This document shows, one piece after another, positions 1 to 64,000 of a DNA stretch of 64,000 nt. The stretch is from an uncultured Gammaproteobacteria bacterium (GTDB lineage: Bacteria; Pseudomonadota; Gammaproteobacteria; JACCXJ01), in contig CAVXTM010000005.1 in NCBI GenBank assembly GCA_963764725.1, positions 64,001 through 128,000 of the forward strand, written 5' to 3'. A program made the position numbers and the translations under genes. The first letter of the stretch is position 1, and every line of letters begins with the position of its first letter. A model generated the notes under the pieces. It was not told the origin of the DNA. It saw only the letters and a program-made list of their open reading frames with translations, and made no database searches.

Positions 1-248
1 CTGCCGTCCGGCGGGTTGTTATCGTGGTTATGATCTCTGTGATGGACGGTTAGGTCTTGCACGGTTTCAGTGGTAAAGCCGCGCCCGCAGCGCGTGCAGA
101 CCCAGGGGTAAAGGCGCAACGCTTGTTCACGGTAACCCTGAAGCCGCTGATCGTGCTCGTCGCGGGCTCGGGTTACGATTTCGTTGAGCTTTTCTTGGTT
201 AAGGGCCCCGCGCACGGGCCGTGGCGGTCGGGAATGTGTCGTAGCCAT
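1..248 (-). CDS. yajD: YajD-family HNH nuclease (5' part; runs off the window edge)
   Basis: Not in the ORF track. Manual translation from ATG 248 gives ...GYREQALRLYPWVCTRCGRGF...LTVHHRDHNHDNNPPDG, the YajD signature. Confidence 0.85.
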   Translation of the reverse strand, partial: MATTHSRPPRPVRGALNQEKLNEIVTRARDEHDQRLQGYREQALRLYPWVCTRCGRGFTTETVQDLTVHHRDHNHDNNPPDG

Positions 249-345
249 ACGCCCTCGCTTGAATTGAATATTTCTATAACTATAGCCGATGGGAGTCGTT
301 CGGATCGCTATGCTCGTCGCGGACTGCCCTCGCCCGAATCTCCCG

Positions 346-1290
346 TTATCCGTCCGCGAGCGGTTGCTTACATCGGTTATTCAGCCACTGGATGACGATG
401 TGAGTCAAAGCGATGCGCCGGCTCGAAAACACATGATCAGTGTCCAGCGTCTTCACCGTAAGATCTCCGTGTCCGCTTTCGCGTAACGCCTCGACCAGCG
501 GTTCGTGATGTTGATCGAGGGGAAGGATGGTGTCGCCTTCAGCTCCGATGAGTAACAGCGATTTACCCGCTAGCCTCGGGACGAGCCTGCGCAGATCGTA
601 ATCGCGCGCGTGCGCCATCCAGCGCGCGACTGCGGCTTGGCCACTTTGGCCCACGATGGCGTTCGCATCGTCGATGTAATAGGCGAGTTGCGAGGCGAAC
701 TCGGCGCTTTGTTGGGCCAGCTCGCCGAACTTCCCGAGATTGGCGCCAGCGAGCGAAGCTCCGCAGCGGACCCGCGGATCGCCGGCCAAAACCTCGAAAG
801 AGACATACCCGCCCATGCTGTGACCGATGACGGCAAGGCGAGCGGGATCCGTGCGGTACTTCCGGAGAAATTCGGCTGATCTCATAAACGCCACCACGGC
901 GTGAGTGTCCGCAATGGCGTGGTCTATCGAAAACCGTCCTTCGCTGCCCCAGGAGCCGCGATAGTGAAAAAAGAGCACGTTCCAGCCGGCGCGGCGGATC
1001 GACTGGGCCAGATCCAAGTTTCTCTCGTTTCCTGGATAACCATGCAACAAGATAACGGCCGGGTGCGGCCCCGGGCCCTGCGCGACATAAACTATGCCGC
1101 TGAGCTTGGCGCCCTGGCTACGGATCACGACCGGCTCCATCGCTGGGGGGTAGGCCGGATCGACGGTCGCGGGATCCATGAACACGGGATCGAGCTCCGT
1201 GCTTGGGACGGGTGTTTGGCACCCGGCCCCGGCGACAGTACTTAGTGTAATCGCGACTAGGGCATTCCGATAGCGATACGCGTGGCGCAT
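346..1290 (-). CDS. Alpha/beta hydrolase, probable lipoprotein
   Basis: LLHGYPG oxyanion motif, GHSMGG nucleophile elbow, C-terminal DH. Start moved to MRHAY..., which gives a signal peptide ending GAGC. Confidence 0.8.
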   Translation of the reverse strand: MRHAYRYRNALVAITLSTVAGAGCQTPVPSTELDPVFMDPATVDPAYPPAMEPVVIRSQGAKLSGIVYVAQGPGPHPAVILLHGYPGNERNLDLAQSIRRAGWNVLFFHYRGSWGSEGRFSIDHAIADTHAVVAFMRSAEFLRKYRTDPARLAVIGHSMGGYVSFEVLAGDPRVRCGASLAGANLGKFGELAQQSAEFASQLAYYIDDANAIVGQSGQAAVARWMAHARDYDLRRLVPRLAGKSLLLIGAEGDTILPLDQHHEPLVEALRESGHGDLTVKTLDTDHVFSSRRIALTHIVIQWLNNRCKQPLADG

Positions 1291-1441
1291 TGGCGTGGTG
1301 AAAGGCTTATTGTTCAGGGAAATATATCTTCTATAAAATTGAGCCGCAATGAATCTCTTAGGGACGGTGTTTTCCACCCTGGCGACACCCGCCGTCTGGC
1401 GCGCGGGCTTTTCCGCGACCGAAGTTGAATCTGGTCGGAAG

Positions 1442-2464
1442 GTGCAGCGGATCGCCTCTTTGGTTGCGGTCGCGCTGTTCGCGGCGCTTTCGCTTAGCGC
1501 GTGCGGCGCGCCTGCACGATTGTCCGTCCTGCCTCAAGTCACCCGGCCGATGTTGGAGCCGATGCACGCGGTGATGCCGGATGGAGTCTTGCTGCCATCG
1601 CAGGCCTGGGTGCCGCCCGGGCCGGTGGTGGCCATGGTTCTCGGGCTGCACGGATTCAACGAATATAGCCATTCTTTCACGGCCGTGGGTCCTTACCTCG
1701 CCTTACACGGTATCCTCACCTATGCATACGACCAGCGCGGTTTCGGCGCCACCGCGCGTCCTGGGATCTGGGCGGGCAGCGAGCGCCTCGTCGCGGATGT
1801 TTATGAGCTTACGCGCTTGCTTCGACGGCGCCACCCGGGTGTTCCGCTTTACCTTTTAGGTGAAAGCATGGGCGGGGCGGTCGCGATGGTGGCCCTGACG
1901 CGGCCCAGCCCCCCAGAGGTCGACGGTGTGGTGCTGATGGCGCCGGCGGTGTGGGGACGGCGTTTATGGAATCCGTTCATGCGGGCGACTCTGTGGGTGA
2001 TGGCGAATACCTTTCCGGATCTTACGGTCACCGGCCGGGGGCTCAAAGTTCGTCCCTCGGATAACGATGCCATGCGGGCGAACCTGTCCCGCGATCCGCT
2101 GGTCATCAAGGCGACGCGGTTCGACGCCATCGCCGGGCTGAGCGATCTCATGGATGAGGCTTTGGCGGCGGTTCCCCGCCTCAGGCATCCGTCGTTGATC
2201 TTGTACGGCGCCCACGATCAAATCATTCCGAGGTCCTGCTTCGAGCGCTTTGTCGAGGGGCAAGCGGCGGCGCACGATTGGCGGCTTGCGTGGTATCCCC
2301 AGGGTTACCATATGTTGGCCCGCGATCTGCGCGCCTCGGTGGTGCTCAACGATATCGCGAGTTGGATCCTAAACCGCGCGGGCGCGCTGCCCTCGGGGCA
2401 CGAGTGGTTTCCATCCGAAGCGAATAGGTCACTTCTGACAGGCGCGGCGCCCGCTTTGCGCTGA
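1442..2464 (+). CDS. Lysophospholipase/monoacylglycerol lipase-like alpha/beta hydrolase, probable lipoprotein
   Basis: LHGFNEY, YDQRGFG, GESMGG, GYHML motifs; LSAC lipobox after GTG 1442. Confidence 0.85.
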   Translation: MQRIASLVAVALFAALSLSACGAPARLSVLPQVTRPMLEPMHAVMPDGVLLPSQAWVPPGPVVAMVLGLHGFNEYSHSFTAVGPYLALHGILTYAYDQRGFGATARPGIWAGSERLVADVYELTRLLRRRHPGVPLYLLGESMGGAVAMVALTRPSPPEVDGVVLMAPAVWGRRLWNPFMRATLWVMANTFPDLTVTGRGLKVRPSDNDAMRANLSRDPLVIKATRFDAIAGLSDLMDEALAAVPRLRHPSLILYGAHDQIIPRSCFERFVEGQAAAHDWRLAWYPQGYHMLARDLRASVVLNDIASWILNRAGALPSGHEWFPSEANRSLLTGAAPALR

Positions 2465-2631
2465 CAGGGCAGAGTAATCGATCCTAGCGTTTGACAGCAT
2501 GCCGTGAGATAGGTAACGTCGTCGTCGCGATTTACCTGGCAGTTTGTCTACTTGAAGATGCGGATTTACGCGAACCATTAGGATCAACCGTTAAGGCTTT
2601 CTTCAGATACTGGAGTTTTCCGAGACAAGCG

Positions 2632-3843
2632 TTGGATACGAGATTTCCTAGGATCGAGCGGTTACCGCCGTATGTGTTCAGCAGCGTCCAGGAGCTCAAG
2701 ATGGCGGCGCGCCATCGGGGCGAGGACATCATCGATTTCGGGATGGGAAACCCGGACCAGGCCGCGCCGCAACATATCATCGATAAGTTGGTCGAAGCCG
2801 CTCAGCGCGCCGATACCCATCGCTACTCCACGTCGCGCGGGATCCCGCGTCTGCGCAAGGCGATCTGCGATTGGTATAAACGCCGCTACGATGTTGACCT
2901 GGACCCGGAAACGGAGGCCATCGTGACCATCGGATCCAAGGAAGGATTGGCGCATCTGTCCATGGCCATCGTCGATGAGGACGATACGGTACTGGTGCCG
3001 AATCCCGCCTATCCGATCCATCCGTTTGGCTTTATCATCGCCGGCGCCGACGTGCGGCATGTACCCATCGGGCCGGGGATCGATTTCTTCGCGGAATTAC
3101 AGAAGGCTATCCGCGACTGTTGGCCGAAACCGAAGCTGCTGGTCCTCAACTTCCCGAGTAATCCGACCACCCAATGCGTGGAGCTGCCGTTTTTCGAGCA
3201 CGTCATCGCCATCGCGCGCGAGCACGGAATTTGGGTCATTCAAGACCTCGCCTACGCGGACTTGGTTTTTGATGGTTATCAAGCGCCTTCCATCTTGCAA
3301 GTGCCGAGCGCCAAGGACATCGCGGTGGAGTTCTTTTCGCTCTCCAAGAGCTATAATATGCCGGGTTGGCGCGTAGGTTTCATGGTGGGTAATCCCTTCT
3401 TGGTGAAAGCATTGGCCCGGCTCAAGTCGTACTTGGACTATGGAACTTTCACCCCGATTCAAGTAGCTGCCATCGCGGCCTTGGAAGGGCCGCAGGACTG
3501 TCTTACCGAGATCCGTCACATGTACTGGCGCCGCCGCGACGTGCTCTGTGACGGCCTCAACGCTGCCGGCTGGAGCGTCGAGAAACCGCGCGGGACCATG
3601 TTCGTATGGGCGCCGATTCCGGAGCCTTATCGGGACTTGGGTTCCTTGGAGTTTTCCAAGAAACTTCTCTTGGAAGCTAAGGTGGCGGTCTCGCCCGGGA
3701 TCGGTTTTGGCGAGTACGGCGATCAGTACGTACGCTTCGCGCTCATCGAGAACGAGCACCGGACCCGGCAGGCGATCCGGGGGGTCCGCGAGATGCTGCG
3801 CAAGGGCAATGCCTTGCCGGTGCGTTCAGTCCATGGCTTGTAG
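2632..3843 (+). CDS. alaC: Alanine transaminase (class I PLP aminotransferase)
   Basis: [35 protein letters not shown] (PLP lysine); usual position before hom-thrC. Start assumed at TTG 2632. Confidence 0.9.
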
Positions 3844-3895
3844 CTTCATGGCCAGCCGGTCACGCTGGAACCGCGTATACACAACGGATTGTTGA

Positions 3896-5215
3896 GTGCA
3901 GGATTTGAATCCCGTACAAGTCGGGCTCCTCGGGCTCGGAACCGTGGGCGGCGGGACCATCCAGGTCTTGCGCCGGAACGGCGATGAAATCACGCGCCGC
4001 GCCGGAAGAGCGATTGAAGTCACCTGCGCGGCCGCGCGCGACCTCGATAAACCGCGCGGCCTGCCTCTCGATGGGATTGCAATAGGTAGCGATCCTCTGA
4101 CGGTCGTTAACGATCCCGAGATCCGGATCGTGGTCGAATTGATCGGCGGCGTGGAGCCGGCCCGTACCCTGGTGCTCAAGGCCATCGCGAACGGCAAGCA
4201 CGTAGTAACGGCAAACAAAGCCTTGATCGCGATCCACGGTAACGAAGTGTTCCGAGCCGCCCAGGAGCGCGGCGTGATGGTGGCCTTCGAGGCGGCCGTG
4301 TGCGGCGGAATACCGATCATCAAGGCGATCCGCGAGGGGCTAGCCGGGAACCGCATCGAGTGGCTCGCCGGGATCATCAACGGGACCGGGAATTTCATCC
4401 TCACCGAGATGCTGGATAAAGGCCGTGATTTCGAGACCGTGCTGCGCGAGGCGCAACGCCTCGGCTACGCCGAGTCAGATCCGGCCTTTGACGTCGAGGG
4501 CATCGACGCCGCGCACAAGCTCACGATCCTGGCCGCGATCGCCTTCGGCATTCCCCTGCAGTTCGACAAGGTGTATAGGGAGGGGATTAGCCAAATCACG
4601 CAGGCTGACATTGATTACGCGGAGCAACTGGGTTACCGGATCAAACACCTCGGGATCGCGCGCGATGCCGGAGACGCTATCGAGCTGCGGGTGCATCCGA
4701 CCTTGGTGCCGCGGCGGCAACTGCTTGCCAACGTCATGGGGGTGATGAACGCGGTGCTGATCAAGGGCGATGCCGTCGGCCAGACTTTGTATTACGGCGC
4801 TGGCGCCGGCGCCGAGCCGACGGCCTCGGCCGTGGTGGCCGATCTCGTGGACGTGGTGCGAACGCTCACCTCCGATCCGGAGAACCGCGTACCGCATCTG
4901 GCCTTTCAACCGGCCGCTCTGTCGAACCGCCGCGTGGCTGCCATGGACGCCGTCGCTACGGCCTATTACTTGCGCATGCACGCGGTGGATCAGCCGGGCG
5001 TCTTGGCGGACATCACGCGGATCTTTGGTGATCTGCGGATCAGCATCGAAGCGATTCTGCAGAAGGAGCCGATGCCTGGCGAATCGCATGTCCCCATCAT
5101 TTTCCTAACGCACCGGGTGCGGGAGCGCTCTATGAACGCGGCCATCGAGCGCATCGAAGCTTTGGGGTCGGTTACAGGCCGGGTGACGCGCATTCGCCTG
5201 GAGACGTTCGCTTAA
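3896..5215 (+). CDS. hom: Homoserine dehydrogenase with C-terminal ACT domain
   Basis: [40 protein letters not shown] motif [10 protein letters not shown]. Confidence 0.97.
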
Positions 5216-5231
5216 ATTTCGAAATCAGAGC

Positions 5232-6302
5232 ATGACGCCCTACGCCGGACTCATAGACCGTTACCGCCAGCGCTTGCCGATCAGCGATGCTGCGCGCATC
5301 ATCAGCCTCTGCGAGGGGAACACGCCGCTCATCCGCCTACAGAATATTCCCGAGCTCATCGAGCGCGATGTCAAACTGTATGTCAAATACGAGGGGCTGA
5401 ATCCGACTGGTTCTTTCAAAGACCGGGGGATGACCGTGGCCGTCACCAAGGCGGTGGAGGAGGGCAGCCGCGCGGTGATCTGCGCCTCGACGGGGAACAC
5501 CTCCGCTTCCGCGGCGGCCTATGCCGCCCGTGCGGGGATCGCGGCGTTCGTGTTGATCCCCGAAGGTAAGATCGCGCTCGGAAAGCTCGCGCAGGCCATG
5601 ATGGCGGGTGCGGTCGTGTTGCAGATCCGGGGGAATTTCGATGCCGGGATGCACCTGGTCAAGGAGGTCGCAGCGCGGGCGCCCGTGACCATCGTCAATT
5701 CCATCAATCCCTACCGTTTGCAGGGACAGAAAACCGCGGCGTTCGAGATCATCGAAGCGCTCGGGCGGGCGCCGGATCTCCACTGCATACCGGTCGGTAA
5801 CGCCGGTAACATCACCGCCCACTGGATGGGCTACAAGGAATATGCCGGCGATGGCCTTGCGAAGACCTTACCGCGGATGTGCGGCTACCAAGCGAGCGGC
5901 GCCGCGCCGTTTTTACGCGGACATTTCGTCGATGGTCCGGAAACGGTGGCGACCGCTATCCGCATCGGACACCCGCAATCCTGGGATCAGGCTTGGCAAG
6001 CGAATAAGGAATCCGAGGGATGGTTTGATGAGTTGAGCGATGAGGAGATCCTAGCGGCCCAAAAGCTTCTCGCGGAGAGGGAGGGCATTTTCTGCGAACC
6101 CGCTTCGGCGGCCTCGGTCGGCGGAGCCTTGCGCGATCTCGCAAGCGCTAAGATCCCTCCCGGGAGCCTGGTCGTTTGCACGCTCACGGGCCACGGCCTC
6201 AAGGATCCCGACATCGCGATCCTGCAAAGCGGCGCCAGGCGCGTGAATGTCGATGCCACGCTGGCGGCGGTGGAGCGGGCGATTATGGACAATATGACTT
6301 AA
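5232..6302 (+). CDS. thrC: Threonine synthase
   Basis: [10 protein letters not shown] (PLP lysine), [16 protein letters not shown]; follows hom. Confidence 0.97.
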
Positions 6303-6330
6303 GGGAATCCTAAATTTAGCGTTCCCTTAA
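6299..6330. terminator. Inverted repeat at the convergent thrC/rlmKL stop codons, possible bidirectional terminator
   Basis: TTAAGGGAA...TTCCCTTAA arms around the inner palindrome CTAAATTTAG. Confidence 0.35.
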
Positions 6331-8506
6331 GCTTATGCAATTGTACCGGTGGCTGACATGTCATCTTCCAGCAGCGGTGGATGTGCGGCCGCCGGACGAA
6401 ATCCAGAGAAATCGTGTCCCGGGTGATGTCTTGGATGTCGATCCCGGGCGAGGAAAACCGCAGCTTGAAATGCTTGCTGTTGGTTGAGAAAAGCAGCACG
6501 CCGTCGGCGCTCAGAAGCTTGAGCGCATCCTTGATCAGCGCCTCGTGATCGCGTTGGACATCGAAGGTTCCGGCCATGCGCTTCGAGTTGGAGAAGGTCG
6601 GCGGGTCGAGGAAGATGAGGCCGTAACGTGCTTTGCGTTGCGCTGCCTCCTGTATCCATTCCAGGCAGTCTGCCTGAATAAACGCATGCGGGCCCATATC
6701 GATTCGATTCAAGTTGAAATTGCGCCGCGCCCACTCGAGGTAGGTGTGCGAAAGATCGACTGTCGTCGTGCTCGCGGCACCCCCCAAAGCCGCGTACACG
6801 CTGGCGGCGCCCGTATATGCGAACAGGTTCAAAAAATGCCGCCCGGCCGCCAGGGCCTTGACGAAGGCGCGCGTGGCGCGATGATCGAGAAACAGGCCGG
6901 TGTCGATATAATCGGTGAAATTCACCGCAAAGCGATAGGCACCCTCATTGACAGTCACGAAGCGTCCTTCCTCGGCGAACTTCGTATACTGCGCCCGGTC
7001 CTTTTGCCGTTGGCGTAGCTTGAAGAACACCCGGTTCTCCGGTACGCCGGTGAGATCGGGGATCACGGCGAGGGCGGCGTCACGCCGTGCCGCCGCCTTG
7101 AGCGCGTCCACGGTGGGCGGGGGCGCGTACTCCTGCACATAAACCCAAGACTCCTCGCCCCCATAGAAGTCGATCGCTAAGGCGTACTCGGGTAAGTCGG
7201 CGTCATAGAGCCGGTAACATTCGACACCCGATCGCCGTGCCCAGCGGGCCAGCGAGCGCATATTCTTGCGGAGACGATTCGCAAACATCTCGACGCTCTG
7301 CCCCGCCAAGCTTGCCGGGCGCGTATCCGGCAGCTCGATTGGGGGAGTGGCGGCGCGCGCGGAACAGTGAAACAACGTCAAGGAGCACTCGAGGCCGCCG
7401 TTGTACAGCAGGATGGATCTGCTTGCATCCATCCGTAGCCGATAGAGAAGCTTGGTGTTCTCCGTGAATACCGCCGCGTCCCAGCCCGAAAAATTGCGCC
7501 TGAGCGTGTCACCGATCTCGGCATAGAGCCGCGGCAGCTCGCTATCGCCTCCGACTCTGCGTCCGTACGGCGGGTTAACCACGATTAATCCAGGCGTTGG
7601 CGCATTGGGCGGGGCAACTTGCAGTTCTTGCCGTGTGAATTGAATGACGCCGGCTATGCCCGCGCGCTCGGCGTTCTTGCGCGCGGACGCTACCGCACGC
7701 GGGTCGCGGTCGTACCCGGTGATCGTCGGCATGTTCTTGATGCCTTCCTGTTTGCGAGCCTGAGCCTCGTTCTGCAGCCGCTCCCAAAGTGCCCGATCGT
7801 GGCCGCGCCAAGCGAGAAACCCGAAATACCCGCGGATGAGACCCGGTGCGATGTCCGCGGCGACGAGGGCCGCTTCGATCGGAAGGGTGCCCGAGCCACA
7901 CATCAAATCCATGAACGGTTGGCCCTCGGCCGCGCGCTGGGGCCAGTCCAAAAGCAAAAGGATCGCGGCGGCGAGGTTCTCTTTTAACGGCGCCAGCATG
8001 GCGTCGTCGCGGTAGCCCCGCCGGTGCAGGCCCTCGCCGGAGAGATCAATGCTTACCGTGGCCTCGTTTTTAAATAGGTAAACGTTAATGCGTAGATCGG
8101 GCCGGTCTAAAGCGACCGTCGGTCTTGATCCGAAAAGATCGCGGAATTGGTCGACGATCGCATCTTTGACCTTGAGCGCTCCGAAATGCGAGTGGGTGAG
8201 GAACGAGTCGGCGCTATTCATATCGACCGCAAACGTATTGTCAAGGCCAAAGTGTTCGTGCCAGGCGATCGCGCGCACGCCGTCGTACAGCGCTTCGGGA
8301 TCGGAGGCCGGAAAACGGCCGAGCTGTAATATGACCCGCGATGCGACGCGCGACCAAAGGCAAGCGCGGTAGCCGGTTTCAAGCGTGCCCGCGAAGGCCA
8401 CGCCCGCCGATTGAACGCGGATCTTGGTGGCGCCGAGCGCTGTCAGCTCCTGTGCCAGAAGAGCTTCCGTCCCTTTCGGTGTGCTCGCGAAAAAACGTAG
8501 GATCAA
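6299..8506 (-). CDS. rlmKL: Bifunctional 23S rRNA m2G2445/m7G2069 methyltransferase RlmKL
   Basis: THUMP-type N-terminus, [23 protein letters not shown]; second MTase with [25 protein letters not shown]. Confidence 0.96.
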
Positions 8507-8573
8507 TCCAGTTCTCTTGCGTTGGATTATTCAGCGATAGACTCATCGATTGCACAATACTGCGCATTCTAAT

Positions 8574-8680
8574 GTAGCAAGCCCGGAAGGAGCGCAGCGG
8601 ATTCCGGGGAATCAGGTAGGGCGATCCGTTATCATTTCCCGGATTCCGCCTTTTGTGGGGCTTCATTCGGGCGCTCTACA
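8574..8680. repeat. Degenerate GTAG-type REP doublet (REPIN-like)
   Basis: GTAGCAAGCCCGGAAGGAGCGCAGCGGATTCCGGG, then an inverted copy CCCGGATTCCGC...CTTCATTCGGGCGCTCTAC. Confidence 0.55.
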
Positions 8681-8741
8681 CCCACCCCGACCTCCATGGC
8701 AATGCCGAACGACTCCGGAAACTCAAGCCATCAAAAAAAAA

Positions 8742-10120
8742 GGCTCTTCGGGAGAATTTGTGGGTAGATATGGGGTGGTTGACTAGAGGTTCAGCATCCC
8801 GCTCGGAATCTTTGGTTAGATGGAAGTGTGAACTTTTCATCGACCAGAGGGAGGGGAACGGGATGCAACTCAAGACTATCCTCAATCGCGTCGAGAAATC
8901 AAGTCGTTCGTGTACGGGGAGGCACGTGGGTGGAGGAAGCAGCGCGCCCCCGGCTGGAAGTGGAACTCCATCCACGGGCCAACGGCCGGCCGATCTGCTC
9001 GGGCTGTGGCCGAAGGGGGCCCGGTTACGATCGGTTGCCGATGAGGCGTTTCGAGTTCGTGCCGCTGTGGGGCATGACGGTGTTTTTCGTGTATGCGCTG
9101 CGGCGTGTGGACTGCCCCCGTTGCGGCGTGAAGGTGGAGCGCCTGCCTTGGGCGATGGGCAAGCACCCACTGACCGAGGCCTATGCGTGGTTTCTGGCCG
9201 GTTGGGCGAAACGGCTCTTTTGGCGGGAGGTGGCCGAGGCCTTCCAGACGACTTGGGAGGCGGTGTTCGCTGCAGTAGAACACGCGGTCCTGTGGGGCCG
9301 GGTGCACGTAGATCTCTCGGGCATTGACAGCCTGGGCATCGATGAGTTGGCTTGGGGACGGGGGCATCGGTACCTGACCATGGTCTACCAGATCGACGCC
9401 CGGTGTAAGCGGCTGCTGTGGATGGGCGAGAAACGCACGGTCAAGACGCTGTTGCGTTCCTTCCGTTGGCTGGGCAAGGAACGTAGCGCTGGCCTGCGCT
9501 TCATTTGCTCGGACATGTGGAAACCCTACCTCAAGGTCATCGCCAAGAAGGCGGGGCAGGCCATCCACGTGCTGGATCGCTTCCATATCATGGCGAATCT
9601 GAGCAAGGCGATGGACGAGGTGCGTGCCCAGGAAGCCCGGGGGCTCAAGGCCGAAGGCTATGACCCAGTGCTGACCAACACGCGCTGGCTCTTGCTCAAA
9701 CGCCCCGAGAACCTCACCGAGAAGCAAGAGACTAGACTCGCCGATCTGCTGCGCTACAATCTGCGCTCCGTGCGGAGCTATCTGCTCAAGGAGGACTTTC
9801 AATTCTTCTGGTGCTATACCTCGCCGTATTGGGCGGGGCAATTTCTCGATCACTGGTGCACACGTACGATGCGCTCGAAGCTCGAGCCAATGAAGAAGAT
9901 CGCTCGAATGCTGCGGGGTCATCGCGCGCTGCTGCTCAACTGGTTCCGCGCCAAAGGGCAGATCTCCAGGGGCGTGGTCGAAGGATTCAACACCAAGGCA
10001 AAACTGACCACCAGAAAAGCCTACGGCTTTCGAACCTATCATGCACTGGAAGTGGCTTTGTATCATACCCTTGGCGCTCTACCCGAGCCGCAGTTCACCC
10101 ATAGATTCTGCTGAGGAGCC
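8742..10120 (+). mobile_element. ISL3-family insertion sequence
   Basis: Terminal IRs GGCTCTTCGGGAGAATTTGTGGGT / GGCTCCTCAGCAGAATCTATGGGT; flanked by A8 on both sides (8734-8741, 10121-10128), consistent with an 8-bp TSD. Confidence 0.92.
8863..10114 (+). pseudogene. ISL3 transposase, frameshifted near the N-terminus
   Basis: MQLKTILNRVEK start is out of frame with the body (CSGC..CPRC Zn finger, GIDE, CSDMWKPY, DRFHI, VEGFNTKAK). Confidence 0.85.
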
Positions 10121-10299
10121 AAAAAAAAGGCTTTGTTTAACTCGATCGGTGCCATGTTCCAGTTCCAAGGTGGCATTTCCGACAGTGACAAGGAGAGAGT
10201 TTTCGCGGCTTTGCAGAAGGGTCGCCACATTACTGTTGGCGAAAATGGCCGTGTTACTTATCCAGAGGTCTCAATAGTGTCCGACACGTTTCATAGTGA

Positions 10300-10332
10300 G
10301 TAGGGCGGAAGCCCCGCAGGGGCGTTCCGCCG
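10300..10332 (+). repeat. GTAG-family REP
   Basis: GTAG-GGCGGAA-GCCCCGCAGGGGC-GTTCCGCC hairpin directly upstream of a RAYT fragment. Confidence 0.75.
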
Positions 10333-10360
10333 TATGAATGAGAGGTAATAAGGTTGACTG

Positions 10361-10525
10361 ATGCCGGACTATCGCCGTTTTCGCGTCCCCGGAGGCGCAT
10401 TTTTTTCACCATCAACCTATTGGAGCGCCGAGCCGATTTGCTGGTGCGGCATATCGAGCTATTGCGGGAGGCGGTGAGGCGTACGCGGGCCGAGCGACCT
10501 TTTCATGTCGTGCCTGGGTCGTGGT
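10361..10525 (+). pseudogene. REP-associated tyrosine transposase (RAYT), 5' fragment
   Basis: MPDYRRFRVPGG / FFTINLLERRADLLVRHIELLREAVRRTRAERPFHV; breaks off before the HuH motif. Confidence 0.8.
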
Positions 10526-10712
10526 GCGAACTCCCATCTACGGAACTGTAAAGGCCACGCATGCCCAAAAGTGGCCGACTAGAAATTGGCGTCTCACAGG
10601 CTTCGCAAGGAACTGCAAGCATTGTCCGAGACGAAGAACGCAGTTACTCGGAAGCCACCCAGACAAACTATAGAGAGGAGGACAATGATGATCACAATGA
10701 GAAAGCGCACGA

Positions 10713-11120
10713 ATGATTTTCGTCGTATTGCTGATCGTGGTCAGGGGACGTAAATCGACTGAAATCGGCAGCCTACGCGGGAGCGCATTTGGAAAAGAGG
10801 AGATTCAGAAGGCGATAGCAGCCGGGAAGCTTCAGCACGTCTACTACGACGGAGAAGTGTTGAGCAGTCAGAGACATCGGGATCGCTTCGGTTTCCTGCT
10901 TGCGTACGGTCCCATCCGAACGGCACGATCTTCAAGCTCTTCGAGGGTTTACGACTTGCGCTCTAGCTTCGTGCATCACGGCCGAAATCCAGGCGATCTA
11001 GAGGTAATGAGCCGATTCCTCGCCATGGCATGATGTCGTGTGCAGCTGCTATGGCATCGTCGGGCTTTCAAGTCCAAGGACCACCTGCTCGCTACCTGAT
11101 TCGCTGAAGTATGCATGGAT
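10713..11120 (+). pseudogene. Degraded HEPN (Apea-like) domain gene, probable cassette remnant
   Basis: VYDLRSSFVHHG contains the RxxxxH HEPN motif; frame is broken; attC-like sites follow. Confidence 0.45.
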
Positions 11121-11313
11121 CAGAGGGATGCCGCCTAATTGTAGATGGCACGTCGCTCGCGCCAGCTCCGCAGGGTTGTGTTACGCGCCCGTGAAGCGAT
11201 GAGATTAAAAATCATGCATCCAGTGGCTGGGCGCATAACTGTTTCTATCGATGGCTCGCGATGTGCCATCGGGGCGGAGTTGAGCCTCACTCGTGATGGG
11301 AGGCGCTCGCGCC

Positions 11314-11431
11314 GCCATCCCTTCGTTCGAACGGCACCGCTTCGCTGCGCTCGCGGCTGCAGCCCACGCGGCTTCGTGGCAAGCAAGCTTGCCACTCCAC
11401 CGCGGGGCTGCCGCTCAACTCGCGCTCCGTT
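11314..11431 (+). other. attC site interrupted at its R' core by a group II intron
   Basis: Degenerate R'' GCCATCC, L'' GTTCGAAC, long central hairpin, L' GCTCAAC, then GTT; AGGC resumes at 14722 and restores GTTAGGC. Confidence 0.75.
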
Positions 11432-12050
11432 ATCGCGCCAAGGAAGCTTGGCGTATCTTGCAGGGTGAAAGTCCCTGCCGGGTAAGGGCTAACCACCCAC
11501 CCGTATCGAGTGTTGCGCCTGTGGCGGAACGTTCGAGCAGTCAGAAGGTTGTGAGAGTCGTGAACAAGACAGGCGAAGCGTACACAGAGCATCTCGTAGG
11601 CCACAAGGGTGATCGCACACCCTGAAGTGCTGGTACAGCCTCGAAAGAGAGTTTGTGGCAGTCGGCGAGCGTGTTAACGGACGTGAAGCCCATGGGAAGC
11701 GACCGTTTTGTTTGGGTGAGGTCGCGGAAGGCTGTCGGGGTCCTCAGGCCGTGGCATGCGAGAAGAGATACGTTGAGAACTTGGGAGGCCCCGAGTGCTC
11801 CTGGGGTTTGGAAGTGGCGTGGTAAGGCATACAGCTATTGAGGCACGGCAGGGGAAACCCGGCAACGGGGTTAGGCTGGAGCCTAAGCGGCGCTGCGGAA
11901 GGGCTCATGCGGGTAGGGGAGCTGAAGCGAAAGCCGAAGCGAACGAAGGTCGCTCGGAGGCGTCGGATCACCTCATAGTACTCGGAAGCCGGGAGAGCCG
12001 GCTACAGGGGGAAGGGGGTGACAGTGATACGCAGCCTGCAAAGGCAACTT

Positions 12051-14611
12051 ATGCCGGACACAGTTGGACCGGAAGAACATAAGCGAACCTCCCTGCAGGG
12101 AATAGCGTACAAGGCGAAGACCGACAAGGCCCATCGTTTTGGCAACCTCTCAGGGGAGCTGAACGAGGACTTGTTGAAAGAGGCCTGGCGCCGGCTTAAC
12201 AAGCAGGCGGCAGGAGGTGTAGACCGGGTCACGGCCCGGGACTACGAGCAGGAGCTCGATGCTAACATTAAGGGGTTGGTTGAGCGTCTGAAGGCCAAGC
12301 GTTATCACGCGCGGCTCATCAGGCGTCACTATATACCGAAGAGCGATGGCAGGCAGAGGCCGTTGGGCATACCTGTTGTCGAAGATAAGCTGCTTCAGGC
12401 TGCAGCGGCCATGCTATTGCAGGCGATATATGAACAAGACTTCTTGCCGGTAAGCTTTGGGTACCGCCCTGGGGTGGGAGCCAAAGAGGCGGTCGGGGCC
12501 TTGACGTTCAACCTGCAGTACGGTTGTTTTGGCTATATCGTAGAGGCTGATGTCAAAGGCTTTTTCGATAATCTCGATCACGACTGGCTCATCGGATGTT
12601 GCGCCTGCGGATCGGGATGAAGCGTTTATTGGCTTGATTCGCAAATGGCTCAAGGCGGGGGTAATGGAACCGGAAGGCGAGGTGATTCACCCGGTCACCG
12701 GCAGTCCTCAAGGCGGCGTGGTCTCACCGGTCTTAGCGAATGTGTATTTGCATTATGTGCTGGACCGGTGGTTTGAGCACGTGTCAAACCTCGGTGTCGT
12801 GGCAAGGCGATGCTCTGCCGCTACGCCGATGATTGGGTCTGCGCGTTTCAGTACCAGAAGAAGCCGAAGCTTTCCACCGGGTGCTACCGAAGCGGCTCGC
12901 CAAGTTCAACTTGGAGGTCGAGAAGACGCGGCTCCTTCGCTTTAGTCGCTTTCACCCGGGCCTAAGACGACGCTTTGCGTTTCTGGGCTTTGAGTTCTAC
13001 TGGGACATCGATCGCCAGGGAGAGCGTCAACTGAAGAACCGCACGGACCGGAAGAAGCTCCGGGCCTCGCTGCGCTCCTTCACGGAGTGGGTGAAGCGGC
13101 ATCGCCATTATTCCCTCAAGCGGCTCTTCGGGGAGATCTGTAGCAAGTTGCGAGGTTACTTCAATTATTATGGCGTCGCCGGCAATTCCCGTTCGGTGAA
13201 AACGTTCTTCGATGAGACCATGCGGATCCTGTTCAAATGGCTGAATCGACGGAGCCGCAAGCACCGGATGAATGGGTGGCGCTTCTACCGGCTAGTACTT
13301 CGTCACATAAATATGCTTACACATCATGCCAACTCCAAGTCGAAGCGCTTCCACCGGAAGGCGACGGGCTGCTCGTTCATTTCGGCGATCCCCTTGAGGA
13401 TTCGTTGTTTCAGTTCGTCTCTGGACGAAACCCGAATATGCCGTAGAAAACTGCGCGCCATTTTGGAGAAAGCGCACTCGACTAAGTTGAGCCAGGAACC
13501 GTGTTTGGGCGTATGAACGTACTCGAAGCGACCGGGACGCGTGGCCAAGTAGGCCATGGTCTCTTGCGGATATGGGCGGAATGGTGTCGAACCCCATGCG
13601 GTCGTCGGCTCGGGGTAGTGGGCATCTAGGCGCCTCTCGGCGCGATGAACTCCCGGCTACGGTGACGAGGCTCGACGTCGTCGATGGTTTCACCGTTGTG
13701 CGGTCCAGAGCGACCGGATGGACGCGTGCCGTGACGCACGTACTCGTGGTCGCGCCCGATCGCGGAGTGCTGGCCCGGCACGGGCGGCAGATGGGAGCCG
13801 TCACCCCGAGGGCTTGCACGCCCGGCTTTTCGTCCACACTCACCGAATAGACCGGCGCAGCGGTCTTCGCGCTCACCGGCGTGGGCGCATGCGCGTGCAG
13901 GCTCAGCTCGCGATACACCATCAGCACCTCATGCATCTGCCGCTCAAAGTCCGCATCACGCCGTTCCAGGTAGTACCGAATCCGGTGCGGCTTGATGTCT
14001 CGCTCATTGAGAATGCGCCACACCGTGGTCTTGTTGGTGTCCCGCAGGCGCGGGAATCCCGACTCCAAGGCTCGGTTGCCCACGAACTTCGCCAGTTCGG
14101 ACAAGGTCCACAATTCCGCAGCCAAGCCATGATCCTTGGGCTTGGTGCAGGCCAAGCTTACCACCCAGGCCTTGGCCTCCGGCGTGATCTCAGCGTCCTT
14201 GGGCCGGTGAAACCGATCCTTAAGTCCGACCAGCACACCGGCCGCAACTGCCTTGTCTATGCATTTGTAAATCGTCGGTCGAGACACACCCACATCGCGT
14301 CGGATGTCTGTAATCGATGCCCCATCAGCGTATTTCAGCAACACCTTGGCGCGCTCGGCTTCACGAACTGGCGCCGTCCGAGAGCGAGCCAATTCCGCAA
14401 GCATCGACCGGTGCGTAGCGGTCAGCGTCAACGGCGCACGCTTGGTTTTTCCTGTCATGTCCGACTCCCGAGAGGACTCGGGAGGACATCATGACACCAG
14501 CAGACATATGCGTAAAGATATTACAGTAACGATGTACTAGTGGATCTCTTTCACGTGCCGGTGCCCCGCATCACAGAGCTTAATCGACGACCGAATCCCG
14601 TGTTAGCATGA
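12051..14611 (+). pseudogene. ltrA: Group II intron reverse transcriptase/maturase without endonuclease domain; frameshifted and split by IS630
   Basis: [66 protein letters not shown]. Removing IS630 restores the C-terminus FYRLVDLFHVPVPRITE...VLA*. Confidence 0.9.
13292..14540 (-). mobile_element. IS630-family IS, transposase 13324-14458 frameshifted
   Basis: IRs TAGTACTTCGTCAC..AATAT / TAGTACATCGTTAC..AATAT with CTAG at both ends; HTH region, SVDEKPGVQA, HTPKHGSWLNLVECAFS. Confidence 0.9.
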
Positions 14612-14746
14612 TGAGGTCTTCGCTGACTGCGGAAGCGAGTATCACCGAGGAGCCCGGTGCGGTAGTTCCGCACGCCGGGATCTGTGCCGGGGCGGTCGGG
14701 TAACCGGCCGCTCTACGGCGGAGGCCGTAAGAACAGGAGCAAGAAT

Positions 14747-15646
14747 CTGAGAGTTCCATGGAACACAAATCGCTGTATCCTTTGCCTCCACGAAAACGAC
14801 TTGTGCGAGGAGCATCTGATTCCAGAGGCGCTCGGCGGAAAACTCACATGCGACTTTCTTTGCCGTACATGCAATTCGAAGCTAGGACACAACTTAGAGG
14901 CTAAAGCAAAGGCCGACCCGTCTGTCCTCATCGCCGCAAAACATCTCGCATCGCGGGTTCCAGAATTGGCAGCATCATTGCTGGAAAGCCACCCGCATAT
15001 CGGTCACAGCGAGCCGGGACCTGCCAAAGGATATATAAAGAACGGTGAGTTCATCGTCCGTTCGCAAAAGCTGGATGATGGGAGCCTTATCCAACCAACG
15101 GACCGTGCAAGAAACTCCATATCTAGGATATTGCAGAAATCTGGTTACGGAGAGGCGCCAATCAGTCTTGCAATGCAAGCATATGACGACGCTCCAGAGG
15201 ACACAAAATTAGAAATTGCTCCTGGTCTTGAGATCGTTAAGTGGCGTATTCAACGGTTGGAGTTGGATCTAAGCTGTGCTGTGCTGATGGACCCTCTTAT
15301 ACCTGCAAAAACGGCATACGAGTTCCTTGCTTGCCATATTGGTTCTGCCATCTATGACAGCGCCCCGCAACTGTCTGAAGTTCGAAATTGTTTAATAAGC
15401 GGCTTATTGAATACTGACCTGATACTGGTAGAGAGACTCTCTTCAAATAAGTACGAACCGTTTCATGGTATTTGCTTTGAAGGAAATGATCCCTACGCAA
15501 AGGTCGAAGTCAGGCTGTTTGGTTGGTTAGCATTCAGAGTTCATTTCCGTCGCCTATCGATTCAGGGACCAAGATTTATTTACACTCATCGGCTGGATAC
15601 CAAGGAAGAAGATGTTCGGGTTATTGATGAAGCAAAGACGGCCTAA
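14747..15646 (+). CDS. HNH endonuclease-domain protein (integron cassette)
   Basis: CILC...EEHLIPEALGG...LCRTCN. Lies between restored GTTAGGC and the complementary GCCTAAC that contains its stop. AGGAG RBS precedes a CTG codon. Confidence 0.8.
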   Translation: MRVPWNTNRCILCLHENDLCEEHLIPEALGGKLTCDFLCRTCNSKLGHNLEAKAKADPSVLIAAKHLASRVPELAASLLESHPHIGHSEPGPAKGYIKNGEFIVRSQKLDDGSLIQPTDRARNSISRILQKSGYGEAPISLAMQAYDDAPEDTKLEIAPGLEIVKWRIQRLELDLSCAVLMDPLIPAKTAYEFLACHIGSAIYDSAPQLSEVRNCLISGLLNTDLILVERLSSNKYEPFHGICFEGNDPYAKVEVRLFGWLAFRVHFRRLSIQGPRFIYTHRLDTKEEDVRVIDEAKTA

Positions 15647-15727
15647 CAACGCCATCAACACGGACCGCGAAAAGCGGCGCTCCTTCGTCGCCCCGCTTTT
15701 CGCGGCCGGTTATGGCGAGCGTTATGC
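15641..15727 (+). other. attC site (87 bp)
   Basis: R'' GCCTAAC, L'' CATCAACA, stem CCGCGAAAAGCGG/CCGCTTTTCGCGG, L' GTTATGG, R' GTTATGC. Confidence 0.9.
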
Positions 15728-15734
15728 CTAACCG

Positions 15735-16412
15735 ATGCTCAAGGTAATCCCGGAATACAGAGGACGGTCTGCCGACGTTATCGTCTCGGAAAACATTTGC
15801 AATGAATCATCCGGGTATATATATCGTGCGCTGTCATGGCTGGACTTGGCCAAGAGGAAAAGGAGTAGTCCCGCATTTCAGTACGCAGCGCACGATACAA
15901 GACAAGGTATTGAGCAGCTTCTATTCGAGGAGCTTGTCCTAAGTACAGGAGCAGCTTTGTCGCGAGACGAGTACCAGAAGTGCCTCGGCAACAGCACGAA
16001 GCTGCACGCCATTATCAAGCGGCTTTCCCCGGAGCGTGAGAAGCTCGCGCGCTTCACCCAAGCAATTATGTCAGTTGCGAGCGCTCCAATTGACCTTGTG
16101 ATTTGGGACCACGGGCTGCTTATGAAGCACTGGGGAACGGTTTCAGACTATCTCCATTGGTCAGGGGCCATCGATGAGACGATTGACTCCTGGCCTTGGG
16201 TGGAGGAAGGCATCAGCAAGACCGAACAAGCCTGCTCGTACATTTGGAGAAACCAGACCGAGCGGGACACGGCGGTGAGCTCGAAGGACATGCATCCCGA
16301 GATGCCTCGCTTTGGGAGCGCTTCCAGACAGGGAGCATTGGTGTTGAGGAGGTCAAATCTGGTCGAGGATTCTGGAGCCAATACTCGAATGCGACCCCGG
16401 GATAACCAGTAA
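15735..16412 (+). CDS. Hypothetical cassette protein, 3' end probably frameshifted or truncated
   Basis: ATG 8 nt after attC R'; no recognisable family; no closing attC seen. Confidence 0.6.
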   Translation: MLKVIPEYRGRSADVIVSENICNESSGYIYRALSWLDLAKRKRSSPAFQYAAHDTRQGIEQLLFEELVLSTGAALSRDEYQKCLGNSTKLHAIIKRLSPEREKLARFTQAIMSVASAPIDLVIWDHGLLMKHWGTVSDYLHWSGAIDETIDSWPWVEEGISKTEQACSYIWRNQTERDTAVSSKDMHPEMPRFGSASRQGALVLRRSNLVEDSGANTRMRPRDNQ

Positions 16413-16589
16413 GGATGTGAGACGACCATGGATGGTCGTTTCAGTTCAATGTTCAAGGGGCGCGGTTTGGGTGGGTTCTTATTAAGGGGATTGCTTCGTG
16501 AAGGGTGGGTGATGTGGTGGCTATGGGCATCGGGAGCCGGAGATGGTGAAGGCTTATAGTTGCTGTAAATAAGGAGTGGGATGCATCCT

Positions 16590-17272
16590 AGGGTTTAAAC
16601 GTGTGACGGCGTTTAAAGTCAACCCTAAAAATCAGGAGGCATCCCGATGAGAAGAGTAACGGCGAGTGAAGCGACACGCAAACGGATCGCAGAGATGCTA
16701 AGGAGGTTGAAGGGATCGATGAAGTGAGCTGGTAGCCAGGCGGCCCGATTGGTCAGTGAGGAGGCGCTGGAGGCGCAGGTCGCGGGTGGGCGGGGTTACG
16801 AATAGTGCTCTCCGCTGGTCAGCGTAACGGCTATCGTTGCGGGAAGCTGGCAGGTGCAGAAGGTCGGATTGAATCCGCAATCGCGAGGTGCGTGGTTTGC
16901 CGGGCTGGCAATCGGAGTGAGAGCCGCGCTCTGTGGCAAGACCGAGGAGCTGGAGCGCTTAGCCATCGAGATGTACGCCCGGGGATTATCGATGCGCGAT
17001 GTTGAGGCGGCTTTTACGGACAACCAGGGGCGCTTGTGCCCAGCCGCAGTGCGGCGAGCCGCGTGGCCGAGCAGCTGTGGGTCAACTACCAGGCCTTTGC
17101 GACCCGTAGCCTCGCTGAGATTCCGATGGTGTACCTGTTTGTAGACGGCGTGGCCGAGCGGCTCCATCTTGGGCAGCCGCGAGAAGCGATCCTAGCCGCC
17201 TGGGGCATGGCCGAGGATGGGACCAAGCATCTGCTGGGGCTATTTCCCGGCACCAAAGAAGATACCGCCTCA
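16590..17272 (+). pseudogene. IS256-family transposase remnant (5' half)
   Basis: EELERLAIEMYARGLSMRDVE and YLFVDGVAERL...AILAAWG in broken frames; ends at a REPIN. Confidence 0.75.
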
Positions 17273-17276
17273 GGCC

Positions 17277-17353
17277 GTAGGGCGGATGCCCGTCAGGGCG
17301 ATCCGCCGCATGGCAAATCTTTCGGCGGAACCACCTTCGGCGTTCCGCCCTAC
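17277..17353. repeat. REPIN copy 1 (inverted GTAG-REP pair)
   Basis: GTAGGGCGGATGCCCGTCAGGGCGATCCGCCG...CGGCGGAACCACCTTCGGCGTTCCGCCCTAC. Confidence 0.85.
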
Positions 17354-17549
17354 GAGATCTCCGGTTAGGGCGTCTGCCGGGAGCCTAAGAGTTCCAGGAT
17401 CTCTCCCGGCGAGCGTAGCATCACCGGTGCACCCTTGAAGTCCTTCGCGTTCCGCGTCACCGGGTAGTCGACCCCGACCTGAAGGCCGGCGGCGGCCTGG
17501 ACACCGTCTTCGTAATCCCGAAGACCGAGGCCAAGAGGTCCGTAGGTCC

Positions 17550-17627
17550 GTAGGGCGGATGCCCGTCAGGGCGATCCGCCGCATGGCAAAATCTTTCGGC
17601 GGAACCATCTTCGGCGTTCCGCCCTAC
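17550..17627. repeat. REPIN copy 2
   Basis: Near-identical direct repeat of 17277-17353, including the trailing GAGATCT. Confidence 0.85.
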
Positions 17628-17647
17628 GAGATCTGCAGACGGTTGGG

Positions 17648-18460
17648 TCACTTGGGCAGCGCGCTTACGAGGCGCTTGGCCATGCGTGACAGACTTTCGA
17701 CCTGGCATTCCAACGGTGACTTTTGCTCTGGGTGGCCGTGCGGGTAGCAGCGGCCCGTGTGCATCGGACGATAGTTCGGAAAGCTCGCCCAGAATTTTGC
17801 CAGCGGCCCGCGTACCGCGGTACCCGACCGCTGCTCAATCGCGCGTAGGAAAGCGGCGCGCGTCGCCTTAATGAGCGCGATCGCCTGCTCGCGGTCAGGC
17901 ACGTGCCGGACGTTGCCGAACTCCTGCACCGGCGAGATGTTGAAGTCAAAGCCGAGCACACGATCTAAGGAATTGTTGAGCATGTCGATCAACGGTTGGC
18001 GCTTCAACACCACAGGCCGCCGTGGCTTTTTAGCGTCCTTCACACGAGACGGCCATCCCAGGATCTCGTCGATCTGCCGCACGGCCTCCGGTTTCGGAGT
18101 TCCTGCTCCCTGCTGTGCCACGATTTGGATAAAGAGTTCGAAGTAGAGCTCAACCGCCTTCGAAACGGCTGCCCGGCTCTCGTCGGGATCCGATTCGCCT
18201 CCCGGCTGGGGTGACTGCCACTCCTCGCACAGCCCATCCAGCTTGCCTACGTTTAAGCACATGGGCGTGCCGACGTTGCAGCCCGAGAACTCAGGGCAGT
18301 CGACGTCGTAGTAGCAATCGCAGTCCTGATCGCCGAACTCTTCGTCGTCGGGCTCACTTTGGCCCTCGGCTGACTCGGTTTGGAGAATCAATTGCCCATG
18401 GGTCGGGGCGATCGCTGCGCCGTACAGCATCATTAATACCAAAAGCATTCTTAAGCGCAT
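17648..18460 (-). CDS. Secreted hypothetical protein with an acidic Cys-rich N-terminal module
   Basis: Signal peptide MRLRMLLVLMMLYGAAIA; DQDCDCYYDVDCPEFSGC...C...C; C-terminal HTGRCYPHGH. Confidence 0.6.
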   Translation of the reverse strand: MRLRMLLVLMMLYGAAIAPTHGQLILQTESAEGQSEPDDEEFGDQDCDCYYDVDCPEFSGCNVGTPMCLNVGKLDGLCEEWQSPQPGGESDPDESRAAVSKAVELYFELFIQIVAQQGAGTPKPEAVRQIDEILGWPSRVKDAKKPRRPVVLKRQPLIDMLNNSLDRVLGFDFNISPVQEFGNVRHVPDREQAIALIKATRAAFLRAIEQRSGTAVRGPLAKFWASFPNYRPMHTGRCYPHGHPEQKSPLECQVESLSRMAKRLVSALPK

Positions 18461-18671
18461 AGGTTTTCTCCTCAAACACGCCTCGAAAAAAGAAAGTGGC
18501 CAGAAGCCGAAGCCGGCGACGCAACAAAACCAAGGGAGAAAGCGACAAGGAGAATAATGAACAGTCCACGAACGAACATATCGCCTCCCCTTTTGCTCAA
18601 CATACGAAAAATTAGAGTAGCCGATACCAACCGCCTCTGGCAACTCGCCGAGGAGGCCTTCATCAGTGCGG

Positions 18672-19060
18672 CTAATCGGCAACCCGAGTTACGGAGGTAA
18701 TCGACGTTGAAATCCTCCTGATCTCGTAGTAAGTGCTCCAAAATTGACGTTGCGATAAGCCCCGTTCTCGTCGTTGCTCTCGGCTTTGAGAGCTTCGTTC
18801 GGCTTTCTCGATGGCACGAGAAAAGCGTTCTTTCAGTATATTCCAGTGGATGGAAAAATCTGTGTCACCGGGAGGCAAGGTCCAAATACAATGGAGATGA
18901 TCCGGCAAGGCCACCACCGCTTCCAAACGAAATGGACGCCTTTCCGTGACGTACCGGAAAGACCGGCGCAACGCATCGATCTGATCGACCAGCAAACGGT
19001 TACCCTTCCTTCGTCGAGATTGACAAGAAAGACGGTATCTACGCGGGCTGGCGCCTTTGA
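18672..19060 (-). pseudogene. RAYT (REP-associated tyrosine transposase), degraded
   Basis: LRRSFRYVTERRPFRLEAVVALPDHLHCIWTLPPGDTDFS (HuH motif), RERGLSQRQFW; ends broken. Confidence 0.85.
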
Positions 19061-19162
19061 CCGGCCTTTTACCCCGTGCCCCTCAGCGTGGCGTTAGACG
19101 GTGGAGACCATGAGAGATATATTGACCAGCAAGACCATTTTATTGCTTCTTTCAGGTGTTAC

Positions 19163-19378
19163 ATGCGAAACGAATTTACTGCGATAATTGAGCGAGACGG
19201 CGAGTGGTTTATCGCCTATTGCCCCGAGATCCCTGGCGCTAACGGTCAGGGCCGAACGAAGGAAGAGGCCCGAGGGAGTTTGACCGAAGCAATCGCCCTT
19301 ATTCTTGAAGATCGCCGAGAGGATTGCTTACGCGGGGTACCGCCGGAGGCTGAGCGAGAAACCGTCATGTTATCGTGA
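19163..19378 (+). CDS. hicB: HicB-family antitoxin (short form)
   Basis: FTAIIERDGEWFIAYCPEIPGANGQGRTKEEA. Confidence 0.88.
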   Translation: MRNEFTAIIERDGEWFIAYCPEIPGANGQGRTKEEARGSLTEAIALILEDRREDCLRGVPPEAERETVMLS

Positions 19379-19445
19379 AGCGAAGCGCCCTGCTTCTGCA
19401 TTTGCGGCAGTATGGTTGTTATGTCAAGCGCAACGGTCGATCCTC
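19375..19445 (+). pseudogene. hicA: Truncated HicA toxin
   Basis: GTGA overlap with hicB; MKRSALLLHLRQYGCYVKRNGRS diverges just where the catalytic GxSH His is expected. Confidence 0.6.
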
Positions 19446-19472
19446 AACCAAGGGCGTGGTACTAGACCCTAT

Positions 19473-21950
19473 TCACTGCCCCAACTTGACCCACTGCAAT
19501 CGCAATGCATTGGCGATCACCGATACCGAGCTGAGGCTCATCGCCGCCGCCGCGATCATCGGCGAGAGCAGCAGCCCAAACGTGGGATAGAGCACGCCCG
19601 CCGCGATCGGCACGCCGAGCGCGTTGTACACAAATGCGAAGAATAGATTCTGGCGGATATTGCGCATCGTGGCTCGGCTTAAACGCAGCGCGCGCACGAT
19701 GCCGCGCAGATCGCCCTTAACTAAGGTCACGCCGGCGCTTTCCATTGCCACGTCCGTTCCGGTTCCCATGGCGATCCCGACATGCGCCTGGGCGAGGGCT
19801 GGTGCGTCGTTGATGCCGTCGCCCGCCATGGCGACCTTGTGGCCTTGATCCTGGAGTTTCTTGATTACCGTGAGCTTCTGATCCGGCAGCACCTCGGCCT
19901 CGACGCGATCGATTCCAAGTTTCCCGGCCACGACGCGGGCCGTCGTCTCGTGATCACCCGTGAGCATCACTACACTCAGTCCTTGCTTATGCAAGGCGGC
20001 AATGGCCTCGGGCGTCGTCTCCTTGATCGGATCGGCTACACCGAACAATCCGGCTGGCTTTCGGTCCAGGGCCACGAACATCACGGTCTGCCCGTCGCCC
20101 CTCAGGGCCTGGGCGCGATCTTCAAGCGCGGCGGGATCGATGCCTAGGCTCTCGAACAACTCGCGATTTCCGACCGCCACCTGCCGTCCGGCTACTGTTC
20201 CTATCACGCCCTGACCGGTCTTAGATTCGAAGTCCGAAGCGGAGGGTATCGACAGGCCGCGTTCCTCGGCCCCGCGCACGATCGCCGCAGCCAGCGGATG
20301 CTCGCTCGCCCGCTCGAGGCCCGTCGCCAAGCGCAAGACCTCGTCCTCGGAATGCCCGGCTAGCGCGTACACCGAAACGAGCTTTGGCCGCCCTTCGGTC
20401 AAAGTGCCGGTCTTGTCGACGACCAGGGTATCGATGCCCTCGAGGACCTCCAAGGCTTCCGCGTTCTTGATGAGCACACCCGCCGTCGCCCCACGGCCGG
20501 TCCCTACCATGATCGACATCGGCGTCGCCAAACCGAGAGCGCAAGGGCAGGCGATGATAAGGACGGCGACCGCATTGACAATCGCATGGGCAAGCCGCGG
20601 CTCGGGGCCTATGGCTCCCCAGGCCACGAAGGTCAGCACCGAGACCAGCACGACTACCGGAACGAAATACCCCGACACGGCATCGGCCAGGCGCTGGATC
20701 GGTGCGCGACTGCGTTGCGCCTCGCTCACCATGCGTACGATCTGGGCCAAGAGCGTATCGCTGCCCACCCGTTCGGCCCGCATCACGAGGCTTCCTGTGC
20801 CATTCACGGTCGCCCCGATCAAGCGATCGCCGACAGTCTTCTGCACCGGAACCGGCTCGCCGGTAACCATGGACTCGTCAATCGCGCTTGTCCCCTCCAG
20901 TACCACGCCATCGACCGGCACTTTCTCGCCCGGCCGTATGCGAAGACGGTCGCCGATCTTGACGCGTTCCAGGGAGATGTCCTCCTCGGCGCCGTCCTCC
21001 CGGAGTAAGCGTGCGGTTTTCGGCGCGAGCGAGATCAACCCGCGAATAGCTGCACCGGTACGGCTGCGTGCCTTGAGTTCGATCACTTGACCGAGCAACA
21101 CCAGGACCGTGATCACGGCGGCCGCTTCAAAATAGACCGGCACGTTGCCGTGAGCATCGCGTAACGAAGCCGGGAAGAGGCCGGGACTAAGCGTGGCCAC
21201 GGTGCTGTAGATCCAAGCAACGCCGACGCCCAGCGCAATCAGCGTAAACATGTTAAGACGCCGGTGAACTAGCGATTGCCATCCGCGTTGAAAGAATGGC
21301 CATCCTGCCCACATCACGACGGGCGTCGCTAACGCCAGCTCCAGCCACTGAATCCAACGCATCAGCGACGCGTCCGGGACGCCAGCCACATCACTGAGCA
21401 TGGCGATCACGAAGACCGGCACGGCCAAGACGAGGCCTACTCGGAAGCGCCGAGTCATGTCCGCGAGCTCGGGATTGTCCTCTTCGATGACGACAGCGCG
21501 TGGTTCCAAAGCCATGCCGCAGATGGGACAGGTCCCCGGCTCGCTGCGCAGCACCTCGGGATGCATCGGGCAGGTATATTCCGTGCGCGTCTCGATTCCG
21601 GACACGCTCATCGGCTCGAGGGCCATCCCGCAGTCGGGACAGCTTCCCGGCCCCGGTTGCTGAATCTCGGGATGCATAGGGCAGGTGTAAGCGCTTGGCG
21701 CGGTGATGGGTTGCGCCGGTCTCGGGGGCAGCGTTTCGGACGTTCCGGACGCAGCTTGCAGATAGCGCTCGGGGGCCGCCTGAAATGCAGCTAAGCACCC
21801 GCCAGAACAGAAAAGATAGGTTTTGCCTTGGTAGCTCAGCCGATGTTGACCGTCCGGGCGCACCGTCATCCCGCAGACGGGATCGGTGGTCATCGGCGTA
21901 GCATCCGCGGCGTGCGTGGAGCGTGGGTGTTGGGAGTCGACATGGCTCAT
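19473..21950 (-). CDS. copA: Cu(I)/Ag(I)-translocating P1B-type ATPase with YHS and two heavy-metal-binding repeats
   Basis: DPVCGM, YTCPMHP twice, TGEP, CPC, DKTGT, GDGIND, YN and MxxSS transmembrane signatures. Confidence 0.95.
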
Positions 21951-22205
21951 GAGTTTGGCGGAGGGAATTTGCCTATGCGATTAGTATATACTTTTCCAAT
22001 GCTCCTCCCGTTCTCCGTACGTGCGGTCAGCAGCAGGAAGGTTAATCTCGGTTGACGCGGTACGGCTCCCGCCGTGGATAGGTTTCCTACCGGTTCCCCT
22101 CGATTAATTCATAATGGCCTAAGAGACCATGAAGTTTTGGACCGAGGCCACTTCACTTGCGAAGCTCCGCCTCATAGCGGTGTAGAGAATAGTGTTATCT
22201 CCCGG

Positions 22206-23234
22206 TCAAAATTTCCGCAACCGGCTCTCTCGCTCTGTCCAAGTAGACCAGAGATGCTGCTGCGCTCTTTCCGATGCGTGCTGGCCGTCGACAAATCCTT
22301 TGTCTTCCAAGTGGAACCGGGCAGGGTCCGTAAAGTCCTCGAAAGCAAAACCGTACCGTTTAAAGAGAGGCCTCAAGCGGTCGGCTGATTCGAAAACGAA
22401 AGCGTATTCTGCTTTCTCCTTTTCTAACGCATGGTAAACCGCGGGCGAAAAAGGCGGCAAGAACCCAGCCACGTAAATACCCCGCCGCTGGCATTGGGAG
22501 AGAAAGGAGTCCAACTCTGCGAACGCCTTTTCAGACAGAGCGTTCCCGCGGACATAGACGTTCGTGTTTTGAGCGATGTGTTGCAGATCATCTTCGTGAG
22601 CTTCTACCCATTCCCATTGATGACTGCCGTCGTTCCGAAAGCCGTAGTTGCGGGCTATCGCGCCCAGGCCTACCCGTTCCAGGCCCTCCGGGTGAGACCT
22701 AGTAAGATCGGAAATTTGGAACTTACGAATCAACCAGTCCAGATATACATTATCCCAAGCGTGAAATAGTCTCCAGAACGGCGTCGTCGGGAGCTCTGTC
22801 TCCCGAAAAATATCAATCTTCGGAACATCCCAGTTCGGATTAAAAAATTTCTGGTCCAGTCCCACAATAAGGAGCTGCGGTTCTTCTTCGGTCGCCAATC
22901 GACCGATAAACTTCTGAAAATCCTCAAGCACCCGTGCGCCCCCACCGGCATTGAAAAAACTACCCTGAAAAAAGTCAGAGCGAAACGGCATGACACGCGA
23001 GGTTCCTAGCGCCACGACCTCGGGTCTCGCAGTCTGGACAGCCTTGAGCTTTATAGACGCTGTGGTGTCGCTATACGCGAGCCCTACGAGCACCGGCTGT
23101 GGAAGCAGAAACCGATTTACAACGCCTTCGATCGATATAAACTCACCGGATATCTCAAGCACCCAGGCCGGGAACGCGAGAGGGACCGCTAGGAGCAAGA
23201 GAAAAAGGGAGAGTTTCAGGATCAATTGGCGCAC
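22206..23234 (-). CDS. Membrane-anchored SGNH-like protein (DltD/AlgJ analogue)
   Basis: N-terminal TM helix, LGTSR block I, FFNAGGG, C-terminal DGQH (DxxH); directly after the MBOAT gene. Confidence 0.65.
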   Translation of the reverse strand: MRQLILKLSLFLLLLAVPLAFPAWVLEISGEFISIEGVVNRFLLPQPVLVGLAYSDTTASIKLKAVQTARPEVVALGTSRVMPFRSDFFQGSFFNAGGGARVLEDFQKFIGRLATEEEPQLLIVGLDQKFFNPNWDVPKIDIFRETELPTTPFWRLFHAWDNVYLDWLIRKFQISDLTRSHPEGLERVGLGAIARNYGFRNDGSHQWEWVEAHEDDLQHIAQNTNVYVRGNALSEKAFAELDSFLSQCQRRGIYVAGFLPPFSPAVYHALEKEKAEYAFVFESADRLRPLFKRYGFAFEDFTDPARFHLEDKGFVDGQHASERAQQHLWSTWTERESRLRKF

Positions 23235-23243
23235 AATTGGTTC

Positions 23244-24680
23244 TCAAAATCTGAAATAGATGAATTCTTGATATCCCTGTGTGTACTTATAAAGGGTCAT
23301 TATCGTAACCGCGTAATACACGGCCCAACGAAGCACCACCGGCTTCGAAAGAAACAATCTCACTAAACGGCCTTTGGCCTGCATCCAGTGCCCTACTTCC
23401 ATCAGTATGATTGACAATAGCGCCCAGGCCGGCCGGTCACCCGTAAAGAACACCAACACCCAAGGTTTTGCGAAATCGAATGCCACTATTGCCCCTAGAA
23501 CGTCCCCCGCATTGCCCAAGGAATCGGCGCGGAATAGAATCTCGGAGATCGTCCATAGCTGGAACGTAATCAATGGTGCCCAAAGCCGACGCCATCCTGC
23601 CAACCGCGGCCACCGGTCGAAAAACGCGTTTCGTTGCGGCAGCGTAAACACCGAAACACACATATAAAACGCGTGCAGAAGGCCAAATGCTAAAAATGGC
23701 AAAGTCGCACCATGCCATATTCCGATGGCGATGAAATTGATCGTGATCGCAGCAGCGAGCCCCCAAGCTCCCCACGCACGGAAAGCCATGCGCAGCGGCA
23801 TGAACACATAATCCGCCAACCATCGCGTCAACGTCATGTGCCAGCGTCGCCAAAAAACCTGCAGGTTCGGAGAATAAAACGGCATGTCGAAATTCCGCGG
23901 TGACTCTATTCCATAAAGTCGCCCGATACCGATAGCAATGTCCGTAAAGCCGGAAAAATCGGCGTAAAGCTGTATCACGAACGCGTAAGAAGCCAGGAGT
24001 ACACACGCCGAGTTGTAGTTCAGCGGCGCCGCGAAGACTTCGTTCACGAGTATGGCTAGCGAATCCGCGACGACAACCTTCTTGAAATAACCGAAGAGCA
24101 TCAGGCGCAGGCCGCGCACGATGCGCTTCGGATCAGTCGCGATAGGACATTTGACTTGCGGCAGGAATTCACCTGGCCGCTGGATAGGCCCACTCAGGAT
24201 CTGGGGAAAAAACGCCACATAGAGACCGAACGCCGTGAAATCATTCTCGGCCGGGATCTCGTCCCAATATATATCCACTACGTAACTGACCAGTTTAAAG
24301 GTGTAGTAGGAAATACCGAGAGGGACCAGAATCCGATCGAAACTGTCTGCCAGGCCGCCCGCAAATCCGGACACGCGCGCAAGCTCTCCTAAAACACCGG
24401 CGTACTTAAAGAGAGCCAGCGAACCTAGCAGCAGCCCGAGCGAATAAAGGAGCGCCTTCCTTTTGTCGCGGCCGGATCTGGCGCGCTGGATCGCGATGCC
24501 AGCAACATACGCCACGGCGGTCGCCGTGACGAGCAGCAACAGATAGGGAATGTTCCACAACCCATAAAATGTATAGCTGAATGCTAGGAGCGCGGTCTTA
24601 CGGTGCTCCGGAGGCAGGGCATAGTAAACAATCAGTGAGGAAAGAAGAAATATTGGAAAGATCGCTGAATTAAAAAGCAT
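23244..24680 (-). CDS. MBOAT O-acyltransferase (DltB/AlgI-like) with fused C-terminal Tyr motif
   Basis: PLGISYYTF, FFPQILSGPI, YADFSG, FWRRWHMTL, GIWHGA; ends EFIYFRF. Confidence 0.93.
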   Translation of the reverse strand: MLFNSAIFPIFLLSSLIVYYALPPEHRKTALLAFSYTFYGLWNIPYLLLLVTATAVAYVAGIAIQRARSGRDKRKALLYSLGLLLGSLALFKYAGVLGELARVSGFAGGLADSFDRILVPLGISYYTFKLVSYVVDIYWDEIPAENDFTAFGLYVAFFPQILSGPIQRPGEFLPQVKCPIATDPKRIVRGLRLMLFGYFKKVVVADSLAILVNEVFAAPLNYNSACVLLASYAFVIQLYADFSGFTDIAIGIGRLYGIESPRNFDMPFYSPNLQVFWRRWHMTLTRWLADYVFMPLRMAFRAWGAWGLAAAITINFIAIGIWHGATLPFLAFGLLHAFYMCVSVFTLPQRNAFFDRWPRLAGWRRLWAPLITFQLWTISEILFRADSLGNAGDVLGAIVAFDFAKPWVLVFFTGDRPAWALLSIILMEVGHWMQAKGRLVRLFLSKPVVLRWAVYYAVTIMTLYKYTQGYQEFIYFRF

Positions 24681-24681
24681 A

Positions 24682-24924
24682 TCAGCTCGTTTTTTGCTCT
24701 ATCAGTGCGATCAGCTCTCCGACATTTTTGAGGCCCTGTACTTCTCGGGTCGAGAATGAGATGCCAAACTTCTTTTCCGTGGCGAAGATCATGGTCACGT
24801 GATTCAATGAGTCCCAATTGTTAACATCCGCGGCGGTCGTTTCTTCGCGAATTTCAAGCGTCGGCTGGCCGAACACTTCGCGAAATACCTCAGTGAGTGC
24901 AACCATTATTTCGGATCTTTGCAT
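24682..24924 (-). CDS. Acyl carrier protein
   Basis: 80 aa, acidic, WDSL phosphopantetheine serine motif. Confidence 0.93.
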   Translation of the reverse strand: MQRSEIMVALTEVFREVFGQPTLEIREETTAADVNNWDSLNHVTMIFATEKKFGISFSTREVQGLKNVGELIALIEQKTS

Positions 24925-26702
24925 CCGGCAATCTCCTCCTGTTCAGTTTCGATGAAGTGAATCCGCGGCTCATACGCGTTTGTTTCAAGGGCCCAATCGG
25001 TTGCCCCTTTAGCATTCTCTTGCACTTTTTGGAAGCCGAAGCGACCAAAAAACTCTTTGACCATCTGATTCTTCGACGTGGGTTGGTAAGAGGCTTTAAC
25101 GAGACTGATCCCCTGTCCTCTTGCGAACTCGAAAAGATAATTCATCGCATACTGCTCCACCCCGCGGGCCAGTACACGGCAACTCATGACCCACTCCTCG
25201 ATCCGCATCGTGCCGGCATCGATGCGGCCGATGACGACCGAGATCAGTCCGTTGTCGCCATACTTGTCGCGCAGTTTAAGATAAATCGGCAGCCAACCTT
25301 GCCGGTCCTGCATGAAGGTCTCACACTGCGCCTCGCTGAAGCGTCGAGTCAGCAAATTGAACTGATTACTACGCTGCAAGAGCTGTGCGATACGCGGCAG
25401 GTTGAAAGGATCGAACCGTTTGAGCGTTATCTTCATGTCGAGTGACTTCAGATAATCTTCCGGATTTGAGAAATGCTTCTCGGCGATCTTGCGCTGCGCT
25501 TCTAGCCGATAAAGCTCCGCGCGTTCAGCGTCGATCTCAGAGTACGAAGTGGTCTCGAAGAGATTAATCTCGGCCAGACAGCGCAGGAACAGCGCGGGAT
25601 CCTCTGGCATCTCTGGGACGATCAACTCCGGCAATTCTTCTCGCACAAGATTGCGCTCGAACGGGCTATCATCGATAAAAACCATTGAACTGAAGGAAAT
25701 ATTAAGCGTTTCGCGGATTGCCTTGATGTTTTCGACTTTACTTACCCAGTTGGCAATGAAAACAGTAATATCGTTCTCTTTTAAGACCATCTCCGGGTGG
25801 TTGCGGAAAGGAAGAAGCGCATTTTCTGGATCGTTCTTGCTGCACACGGCAAGCAGGATGCCTCTTTTTTTGAGGTCTAGCAGATAATGCTGAAACCACT
25901 GAAAGGCCTCGCCATCTCCAAAGTGTCCGAGCCGGATCCCCTCAAGGCCGTCATCTCCGATAATGCCGCCCCACAGCGTGTCGTCGAGATCGAGAACGAC
26001 ACATTTTACTCCCGCCCCTTGCAATGAAAGGAGAATATCGACGGTGTTTTGTACAGCGTGTGGGAGAAATTCAAATGCGCAAAATGCCTTGCAGAGAATC
26101 CACATCTTTTCATCTAGCCAATGCCGGCGTCCGTGATATGAAGCGATACTGTCCACATCGTTGATGAAGACATTATTGAATGAACGCGCAGTTTCGACGA
26201 GCGCTCTGTTGATAGACGCGATGGCACAGAAGAAAGAGTTACCAACCTTTTCCTCATAGTTTCCGAAAAGCCTTTCATACGGCAGCACAAAATTGCTTTG
26301 CACAACCGCTGCATTGGAGCGCTCTTTGAGGGTGGTCCATAGAGATCTGAGGTTGGCGATCTGATCCTCAGCAAAGAGTATTTTGTCTCCAGGGAACAGA
26401 CGGTATCTGTCCCGAAGTGCAAAAACGGAATTTAAGATAACGATGGTGTCCGGGTCGAACGCATACAGTCCAGATGCGGGGTTGAAGATCTCAAGCTCTA
26501 CGGTGCCGTATTCTGCCTCGTAGATTTCAGCCCGGATCCCGTTCTTGGAAAGCAGTGTCTTAAAAAGCGGGGTGAGGTATTGTGGTGCAGAATCTGAAAG
26601 GACAGCCAGACGCATGCTCGTCCGGCAAGCTGAAAAATCGAGCGACTTGGATTCACTGTTCAGCTTGAGATAGTTCAACTCCGATATAGCGTAACGCAGC
26701 AT
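24906..26702 (-). CDS. FkbH-like HAD-IIIC protein (glyceryl-ACP loading)
   Basis: KCVVLDLDDTLWGG, CSKND, FIDDSPFER, RSNQFNL, DKYGDNGLI, MSCRV. Confidence 0.92.
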   Translation of the reverse strand: MLRYAISELNYLKLNSESKSLDFSACRTSMRLAVLSDSAPQYLTPLFKTLLSKNGIRAEIYEAEYGTVELEIFNPASGLYAFDPDTIVILNSVFALRDRYRLFPGDKILFAEDQIANLRSLWTTLKERSNAAVVQSNFVLPYERLFGNYEEKVGNSFFCAIASINRALVETARSFNNVFINDVDSIASYHGRRHWLDEKMWILCKAFCAFEFLPHAVQNTVDILLSLQGAGVKCVVLDLDDTLWGGIIGDDGLEGIRLGHFGDGEAFQWFQHYLLDLKKRGILLAVCSKNDPENALLPFRNHPEMVLKENDITVFIANWVSKVENIKAIRETLNISFSSMVFIDDSPFERNLVREELPELIVPEMPEDPALFLRCLAEINLFETTSYSEIDAERAELYRLEAQRKIAEKHFSNPEDYLKSLDMKITLKRFDPFNLPRIAQLLQRSNQFNLLTRRFSEAQCETFMQDRQGWLPIYLKLRDKYGDNGLISVVIGRIDAGTMRIEEWVMSCRVLARGVEQYAMNYLFEFARGQGISLVKASYQPTSKNQMVKEFFGRFGFQKVQENAKGATDWALETNAYEPRIHFIETEQEEIAGCKDPK

Positions 26703-26967
26703 ATAACTCCCGGACGATTAGACCTGTTGCTCTCTGTGTCAGCATGACGAGAGAAACAAGCAGCGCCCGACCATGGACTTTCTCTGGCAGCGCAGCCCGC
26801 TTGAATTGGACATATGAAGACCTCCCCGCAAAAACATCATGTTGGACAACCGTCGCAGTTAGCGCCAGCCCGAGTCAATTGTTATAGTGTCAATCGAAAT
26901 ACCGAATCAGAAGAGCGATAAGCATTTCTTGACAAACGTCTGGCGGCACTATACACCATAACTTGTC

Positions 26968-27513
26968 ATGATTGAACAGAATTTAGGTGCATTGGTTCGG
27001 CAGCTTCGCGAAAGCCGCAGGTTGTCGTTAAGGGGTCTAGCTGAGCAGACGGGATTCTCAGCCTCATTTCTTTCTCAAGTAGAGAATGGACAGGCCTCGC
27101 CGTCCATATCCTCCATGGAACGTATCGCGCACTCGCTTGGTGTCAGCATGGGCGAGTTCTTTCGGGCCACTGAAGTGAGTCACTCGCCGGTAGTCCGTGC
27201 CGGTGAGCGAACCGGCCTGACCAGCGAGTGGTCGCAAGCCGAAATCGAAGCACTGGGTCAAAGTCAACCGGGGCGACAGCTTGAAGGCGTTATTGTCACG
27301 ATCCGGCCGGGCGGTACCAGCGGCAAACGGCCGCATGCTCACTTGCACGATCAGATCGCGGTGATCTTACAGGGAGAACTGGAGCTGACACTGGGGGACG
27401 AAGAGCACACCCTGTCGTCTGGCGATTCGGCTACCGTTCGGGCGGGGACGCCGCGCCGGTGGCGCAACGTGTCTGCCGATCCCGCCCAAGTCCTGATTGT
27501 GTCGGCGTGTTGA
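26968..27513 (+). CDS. XRE-family HTH plus cupin transcriptional regulator
   Basis: LSLRGLAEQTGFSASFLSQVENGQASPS; C-terminal cupin (LQGELELTLG, GDSA). Confidence 0.9.
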   Translation: MIEQNLGALVRQLRESRRLSLRGLAEQTGFSASFLSQVENGQASPSISSMERIAHSLGVSMGEFFRATEVSHSPVVRAGERTGLTSEWSQAEIEALGQSQPGRQLEGVIVTIRPGGTSGKRPHAHLHDQIAVILQGELELTLGDEEHTLSSGDSATVRAGTPRRWRNVSADPAQVLIVSAC

Positions 27514-27679
27514 AGCCCTGCCTCTCGTCTCTGAGCGGTTTTTCTGCAAAGTCACCAATTGAATCGGAGCGTTATACGGCGCCCCTCGTGATGCCGCCGT
27601 CCGCCGCGGTCGGGAGCACGTTTTTGAAGTGGTCTTAGTTTGGCCTACTGTAGCCATCGGCAATTCCGGCAGCGACACC

Positions 27680-28366
27680 ATGTGCCCCAAGATCCTCGCG
27701 ATCGACACCTCGACCGAAGCTTGTTCCGCGGCGCTTCTCCTGGGCGATGAGGTGCGGGAGCGCTTTGAGATCGCGCCCCGGCGCCACAGCGAGCTGATCT
27801 TGCGTATGATCGACGAGCTGTTTCGCGAGGCCGGATTGACCTTGACCTCGCTCGCGGGGCTCGCTTTCGGCCGGGGACCGGGCTCTTTTACCGGGGTTCG
27901 CATCGCCGCCGGTGTGATTCAAGGACTGGCCCTGGGCGCCGATCTGGGCGTCGCGCCGATCTCCACCTTGGCGGCTCTTGCGCAAGGCGCACATAGACGA
28001 ACGGGATCGCGTCAAGTGCTGAGCGTTATGGATGCTCGTATGGGCGAAGTTTATTGGGGGATCTATGAGCTCGACGCCTCGGGAATCATGTGCGCCACAC
28101 AGCCCGAATGCGTGGCTCACCCGGCGGCCGTCCCCCTTCCCGAAACGGGGGCCTGGTTTGGCGTAGGCAGCGGGTGGTCGGATCACGGTGAGGCGTTGCG
28201 GCAACGGCTCGGAGAACGGCTTCGCGGTGCGGACCCGCATCAGTATCCTTCCGCCCGTGACATCGGCCTGCTCGGCGCGCAGGCTTTTCGTCAGGGGGAC
28301 ATGGTGGCGGCTGAGCAGGCGTTGCCGGTCTATCTAAGAGATCGCGTCGCGGAGCCTCGGAATTAG
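27680..28366 (+). CDS. tsaB: tRNA t6A biosynthesis protein TsaB
   Basis: ILAIDTSTEACSAAL, GPGSFTGVRI, DARMGEVY, PVYLR. Confidence 0.95.
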   Translation: MCPKILAIDTSTEACSAALLLGDEVRERFEIAPRRHSELILRMIDELFREAGLTLTSLAGLAFGRGPGSFTGVRIAAGVIQGLALGADLGVAPISTLAALAQGAHRRTGSRQVLSVMDARMGEVYWGIYELDASGIMCATQPECVAHPAAVPLPETGAWFGVGSGWSDHGEALRQRLGERLRGADPHQYPSARDIGLLGAQAFRQGDMVAAEQALPVYLRDRVAEPRN

Positions 28367-28387
28367 GGGACGGTCTGTCCCCTAATT
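28361..28387. terminator. Hairpin between convergent tsaB and cpdA
   Basis: Perfect 11-bp inverted repeat AATTAGGGGAC / GTCCCCTAATT. Confidence 0.6.
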
Positions 28388-28390
28388 ATG

Positions 28391-29194
28391 CTAGTGCTCC
28401 AAACGCTCGATACCCGTCTCCAGCCGTCCGTCGCCCCACAGCCGTAGCCAACGGTAGCCGGGGCTCCGCGTATCGCGCTGGTGACGATCGGTCCGTGGCG
28501 TAAACTGCACGCACGTGGAGGGGGTTCCAAGAAGCTGCACGCCCTCTCTCAGCGCCACGAACTCCTGGTGAATGTGGCCCCAGAGCACCGCGCGTACCTG
28601 CGTATGGCGGTCGAGTACCTCGAAGAAGGCGGGGGAATTATCCACCCCTATCTCGTCCATCCATAGGCTCCCGATCGCGACAGGATGATGGTGCATGAAC
28701 ACCAAGGCCGGGTGCCCAGCCTCGGCCGACAATCGCTCATCAAGACGGGTGAGTTGCTCGGCGCTCAAATGACCGTGTTCTCGGCCGGCCACGGCGGTGT
28801 CAAGAAAAGCGCAGCGCCACTCCCCGACCCGCGCGTGATCGACCGCGTGGATGTTGCCGCCCGCAAGCACTTGGCGCATCGCGTCCTTATCGTCGTGATT
28901 CCCGGGCAAGCAATACACCGGAACTCCCAAGCCCCCGATCCATTCACGCAGCCGGGCATAGGCGGCTCGGCTACCGTCTTGGCTCAGATCACCGGTCAGC
29001 ACCAGCGCATCGGGCGGCCACCGCTTTGCTTGCGCCAAGGTCAATACGGCGCGCAGCGATTCCGAAGTATTCAAGCCGTCGTAAAGGCCGCCTGGATCCG
29101 CATAGAGATGGGGGTCCGTCAGTTGCAAAACCGTCCAGGGATCGCGGTTCAAACGCGGACCGAAATTTTCCATGGCGCTAAGTTCTTTTGTCAT
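28391..29194 (-). CDS. cpdA: 3',5'-cyclic-AMP phosphodiesterase
   Basis: TDPHL, TGDLSQD, PGNHD, HHHP, GHIHQ, TPSTCVQF, PGYRWL. Confidence 0.92.
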   Translation of the reverse strand: MTKELSAMENFGPRLNRDPWTVLQLTDPHLYADPGGLYDGLNTSESLRAVLTLAQAKRWPPDALVLTGDLSQDGSRAAYARLREWIGGLGVPVYCLPGNHDDKDAMRQVLAGGNIHAVDHARVGEWRCAFLDTAVAGREHGHLSAEQLTRLDERLSAEAGHPALVFMHHHPVAIGSLWMDEIGVDNSPAFFEVLDRHTQVRAVLWGHIHQEFVALREGVQLLGTPSTCVQFTPRTDRHQRDTRSPGYRWLRLWGDGRLETGIERLEH

Positions 29195-29244
29195 GACGCT
29201 AGGTTAACGTATGATCATGTAGCGTGCATAACCGGGGCCGTGTC

Positions 29245-29907
29245 GTGACCAACAAGACCATCCGCTTGAGCGACGCGCTGTATGCCTATCTGCTCTCTGT
29301 CTCCTCGCGGGAATCCGAGGTGCTTGAGCGCTTACGCGTGGAGACAGCGTCATACCCGGAAGCCAACATGCAGATCGCCCCCGAGCAGGGGCAATTCATA
29401 ACGCTGTTGGTGCGTTTGCTTGGCGTTAAAAAAGCCATCGAGATCGGCGTCTTTACGGGTTACAGCTCACTTTGCGTCGCCCTCGGGTTACCATCTGATG
29501 GACAGCTCATTGCCTGTGACGTCAACGCGCAATGGACCTCCGTCGCCGCGCGCTACTGGCGCCAGGCGGGGGTCGCCGGCAAGATCGATCTACGTCTCGC
29601 ACCCGCTATTGAGACTCTGCAACAACTCCTGGCTGAGGGCGTTGCGGGCACCTTCGATTATGCCTTCATCGACGCAGATAAAGAATCCTACATCGATTAT
29701 TACGAGCTTAGCCTCCGGCTCCTGCGGCCCGGCGGGCTCATCCTCGTGGACAACGTTCTCTGGGGCGGCCGGGTGGCGGACCCAAGCGCGCAGGACCAAG
29801 CGACCGAGGCGATCCGCCGTTTTAACCTCCATCTCAAGGAGGATCCGCGCGTGGATTTGAGCATGATCCCGGTGGCCGACGGGCTCACGCTGGCGCGTAA
29901 GCGCTGA
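29245..29907 (+). CDS. Caffeoyl-CoA-type SAM-dependent O-methyltransferase
   Basis: EIGVFTGYS, FDYAFIDADK, DNVLWGG. Confidence 0.92.
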   Translation: MTNKTIRLSDALYAYLLSVSSRESEVLERLRVETASYPEANMQIAPEQGQFITLLVRLLGVKKAIEIGVFTGYSSLCVALGLPSDGQLIACDVNAQWTSVAARYWRQAGVAGKIDLRLAPAIETLQQLLAEGVAGTFDYAFIDADKESYIDYYELSLRLLRPGGLILVDNVLWGGRVADPSAQDQATEAIRRFNLHLKEDPRVDLSMIPVADGLTLARKR

Positions 29908-29958
29908 AGGTGGTGTTCCGCGGCGTTCCCCGGGTTTCGGGAGAAAGGACGGTGGCAG

Positions 29959-30789
29959 ATGACTTTGATGAAACTATTCCCCACGCCTGTTGAAACGGTG
30001 CCGTTGGAACGGCTTTACTTAAACCACAATCTTCGGGCAGTCCGAGACCCTTCACGGCCGTTTGTCTATACCAACTTCGTCGCCAGCCTCGATGGCCGGA
30101 TCGCATTAGGGGGTTCTCGGACGGGCACCGCGGTGGTGCCGAACGAAATCGCCAATGCTCGCGACTGGCGTCTCTTCGAGGAACTGGCCGCCCAGGCGGA
30201 CGTGTTGCTCACAACCGGACGGTATGTGCGGCAGCTTGCCAGAGGCGATGCTCAGGCTAGCTTGCCTCTGAGCGAGGAAGCGGCGTATCAGGATCTACGC
30301 GATTGGCGGCAGGCCCAAGGCCTTGCGGCGCAACCGGCGGTTGTGATCTTGAGTGCAAGCCTCGATATTCCCCTCATGGAGCCCCTAATTGGCCGTCACG
30401 GCCGGGTCTATGTCGCGACAGGATCCGATGTCGATGCGGCCCGGGCACGTGCGATCGAGGCCCGGGGCGCCAGGGTGATAGTCGCCGGGCAAGGCAGGCG
30501 TGTGCGGGGTCAAGCCTTGATCGAGGCCCTGCGCGGGGAGGGTTTGACTCTAGTTTATTCGACGGCGGGACCCAAAGTGCTGGCAACCTTGCTGTCCGAC
30601 CGGGTACTCGATCGACTCTACCTGACGCAGGTGCACCGGGTCCTAGCGGGCGAGTCTTACGATACTCTAGTGGAAGGACAGCGGCTTTACCCGCCTGCGG
30701 ACGTCCAACTGCACTCCTTATACTACGACGCACCGCGTGGGACGATCCCGGGCCAGCTCTTCGCGTCCTATGCCGTTACGCCGTTGTGA
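29959..30789 (+). CDS. RibD C-terminal (pyrimidine reductase/DHFR-like) domain protein
   Basis: YTNFVASLDGRIA, ADVLL, LDRLYLT. Confidence 0.8.
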   Translation: MTLMKLFPTPVETVPLERLYLNHNLRAVRDPSRPFVYTNFVASLDGRIALGGSRTGTAVVPNEIANARDWRLFEELAAQADVLLTTGRYVRQLARGDAQASLPLSEEAAYQDLRDWRQAQGLAAQPAVVILSASLDIPLMEPLIGRHGRVYVATGSDVDAARARAIEARGARVIVAGQGRRVRGQALIEALRGEGLTLVYSTAGPKVLATLLSDRVLDRLYLTQVHRVLAGESYDTLVEGQRLYPPADVQLHSLYYDAPRGTIPGQLFASYAVTPL

Positions 30790-30887
30790 GGAGAAATCAT
30801 TGCCGAAAGTACTCTGGAAAGACGCGGAAGGCGAATACGTGGTCACGAACTTTCCGCCATGCCAGGAGCGTCTTGCTTCAGCTCTTA

Positions 30888-32414
30888 ATGGCTGCGGCAC
30901 TTTCCAGTCTGACCCTACCGAACGTGGCGCGGGCGCTGGAGCCCTCTAAGTCCGAACCGCCGATCGAGGAGCGCGTTCAGGCGCTGATCCCGGATGTCGA
31001 GGCCTACATTGCAAGCGGGATGAAGGCATTCGATGTACCCGGCATCGCCATCGGTATCGTCGCAAACGATCGGCTTATCTACGGAAAGGGTTTTGGTGTG
31101 CGCAGCAAGGTCGGTGGTGTGCCGGTCGATACGCGCACTGTCTTCCAGATCGGCTCAACCACCAAAGCATTTCTCGCCGCGACGATGGCCTTGATGGTCG
31201 ATCGCGGCAAGTTGCGGTGGGACGACCGCGTTGTCGACCTCGATCCGGATTTTCAGCTAAAGGATCCTTGGGTCACGCGCGAGTTCCGTATCTTCGACCT
31301 CCTCGCTCAGCGCTCCGGGCTCCCACCCTACGCCAACGATATGTTGGGCATGCTCGGGATTGAGGAACCGGCGCTGATCCGCTCCCTGCGCCATGTCGAA
31401 CCGGTGTCCAGCTTCCGCTCGACCTTCGCCTATACCAACATTACGCATCTCTTGGCTGGTCGCATCGTGGCGAAGGCTGCGGCCGCTCCGGACGGAGATA
31501 CTGTCCTTCGTCAGGAACTGCTCGATCCCCTGGGCATGAAGGATTCGTCTTACACTGCCGAAGCCATCGTAGCTGCGGCGAACCATGCTGTTGGTCACCG
31601 CTGGACACCTGAGGGCACGATCGAAGTACCCTTCACGCAACTTTTTCCTTACGACTTCGGCGGGGCCGGCGACATCAATTCCACCATCGAGGATATGGCG
31701 CGCTGGGTTCGGTTGCAGCTTGGCAACGGCAGCTTCGAGGGGCGCCGCATCGTCTCGCCCGAGAATCTTGCCTTAACCCGCACTCCAAAGGTCGCGATGT
31801 CCGACAAAGTCTCCTACGCGCTAGGTTGGGCCGTCCAACAGACGCCGAACGGCAACATCGTTTGGCACAACGGAGGCACGAACGGCTTCGGCGCCTATGT
31901 CGGCATGGTGCCTGACAGAAATATCGGCGTCATCGTCCTCACCAACGAAGAGAATGTGGGCTTTCCGGATGCGATCGGGCTGTACATTGTGGACCGGATT
32001 CTCGACAACCCCAAGGTTGACTACGTATCGGGCACGCTCAAGGCGGCAAAAAATAAATTTGAGACCGCGGCCAAGCTGTTTGCCAAGCCCGCGAGCCCAC
32101 GGCCGTTCCCGCCGCTCGCACCGCTGGCCGGCAATTTCGTTAACCCGAGCCTTGGCAAGGCGGCGGTGACGCTAGAAGGCGATGCGCTGGTCATGGTGTT
32201 TCAGACTACTGGCGCCAAGCTTAAGCTTGAACCGTGGGACGGCGATGTCTTCACCGCCAAGCTCATGCCGCTCGGCCGGTTTGCGGCTATGGCCGAAGAT
32301 CTCGGCCCTTTGCCGAACGGCTTCGTCCAGTTTCAGGCGGACAAGGATGCCAAACTCAATTTGCTCCGCCTCTTCTTTGATGACGGACAGGCCTACGATC
32401 TCAGGCGCGAGTAG
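30888..32414 (+). CDS. Serine hydrolase, class C beta-lactamase/PBP family, with C-terminal extension
   Basis: FQIGSTTK (SxxK), FAYTN (YxN), WHNGG. The upstream part of the 703-aa ORF overlaps the RibD gene and is treated as spurious; start approximate. Confidence 0.85.
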   Translation: MAAALSSLTLPNVARALEPSKSEPPIEERVQALIPDVEAYIASGMKAFDVPGIAIGIVANDRLIYGKGFGVRSKVGGVPVDTRTVFQIGSTTKAFLAATMALMVDRGKLRWDDRVVDLDPDFQLKDPWVTREFRIFDLLAQRSGLPPYANDMLGMLGIEEPALIRSLRHVEPVSSFRSTFAYTNITHLLAGRIVAKAAAAPDGDTVLRQELLDPLGMKDSSYTAEAIVAAANHAVGHRWTPEGTIEVPFTQLFPYDFGGAGDINSTIEDMARWVRLQLGNGSFEGRRIVSPENLALTRTPKVAMSDKVSYALGWAVQQTPNGNIVWHNGGTNGFGAYVGMVPDRNIGVIVLTNEENVGFPDAIGLYIVDRILDNPKVDYVSGTLKAAKNKFETAAKLFAKPASPRPFPPLAPLAGNFVNPSLGKAAVTLEGDALVMVFQTTGAKLKLEPWDGDVFTAKLMPLGRFAAMAEDLGPLPNGFVQFQADKDAKLNLLRLFFDDGQAYDLRRE

Positions 32415-32522
32415 CGGAAGTTAAGGGGCCAGGATTGAATATTGCGGGCGATGTCCAACGAAAAATAAGCGCCCCTCATGTGGCGCCGGGTGCTCGGGGG
32501 AGTCTGCCGGTGCGCATCCGCC

Positions 32523-33551
32523 CTACCAGACCATGCAGAGCAGGATGAGCAGGAAGAACAGCGCCGGAAGACCCAGGCCGGCGAGGCGGTTGAGACGCGT
32601 CGCCCGCTCGGGCTGGTGGCGGAGCAGCGTGGCCTGCACGGTGCTGACCAGCACGCCCAGCCCGATGCAGAGGTAGGTGACCAGGAACGCCCAGCCGATC
32701 ACGGTAAGGTAGGAGATCTGCGGCAGGTTGAAGCTGATCGCGAACTGGGTGGCGATGCAGGCCAGCAGCGCCGCCAGGCTGATGCCAATGCGATCCGAGA
32801 AGGCCTCGATGTCGACGACGAAGATGGTGCACGAGATCAAGAAGATCAGGATCACCGGCGTGAAGACCGTCCAGAGATAGAACGCTGCCTGCCGTTCCAC
32901 CTCGATCAAGGCGGCGAACTCGGAATACGATTCCACGGCGGTCCAGCCCGTGAGCTCGCGCTGCCGCACCTCAGTGGATACCCGGGTTACCGCAAGGCCT
33001 TCGAACGTGTTGTCGGGATTTAAGCCGATGCGTGTCGGGTCGGACACTAACACCATCTGGTCGTCCGTCCAGATGAACGATTGGATGCGCACCGCGAGCG
33101 TCTGGCGATCGAAGGGGAACCGGCGCAGGTCCAGGTCCGCCCGGAACGCCGCCGTCACGCCCAGCTCGTAGCGCACTGACCCGTCGGGCGAGATGTCTAG
33201 CGCGCGGTTCGTCACCTCGGGTTGCGCCGTATTGACGAACTCGAGCTGCGGCCACCACATCATCTTCAGCTGGTCGACGGCGGCATCCTCCAGGAAGCGC
33301 TTCGGCTCGGTTCCGGCGAAGGCGAGCCGCGCGTCGTGCCAGCGGACGCTCAGGTACAGATCGGCGTCGAACGTCTCGCTGCGCTCGGCCACCCCCGACA
33401 GGTTGGCGAGGAAGAACCCGACGGCGACCTGGACCGGCCGGGTACCTGGCGGCAGCGACGGCTCGTCGGCGCCCGCCGCGCCCGGGAGCGACAGGAGCGC
33501 GACGATGCAGAAGGGGAGCACGGCCGAGCCGTGTAGCGCGCGGCGGGGCAC
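32523..33551 (-). CDS. Prokaryotic pentameric ligand-gated ion channel (GLIC/ELIC-like)
   Basis: Signal peptide, WHDARL, WWPQLEFVN, DGSVRY, Pro-loop LRRFPFDRQ, four TM helices, M2-M3 LPQISYLT. Start approximate. Confidence 0.9.
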   Translation of the reverse strand: MPRRALHGSAVLPFCIVALLSLPGAAGADEPSLPPGTRPVQVAVGFFLANLSGVAERSETFDADLYLSVRWHDARLAFAGTEPKRFLEDAAVDQLKMMWWPQLEFVNTAQPEVTNRALDISPDGSVRYELGVTAAFRADLDLRRFPFDRQTLAVRIQSFIWTDDQMVLVSDPTRIGLNPDNTFEGLAVTRVSTEVRQRELTGWTAVESYSEFAALIEVERQAAFYLWTVFTPVILIFLISCTIFVVDIEAFSDRIGISLAALLACIATQFAISFNLPQISYLTVIGWAFLVTYLCIGLGVLVSTVQATLLRHQPERATRLNRLAGLGLPALFFLLILLCMVW

Positions 33552-34184
33552 GAAGTCGAACGGCGCGCGATCCTGGACGGCGGTCCTGGATTTCGGCGGC
33601 CGCACCGTCGGGCGCCCTGCCCGCTGTCCACGGTGGTGGACGCGCCGTCCGCTTCGCTCGACTCCGCGTGCTACTAGATCGCTTTGTCGAGCCAGACGTT
33701 TCAAGGCGCACCATGAATGCCTGCCCGGGGCGCCTTTGCCGCGCGCAAGCGTGATATCCATTTGTTAAAACTTGAAGGTGTTCCCCTCGCCCGATCGATC
33801 GGCCGCGACAGACCGGTAGTGGCCGAGGACATCGACGATGAAGGCCGGCCTTTCGGCGTCGAGCAAGAACCGCGTCCATTCGACGAAGGTCACCGAGCCG
33901 AAAGCGAGGAACGCCTGCATGACGGCGGCAGGGACACCGGTGCCAACGGTTTGCCTACACCATACGGCATTTCCAGGGGATGCGTATAGACACGAATTGC
34001 GATTGGTTTGCATGGCCAGGAAATACAGCCGACTCGGCGAGTAGAGCGGGAATAGGGAGGAATAGGGATTTCTTCAGAGCATCGCCAAGCCTGTCAAACA
34101 TGCTCCCTTCATGCGCAACTCCGGCATCAATAAGCTCGCCGCCTAGCAATCACCGTTGCCACCCGCGAAGCAGATTGTCGGCGA

Positions 34185-34487
34185 TTACGGCTGGAACTTC
34201 GTCGCGGAATCTCCCCGCTCGTCGGCGATCTCGCCACCCTGCGGGCGACCGCCTAACGCCTCATCGGTAGGACGCGCCGCAGCCGTGTCCGTTGCCTCCG
34301 GGACGGCTTGCTCCGCCGCTGTGTAACGCGGGGCCGTTGCCGTGGTTGGTGGGGCCGCCGGCGTGCCCTTCTTGCCGCCCCAACGGTCCCATTGGTCGCG
34401 TAGCCGCGCGCGGCGCTGTCTCCCGGAAACCGGATCGAAAAAATACATCAGTGCGGCGCCTAAGGCCATCATTATAATTTCACTCAT
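34185..34487 (-). CDS. Small membrane-anchored hypothetical protein (YtxH/BON-protein-like N-terminus)
   Basis: LGAALMYFFDPVSGRQRRARLRDQ. Confidence 0.65.
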   Translation of the reverse strand: MSEIIMMALGAALMYFFDPVSGRQRRARLRDQWDRWGGKKGTPAAPPTTATAPRYTAAEQAVPEATDTAAARPTDEALGGRPQGGEIADERGDSATKFQP

Positions 34488-34680
34488 CGTGTCTTCCCCC
34501 TTTGGTCGCGATTACAACGTTTATCGACTATGTGCGAAGGACGCATCTGTGAGATTAGCATTGTACACTTATCGTTGCCACCTTTTTCCGTACCGACTTG
34601 CCGCTTTACCTCCGATGGAACAGCGCGAGCGAGCACCTCGCCATCGCATCGCGCTTGGGCGCGCACCGTTCGGAAGATGC

Positions 34681-34866
34681 TCAGTTCAGAAGATAGTTAT
34701 CCTCGTTGTCTTCACCGACGGTATATTGATAGCACTCACGTAGCGGGGCGATGATGTCGGAGTCCGCTTCCGCCGGGTCGTCGCCCCACCGCTTCAGTTT
34801 CCGTATCGCCAGACGTAGCTGTAGCCGCTGGCGCTTTATTTTATCTGTATGTATGTCTAGTTTCAT
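34681..34866 (-). CDS. Small hypothetical protein
   Basis: 61 aa ORF co-oriented directly after chaB; no family recognised. Confidence 0.4.
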   Translation of the reverse strand: MKLDIHTDKIKRQRLQLRLAIRKLKRWGDDPAEADSDIIAPLRECYQYTVGEDNEDNYLLN

Positions 34867-34902
34867 CGCGGTCTTCTACTGCATTGTGCGTAGCCTCAGA
34901 AG

Positions 34903-35184
34903 CTAGCTGGAGATCTTTTCCTTGTCCATGTGTTCGATTATCGGTGCTCGCCGCCAGCAGCCTTGCTCATCCTTCTCATACTCCATCCCGACCGCGAATA
35001 GAGCCGCCTGATGGGCAGTCGCTGCTATCGCTTGATCGTCGTAGAGATCTTCCGAGGCCACGCAAACCTCGTAAGCGCGATTATAGGCAGCCTGGTAGAT
35101 CTCTTGCGCGCGTCGAGGAAACTCGTGCCGGAGAGATCCAGGGAGATCGGACAGTTCTTTGTAGCTCATTGCAGGCCTCGCCAT
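34903..35184 (-). CDS. chaB: ChaB-family protein
   Basis: YKELSDLPGSLRHEFPRRAQEIYQAAYN...AHQAA.FAV..EYEK...W. Confidence 0.8.
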   Translation of the reverse strand: MARPAMSYKELSDLPGSLRHEFPRRAQEIYQAAYNRAYEVCVASEDLYDDQAIAATAHQAALFAVGMEYEKDEQGCWRRAPIIEHMDKEKISS

Positions 35185-35599
35185 GATCTGCACCTCCTAT
35201 CTCGACCCTCGGGTTGTCGCGCGCATAGCCATACGCAAACTTGGGCAACCCAAGTGCCAAGCATCTCGCATTGATGTTAAGGCTTTCGTTTTAAGCACTT
35301 AAATGCTCTCCTTATCGTTAATGACCTTCTCTGACGCAGCGCGCCGGTAATAACTACCGGTGACGATGGGAAGTTTTTACCGAAAAGGCGCGCCCAGAAG
35401 GGGTGCCGGACGACTGGGCGGCAGTCTTAATATCTCACTCATCTTGGGGCTAGGTATTGCGTGCGGGTATGCGGGCCTCCGTGCTCGCCGAGTCCGTGTA
35501 AAGATGCGCTCGGGTTTTCGGATCTCGCTATCGAACTGCGAGAGGTTGATTTCAGCGGCCGGCGTACTCACTTTGACTTGCGGCGTATTGGTGCGTGCA

Positions 35600-36472
35600 T
35601 CAGAAATCCACGGCGGCGGCGTCGAAGACCGGCCCATCGACGCAGACCCGCTTCATCGCCGGGCCGTTTGCTGTGTTGATGCGAACGTTACAGCCTGCGC
35701 ACCCGCCGACGGCGCAGGCCATGTACTCCTCGAGCGATACTTGACAAGGAAGCTGATACTCGCGGACCAGCGCGATCACGGAGCGCAGCATCGCGGTTGG
35801 TCCGCAGGCGAAGACCTCGACGTCCGCGCGCTGGCTGGCATCGAGAGCGTCGAGCCAGTGGCGAGCGAGATCGGTGATATAGCCCTCGAAGCAACCGGGC
35901 AGGCTGTTTAGGCTCGCCAAACGGCTTGGGAAACCCCAATCCTCCATGAGCGGCATTGCCGCGATCACCTCCGCCGGTATTCCCGAAAGCAGGAACTGCG
36001 ACGGACGCGGCCGAAACGGAAACGGGACCTCGGACCCCATTAGGATAAGCGGCTTGACGCGAGCTCCTTGATCCTTCATGTGCTCGCTCAAGAAAATCAT
36101 GGGCGGGATCCCCACACCCCCTCCGATCAGCAGCGGCCGCGGGCGATAGCCGCTCAATTTGAACGGGACGCCGATCGGGCCCACGAGGTTCAGGACATCG
36201 CCGGGGCGCTTCTTCGCCAGCAGCTCGGTCCCAAGGCCGTGGATCTTGTACAGGATATCGATCTGTCCCTGGCGCCGATCGACCCGCATGATGGACATGG
36301 GACGCCGCATCAGGATCGTCGGATCACACTGGATGTGAACGAAGTTGCCCGGTTGCGCGTGGGCGGCGGTTTGCGGCGATAAAAGCCTCAATACGTGCTG
36401 ATCACCCGCGTGCGTCTCGTGGCTGAGGACTTCGACGTCTTCGACGAATAGCGTTCCCCGTGTAGCGTTCAT
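35600..36472 (-). CDS. pyrK: Dihydroorotate dehydrogenase electron transfer subunit
   Basis: RRPMSI, GGGVGIPP, CGP, EEYMACAVGGCAGC, RVCVDGPVF. Confidence 0.88.
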   Translation of the reverse strand: MNATRGTLFVEDVEVLSHETHAGDQHVLRLLSPQTAAHAQPGNFVHIQCDPTILMRRPMSIMRVDRRQGQIDILYKIHGLGTELLAKKRPGDVLNLVGPIGVPFKLSGYRPRPLLIGGGVGIPPMIFLSEHMKDQGARVKPLILMGSEVPFPFRPRPSQFLLSGIPAEVIAAMPLMEDWGFPSRLASLNSLPGCFEGYITDLARHWLDALDASQRADVEVFACGPTAMLRSVIALVREYQLPCQVSLEEYMACAVGGCAGCNVRINTANGPAMKRVCVDGPVFDAAAVDF

Positions 36473-37749
36473 CGGCTGGCTTCCGTGTGCACGAGCTTTC
36501 CACCGAAGAGAGTGTGCACGACCTTGCCCTTGAAATCCCACCCCTTGAAGGGCGTATTCTTACCGGCGCTGGCGATGTTCTCGTCGTTCAATGTCCAGTG
36601 CGCATCGGGGTCAAAGATGCAAATATCGGCGCTCGCGCCGACGCGCAGCGTCCCCGCATCGATCCCGAGAATACGCGCGGGATGGCAGGTGATTGCGGCC
36701 AGCGCTCGGGAAAGGTTCAAAACCTTGTCCTCCACCAAGGCCAGTGTCAAGGGCAACAACGACTGGAGCGCCGAAATACCGGGCTCGGTTGCCTCGAACG
36801 GGGTATCTTTTGCATCCCGATCGTGAGGCTGGTGATCCGAACAGATAGCGCTGATCACGCTGTCCTTGAGCCCCTCGCGGAGGCCATCGCGATCGCGCGG
36901 GGATCGCAGCGGCGGACGCACGTGACATCTGCTGTCGTAGTCGCCCACATCGACATCGATCAGATGCAAGTGGTGCGCGCTCACATCCGCGCTGATCCGC
37001 AGACCCCGGTCGCTGGCGGCTTTGATGATTTCAACAGAGCGCCGCGCCGATAGGCGGCAGAAGTGGGCGCGTGCGCCCGTTTGTTCGAGCAGCAGGAGAT
37101 CGCGGCTGAGCGCGATCGTCTCCGCGGTTTCCGGAACCGCCGGTAAACCGAGCCGCGTGCTGATCGGCCCTTCGTGCATTACCCCTTGTGAGAGCCACGG
37201 GTCCTCCGGGTGCAGGAACAGGGTTAAATCACAGGTCGCGGCGTATTCCATCGCACGCCGCAGGACCTCGGTATTGGCGATGGGCGACAAGGCATTGCTC
37301 ACCCCGGCGCAGCCGATTCTCTTGAGCGCGTGCATCTCGGCCAATTGTTCCGCCTTGAGCCCGCGGGTGAGCGCCCCGAGGCAAACCACGCGTGCGCGGC
37401 CGCTTTGCTCGGCGCGCTGGTGAATCAGCTCGGCCACCGCGGGCGTATCGATGACGGGATCGGTGTCGGGAGGACAGCAGAGGGTCGTGATACCCGCCAT
37501 CGCCGCCGCGCGGGTCTCCGTGGCGATCGTCGCCTTGTGTTCTTCGCCGGGCTCCCGAAGCCTGGCGCTAAGATCGACCAAACCGGGGCACACGATGAGA
37601 CCGCGCACATCGATCTCGCGCTCGACGGTAAACCCCTCGGGCAGATCGCCTATCGCGACGATCCGTCCCGCGGCGACATAGAGATCGTGGATTCCATCGA
37701 GATTCTGGGCCGGGTCGAGGATGCGGCCGCCTGTAATCCGCAGCCGCAT
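36469..37749 (-). CDS. pyrC: Dihydroorotase-like protein, probably the inactive PyrC' subunit of ATCase
   Basis: Amidohydrolase fold; PGLVDLSARLREPG lacks the HxH zinc ligands; adjacent to pyrB. Confidence 0.85.
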   Translation of the reverse strand: MRLRITGGRILDPAQNLDGIHDLYVAAGRIVAIGDLPEGFTVEREIDVRGLIVCPGLVDLSARLREPGEEHKATIATETRAAAMAGITTLCCPPDTDPVIDTPAVAELIHQRAEQSGRARVVCLGALTRGLKAEQLAEMHALKRIGCAGVSNALSPIANTEVLRRAMEYAATCDLTLFLHPEDPWLSQGVMHEGPISTRLGLPAVPETAETIALSRDLLLLEQTGARAHFCRLSARRSVEIIKAASDRGLRISADVSAHHLHLIDVDVGDYDSRCHVRPPLRSPRDRDGLREGLKDSVISAICSDHQPHDRDAKDTPFEATEPGISALQSLLPLTLALVEDKVLNLSRALAAITCHPARILGIDAGTLRVGASADICIFDPDAHWTLNDENIASAGKNTPFKGWDFKGKVVHTLFGGKLVHTEASR

Positions 37750-37750
37750 C

Positions 37751-38724
<974 letters not shown>

Positions 38725-38728
<4 letters not shown>

Positions 38729-39231
38729 GCGGCTCTTTGGACTACCAGCGACAGCGGGTCCGGGCCAATGAGCTTGACGTGCTGTCCGGCGGGCAGATCC
38801 ATCGTCGTGCCAGCGACATCGGGTTGCATCGGAAGCTCCCGCCCGCTGCGATCGACCAAGACAACAAGCATCACGCTCGCCGGACGGCCATAATCGAAGA
38901 TCTCATTTAGCGCCGCCCGAACCGTGCGCCCGGTAAACAGCACATCATCGACGAGTACGATGTGCCGCCCGTCCACATCGAAGGGCAGGGTCGAGGGCCG
39001 TACGCTGGGATGCATTCCGATATGGCTGAAGTCATCGCGATAAAACGCGATGTTGAGCTCCCCGAGCGGATCCGGCAGGCCCAAGTGGCGGTTCAAACGT
39101 TCGGCCACCCAGACCCCGCCTGTATGGATCCCGACCAGCGCGGCTCCGGGCCGCATCCGGGGTTTGAGGTCCACCGCTATCCGGGTGATTAGATCCAGGA
39201 CTTCAGAATGAGCAATCGCGGTTTTCAACAC
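38725..39231 (-). CDS. pyrR: PyrR regulator/uracil phosphoribosyltransferase
   Basis: [28 protein letters not shown]. Confidence 0.95.
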
Positions 39232-39664
39232 GTGGGCCCTTCCAGCTCTCCGAGTGCGGCGCGGGATCGGCGAACCACGTCTCCAGAATCACTTGCGCCG
39301 CGATCGCATCCACCGGGCCGCGCTTCCTCTCCGGCTCCCGGGAACGGGCCTCGTAAGACGACAGCCGCTCGTCCACCGTATAAACCGGCAGGCCAAAACG
39401 GCCCGCGAGCTGGCCCGCGAACCGCAACGCCGCTGGCGCGAGCGTGTGCTCGCTGCCGTCCATGTTGACGGGCATACCTACCACGATCGCACCGGGCGTC
39501 CAGACGTCGATCAAAGCGTTAATCGCGGACCAATCCGGCCGGCCATCCGAGGCGCGTACCGTTGCGAGCGGATTGGCCGTGCGGGTGATGGTCTGTCCCA
39601 CCGCCACACCGATGCGCTTGGTGCCAAAATCAAAGCCGAGCACGCTGCTCGAGGCGGCATTCAT
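39203..39664 (-). CDS. ruvX: Putative pre-16S rRNA nuclease / Holliday junction resolvase-like YqgF
   Basis: [31 protein letters not shown]. Confidence 0.95.
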
Positions 39665-40221
39665 GCGTGGCCCGCATCCGGCGCTAGCCGGTCGATATCG
39701 ACACCGATCAAGGCGGCTGCCGACTCCCAGCGCCGTTCGGGCGCTATTTCAAACAAGATCTCCTGATTGGCGGGGCCGTTCAGCCAGGCGTTTTCCGCCA
39801 TCTCGCGCTCCAGTTGCCCGGCGCCCCAACCGGCATATCCGAGAGCAACCAACGCTTGCTGCGGCCCGTTGCCGTGGCAGATGGCCTCGAGGATATCCCG
39901 AGAGGTCGCGACTCCACACTCATCGCTGACCTTGATCATGGATTCCCAGTGACTCAGCGGTTGATAGATGATAAAACCGCGCTCGCGATGAACGGGTCCT
40001 CCTTGAAACACCGGTAGATCACTGATTTTGGGGTTCGTGGGCACAAGCTCCATTTGTGTGAGCACGTCGCCCAAATTAATGTTAGTTGGGCGATTTATTA
40101 TAATGCCCATCGCGCCTTCATCGCTGTGGGCGCACACGTAGGTCACAGTTTTATGGAAGTTAGGATCCGCAAGACCGGGCATGGCGATGAGAAGTTGGTT
40201 GGTGAGAATGAACGAGTTCAT
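39661..40221 (-). CDS. yqgE: YqgE/AlgH family protein
   Basis: LIAMP.L.DPNF, GGPV, LGYAGWGAGQLE.E...N.WL, final AGHA. Confidence 0.95.
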   Translation of the reverse strand: MNSFILTNQLLIAMPGLADPNFHKTVTYVCAHSDEGAMGIIINRPTNINLGDVLTQMELVPTNPKISDLPVFQGGPVHRERGFIIYQPLSHWESMIKVSDECGVATSRDILEAICHGNGPQQALVALGYAGWGAGQLEREMAENAWLNGPANQEILFEIAPERRWESAAALIGVDIDRLAPDAGHA

Positions 40222-40626
40222 AGGTCCTAGTATCCGTGAGGGGATCGCAAAGTCAAGGGTTATCCTGAAAGCCGTTGGTATCGTCGATAAACGCGATGTA
40301 AGATGGTTATATCGTTTACGCTATGAGCGGGCGGCCGGTGTGGCCGGCCGATGGATTCATGGAACCCTGGATTCCTATTCTCTGGTTTCTCTATCACCTT
40401 GCGGTCATCGCTTATTTTCAACTGCGCTTGCACGGCGAGGAGCGAGACCGGAAACGAAAACGGCAAGCGCGACGGGACCGGTTGCTGGCGCTCGGCTTCG
40501 GGACTCGCGAGTCCCCGAAACCGCGCGATGAGATCGTGATGCTCGCGTGACCGTGTCTCACGGCCTAGGCACTCTCGCGCCGGAACGCAATCCCGGAGCT
40601 GGGTATGCCTGATTCGAAAGACCTTT

Positions 40627-40911
40627 TTACTCTTGCGCCTTGCCGTAGGAATGATGAAGGTAGGTGACGATTCCCGGTACCTCCCCCGGGGGGATGGGCG
40701 CCCCCATCACGTCGATCATCTTATTCACGCTCTTTTCCCAGCCCGCTGCGTCCAGGAGGCCGGCGTTCATCTCGATATAATCGAGGCTGTGACAGGTCCG
40801 GCAATGAGTCTCGATCAGATCCTTTCCCGGGGCTTCTTGGAGCTTAAGAGTATTCTCCTCGGCGAGCGCTGCCGCCGAAAATGCGCATAGGCAGATTAAC
40901 CGGAGCGTCAT
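40627..40911 (-). CDS. sorB: Monoheme cytochrome c, SorB-like subunit of sulfite dehydrogenase
   Basis: Signal peptide, CRTCHSLDYI, W...VNKM...GAPI; follows sorA. Confidence 0.85.
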   Translation of the reverse strand: MTLRLICLCAFSAAALAEENTLKLQEAPGKDLIETHCRTCHSLDYIEMNAGLLDAAGWEKSVNKMIDVMGAPIPPGEVPGIVTYLHHSYGKAQE

Positions 40912-40915
40912 TTTA

Positions 40916-41060
40916 GGGAAGCTCTGCAAAGGTTACTGCGCAGCCCATCTGCTTTGTCGCGTGCTCGCACGTCGCTCGCCTATCTACGTGATATGTCTCG
41001 CGACTCGCTCCGCGGCTTCGCGCATCTGGGCTTGCTCGCGACACTTTTGCAGAGCTTCCC
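40916..41060. mobile_element. MITE-like 145-bp element between sorA and sorB
   Basis: 15-bp perfect terminal IR GGGAAGCTCTGCAAA / TTTGCAGAGCTTCCC; no ORF of its own. Confidence 0.7.
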
Positions 41061-41063
41061 AAG

Positions 41064-42278
41064 TTACACCACGTTAAAGCGGACGCGCTGCACCAGGTTA
41101 TGATGATAGCCGGCTGGATTCAAGATCAGCTGGCTTCCTTGCGTATCGCCGTTACGGTTGGTGGCCTTCGCCAGCAGCACGTGGTTGCCTTTCTCTAGCG
41201 GTGTAAAACGGAAACTCCAAGGCCGCCAGGAATATCGGCCGTGATCGCCGTCCAGCTCCGCCGGTGTCCAGCTTCGGCCGTCGTCTTTCGATACCTCGAC
41301 TTTCTGGATCCCGTAGCCGCCGTCCCAGGCGATTCCTTTCACCTCGATCTGCTGGTGCAACAGGAATTCATCGTGGTCTTTGACGTTCGTAAGCAGCGAA
41401 TTAACGACCAATTCGGTGACGGGCGTGTTGGCCTCGCCGGTCTGGGAGCTAAACTCGCGCGTCGCAAGGAACGCTCCTTTGGGGACGCGGTAGGCCGTGC
41501 TCATCCAGAAGCCATCGTAGGGTTTTAAGCCGACTCTGATCGACACCAGATGCTTGACCCAATAAGTGGCCGTCCAACCAGGGACCACTAGGCGAGCCGG
41601 ATAGCCGTTCCAATGTGGTAGAGGTTCCCCATTCATCTCGAAGGCGATGATGGTATCCTCGTCCAACGCCTTCCACAGCGGAAGGCTTTTGATAAAGTCC
41701 GGTGTCTTAGCGACGAGCGGCGCATCCGCACCATCGAAGGCGACTTCCAAGGCGCCGTTCCTGAAGCCGACGCGGCGCAGCACATCTGCGAGGCGCACGC
41801 CGCTCCAACGCGCGTTACCCATCGCGCCGTGACCCCATTGGACGCCCGGCGTGCGCGGCTCGAATAAGCCCCGGCGGTTTCCCGCGCACTGGTTCACGGC
41901 CGCGATCTCTACCTGTTCGAAACCGCGCAGCAACGTTTCTAAACTAAACTCCGAGACGTTCTTGACTGCATCACCCTCGACACGCAACCGCCACGACTTG
42001 CCGTCGACACGCGGAATGTTCGCGAGGTGATAGCGGACAAAAAAAGCGTCATTCGGCGTGAAGACCTCATTGAAGTAATGGACTGGCGTCTCGAAATTCG
42101 GCGGCCGGTAGGTGCGCCGGATGAGCGGCTTTTTGCCGGGAAGAAGCTCAAGAGGTGCCGTGGCGAGCGCGTCATGTTCGCCCGCGAAAGCCCGAGCGAG
42201 CCTGGGCATGAGCGCATCCCCCGCTAGCGCAAGACTGGCTCCGCCTAGACCTTTGAGGAAATCTCTCCGTTGCGGCAT
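41064..42278 (-). CDS. sorA: Sulfite oxidase-family molybdoenzyme, SorA-like (Tat-exported)
   Basis: RRDFLK Tat motif, FFVRYH, QCAGNRR (Mo-ligating Cys), NGYPARLVVPGW. Confidence 0.88.
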   Translation of the reverse strand: MPQRRDFLKGLGGASLALAGDALMPRLARAFAGEHDALATAPLELLPGKKPLIRRTYRPPNFETPVHYFNEVFTPNDAFFVRYHLANIPRVDGKSWRLRVEGDAVKNVSEFSLETLLRGFEQVEIAAVNQCAGNRRGLFEPRTPGVQWGHGAMGNARWSGVRLADVLRRVGFRNGALEVAFDGADAPLVAKTPDFIKSLPLWKALDEDTIIAFEMNGEPLPHWNGYPARLVVPGWTATYWVKHLVSIRVGLKPYDGFWMSTAYRVPKGAFLATREFSSQTGEANTPVTELVVNSLLTNVKDHDEFLLHQQIEVKGIAWDGGYGIQKVEVSKDDGRSWTPAELDGDHGRYSWRPWSFRFTPLEKGNHVLLAKATNRNGDTQGSQLILNPAGYHHNLVQRVRFNVV

Positions 42279-42849
42279 AGACGCCGCCACCCGTGTGGTT
42301 AGAAGGTATACCCTAAAGTCTAGCAAACCACTTTCGGTAGTGCTATGGATGACGCGGGCGAGATGGAGGTTCGTTAGCGCAGTCTGGCCTTAATGACACC
42401 TTTTTTTACCTACGCTCCGTTTTCCGGCGCAAACCCGAGCGTGTGAAGCCGCTGAAGTAATGCTTGCGGTGCTGCAGGAAATCGTGCGTATGGGTTTTAA
42501 TGTCACTGAAGCGATAGGCGTGCAACTCGCTCTTCTCCGCGCCTCGTCGCATCCCTCTTCGGCCATCCCAAGACCTGCGCCTATGCCGCTTGACTCGCTT
42601 TACTTACGCAAAGCTTAGTAGCTGGGAATCTTCCCCTACCGTCCCCCTACCGTGCTGTTTTTCCGGACGAATCAGGTGCGTGTGCGTGTTCAATCACACG
42701 GGATAGTGAGTCAGTGAGTCAGAAACTGTGCGCTGAGGCATGGTCGGGGCAGTGAAATGGCCTCGGGAGGCGGTGGTTTCGGTCGAAGGGGCGAAGGGCG
42801 TGAATTGAGGCCGAACGAGAATCCGGGGCGGTGGAAGAAACGTTGTCGG

Positions 42850-43760
42850 TTAGGCGGCTTCGAAAAGATCGCGTCGGCGCGTGGGTGCGCGCGGCGGTGC
42901 CCGGGCGGACAAGCCGAGATGCGCGAGGATCTGGGTAATCACGGTGGGGTCGAGGATGGCGGCGATGATCGTTAAGGCGCCGCCGCAGTTGGGGCAATGC
43001 TCCAGGTCGATATCGAATACGCTTGAGCAACCGAGCCCAGCTGATACGCGCCGAGGCTGAGGGCTGAGGTATCTCGGCCTGATCTGGCGTGGCCGCGTTG
43101 CCTCGGTGGAGGCGCTTGGGACAATGGCGGGACGCAGCTTGGCGTTGGGTGCAAGCACGCCATGGAACCTGATGAGATGTAAACGCGGACGGGGAACAAG
43201 GGCGGGGCGAGGCGCTGCATAAATTCCAGGGGCTCCATAACGAGCTGCGTGGTGCCATCGTGGTACGGTGTCTTTAACGTGAGCACCACCTGTCCGGTCG
43301 GATTGACTGACAAGCGCTCATTGGCAATGGCGGGCCTGGTGATGTAGCGGCATAACTGTTCGAGCTTGTGCCGCTGTTTGATGGCAAGCCGCGTCTCGGC
43401 ATGCAGACTAAAGCCCTGGGCGTTAACGCAGCGTTGCGCGGTGGCGGGCATCACGGGGAGTGGCGCCGCGGTGGACAATCTGCAAAACCGGCGTGAGCAC
43501 CTCCCGATGGGCGGCGAAGAGCACGCGCAGCGGGATGGGAAACGACAGCTAAATGTGCCGCGGTTTCTGCCATGCGCCGTGCCCCACAGCTCGGACAGAA
43601 GGACGCTTCTTACATGAGAACGCGACGAGCTTCTCATGGCCACAGTCGCCGCAGCGTAGGCGGAGAAAGCCGTGGGCCAGGATGCCGCATTCTAGAAAGG
43701 CCTCGAACTCGGCTTTGACGAACTCGGGCAAACCGGCCCCGGTCTCGGCTTCGACTGGGG
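42850..43760 (-). pseudogene. IS91-family transposase remnant
   Basis: EFEAFLECGILAHGFLRLRCGDC..EKLVAFSCK Zn domain; GFSLHA, LCRYITRPAIANERL; internal deletion and frameshifts. Confidence 0.85.
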
Positions 43761-43869
43761 CCAGGAGAGCCAGGCCCAGGGAGGGGCCTGTAGCGCTACG
43801 AGAATTGTGCGACGACGACTAGTACAAAAATCTACAATTAGTCTAGATAATCCCTGTAACGTATTGATT

Positions 43870-43916
43870 TGGCGCGCCCGGAGGGACTCGAACCCCCGAC
43901 CACCTGGTTCGAAGCC
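43870..43916 (-). other. 3' fragment of tRNA-Arg(TCG), probable att site of a genomic island
   Basis: Minus strand reads GGCTTCGAACCAGGTGGTCGGGGGTTCGAGTCCCTCCGGGCGCGCCA (anticodon loop, T-arm, CCA); 5' acceptor strand and D-arm absent. Confidence 0.8.
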
Positions 43917-44202
43917 GGATGTGCTAATTAGGTGTTTTATTCGAATATACAGTTAGTTACGAATGCCACTCTGTGCTATATTCGAGACTTCACCAACGAG
44001 AACTATCAATAAGTTACGTTTTCCGATATCTATTGAATAGCACAGTTGCCCAAGCGGGACGCGGGGAATCCGTGAAAGTAGGAACAGCGGTAGACCTTCG
44101 GGATACGCCGAATTCCGCCCACCCTAGCCGGCGCCCGTCTACGAGCTTAATTGTGTCACCGACCGAGTCTGCCAACGTTTCTGAGCCTGGGGCCTCTTCG
44201 GG

Positions 44203-44502
44203 CTACGGTGTATGCTCGCAGAGCAGCGCCAGCGCGATGCTTTCCCATTCTTGCGCGAGCGCTCCGCTGGCAGGGGGCCGTTTCGCACGCCGGTACCAAT
44301 AACCGGCGTTGCCGTCGTCGCCTTCCTTGCGATGCAAGTAGGCATGTACCCAGGCGCTCGCGGCGTCGTCTTCTTGCTGCACGATGTTGTGCGCCTGGTC
44401 CCACTCGTCCTTCGCGTCATGCCATAGGGCTTTAAGCGGGGGCTGTATTCCCCGCGGCGGTGCGGATTGACCCAGGCTTTGTCTAAACTCCTTTAGGTCC
44501 AC
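44203..44502 (-). CDS. Conserved small hypothetical protein
   Basis: ALWHDAKDEWDQAH...AWVHAYLHRKEGDDGNAGYWYRRA, a widespread uncharacterised family as recalled. Confidence 0.75.
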   Translation of the reverse strand: MDLKEFRQSLGQSAPPRGIQPPLKALWHDAKDEWDQAHNIVQQEDDAASAWVHAYLHRKEGDDGNAGYWYRRAKRPPASGALAQEWESIALALLCEHTP

Positions 44503-44773
44503 GGGAGTGCCCCTTATCCCCAGCGCAACACTGTATGAGATGATCGCAAGTTCTGCGTTGCCCTTCGCACAACTCCGGTCCAGAGGCCACAAGGTCCCCG
44601 CCGCGTCGGAACATGGTCGAGGGAGATTTTCCACGCAGCTCCTAGCAATCGTAGATCGATGCATCGAACTTGACAACGGGGCTCAGCCGCAGATGCTTAA
44701 CGAGCTTGCGAAGCCGCTTGGATCTCCGGAGGATGAGTTCGGCGATTTCCTCGTTGGCGACATCTCATGAAAG

Positions 44774-45244
44774 ATGCGTCGGCACTTCCTCAATTGGACG
44801 ACCCCAAAGGATGGACTCTACGCAGACGAGTTCGCAGTTTTTATTCCCTACTTTCCCGTTATCGATCTTGCATGGAGGCTAGGCCAAGGGATGCCCACTA
44901 GCGATTCCGCAAATCGGATCCTATCGGTGACTGACGACACCCTCACAGGGTCCCACGAAAAGGAGATGGTTGGCGCAGGCTTCAGCGGGAGACGTGGCAC
45001 GCTAACGCGAGCGCTCGTCGTTGCAACGATGGACGAATATGCTGCGGCGTACCTGCTGGATCCGCAAGAGGCGGCCTGGACCTATCAGCATATATGCCGA
45101 CAGGTGGCGAGAAATTGTACTGCTCTGAAAGCCGCTGGCGATATCGATGGGTTTGCGTCGCTCCTGGAGGACGTCGTGGACCGCGCGAGAGGACGCAAAA
45201 AGAAAGCTCTCAGCAAGTTGCTTGACCCTGGGCGTGGATCATGA
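44774..45244 (+). CDS. Hypothetical protein, possibly the 3' part of a broken gene
   Basis: 156 aa ORF in frame with ORF 44507-44770 across one stop codon. Confidence 0.35.
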   Translation: MRRHFLNWTTPKDGLYADEFAVFIPYFPVIDLAWRLGQGMPTSDSANRILSVTDDTLTGSHEKEMVGAGFSGRRGTLTRALVVATMDEYAAAYLLDPQEAAWTYQHICRQVARNCTALKAAGDIDGFASLLEDVVDRARGRKKKALSKLLDPGRGS

Positions 45245-45297
45245 CCGCGGACAAGTGGGCCCGAGTGCTGAAGAGCGCGTGCTGATGGTCGCCAACC

Positions 45298-46998
45298 GGC
45301 CGAGGTTGTGTAAAAACCTAGAGAAGTCCGGGGCTAGTTGGCAAAGCGCATTACGAATATAAATGAGGCGTATCTCGCCGATCGTATTGATCAGTATTTT
45401 TCGGTGAGTCAGCGAGAAATTTTGAAAGACGATCTCAGAGCAGCCGCTATGCCGCGGCCATCGCCTCGCTTTGCGAAACCAGAACCTGGCTTCGGTGTGC
45501 GTATGGCTTGGATCAGTGCTCCAGGGCCCAGAATCTTGATCACGCGTTTGATGTTGTAGGCGAGCACATGAAGACTCATTTCGGTGCTGACCCCGCCCAG
45601 CGTCTTAGTCAGGAAGTGTGTCCACCCCATCCACAGCTTGATTGTCCCGAACGGATGTTCGGCGGTTTGGCGGCGCACGCGCATCTTCTGAGAGTCTCCA
45701 TCCAACCGCGCTTGCATCCCCTCGAGGACGGCTTCGTGTTCCCAGCGCCTGACCCGCCGTTCTTTTCCGGTGGTACATTGCGCCTTCATCGGGCAAGCCG
45801 GGCATACCGAGCACCAATAGCACGTGCAGAGTCATGCCGTGCTCGACCGTCGGTGAAGCGCTTGATCAACCGTTGACCCGCAGGGCAGCGGTACTCATCG
45901 TCCTGAGCGATGTAGACGAAGTCTTGCTTACCGAAGCGGCCTTCGGCCTTGCTGCCTGAGGTCAGCGGCTTGGGAACGAAGGTCGTGATCCCGTCCTCCT
46001 CGCATGCCCGGATCTCTTCCCCGTCGAAGTAACCGCGGTCGGCCACCACCGTGAGCGCCTCAATGCCCGTTGCCTCGCGTGACCGTTGAGCCATGTTCGA
46101 GAGTTGGCCCCGGTCACTCCCAACATTGGACACCTCGTGGGCGACGATCAGGTGATGCTCGGCATCGACCGCCGTTTGCACGTTGTAACCCACTATCCCA
46201 CTGCCCCTCGAGTTCATCGAGCGCGCATCGGGATCGGTGAGCGAGAGCTGTTGGTCGGGCGCCTCAAGCATTCGGACTTCAAGTGCCTTGAGCTTTTGCA
46301 TCTGCTCGCGTAGCGTCGCGATCTTGTCCTGCAGGCGGTCTACTTTGGCTTGCGCCACCTCCGAAGATTCCTGCCGATCCGCAGTGTCGAGTTGAGAAAG
46401 GTAGCGATCGATGCTCTCCTCAATCTGCTGCAGGCGCCGTTTCATCTTCGCGCCGCGTGAAGTTCCTATCTCGGTTGTTCACCGCTTTGAACTTACTCCC
46501 GTCAATCGCCACCAGCGATTCGGTGAACAGGCTCAGTCCTCGACACAGCACCACAAACTCCCGACATACCCCACGCAGCGCTTTACCGTTGTTCTTGCGG
46601 AACGCTGCAATCGTCTTGTGGTCCGGCATCAACCGCCCGCGTCAGCCACATGACCTCGACGTTGCGTTGAGTCTCTCGCTCCAGACGACGGCTTGACTGA
46701 ATTCGGTTGAGGTAGCCGTAGATATAGAGCTTTAGCAGTATCAAGGGATGATAGGCAGGACGACCGGTCGTACGTGGTTCGATACCCCCAAATCCAAGCG
46801 CTTTGAGATCGAGTTCATCGACGAACGCCTCAATGACTCTGACCGGATTATCCTCGCTGATATACTCATCGAGCCGTTCGGGGAACAATGTGCTCTGGGT
46901 TCGGTCTTCACCTTCAACAAAACGCTTCATGGCTCTGCCGTATAGGTTGTACGTCCGATCAGTATACCATCATATCACGTTTTTACACAACCTCGGCC
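45298..46998 (-). mobile_element. IS1182-family IS, transposase in four frameshifted pieces (45409-46930)
   Basis: Perfect 20-bp IR GGCCGAGGTTGTGTAAAAAC; GRPAYHP..LLKLYIYGY, PDHKTI, IDGSK, TDPDAR, ADRGY, AEHPFGTIK. Confidence 0.92.
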
Positions 46999-47552
46999 AG
47001 GAGCCGCCACTCGAACATCAGAGGCCAGTGTCTGCTTTGTAGCGTTTTGCTTACCGTTGTATTCGGTGCGGTACACGATCAGCTGGGGAAGCTGATGATG
47101 GACTTCAAGGCTATTAAGGTGTCCGCAAAATTCCCACATGACTTCTAACGGAATGACGACTTCCGATATGACGGTCGATTTAGAAATGGTTTCTCAGGGT
47201 TGCTTTCTTTCCAAAAGCGGTTAGACCAGTGACAGGATCTCTCTCAACGTTCGTAAACCGACCCAAATAAATCCTAGTCTGTCCCTTAGTTAGACCTGCA
47301 CAAATTGAATAATGAGATTAGCCCAGCGTTTTGCAGGTCTCCTCCTGGGTGTGAATATGTCACGGAAAAGATGTGAATATTTCACAGCTAAAACCGATTA
47401 AGATGATTATGATTTCCACTGATGGGCAAGCATACGTGAAGCTGCATCGCTATCTAGGGCCGGTGAGCACGCCGGAAAATGGAGCTATATACATAGGTAC
47501 TGTTCAAGCGAAGGAAAGCGCCGCAGATGATTTACGGGTTTGCTCGGAAATC

Positions 47553-47618
47553 GCCTAACATCGTGTTCGAAAGGGACGCCGCACACAGCGCGGTGCCGCT
47601 CAACTTAGACGTTTAGGC
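47553..47618 (+). other. attC site
   Basis: GCCTAAC-5nt-GTTCGAAA...GCTCAAC-TTAGAC-GTTTAGGC (one extra T in R'). Confidence 0.78.
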
Positions 47619-47649
47619 CATGTTGTGCGATGTCTTAAAGGAGAACGCT

Positions 47650-48087
47650 ATGAAGACGACAATTTTGATTGGTGCTATTGGTGCGGTGTTGTGTGGGAAT
47701 GCGACTGCAGTAACATTGCCACCTACGACTACGATACCGGTGTGTATACGAGATTAGTACGGAAACCAGTATGATAAGCTAGTTTTTGATGTTCCGAATA
47801 GGATAATCACAGGTATTGCGCATCAGAACCAGTGTGGTGCGGACTGGCCTATGATCGGATCATGGGATGTCGATCCTGCCGGAAAAATAATCATGGAATT
47901 GTCTGTTGCCAATACCCCCAATAGTCCATCGTGCGTGGACATGTACAAGCTGCGGGGTGTTTATCCAAAGGCCACTTGGAACTATACCAGCGGTTTTGGT
48001 AGTCAGTCATTTAGCTATGTAGCGTGTACAGCGCGCGCGCCGTTATTTTTTGATACAGGAGTTGGCGGGGCACATGGGCCGAAATGA
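47650..48087 (+). pseudogene. Secreted hypothetical cassette protein with one in-frame TAG
   Basis: AGGAG RBS, MKTTILIGAIGAVLCGNATA signal peptide, ...CIRD*YGNQY..., continuing into ORF 47851-48087; bounded by attC sites. Confidence 0.65.
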
Positions 48088-48129
48088 ATGACTGATGGAT
48101 GTTCTATATGTGGTGGTGATGGCAGCCGC

Positions 48130-48194
48130 GCCTAACCATTGCGCGGAGTGGGACGCGCCTTGATCGGCGCGTCCCTCACGCTATGGGGTCGGAG
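48130..48194 (+). other. attC site with degenerate R'
   Basis: GCCTAAC, stem GGGACGCGCC/GGCGCGTCCC, R' reads GTCGGAG. Confidence 0.65.
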
Positions 48195-48322
48195 TTGCGC
48201 CGAACTTGTGATAGCCGGCGCAGCGCCGGCTCATCGCTGGGTTCGAGTCGGCACCGCTCGGCTCACGACTCGGGAATTAGGGGTTGCCTCAGACCCAGTC
48301 TGTCCCCAAAGTGTCCCTGAGT

Positions 48323-48845
48323 CTAACGCACCGGCCTATAAGGTGCGTCGTAGCGCCTGATCTTGATCATGGTCGGGTCGTACTCCTTTGCCCGGAGGAA
48401 TGACTCAACCGTCTTTCGTCCGATCTTCTCGTCCTGCGCTGGACCGATCCATACCTCGCTTAGCCAGACATTACCGTTGAAGGCGATCTCGCGATATGGC
48501 ACCAACGAACCATGCGCGTCCGCTTTGAACAACGGACTGTCTTTGCCTGGAATTGGTACAAGGATCAGACGCTGCTCATTCTCCTCTCTGAAAGCAATGT
48601 GTTTGCTTCTCACTGCGTACTTCGCCGCAATCATCAGAACATAGTTGTACGCACGGTTAATGGTGGTGAGCTGATCAGATTGAGGTAGGCTGCTCCACCC
48701 CTGTTCCAGCGTAGTGCAGAGTTTATCGAGTCGTCCACAAAAGTCCTGCTCGACTTCGTTCGGACCGTACTACACTGACGCTAACGTCGCGGTTTCGAGG
48801 CCGTCATGTGAAATGCCGAGGCAGTAGCCATGCCCGTTGTCGGGC
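48323..48845 (-). pseudogene. DUF2971-like gene, 5'-truncated with internal stop
   Basis: DNGHGYCLG, KHIAFREENEQR, VWIGP motifs. Confidence 0.6.
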
Positions 48846-49690
48846 TGTACGGACAAACCCCCACCAAGGCACTGATCTCGCGTCGTGAGAGTGTACCGAT
48901 TTCCGGTAAGTCTGCCAAAAACGTAGTGGCCGTCACCCGACCGACACCGGGAATGGATTGCATGACTTCCGCCTTATGCTGCCAGAGCGGGCTGGTGCGA
49001 ATCATGTTATCCAGATCGTCATTAGACTCATCCAGGCGCTTTTCCAGCCACATGATGGTGTTGTCGTATCTGTTTGCAACCTTGGCGCTGGCGCTGCTTT
49101 CCGATTGCTTTCGGCCGTGACCATTTCCACGATCTGGCGGCGACGGGTGAGTACCGCATCAAGCGCTTGCGTCTTCAGGCCTCAAAGATCGCACCGACGG
49201 TTTGATTTCCCGCGCAAACCTTGCCAGCATGAAGGCATCAACCTGATCGGTCTGGCGAGTACCCCTAGGCTTTGGCAAAGTCACGAGCCTGCCGGGGGTT
49301 GATGACGGCCACCGCCAAGCCACCCGTTGCCTCAACCACGATCAATGGCGGAGCTAATGTCTGTAACTGTATGCAAGCGGCAAGACGGCCAGGCTCGTCG
49401 TTGGCGTAACGCTTCGGCGCAGCATGGGTAGGTATCAATATCAAGGTGCGCCTTGCTCACATCGATTCCAACATGAATATCCTGTTGCAGTGTATGCACG
49501 ATTCTCTCTCCCAGTCTTACGGATGCGGGGTGTGCCCCCTGACAACTCTTCGGGTTAAACAAGAATCAGGTACGACGCCATAGGCTGTCCCATAGGCTTA
49601 ACCAACACCTACAGACCAATCAGGCTGCCGTACCTGCGACACCGCCACTACGCTTTTTTGAAGATATAAGACCACGATACTATTAAGATT
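48846..49690 (-). mobile_element. IS110-family remnant (frameshifted, 3'-truncated) with upstream non-coding end
   Basis: HVGIDVSKAHLD (DEDD RuvC-like start), QSIPGVGRVTA...LPEIG...ISALVGVCP; boundaries approximate. Confidence 0.8.
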
Positions 49691-49794
49691 GTCTCGGTAT
49701 TAAGCGCTGAGAACAGGCGGGTCGGAACTCGTAATACCACTACGACTCGGTTGGAGACATTACGGATACCGTGACGTTCCCGATGTCCATCGTC

Positions 49795-51180
49795 GAGAAA
49801 TAGTCAAATGTTGTGTACGAGGCCAGGTTAGGCGGCGATTCTTTCGGGGTCTTCCCATAGGCCGTCTTTGAAAATAACTCCCTCGATGACTTGAGCTAGG
49901 CGGGAGATTCCATACAGTTTCCGCCAATGTCGCTCGGCACTTTTTACCAACATGAATACCATCGCCAAAATGCTTTCTCGAGACACGCAGCCGCGGGTTT
50001 TGTCGGTGCGTAGCCGCACCGTGGCGAAGGTGGATTCGATCGGATTGGTGGTTCGAAGATGGATCCAGTGCTCTGCTGGAAAATCGTAGAAGAGCAATAG
50101 TGACTCGCGATCTTTTTCCAAACACTCCGCGGCTTTCGGATACTTGGGACGGTAGAGGGTCAAAAAGTGATCGAAGGCGCGCTCGGCCTCTTGCCGGGTG
50201 GCAGCCATCCAGATCTCCTGCAGCGCCGCCTTGGCCTTGGGTTGTTGGCTTTTAGGCAGCTTGTTCAATACGTTAGCCGTCTTGTGTACCCAACAGCGTT
50301 GACCCCGGGTTTTGCCGAAGACTTGCGGTAACGCCTTCCAGAATCCTAAGGCCCCATCGCCGGTGGCAAGATGCGGATCGATGGATAAGCCGCGGGCTTT
50401 CAGATCCAATAGCACCTCCCGCCAGGAGGCTTCACTTTCCCGATAGCCGTCGGCAAGCGCCAACAATTCTTTGTTACCCTCGGCGGTGGCGCCAATCACC
50501 ACCAGAATGCACTGGGCCGCATCCTCCAGCCGTACCCCGAAATGGATACCGTCCACCCATAGATACACATAGCGTCGGTTCGATAGATCACGCCGTGACC
50601 AGCGCGCGTGCTCCTCTTGCCATACCGCCTTGAGCCGGCTGATCGTGCTGGCCGACAAGCCCGGCGCCTCCCGTCCCAATAAGGCTATGAGTGCCTCCTG
50701 AAAATCACCTGTCGAGATCCCCTTCAAGTATAACCAGGGCAATAGTCCCTCCAGCGTCTTGGTTCGCCGTATGTACGGTGGCAGAATCGAGGAGGTAAAC
50801 CGGATCGCCTTTTCTCGATCCCGAACCCGCGGTATCTTCACCTCCACCGCCCCCACACCGGTTTGTATCGCCCGTCCTGGCAGATGGCCGTTACGCACCA
50901 CACGCCGCCGCCCTTCCGCCGTTTCCTGCCCCATGAACCCTTCCAGAAAAACCGATACTTCCGCTTCAATCGCAGCCGCCAGCATCCGTTGGGCACCTAC
51001 CCGCAGAATCTCTGTGAGCGCATCCGCGACCGGAGCCGGCGTCCCTGGATTCTTCAACGCAATTACTTTATCTTCACTCATGGCGTATTCACTCCTTTCA
51101 GTAGGAATTGATGACCTTGAAGACCATCAAGAATACGCCGCCGCCTTCACTCCTTCATCCACAACTTTCAATCATAACTC
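49795..51180 (-). mobile_element. IS256-family IS, intact
   Basis: Imperfect IRs GAGAAATAGTCAAATGTTGTG / GAGTTATGATTGAAAGTTGTG; 9-bp TSD TCCATCGTC (49786-49794, 51181-51189). Confidence 0.93.
49828..51081 (-). CDS. IS256-family (Mutator-type) transposase
   Basis: YLKGISTGDF, YLWVDG, GDGALGFW, QRCWVHK, RTTNPIES. Confidence 0.95.
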   Translation of the reverse strand: MSEDKVIALKNPGTPAPVADALTEILRVGAQRMLAAAIEAEVSVFLEGFMGQETAEGRRRVVRNGHLPGRAIQTGVGAVEVKIPRVRDREKAIRFTSSILPPYIRRTKTLEGLLPWLYLKGISTGDFQEALIALLGREAPGLSASTISRLKAVWQEEHARWSRRDLSNRRYVYLWVDGIHFGVRLEDAAQCILVVIGATAEGNKELLALADGYRESEASWREVLLDLKARGLSIDPHLATGDGALGFWKALPQVFGKTRGQRCWVHKTANVLNKLPKSQQPKAKAALQEIWMAATRQEAERAFDHFLTLYRPKYPKAAECLEKDRESLLLFYDFPAEHWIHLRTTNPIESTFATVRLRTDKTRGCVSRESILAMVFMLVKSAERHWRKLYGISRLAQVIEGVIFKDGLWEDPERIAA

Positions 51181-51466
51181 TCCATCGTCATCTCCCAAGC
51201 TGATGTTGGACCTCACCAATACGACGGTAGGCAAAACGCCACGAAGCAGACACTGGCATCTGATCGTTGAGTGGCTCATATGGGTCAACAAGCGTCCCAT
51301 AGTTGTGATGAGCCAGCCCTTGTGTTTGGATAGACGGAAGCGCCCGAGGTAATATCTTGTTCGGGAAGAGCTTCCTGGCTACGACCAGACCTATTGCGGA
51401 AGAGATAGACGGAATGATGTTCTGTTCACATAACAGTTAGACGGCGGCACGCACAGGAGGAATGGC

Positions 51467-52208
51467 ATGCAAAGTAAGGTAACCGAGATTGCGCAAGGCA
51501 CCTTCCCGGATCTCAACGTTCCATCCAGATTACGGCATCCAGTTCAACCAATTCCTCATCAAGGATGATGAGCCATTCCTGATGCATACGGGCTTCAAGA
51601 GAATGTTTCCCGCCACGCTGGAAGGCGTTGCTTCGATCATCGATCCATCGACAGTTCGCTGGCTGGGCTTCAGCCACTTTGAGTCAGACGAATGCGGTGC
51701 GTTAAATGAATGGCTCGAGGTTGCACCACGCGCGCAGGCAGTCTGCAGCTTCGTAAGCGCGATGGTGAATGTAATTGACTTCGCCGACCGCGCCCCGCGC
51801 GCCCTCGCCGAGGGCGAAGTCCTGCAAACCGGGCGGCACCGCCTTCGGTTTCTATCTACCCCGCATGTGCCCCATGCTTGGGACGCGGGTCTGTTTTTCG
51901 ACGAGATCGAGAAAACGCTTCTATGCTCAGATCTCTTCTTTCAGCCGGGCGATCCAGAGGCGGTAACAGAGTCAGATGTTGTGGGCCGTGCTAAAGACGC
52001 AATTCATGCCAGCCTTACGGGTCCGATGGCGAAGGACATGCCTTACACACCATATACGGGGAGCACTCTCCAGCGGCTTGCTGCCTTGGAGCCACGGACC
52101 CTCGCTGTCATGCATGGCTCGAGTTTCCGAGGAGACGGCCGGACCGCAATTCTCAGCCTGGCAGGAATAATCACGGAGCTTTTGAGCAAAGCGGAGGTCG
52201 GTTCTTGA
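51467..52208 (+). CDS. Metallo-beta-lactamase-fold (FprA/ODP-like) protein, cassette-borne, one apparent frameshift near the start
   Basis: AGGAGG RBS, MQSKVTEIAQG; SHFESDECG, PHVPHAW, CSDLF, MHGS; bounded by GTTAGAC (51436) and complementary GTCTAAC (52241). Confidence 0.8.
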
Positions 52209-52333
52209 CGCATGGAAATTGATAGCCCTCGAGATACACCGTCTAACATGAGCAAGTTGGCGCATGGCCCGTGGCGCTTGAGCAAGACCCCGGCGCTCAC
52301 ACTGGCTTTGCCGGCGCGGTACTTTAGTTGTTT

Positions 52334-53935
52334 GGGTGTAGGTCTCAAACTGATCATCAGTGTACCTTGGCGCCAGGGAATGCAATGACGTTATCCGGAG
52401 CCGCGACGTGGGCACGGTAGGTTTGTGCGAGCAGCCGCCAGCCGTGATCGAAGCGCTGGCTCTGCGCCAGCGCACGCAATGTCAAGATCGCTTGACCGCC
52501 CTCGTGTCGCCAGCGCATGCCCGAGCGTTTCATCCGCTGCGTCACCAACGTCTTGCACGCCGCTTCCACCACACCTGAGCCGATCGGCAACCCCAGCGCT
52601 TTTGCCGCCGCATAGCCCATGCGCGCTCGATTGCGGCGGAAGTAGCCGAGCTCGGTCGCTAGCACCTTGCGGCGCGGATGCCGGTCGCGCTGATAAGCGA
52701 GTGTGCGGATCACCTTTTCGACTCCATCGTTCTCCGCGCGCAGGATGTGCCGATAGGTCTCAAACTGGGTGCGCGCCTTCGGGGTGTTTTCCCCGTAGGC
52801 CACCGCAAACGCTGCTTTGAGATGCTCGGCGGCGTGGTAGAAGTCGATAATCTCCTCACCCGCGGGCAGTTCATCGCTGAGGAAGGTCCAGTTGTCCTTG
52901 GCCCCGTCGGCAAGCTTGACCACCCGCAACGGCGGGCGTTGTCGGAGTGCGGCCGCCACCTCCGCCGCTAGCATCGTCTTCACGGTCGCTTTCTTTGACT
53001 CCGGCATCCGCGCCATGCGCACCGTGCCCAGCCGCTCGCCTTCGACATCGTGAAAGCTCAGCGTCGCACAGCCCACTTCTTGATAGCCGGCCGGTCCTTT
53101 CGTGTGCTTACCCTCGGCAACACCCTGGTCGCGCTTAGCAGCGCGCGCCCCGTCCTTCATCGGTGTCATCACCCCATCGAGCGACACCGCCACCGTGACC
53201 GCCGCTTCGGGAATCCTCATCGCTCCGCGCAACTGCGCATCGAAGTGTTCCCGTTGCGCTTCCCACTGCGCCGAGCACTGCTTCGGCAACCAATCCAGAC
53301 TGCTCTTCGAGGGGCTCATGTTGCCCACTTCCCGAAACAACCCTTCGGCCTCCTGCGGGGTCAGATGCGCCACCGCCCACAGCGCTTGGCGCGCCGCGCG
53401 CGGGGTGAACTGACCGGCCACCATACCCGCACGCAACTCCAACGGCACCACCGTCCCATCGCGACTACGGCGGTACAGCGTGCGCCACACCTTCACCGCA
53501 CCCGCCGCGCTCAGGTAGGTCTCCGAACTGCGTAGCACCCGATGGTGCAGGTGCCCGTCAATCAGCAGCTGCGGCTGGTTCACATCCAGCCGCTCCAGCT
53601 CCTCGGCGAGGATCTCGCACTCGGCGTCCATGAATACGGCGTGCAACTCCTGTTCAAAGCCTTCGAAGTTCTCCTCCGCCCCACGACGGGCGCGCAGCTC
53701 CGCAACTGCCTTGTGCAGTCGTTCGATCGCCGCGTTCTTAGCTGTGGCATCGTTCTTGGTCGTGTGAAATACTTGCATCGGGGCAGCCTCCGGATTTCGT
53801 TGAATTAATGCACGACGAATTATCCACGAGGACCACTGCCCCTTCACCTCTCTACCGCCATGACAAATTGTCAGCTCACGCTACCCTAACATGCCACAAC
53901 TTCAATAAAATCATATCAGTTACCGATCTACACCC
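52334..53935 (-). mobile_element. ISKra4/ISLre2-like IS
   Basis: IRs GGGTGTAG(G/A)TC...AACTGAT; 8-bp TSD AGTTGTTT (52326-52333, 53936-53943). Confidence 0.88.
52357..53778 (-). CDS. ISKra4/UPF0236-type DDE transposase, intact
   Basis: SLDG, ADGAKDNW, IDFYHAAEHL, PIGSGVVEAACK...RMKRSGMRW. Confidence 0.88.
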   Translation of the reverse strand: MQVFHTTKNDATAKNAAIERLHKAVAELRARRGAEENFEGFEQELHAVFMDAECEILAEELERLDVNQPQLLIDGHLHHRVLRSSETYLSAAGAVKVWRTLYRRSRDGTVVPLELRAGMVAGQFTPRAARQALWAVAHLTPQEAEGLFREVGNMSPSKSSLDWLPKQCSAQWEAQREHFDAQLRGAMRIPEAAVTVAVSLDGVMTPMKDGARAAKRDQGVAEGKHTKGPAGYQEVGCATLSFHDVEGERLGTVRMARMPESKKATVKTMLAAEVAAALRQRPPLRVVKLADGAKDNWTFLSDELPAGEEIIDFYHAAEHLKAAFAVAYGENTPKARTQFETYRHILRAENDGVEKVIRTLAYQRDRHPRRKVLATELGYFRRNRARMGYAAAKALGLPIGSGVVEAACKTLVTQRMKRSGMRWRHEGGQAILTLRALAQSQRFDHGWRLLAQTYRAHVAAPDNVIAFPGAKVH

Positions 53936-54113
53936 AGTTGTTTGGGACTGCCCGAGTCTGGCAGCGAGGTAGGAATATCTTTCGTCGAACCGCCGTGTAC
54001 ATGATCCGTACGCCCGGTGGTGTAGGAGGGGCGGGGCCGTGAAGCCTCCCCCTATCCTGATTAGGCGTGTTGCACAGGGCTGTGGCAGGGCGAGATTAAG
54101 AGAAGATGACAGC

Positions 54114-54317
54114 ATGAACTCACAAATTACAGGATTACGAGTGGCGAGTGTTGCGTTCGGTCTGATGGCCATCGCGCAATTGGTGCGGCTGGTGATACGC
54201 CCAGAGGTACTGGTGGCCGGTCATCCGATGCCGTTGTGGCCAAGTGTGCTGGCCTGCATCATTTTGGGCGGCCTGAGTCTTTGGATGTGGAAACTCGCTC
54301 GCACGCCCTCCAAATGA
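54114..54317 (+). CDS. Small two-helix membrane protein within a cassette
   Basis: 67 aa, two hydrophobic segments, between TAGGC (54062) and attC 54340. Confidence 0.6.
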   Translation: MNSQITGLRVASVAFGLMAIAQLVRLVIRPEVLVAGHPMPLWPSVLACIILGGLSLWMWKLARTPSK

Positions 54318-54339
54318 ACGAATCTGGACGACCCATGCG

Positions 54340-54396
54340 GCCTAACCCATAAGGATTAAGCCGACCCGAAGTGGTTGTTTCAACCCTGGGTTAGAC
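54340..54396 (-). other. attC site (57 bp), minus-strand orientation
   Basis: Minus strand: GTCTAAC-5nt-GTTGAAAC...GCTTAAT...GTTAGGC, downstream of the MAPEG gene. Confidence 0.7.
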
Positions 54397-54426
54397 GGCA
54401 GCCGCGTCAGATGGAGGCGCCCATGC

Positions 54427-54690
54427 CTACTCAGCGAGGTAGTGGAGCGCTGCGCGAGCCGCAATGAACCAAACAGCCAGAGTGGAGAACAAGTAAAGAT
54501 AGAACCGCAGCATTACGATATTGACCGTGCAATGGATTGCGCTGTGAAGCGCGCGAAACATAACGAAGACCCACGCGGCACTCACGTACGCGGTATCGAC
54601 CTGGTTCGTGACGAAGAGATACAGCGCGAGTACGTAGAAGATCACCGGGATCTCGAAGAGGTTCTTCAGGTTGTCCGATGGATTGGACAC
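54427..54690 (-). pseudogene. MAPEG-family membrane protein, 5'-truncated
   Basis: SDNLKNLFEIPVIFY, AWVFVMFRALHSAIH, VMLRF; abuts the IS6 remnant. Confidence 0.75.
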
Positions 54691-55024
54691 TGCGGCGAGG
54701 AGAGAGGTCCTGCCATCGACTGTGCACTGCCAAGATCGCTACGCCAATAACCGAGGGGAAGCCTCACACCGACATACGCGCCAACACGAGAGACAGATGA
54801 GGCGATTCAAATCACCCGGACAAGCCCAACGATTCCTGTCTGTTCACAGCCAAGTCCACAACCTGTTTCGCGTCGGCCGTCATCTTTTAAGGGCGTGTCA
54901 TTACCGCCTGTTCCGTTGAGCGCTCCTTTCGACTTGGCAAGAGGTGACTTGCGCCTGCTGAATCGGGGAGCTGAACCTAAAACCGCAGCCGAAAATAGGC
55001 TACGTTCGATAACTTGTCAAAGCC
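54691..55024 (+). mobile_element. IS6-family remnant (3' end)
   Basis: RYANNRGEASHRHTRQHERQMRRFKSPGQAQRFLS; terminal AACTTGTCAAAGCC. Confidence 0.8.
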
Positions 55025-55335
55025 GGTATCTCTCCCGCCTGCGGCTCAAGGGGCGCGCTGAAGCGGCACGGGCGAAGCTCAGCCAGCATAAGACCTGGGG
55101 GGCGCTGGCGCCGCTGGTCTTCTACGTACATTCGCACAGCCTCGGGCATGGTTATCTCTTGCTCTTGAGCAGCGTGTACTTGAGCAACCTAGCGGTGGGA
55201 CTGCTCAATCACGAGGTCGTGAAGATACGCCACAGGTGGTTCCTGACCGGCTAGATGCTCGTGCATGTCTCGTTGGCCGTCGTGCTTTTGATCCTCGTCA
55301 GCTACCACGCCTTCATCGCGTTCTACTACCAGTAG
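55025..55335 (+). pseudogene. Fragment of a His-rich membrane protein gene
   Basis: HKTWG, YVHS, LVHVSL, SYH helices with an internal TAG; 5' end replaced by IS6. Confidence 0.4.
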
Positions 55336-55494
55336 CTGGACATGGCGCGTGCGATGTCCGACCAGCGCAAGCTTACTCCCCGGGGTACGGATAGATCTCC
55401 TCTATAACGTTTCATCTACTCTGTTCAAGCTTCCAAGAATACGGGATGTGCAAACGTATTCTTGGGCATGTTCATCGCTGTTATCTCCGCCTAG

Positions 55495-57250
55495 CCCGCA
55501 TTTCTCACCAATGTGGGGATACATGGGCTAAAGGCTTTGATGAGGACATCAGAAAAGAAGACCGCGTGAATTAGCCGCTGCGGTCGAGACGCCAACAAGA
55601 CAAATCAAGCAACTCATGGAGGTTTCTGTCGATACGTGCAGGTGCTTTGAGGCATTCTGTGATCTCAAGCCAAGTGCTCCCCTGACCTCCCTTTTGGATC
55701 CCTGACACCAGCAGACGGAACAGGCCAATCGCTCGGGCTAACAGCGCAAGGGGATCTGCTGCACCCGGGCCAGCACCGCTTGGAAGAGGCTCGCATAGGG
55801 ATAAGCTTCTGAGAAGGCGATCCAGACATTGCGCACCGTGATGCGGATCTGGGCGCCGATCTTCAAAGAGTTTCAGGCGAATGGTGTCGCATTGCGCCTG
55901 CGCCAACTCGGTCCCCCCAAGCCCCAAGGCTCGCAGGGTCTCGATGAGCACATAGGCAAACGAGGAGAAGTACAGCCGCAGTTGATTGGAGCGCAGCGCC
56001 TGAGTGCTGGTGCGATCGGCGAACAGAGCGAGTTGCTGTTCCTTGATGCGGTTTTCCATCTCCCCGCGGGCACAGTAGAGATCTTCGTAGAGGCCGCGGG
56101 CGTCCTGCTCCTGCCGGGAGAGTGAGGTGACGATAAACCGGGGATTCTCCCCTTTGAGCAAGTATTCGGCCTTGCCCACCACACGCCTCTCAGTGGACCA
56201 ACTCTCCAAGGTTTGGTAACGGAAATCCCTGAACACCCGCGCCGGCCCGCCCGTCGCTCTCATAGGCGCGCTGGGCCTCTGCCAACTCCTCGGCAATGGC
56301 TTCCCTCAGACGGCTATTCTTCGCCAACCCCAGCACATAATCGACCCGCTGGGTTTCACACCAATGCATGATCTCCTCGCGGCAGAAACCGCTATCGCCT
56401 CGCAGAATGATCCGCACCTCGGGCCACACCCCCCGGATCTGCCCCACCACCCGAGCAAGCTCCTCGATACACCCCGCGGCGGGGTCCTCATCGGCCTCCC
56501 GCAAACGGGCACAGAGCAACTTGTCCCCGCAGAAGAAATACAACGGCAGATAGCAATAGTGACCGTAATAACCATGGAAGAAACGTCCCTCCTGATGACC
56601 GTGCAGCGGATCATCGGTCGCATCCACATCGATCACCATCTCCTGCGGGGGGACTCCATAGGACTCAAGAAACAACTCCACCAGGAGCTTATCCATCGCC
56701 TCCCAATCGGCCACAATTTTCTTGTAGCGGCTCGTCTTGTCCGCCTTCTCGGAGGTCAACTCCAGCCGATTGAGCGTGCTCTTCCCCGCCAGCGCCTTGC
56801 CCCGGTCCCCCGCTTGGCGCCTCCCCGCACCGCTTGGGTCTTCCTTCTCACCGAGCACCCCCAATAACACATCGTGCCGCAAGGTGTCGTGATCGTTCAG
56901 ATCCTCGTACCCGAGCGCCATCCCAGACACCCGCTGTTTGATGAGCGACTCCACCGAGTGCTCGATCAACTCCGGATCCCGGTGATCGATGAAACACCCC
57001 GCCAGGCGCTTCAGAATACGCGTCCGCGATTCCACCTCCCGCAACAGCAAACTACCTCCATCGGAGCTGATCCTCCCCCCATCAAACCTCCCTACCACCC
57101 GCCGAGCCCCAAGACCGTGAAATTCCATCTGCCACCCGTTACACTGTGTTTCCATAAGGCCGTCCTCGTCATTGTGCATAACATGCTGATCCCACACATA
57201 TTATGCCACGAGGTACGGCCTTTTTCTTGGCTATCGGTGAGAAATCCGGG
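55495..57250 (-). mobile_element. IS1380-family IS, transposase from 57155 frameshifted
   Basis: IRs CCCG(C/G)ATTTCTCACC with CTAG on both sides; FDGGRISSDGG, GYEDLNDH, DVDATDD, RGDSGF, YCARGEMENRIKE. Confidence 0.92.
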
Positions 57251-57458
57251 CTAGAGTTGCAACCGCTGATCCGCCCACACGGTGGCTCTCAGAAATGAAC
57301 CTTTTCCGGCGGCGTGGGAAATATAGATTCAAGAGGGATCGAATTCCAGAACCCACGTCCCGGGTAGTGCAGGGACGAGTCTGAGGGCGGGATGTCCTCT
57401 CGACTAAAACAACCGCAAGGAAGCGTTGACCTTCTAATCTTAATGAGAGGAAACAGCC

Positions 57459-57965
57459 ATGAAACGTGAAAAATCCATTAAATCCGCATTAACGATGTTA
57501 CCGATAGGTTTGGCGCTGGTCGCCGTCGATTTACCAGCGACGGAGGTTCAGGTCGCCGGAACTTCTACAACCACTATAGATATTATCACCTCTACGGCCG
57601 AGGACACATTGGTGAGCAAAACCGTCTTTCTTCCGGCCACCACGGACAACACATGGGACTGTGCGGTTACAGCCAGTGCGGATACCCTCAACCCGCTCAG
57701 CGGTGACAACAATCAATATATCTTCGGACTCGACGTTGATACCAGCACGAGCACCCGGGCTGGGAGTGATCGCGTGATTGATTATGATAGCCTTGGTCTG
57801 AATGAAGAGACCAACCGTCAACCGGTCAGTTCGACCTTTATTTTCGGACTTCTCAGCGGCAATGCTAACCACACGTTCTACTGGAGCGCGAGGAAATTTG
57901 ACGTAGCCGACGCTGACATGGCCGTCGGAAGTTCGTCGATGACAATTGTGTGCAGCGACGTGTGA
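57459..57965 (+). CDS. Secreted Thr/Ser/Asp-rich hypothetical protein
   Basis: GAGGA RBS, signal-like N-terminus, beta-rich composition, two Cys. Confidence 0.65.
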   Translation: MKREKSIKSALTMLPIGLALVAVDLPATEVQVAGTSTTTIDIITSTAEDTLVSKTVFLPATTDNTWDCAVTASADTLNPLSGDNNQYIFGLDVDTSTSTRAGSDRVIDYDSLGLNEETNRQPVSSTFIFGLLSGNANHTFYWSARKFDVADADMAVGSSSMTIVCSDV

Positions 57966-58022
57966 GGGTACCCGCCGCTGGCGACCCGCATTCCGCTCTT
58001 AGAATGGCCTATCGTGAGCCGG

Positions 58023-58063
58023 ATCCGACGTCCTCGGGAGGCGCCCCGGAGGACGTCGGATTT
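58023..58063 (+). terminator. Stable hairpin after ORF 57459-57965
   Basis: ATCCGACGTCCTC...GAGGACGTCGGAT followed by a short T run. Confidence 0.5.
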
Positions 58064-58199
58064 ACATACCGATGAGTTCAAGGGCTGCTATTAAGCGCGT
58101 GTCGGGGCACGCACGAAAAAGGTGACGGATTTATTTACGCAAGGTAGCCTGGAGGGGGGCGCAGGGGAACCAGGGGAAAGGGACTTTCTCTGCGACTTC

Positions 58200-58620
58200 A
58201 CTTCCGTTCTATTCCGGAAACTGCCCTGGACCCTTGCACCAGGCGCCTGCACCTATCGCATTGCGCTCGGGCCACGCGCGGGCCAGAAGATGCTGACGTT
58301 ACAAACCGCTCCCCAGCCAAGCGGCGCCGCCTACCACTGAGCGCTGTGTTAACGCGCAGGGCTTTAATCCTCCATGCCGAGGTGCCGCTCGCCACCAATC
58401 AGCGTCATAAACTGTAACATTTGTGCCGCTACATCACCGGGCCCGCCATTGCCAATGAACGGCTGACACTCAACCGGCCCGGGGACGTCGCCAACTCAAA
58501 AGTCCCTACCACGGCGGCACCGGCCAATTCATGCAGCGCCTCGCCGCGCTGGTTCCCTGTCCGCGGTTGCATCTAATCCAATCCAGGGTGTGCTCGCGCT
58601 CGCACCAAGCTGCGTGCCGA
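58200..58620 (+). pseudogene. Second IS91-family transposase remnant
   Basis: ACTYRIALGPRAGQK, CVNAQGF, LCRYIT.PAIANERL, MQRLAALVP.PRLHLI. Confidence 0.75.
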
Positions 58621-58627
58621 GATCGCG

Positions 58628-59850
58628 TCACGGACAGCCTTGACCCGGCAGACTACACACCAGGCACCCTTTCTCACCGTCGCCCGGCTCGCAGCAGACT
58701 CGTCCGCTTTTGCAGCCGCCGAAATTATCGTAGTTAGTGATCGTGCAAGTCTTGCTGTCGCCTGGAGCGAGGGTAACGGTGCCATCCTCTGCACAGTTAC
58801 CTCCAATGACTGTATGAAATTCAAAAATATTGGTGCCCGTGCCTCCCGTCTCACCGACCGTGTGGTTGCCAGAGCCCACGAGCTGGGGCCCAGTGCTACC
58901 AGCGTTGACATTTGCCCGCACCGTGACACCGTCAATCTGCAGATTGAACAAGCGTAGACGGTTATGGTCGGGGTGGACCAAGATCTTGTTCACGGTCAAG
59001 TGGCTAATCGCGGACGCGGTGAAGCCGGCGTCGAGGGTCAGGGTGTTCCCCGCGGGCAGCTCGAATAGAAACGTGCCGCCGGTGATCGGGTCGGCGTCGC
59101 TGTCGAGAGTGTCGTCGCCGCCGGCGTCCCGCACGGTGTAGGTGAAGAGCACCAGTGGCCGGAACCTCAGTCGATAGAACCTGAAAGACTCGGGCGGGCC
59201 AACGAAGCGGTAAGCGCCATTGGCGTCAGTGGTTTGCACGCCCAGCGAGACGGATTGCCCGTCGGCCGGGGTAGCGCCGGTCCAGCGGAACAACTCAACG
59301 ACGGCGCCAGCAATGCCCGGCTCGCCGGTGTCCTGGATGCCGTCGCCGTCGAGGTCGTGCCAGACCCGGCCGCCGATCGTCGTCTGCGTCAGCTTCGACA
59401 CGAACACGTCCTCCCGGCCGGCGCTGGTAAGGTTGACGGTCCCAGCCCCCGGGTCGAAGTCCACCGTGCTCTTGAAGCGCCCCGCAGTGTAGACGTTACC
59501 CTGCCCGTCCACCGCCACGCTTCTGCCCGTGTTTAAGCTCGGGCCACTTAGTTGCCGGCCCAGACGAACTTGCCGTTGTTGTCCAGCTTCCACACGAACA
59601 CATCCCTGCCGGCGCTGGTGAGGTTGAAGGTACCGGCCCCCGGGTCGAAGTCCACCGTGCTCACGAAGAAGCCGGTGGTGTAGATGTTGCCCTGCCCGTC
59701 CACCGCCACGCCAGAGCTCTCGTCGTCACTGCTGCCACCCATCCTTCTGGCCCAGACGAACTTGCCGCTGTTGTCCAGCTTCGACACGAACACGTCCTCC
59801 CTGCCGGCGCTAACCAGATTGACGGTCCCGGGGCCGGGGTCGAAGCGGTG
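58628..59850 (-). pseudogene. Surface protein fragment: SBBP beta-propeller repeats, SdrD B-like domain, Cys-rich tail
   Basis: Repeated DFDPGAGT.NLTSAG..DVFV.KLD..GKFVWA units; IGGRVWHDLDGDGIQDTGEPGIAG, DSDAD; frameshifts and missing 5' end. Confidence 0.75.
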
Positions 59851-59968
59851 TTCCGGCAGAGGCGACCAAGGTCCCCGCTGCTGCAAGGGCCCGATCACGC
59901 GCCGGCGGCGGCTCGCCCGGCGTGTTTGGGTTGGTGTTCGTTGAGGAGCTTTTTGCGCAGCTGGACGG

Positions 59969-61203
59969 TGTCCTCCGCATTTATTTTCCGACTAGACGGT
60001 TCCGTGGTTTTGGAAGGCTGACTAGCGAGGCACCGAGATATCAGTGTAGCCTAGACGGATGGAATGTTTGGGCCGCCTCGTTCGCCGCGTGATTGATCTC
60101 GCTGCTTTTGGGCGCATGCTTTCCATAAGCGGCTTACATTTCCTGACCCTCTGCATGAAGAGCCGTGCAGCACTAGGAGCAGAGATTCTTTTCCTGCGGA
60201 AGCAGTTGGCCTATTACCACGAGCGTAAGGTAGCGCCCCGGCGTTTCGACAATGCTTCACGCTATCTCTTGGTAGCGCTGTCGGGCTGGTTTGACTGGAA
60301 GGACGCTTTGGTTAACGTCACACCGAGAACGTTAATTGGGTGGCACCGCGCGGGCTTTCGGCTGTTCTGGCGGTGGAAATGCCGTCGTGGGCGACCGCGG
60401 ATCCCTGCAGAGCTTCGCGCGCTCATTCGTCAGATGGCACGGGACAATATCAGCTGGGGCGAGGAACGGATCGCCAACGAACTCTTGCTGAAGCTCGGGA
60501 TCCAGATCTCATCGCGTACGGTCCGGAAGTACATGCCCAAACGCCCGCCGGGCACACCGCGAGGTGATCAGCGTTGGTTAACGTTCATTCACAATCATGC
60601 CCAAGCGGTTGTCGCCTGCGATTTCCTGACCGTCGTCACCGCCAACTTCAAGTGTCTTTACGTCTTTGTCGCTATCGAACTCGGTACACGGAAACTGATA
60701 CACATCAACGTTACCGATCACCCTACAGCCGCTTGGACCTTGCAACAGCTACGCGAGGCAATACCCTCCAATCACACTTACCAGTATCTTCTCCACGACC
60801 GCGACCGTATTTTCTCCGTTGGTCTCGATGCGTCGATAAAGGGGCTTGGTCTACGGGTTTTGAAGAGCCCTTATCGCAGTCCACTTGCGAATTGCTTTTG
60901 TGAACGCGTGATAGGAACTCTACGTCGCGAATGTTTGGACTTTCTTGATCCCACTCACACATCCGCACTTGCTTCGCGTTGCCAAAGAATGGGCAACATA
61001 TTACAACACGGCACGACCTCATATGTCTCTGGGTCCGGGGATCCCGATCTCACCCGAGACGTTACACGCTCCTCTGAGGTTGCGCCGGCATCAGCTTCCT
61101 GACAAGCTGGTCGTTTCCGCACGCTCGGTGCTCGACGGGTTGCACCACGACTACCGGCTGGTGGCAGTCCCAACATGAATCCGAAAAATTCTTGCGGAGG
61201 ACA
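59969..61203 (+). mobile_element. Integrase-core (rve) transposable element, IS481/IS3-like, one frameshift
   Basis: 11-bp IR TGTCCTCCGCA; WGEERIANEL.LKLG, ACDF, HDRD, CERVIGTLRRECLD, YYNTARPH, GLHHDY; no TSD. Confidence 0.8.
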
Positions 61204-61884
61204 GTTTGCAAAAAGAGCTACAAGCCGAAGGTATTCAGGCGGGGGTGGGGCGGATCAAACGCCTTCGCAAGCAGCTTGGGATATGTTGCAAACAACGGCG
61301 TAAGTTCAAAGCCACAACCCATTCCAACCACCGGCTGGCGGTTGCAGAGAACCTCCTCGATCAGAATTTTGCAGCGACTCGGCCTAACCAGATCTGGGTC
61401 GCCGACATCAGCTATGTGCCGACCGATGAGGGCTGGTTATACCTCGCTGCCCTCAAGGACCTCTACACCTGCGAGATCGTCGGCAGAGCGCTCTCGGAAC
61501 GCATGAGCAAGGAGCTGGTGGGCCGGGCGCTGATCCAGGCGATTGCGGCCAAACGCCCAGCGGCAGGACTGATTCATCATTCTGATCGAGGCCGTCAATA
61601 CTGCTCGCATGACTACCGGAAACTCCTCGAGCAATTTGGCATGAAAGCTTCCATGAGCCGCAAAGGCAACTGCTACGACAATGCCCCGGTGGAGAGTTTC
61701 TTCGGCACGTTAAAGACCGAGCTCGTTTATCATCGGCGCTACCAGACGCGTCGCCAGGCCGTGGCCGAGATCACGGAGTACATCGACCTCTTTTACAATC
61801 GCCAGCGGCGGCATTCGAAACTCGGTTATCTTTCGCCAATGGCTTTCATGATAAAATACTGGGAGAAACGACAGGCAGCTTAAA

Positions 61885-63832
61885 CCGATCTTCTTTCGGA
61901 GTCTCAGCGTAATGCCATGATAATACATAGTAAATTAAAAAATCATAATTCTGCTACTGGGTACATCGTTACACTTTTACGCCCAGGAGTTTGAAGGCAT
62001 GGCGTTGTAAGGTGGTGGGCCGAGTGATCTGATCGAAGGGCGCTGCGCCTTGGAGTTTGGGTTGAATACGGTTCTTGGTGATGGTGGCGAGATCGGCCAA
62101 AAGTGTTTGGAAGCTGTGCACCGGGAGACCCTCTTCGGTGCGTCGCGTGTGGGCCTTCTGTTCGGCCTTGGGGGAGACTTTCGCCGGGGCAACGATGGAG
62201 GCACGTTGTTTATCGGCGCTCGGTTTATCGTCATCGTCAAAGAGCAGTGGTGCAAGCGCCTTGCGCAGATGCCACTCCAGGTAATAGGCCAGCATGCAGA
62301 GGAAGACATGCGCACGGACGCGATCGGCGAGGTAGTGGTAGATAGGCCGGACTTTCAGATCGACGCTTTTGTAGCTACGGAAGGCCCGTTCGACATGCGC
62401 GAGATCCTTATAGGCACGTACGGTCTGCGCGCTCTCAAGCATCTCTTTGGGCACACTCGTACGGAGGACGTAGATCCCATCGAGCGCGGCTTCCTCGTGG
62501 ATGCGCTGGGTATCGCGCTCATAGGCAAAACGCTCCTCGGAGATAGCAAGCTTAAAATGCTTAGCCATCTTGAATCGGCCGATGACTTTGCCCACCCGCA
62601 GCCCGATCTGCGCTTGACCTTTCAAGGCACGTTGGGCTCTTTGGGTAGCGGCGACGATCTGATTAAGTTCGCGCTCGGTGGCCTGTAAGAGCGACTCGCG
62701 TTGTTGCGCGCGTGCTTCGGCCAAGAGGGGATTCTTACAGACGATGAGTCGTTCAGCGGGATAGGCGGAACTGGTGATCTCGGCCAAGTCCTGCGCATCG
62801 AAAATCGAGAGCTGGATATCTTTCGCCTCGACCAACGCACGGATAGCCGGTGCCCGCAACGCCGTGATCCAATCCACGCCTTCGAGGGGCTTGAGGTCCT
62901 CTCGGATCCGCGCTTCGGTCATCATCCCCCGATCACCCACCAACACGATCCGCGTCAGCCCAAAGCGCGTGCGCAGCTTCTCGATTTGGGCCCCGAGCGT
63001 CTTCGGATCGGCGGTATTGCCCTCGAAGACCTCCACGGCGATGGGACAGCCTTCGCGATTGCATAAAAGACCAAAGACGATCTGCAGTTTATCTTGCTTC
63101 CCGTCACGGGAATAGCCCAAGCGGGCGAGTGGACAGCACTGACCTTCAAAATAGGTAGAGCTCACATCGTAGAGCACGAGCGCGCCGTCGTGGAGATGTT
63201 GCTCGGCGATTGTCCTTTCGATCTCTCCCTGCCGTGCTTGCAGCCAATCCATCGCGGCGTACAAGTCTTCGGCTTGCGCTGATTCGACCTCGAGCGCTTC
63301 CCCCAAGCTCGTTGCGGCGCTCTCTTCCCCGAAGCCGCGCGCGGTGGCGAGCTTCGATCGGGGATCGAGCAGACGCGCGACGATCATCGCGACGACACGA
63401 TCCCGTTCTGGAGATCGCTTGGGGGCGATGAGCTTCTCCAGCCCAAGCTTACGGAGCGTGCCGAGCACGGCGGCGACATGTCCATGCGGCAGTGAGCGGA
63501 CGATGTCGAAGCTCTCCTCGAAGTGTTTGATGACCGTGCCTCCCTGAAGGAGGGTACGCAGGCCCTCGACGAGGTGTGCGGGCCAGTCGGTGAGGTTGGC
63601 GAGGGTACGTTTGAGGACGCGCTTGCCCTCGCGGTAGGACTCCCGCAGGAGAATGGCCGGTGGGGAGTTACGGTTGGGGACTTTCTCCACGTACATGGCC
63701 ACGCACTGTACCACGTACAACGCTGATAAACAAGCCTATATGCCAACTATACATGGGTACACAATGAGGCACAATAAAGCTTTTATATTAATCTACTCAT
63801 ATGGATAGAGATAAAATCATCAAGAAGATCGG
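61885..63832 (-). mobile_element. IS1634-family IS, intact
   Basis: IR CCGATCTTCTT / AAGAAGATCGG; 6-bp TSD CTTAAA (61879-61884, 63833-63838). Confidence 0.92.
61969..63696 (-). CDS. IS1634-family transposase
   Basis: LLRESYREG, LYDVSSTYFEG, GYSRDGK, FEGNTAD, VGDRGM, VERAFR, RPIYH, AHVFLCMLAY. Confidence 0.94.
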   Translation of the reverse strand: MYVEKVPNRNSPPAILLRESYREGKRVLKRTLANLTDWPAHLVEGLRTLLQGGTVIKHFEESFDIVRSLPHGHVAAVLGTLRKLGLEKLIAPKRSPERDRVVAMIVARLLDPRSKLATARGFGEESAATSLGEALEVESAQAEDLYAAMDWLQARQGEIERTIAEQHLHDGALVLYDVSSTYFEGQCCPLARLGYSRDGKQDKLQIVFGLLCNREGCPIAVEVFEGNTADPKTLGAQIEKLRTRFGLTRIVLVGDRGMMTEARIREDLKPLEGVDWITALRAPAIRALVEAKDIQLSIFDAQDLAEITSSAYPAERLIVCKNPLLAEARAQQRESLLQATERELNQIVAATQRAQRALKGQAQIGLRVGKVIGRFKMAKHFKLAISEERFAYERDTQRIHEEAALDGIYVLRTSVPKEMLESAQTVRAYKDLAHVERAFRSYKSVDLKVRPIYHYLADRVRAHVFLCMLAYYLEWHLRKALAPLLFDDDDKPSADKQRASIVAPAKVSPKAEQKAHTRRTEEGLPVHSFQTLLADLATITKNRIQPKLQGAAPFDQITRPTTLQRHAFKLLGVKV

Positions 63833-64000
63833 CTTAAACGTCATGGCGTCCACCATTGACAACCGACCTCACACAGCTCAGAACACCCGAGCGTGTTGCG
63901 CTCGCTCAACGAGTGATTCTCTTAAGGGGGAAACCCAACATCATCAATCAATCATATTTCTTCCACGCCCTCAAGTCGGAGATGGTCCAAAATCAACTGA

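Follow-up and report, generated by a model that had tools for sequence, protein, structure and literature searches.

A decayed class-E-type group II intron in the R' core of an attC site, and the targets of its relatives

The 64,000-nt stretch of DNA analysed here (the window) harbours a group II intron inserted in the R' core of an integron attC site (Table 1). Comparisons with uninterrupted sites of the same genome and with related introns suggest, with a probability of about 0.8, that a class-E-type intron homed to the attC core through pairing of its EBS1 and that this copy subsequently decayed to a fossil.

Table 1. Features of the interrupted attC site, the intron and the neighbouring cassette, in window coordinates
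Feature	Position	Strand	Basis or remark
Interrupted attC, left and larger part (~170 nt)	11264-11432	+	
R''-like box of interrupted attC	~11265-11270	+	Degenerate
L'' box	~11271-11285	+	
L' box	11413-11428	+	
R' box, GTTA	11429-11432	+	
IBS1, TCCGTTA	11426-11432	+	5' exon end; pairs with EBS1
Group II intron, class-E-type, IIB-like, without endonuclease domain	11433-14722	+	Rfam; alignment of relatives
EBS1 hairpin, domain I	11664-11690	+	Loop GUUAACGG with UAACGG(A) at 11675-11681; Rfam structure line, co-variation
Hairpin directly 3' of EBS1	11699-11725	+	GGU in terminal loop, ~11715-11717
RT/maturase pseudogene, RT0-7 and X domains	12018-13292	+	YADD kept; domain and protein searches
IS630-family element	13295-14537	-	Imperfect terminal inverted repeats
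Domain V	14650-14682	+	5-nt loop UAGUU; G.A opposition at AGC triad as in relatives
Domain VI	14684-14722	+	A at 14715 bulged, 7 nt upstream of the 3' splice site; folds as in relatives
GGC, remaining R' core	14723-14725	+	3' exon start; first bases of downstream cassette
Downstream cassette ORF	14758-15646	+	HNH_5 endonuclease domain
attC of HNH cassette	15641-15730	+	R'' GCCTAAC 15641-15647; R' GTTATGC 15724-15730

An alignment of relatives sets the first base of the intron at 11433 and its end at 14722, and the likeness to uninterrupted attC copies ends at 11432. Across the junction, the uninterrupted copies of the same family in this genome read ...CGCTCCGTTAGGC/GTTGGG, and their continuations past the equivalent of 11432 are ...CCGTTAGGC, ...CCGTTAGGT or ...CCGTTGGG. 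The junction is ambiguous by one A (CCGTTA^T...GGA^GGC or CCGTT^AT...GG^AGGC, the caret marking the split). The insertion divides the R' core between its fourth and fifth bases (GTTA^GGC) and leaves the integrase crossover point G^TT intact, 3 nt upstream; the block to recombination suggested in the preliminary description is hypothetical. The location of a group II intron inside an R' core, as proposed in the preliminary description, is thus seen against uninterrupted copies of the same family. Direct reading of the sequence likewise bears out that removal of the intron yields GTTAGGC, the exact complement of the R'' box of the downstream attC, and that the intron is co-oriented with the cassettes, being on the same strand as the HNH cassette ORF. 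In four of the five intI-bearing genomes with relatives, these point away from the divergent intI. The window's intron comprises approximately 2045 nt of its own sequence plus a 1245-nt IS insertion. For the HNH cassette we chose the ATG at 14758 as the start; the ORF listing opens the frame at a GTG, at 14684, within the intron.

The interrupted site belongs to the same family as at least ten other sites in the genome. Further copies of its 5' flank (11401-11432) are found within this attC family elsewhere in the genome, and a 19-mer from it (11413-11431) has 22 matches in the genome at ≤3 mismatches, compared with one for a reversed control pattern. An attC is an imperfect palindrome in which R'' has the consensus RYYYAAC and R' the consensus GTTRRRY. 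With the intron removed, L' and R' (GTTAGGC) are perfect for the family; the R'' side has CCATC instead of the family's CCAAC, and L'' carries a deletion. From these sequence features we regard the site as belonging to a genuine attC family and as having decayed. Copies of the family are found on contigs C7 and C13 and on further contigs, and the genome has three matches over cut-off to the integron integrase signature TIGR02249, on C15, C7 and C13. No integrase was found on the window's own contig, and the interrupted attC therefore belongs to an integrase-less cluster.

Target choice would depend on the EBS1 loop, whose 5'-UAACGG-3' pairs with the end of the 5' exon, 5'-CCGUUA-3'. Both the Rfam model and 52 relatives place TAACGGA in this loop, where the preliminary description had expected it. 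Our relatives are the 80 closest of at least 575 matches, and the proportions of their targets thus hold for this neighbourhood only: 41 of 56 junctions, from many phyla, lie at a GTT core (31 at GTTA, three at GTTG, three at GTT, three at GT^T and one shifted), and the other 15 lie at different targets, with EBS1 changed to match in most of them. The lineage is not confined to attC sites. Among 52 distinct exon-loop pairs, EBS1/IBS1 complementarity is 6/6 in 35 and at least 5/6 in 48. The mean is 5.56, a value attained by none of 2000 shuffles (4.88 +/- 0.08); for the 24 non-GTTA members alone, it is 5.29 versus 4.51 (0/2000 shuffles). The pairing of EBS1 with the CGTTA core therefore co-varies across the relatives, as had been supposed. 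Exon position -6 is paired with EBS1 in 21 of 26 cases. The lineage would retain the CGUUA part as the conserved border of attC sites, and position -6 would shift with the host's own attC family. A search for EBS2/IBS2 (6/6 pairing of exon positions -13 to -7 with D1, by alignment column) gave a top bin of 11, versus 9 for the reversed control.

The flanks of the relatives were scored for attC-like R''/L pairing. With this home-made score, for which the control CGTTA sites came from intron interiors and from positions 20000-64000 of the window, the median is 18 for 29 scored junctions and 13 for 73 controls (Mann-Whitney p = 4e-7), and 12 of the 29 junctions are above the control 95th percentile. 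A first score, with its controls drawn from the remaining CGTTA sites of these flanks, had given p = 0.08; those controls were spoiled because CGTTA sites within cassette arrays are themselves attC. Noise (median z -0.61) led us to discard a duplex-energy z-score comparing the L'-R' side with the upstream 170 nt. Many junctions carry a recognisable R''...R' attC; L029, L048, L015, L053 (two copies), L026 and L045 have R''/R' boxes that are perfect or nearly so. The flanks of L072, L076, L080, L013 and L060 do not outscore the controls, and an attC can thus not be demonstrated at every GTTA site. An intI gene (TIGR02249, over cut-off) lies on the intron's contig, 3.5-45 kb away, in 5 of the 11 genomes with GTT-type copies, with none nearby in the other 6, and in 0 of the 4 genomes with other target types. 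In some genomes several copies occupy separate attC sites within a single array (L011, L053), and the L012 and L013 copies are in two arrays. The flank scores and the neighbouring intI genes together support an enrichment of this lineage at attC sites near integrases.

These data bear on an improbable alternative, in which the lineage has no attC specificity and homes to any accessible 5'-NCGTTA-3', attC sites being over-represented as suppliers of many copies of the word in often single-stranded DNA. EBS1 pairing is the only recognition element demonstrated, with no EBS2 signal, and both the unconvincing GTTA flanks and the matching EBS1 of most of the 15 copies at other words are in keeping with it. 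Against this, a word of 5-7 nt should turn up in a genome thousands of times, but intI lies within 45 kb in 5 of 11 cases; the flanks above the 95th percentile, the arrays with several occupied attC sites and the L012 and L013 copies in two arrays also speak against it. For the favoured reading too, CGTTA alone is far too common to explain the attC bias, as the 73 control sites in the scanned background illustrate, and hence a further determinant must exist; none beyond EBS1 was found, the EBS2/IBS2 search of the relatives included.

The intron-encoded protein of the window is no longer intact. RVT_1 and GIIM domains are recognized at 12018-13516, and the RT frame changes near 12598, 12790 and 12858, which corresponds to at least three frameshifts; its last 23 codons lie beyond the IS (14540-14611). 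The IS630-family element is flanked by a TA duplication (13293-13294 and 14538-14539), and its transposase frame (13292-14458, minus strand) scores 91.7 bits on NF033545, below the cut-off of 100. The intron is present in a single copy in this genome, in which no intact relative of it was found. With a broken RT/maturase and no intact relative in the genome, the window's copy is not presumed to splice or to move, and the splicing envisaged in the preliminary description does not apply to it. Judged from its sequence, this copy is dead.

Near-identical, IS-less copies of the intron are present in environmental metagenomes. In three of four runs, contigs join 13291/13292 to 14537/14538, and contigs with a 95-99% identical intron have loose ends ...GGCGTTA^TTGCG and ...AAACGTTG^TCGCG. 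The window's own flanks (11000-11140 and from 14807 onward) have no cover in any of the four runs. It is very improbable that an ordinary homing intron reached the attC by chance, in a single ectopic retrotransposition to a site resembling its usual target. The single dead copy and the IS-rich region would suit such an event, but the same junction type recurs both in relatives from many phyla and in these metagenome contig ends.

The history that we favour, homing to the attC core followed by decay, would begin with entry of the intron at GTTA^GGC, 3 nt beyond the integrase crossover on its 3' side. Insertion would be completed by host replication, by analogy with other endonuclease-less introns. 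Decay would have involved the three or more RT/maturase frameshifts, a jump of the IS630-family element into domain IV and loss of AAC from the R'' side of the attC, with the present fossil probably left behind in a small integrase-less attC cluster.

As to the class of the intron, Rfam RF02005 (group-II-D1D4-6) matches it at 11468-11750 (+) with 92 bits (gathering score 49), and the generic D5-D6 model RF00029 gave no match to it even at E ≤ 1. RF02001 is the family that we take to be that of class C (Oceanobacillus). S.me.I4 matches RF02005 like the window's intron, whereas RmInt1 matches RF01999. RT comparisons were made with P0004, a full-length relative of the window's RT from the protein search (344 bits on TIGR04416, cut-off 300). 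It scores 260 bits against S.me.I4 of class E (45% identity), 170 bits against RmInt1 of class D (37% identity), and, among solved RTs, 129, 119 and 115 bits against IIC, 130 against IIB-CL and 119.5 against IIA. S.me.I4 is the nearest of the labelled references compared, at only 45% identity and in a set with no class F. The RTs of the relatives have 440-455 residues and end soon after domain X, i.e. they are devoid of an endonuclease domain.

RNA features point in the same direction. A 5-nt D5 loop is shared by the window's intron and the 14 relatives whose D5 was folded (GAAAA, UAAUU or GAAUU in the relatives). The GGU loop 3' of EBS1 co-varies with A[A/G]CC at ~11491-11494: 45 distinct pairs comprise 22 GC, 20 AU, 2 GU and 1 GG, so that the GG[U/C]-A[A/G]CC contact is strictly Watson-Crick in 42 of 45, plus 2 G.U. 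We take this pairing to be alpha-alpha', which would place alpha' in the terminal loop. A 6-bp alpha-alpha' candidate, CACCCA/UGGGUG, did no better than shuffles (4.66 versus 4.58; 59 of 500 as high). A 5-nt D5 loop and an alpha' in a terminal loop, at the tip of the DId3 stem-loop, are described as hallmarks of IIE and IIF introns (PMC3753933), and S.me.I4, on pRmeGR4b, is described as class E (PMC5894124).

By its RT and RNA features the intron is class-E-type, IIB-like and endonuclease-less, and not class C. The class E label is anchored in a single reference whose class comes from the literature and in the RNA hallmarks, rather than in a tree with a full reference set. The non-class-C status given in the preliminary description holds, the RT being no closer to solved IIC than to IIB-CL or IIA and far closer to S.me.I4. 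An assignment to the known class C-attC group, as a divergent form, would fit the attC location, the missing endonuclease domain and the position after a palindromic element, but these RT distances, the RF02005 D1 family, the 6-7 bp EBS1, the ~585 nt of ribozyme 5' of the RT ORF, the 5-nt D5 loop and the sense orientation, compared with the antisense, bottom-strand insertion reported for IIC-attC introns (PMC3001079), make this extremely improbable.

The non-canonical termini noticed at the outset are real: UCGCG...GGA departs from the group II consensus GUGYG...AY. UCGCG together with GGA, GAG, UGA or AAG ends recurs in one clade of relatives whose RT frames are open, and such termini are thus not the result of damage. 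They are also found in two identical copies within one array (L011). The other relatives mostly have GUGCG...GAC or GAU termini. The relatives were placed with a quick IQ-TREE RT tree, which omitted the frameshifted RT of the window and 3 of the 56 junctions with a longest open frame <380 residues. A gamma-gamma' partner for the unusual 3' ends was sought in J2/3, where differences (GGGAAGCCC versus GGGAGACCC) are seen, none of them assignable. The U1 5' terminus of one clade may be of interest to ribozyme specialists.

A broader reading, which we hold only tentatively, is that attC homing arose separately from that of the class C-attC introns, and on the other DNA strand, in a large, phylum-spanning branch of class-E-type introns, that the EBS1 of this branch reads the invariant CGTTA margin of the R' core together with a second cue, and that the branch rides the integron. 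The second cue is needed because the CGTTA word alone is too common; it would most likely be the folded or single-stranded attC. Inserted 3 nt beyond the G^TT crossover, on its 3' side, the intron forms the leading segment of the downstream cassette. To judge from this position, integrase-mediated excision and capture of the cassette could carry the intron with them, and it could be spliced out of the cassette transcript. If so, it would ride the integron rather than disable it, and the question raised is whether an intron just inside the cassette boundary travels with the cassette. attC is the only sequence common to all integron cassettes, and so far its exploitation by introns has been linked with class C. 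If a further, unrelated lineage uses plain EBS1 pairing with the conserved core, on the other strand and in sense orientation, retroelements would have captured the integron convergently. Such a lineage would also provide a natural IIB-type intron with a target in every cassette array, which may serve as an integron probe or targeting tool.

IIC-attC introns such as S.ma.I2 of Serratia marcescens are described as inserting in the bottom strand of attC, in antisense orientation (PMC3001079). Like the lineage of the window, they are bacterial, endonuclease-less, specialized on attC and found inside cassette arrays. According to the same description, they differ in being class C, with a small ribozyme and a short EBS1, and in lying between an ORF and its attC, where they block Pc transcription (PMC3001079). 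In contrast, the introns studied here are class-E-type and IIB-like, insert in the top strand at the R' end in sense orientation, and pair with the conserved core through an EBS1 of 6-7 bp.

A precedent is the work of Sonbol & Siam (2021), which reports truncated class E (IIB) introns, H.ha.F1 and H.ha.F2, in an attC cluster of Halorhodospira halochloris, and a CL1 intron, UHB.I2, just after an attC (PMC7923331). These are also non-class-C introns, co-oriented with the cassettes, with attC or attC-like hairpins upstream, and they are likewise decayed copies with frameshifts. In the passages of that paper on these three cases, all from halophiles, the role of the hairpins is left speculative, and H.ha.F1 and H.ha.F2 are devoid of 5' ends, so that they offer no junction, EBS1 or insertion point (PMC7923331). 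Here, we have the full junction, the pairing, its co-variation and a lineage-wide pattern. The suggestion of an independent and undescribed lineage has to be narrowed accordingly: class E fragments in an attC cluster and a CL1 intron next to an attC were published in 2021, and it is the junction and the pairing that are new with respect to those passages. The EBS1-attC pairing mechanism was not found in print in the article texts searched.

RmInt1 of Sinorhizobium meliloti (class D, IIB3) is another endonuclease-less, IIB-type intron that retrohomes by base pairing; its reported use of the replication fork for priming is the model for the insertion steps proposed here (PMC5894124). It differs in RT identity (37%), D1 family (RF01999) and target, an IS element. 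S.me.I4 and the IIE introns (Nagy et al. 2013) share with the window's intron RF02005, the 5-nt D5 loop, alpha' in the terminal loop and an endonuclease-less RT, as far as these are covered in PMC5894124 and PMC3753933, but the RT identity of S.me.I4 is only ~45%. The rhizobial relatives L090 and L092 lie beside IS66-family genes, not attC sites. The 5' exon of L090 apparently ends in GCGCTTA.

The 32 bases 5' of the intron were found again elsewhere in the genome that holds the window (4.2 Mb in 19 contigs, the window being on contig C5), and the 19-mer at 11413-11431 has 22 matches in this genome at up to three mismatches, versus one for the reversed control. These repeats form a family of palindromic sites of ~170 nt with the form ...CCAAC GGAGCGCGAGTTG ... 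CAACTCGCGCTCC GTTAGGC. Three integron-integrase matches exceed the TIGR02249 cut-off, on C15, C7 (with one stop) and C13, and copies of the family occur on C7 and C13 as well as on other contigs; the repeats are therefore attC sites. As no integrase is found on C5, the window cluster is integrase-less; it consists of the interrupted attC and a second one at 15641-15730. Likeness to uninterrupted copies stops at 11432 and restarts with GGC at 14723, and thus the intron splits GTTA/GGC (slash at the junction), with one ambiguous A. Its removal restores GTTAGGC. This is fully complementary to the R'' of the downstream HNH cassette, GCCTAAC at 15641, a match to be expected if that cassette begins with TTAGGC. 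On its R'' side the interrupted site is decayed, with CCATC for the CCAAC of the family and a deletion in L''. The location of the intron in an attC core is confirmed. The ISL3-family gene lies ~1.1 kb upstream of the interrupted site, and hence the small attC cluster sits in an IS-rich patch.

Features of the intron and of the IS elements within and upstream of it (window coordinates)
Feature	Position	Strand	Evidence
ISL3-family transposase gene	8828-10114	+	276.8 bits vs cut-off 180
Group II intron	11433-14722	+	domain I model match, RT domains, D5/D6 fold
RVT_1 + GIIM domains	12018-13516	+	spread over three overlapping frames
IS630-family element, 1243 bp	13295-14537	-	imperfect inverted repeats, TA duplication; interrupts ORF end
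D5	14650-14682	+	fold like D5 of relatives
D6	bulged A at 14715, 7 nt from intron end	+	fold like D6 of relatives

The domain I model RF02005 (group-II-D1D4-6) matches at 11468-11750 with 92 bits (Rfam gathering score 49), and the generic D5-D6 model RF00029 has no match to the window intron even at E <= 1. When compared, with frameshifts allowed, to a full-length relative of 76% identity, the RT shows frame changes near 12598, 12790 and 12858: this copy is dead. Genome-wide searches of the 19 contigs found neither a second intron copy nor an intact RT of the lineage, and splicing of the window copy without a maturase is unlikely.

A profile of 24 relatives collected at least 575 loci from the species-representative genome set; the best 80 were fetched, and 5' junctions were placed for 56 of these. 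The 5' exon ends in GTTA in 31 cases, GTTG in three, GTT in three and GT in three (the next T then falling in the 3' exon, wherever its position was established), with one two-base shift and 15 other targets. The latter include two one-base variants, GTCA and GTGA, that keep the UAACG loop, and one junction preceded by the 3' end of a different intron. Classical attC sites make up many of the flanks, such as GCCTAAC...GTTAGGC (locus L029), AGCTAAC...GTTAGCT (L048) and ATATAAC...GTTATAT (L015). A simple R''/L pairing score, computable for 29 of the 42 two-ended junctions (the other 13 having no GTT), has a median of 18 at these junctions and of 13 at 73 CGTTA sites used as controls (p = 4e-7); the 95th percentile of the controls is surpassed by 12 of the 29. 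Integrase proximity, which involves no scoring, was checked in 15 contig-searchable genomes: the contig with the intron also has an above-cut-off integrase, at a distance of 3.5-45 kb, in 5/11 genomes with GTT-type copies (L008, L011 with two, L012, L013, L019 and L053 with two) and in 0/4 with other targets. Four of these five have a divergent intI from which the intron points away, i.e. with the cassettes; unlike these, the integrase gene of L053 (G002:C37) is co-oriented with the downstream introns and attC sites. A quick RT tree has GTT-type members throughout the lineage (39/53 rows) and other targets scattered, a distribution suggesting that core targeting is ancestral.

Four metagenome or metatranscriptome runs, each of a different study and covering cave, soil and ice, have contigs with sequence 95-99% identical to the intron (window 11423-13292 and 14537-14708). 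Loose contig ends with a near-identical intron read ...GGCGTTA/TTGCG and ...AAACGTTG/TCGCG. The window's own flanks are absent from the contigs of these four runs; the distribution of the intron is far wider than that of its host locus. The 3' end of another intron directly precedes the lineage member at L048 (2716-2790, with an RF00029 match ~650 nt upstream of the lineage intron) and L038 (~806, where the intron begins right after the other copy's end, ...CUACUGCGAC); these arrangements look like tandem or nested insertions in arrays.

The preliminary description had assigned TAACGGA (11675-11681) to EBS1, rightly so, since it is inside the loop of the hairpin placed there by the Rfam consensus structure and co-varies with the exon among relatives. 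When domain I of the 56 copies is aligned (MAFFT), loop and exon change together: GGGTGG with CCACCC, AATGCG with CGCATT, AGTACG with CGTACT, TTGTTG with CAACAA, and ATGTTA with TAACAT. The 52 distinct exon-loop pairs are complementary at 6/6 positions in 35 cases and at five or more in 48; their mean, 5.56 versus 4.88 +/- 0.08 after shuffling, was reached by 0/2000 shuffles. For the 24 pairs without a GTTA end the values are 5.29 and 4.51, again with 0/2000 as high, and position -6 is paired in 21/26 CGTTA members. A search for an EBS2 signal found none. Three copies (L044, L051, L052) have ACG(U) as EBS1 and sites two bases earlier in the core, indicating that the insertion point within GTTRRRY can slide with EBS1; the 3' exon is visible at L044 (GT/TAGAC) and unplaced for the other two.

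The RT fragment has >2000 relatives, which are 440-455 aa long and have no endonuclease domain. Compared with solved RTs, the window-type protein, represented by the full-length relative P0004, is no closer to IIC (129, 119 and 115 bits) than to IIB-CL (130) or IIA (119.5). As labelled references we used the only two RT loci in the record of plasmid pRmeGR4b, which, according to PMC5894124, holds a single disrupted class E intron, S.me.I4, besides a single RmInt1 (class D). The disrupted RT is 45% identical to P0004 (260 bits) and its ribozyme matches RF02005, like the window intron; for the intact RT, identity is 37% (170 bits) and the ribozyme matches RF01999. PMC3753933 gives a 5-nt D5 loop and a tertiary partner at a hairpin tip as IIE/IIF hallmarks. 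The D5 loop is 5 nt in the window intron and in 14/14 relatives folded, and, in the hairpin that directly follows EBS1, GG[U/C] at the tip co-varies with A[A/G]CC near 11491 (n = 45: GC 22, AU 20, GU 2, GG 1). Because of the likeness to S.me.I4, the single class E reference compared, and these two hallmarks, we file the intron as class-E-type, i.e. class E or an E-like sister group. The earlier non-class-C assignment thus holds.

IIC-attC introns insert into the bottom strand, in antisense (PMC3001079). Sonbol and Siam 2021 (PMC7923331) describe two class E fragments, truncated at the 5' end, from an attC cluster of Halorhodospira, as well as a CL1 intron that immediately follows an attC; the junction was not visible to them, and they present a hairpin role as speculation. 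Our literature search, of texts without their supplements, found no description of EBS1-core pairing or of the lineage-wide pattern. The suggestion that the intron is undescribed goes too far, as class E fragments in an attC cluster were already known.

Besides the observed insertion point, orientation, co-varying pairing and integron context of relatives, analogy with endonuclease-less IIB introns such as RmInt1 would predict reverse splicing into the IBS1-carrying strand, primed by the replication fork. CGTTA is too common for EBS1 by itself to explain the attC bias, and a second cue, for example a folded or single-stranded attC or protein contacts, would be needed. The preliminary reading of a non-class-C intron whose EBS1 reads the attC core was sound but overstated on function. 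The G/TT crossover point is preserved, and the intron is located inside the downstream cassette, with which it might travel instead of blocking recombination.

The UCGCG...GGA termini of the window intron do not stem from damage. Among relatives, seven copies in six genomes start with UCGCG and end with GGA, GAG, UGA or AAG; their RT frames are open, and with an eighth copy that starts differently (L067) they constitute one clade, next to which is a clade with GCGCG or GUGUG starts. Two identical copies at different attC sites in L011 point to recent mobility with such ends. U replaces the near-universal G1 in one clade (window 11433-11437; L007, L008, L009, L011, L014, L026), whose 3' ends are GA or AG in place of AY (window 14720-14722), and one metagenome contig has a UUGCG start. 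Given the open frames and duplicated copies, both ribozyme ends may have changed together. The D5 triad, ~75 nt before the intron 3' end, is AAC with an A.G opposition in L007, L008, L009, L011, L014 and L019; most other copies, that of the window included, have AGC with G.A. The two forms differ by a swap at a catalytic position that is normally invariant.

In contigs from three of the four metagenome runs compared, 13291/13292 is joined straight to 14537/14538, skipping 1245 bases; intron copies without the IS630-family element, 95-99% identical, thus exist elsewhere, and its boundaries are confirmed. The relatives of this element elsewhere in the genome are only 67% identical (C18:87523-88428, C9:14559-15465, C1:41940-42846), and a 76-nt end fragment, 92% identical, at C1:197265-197340 adjoins another RT remnant.
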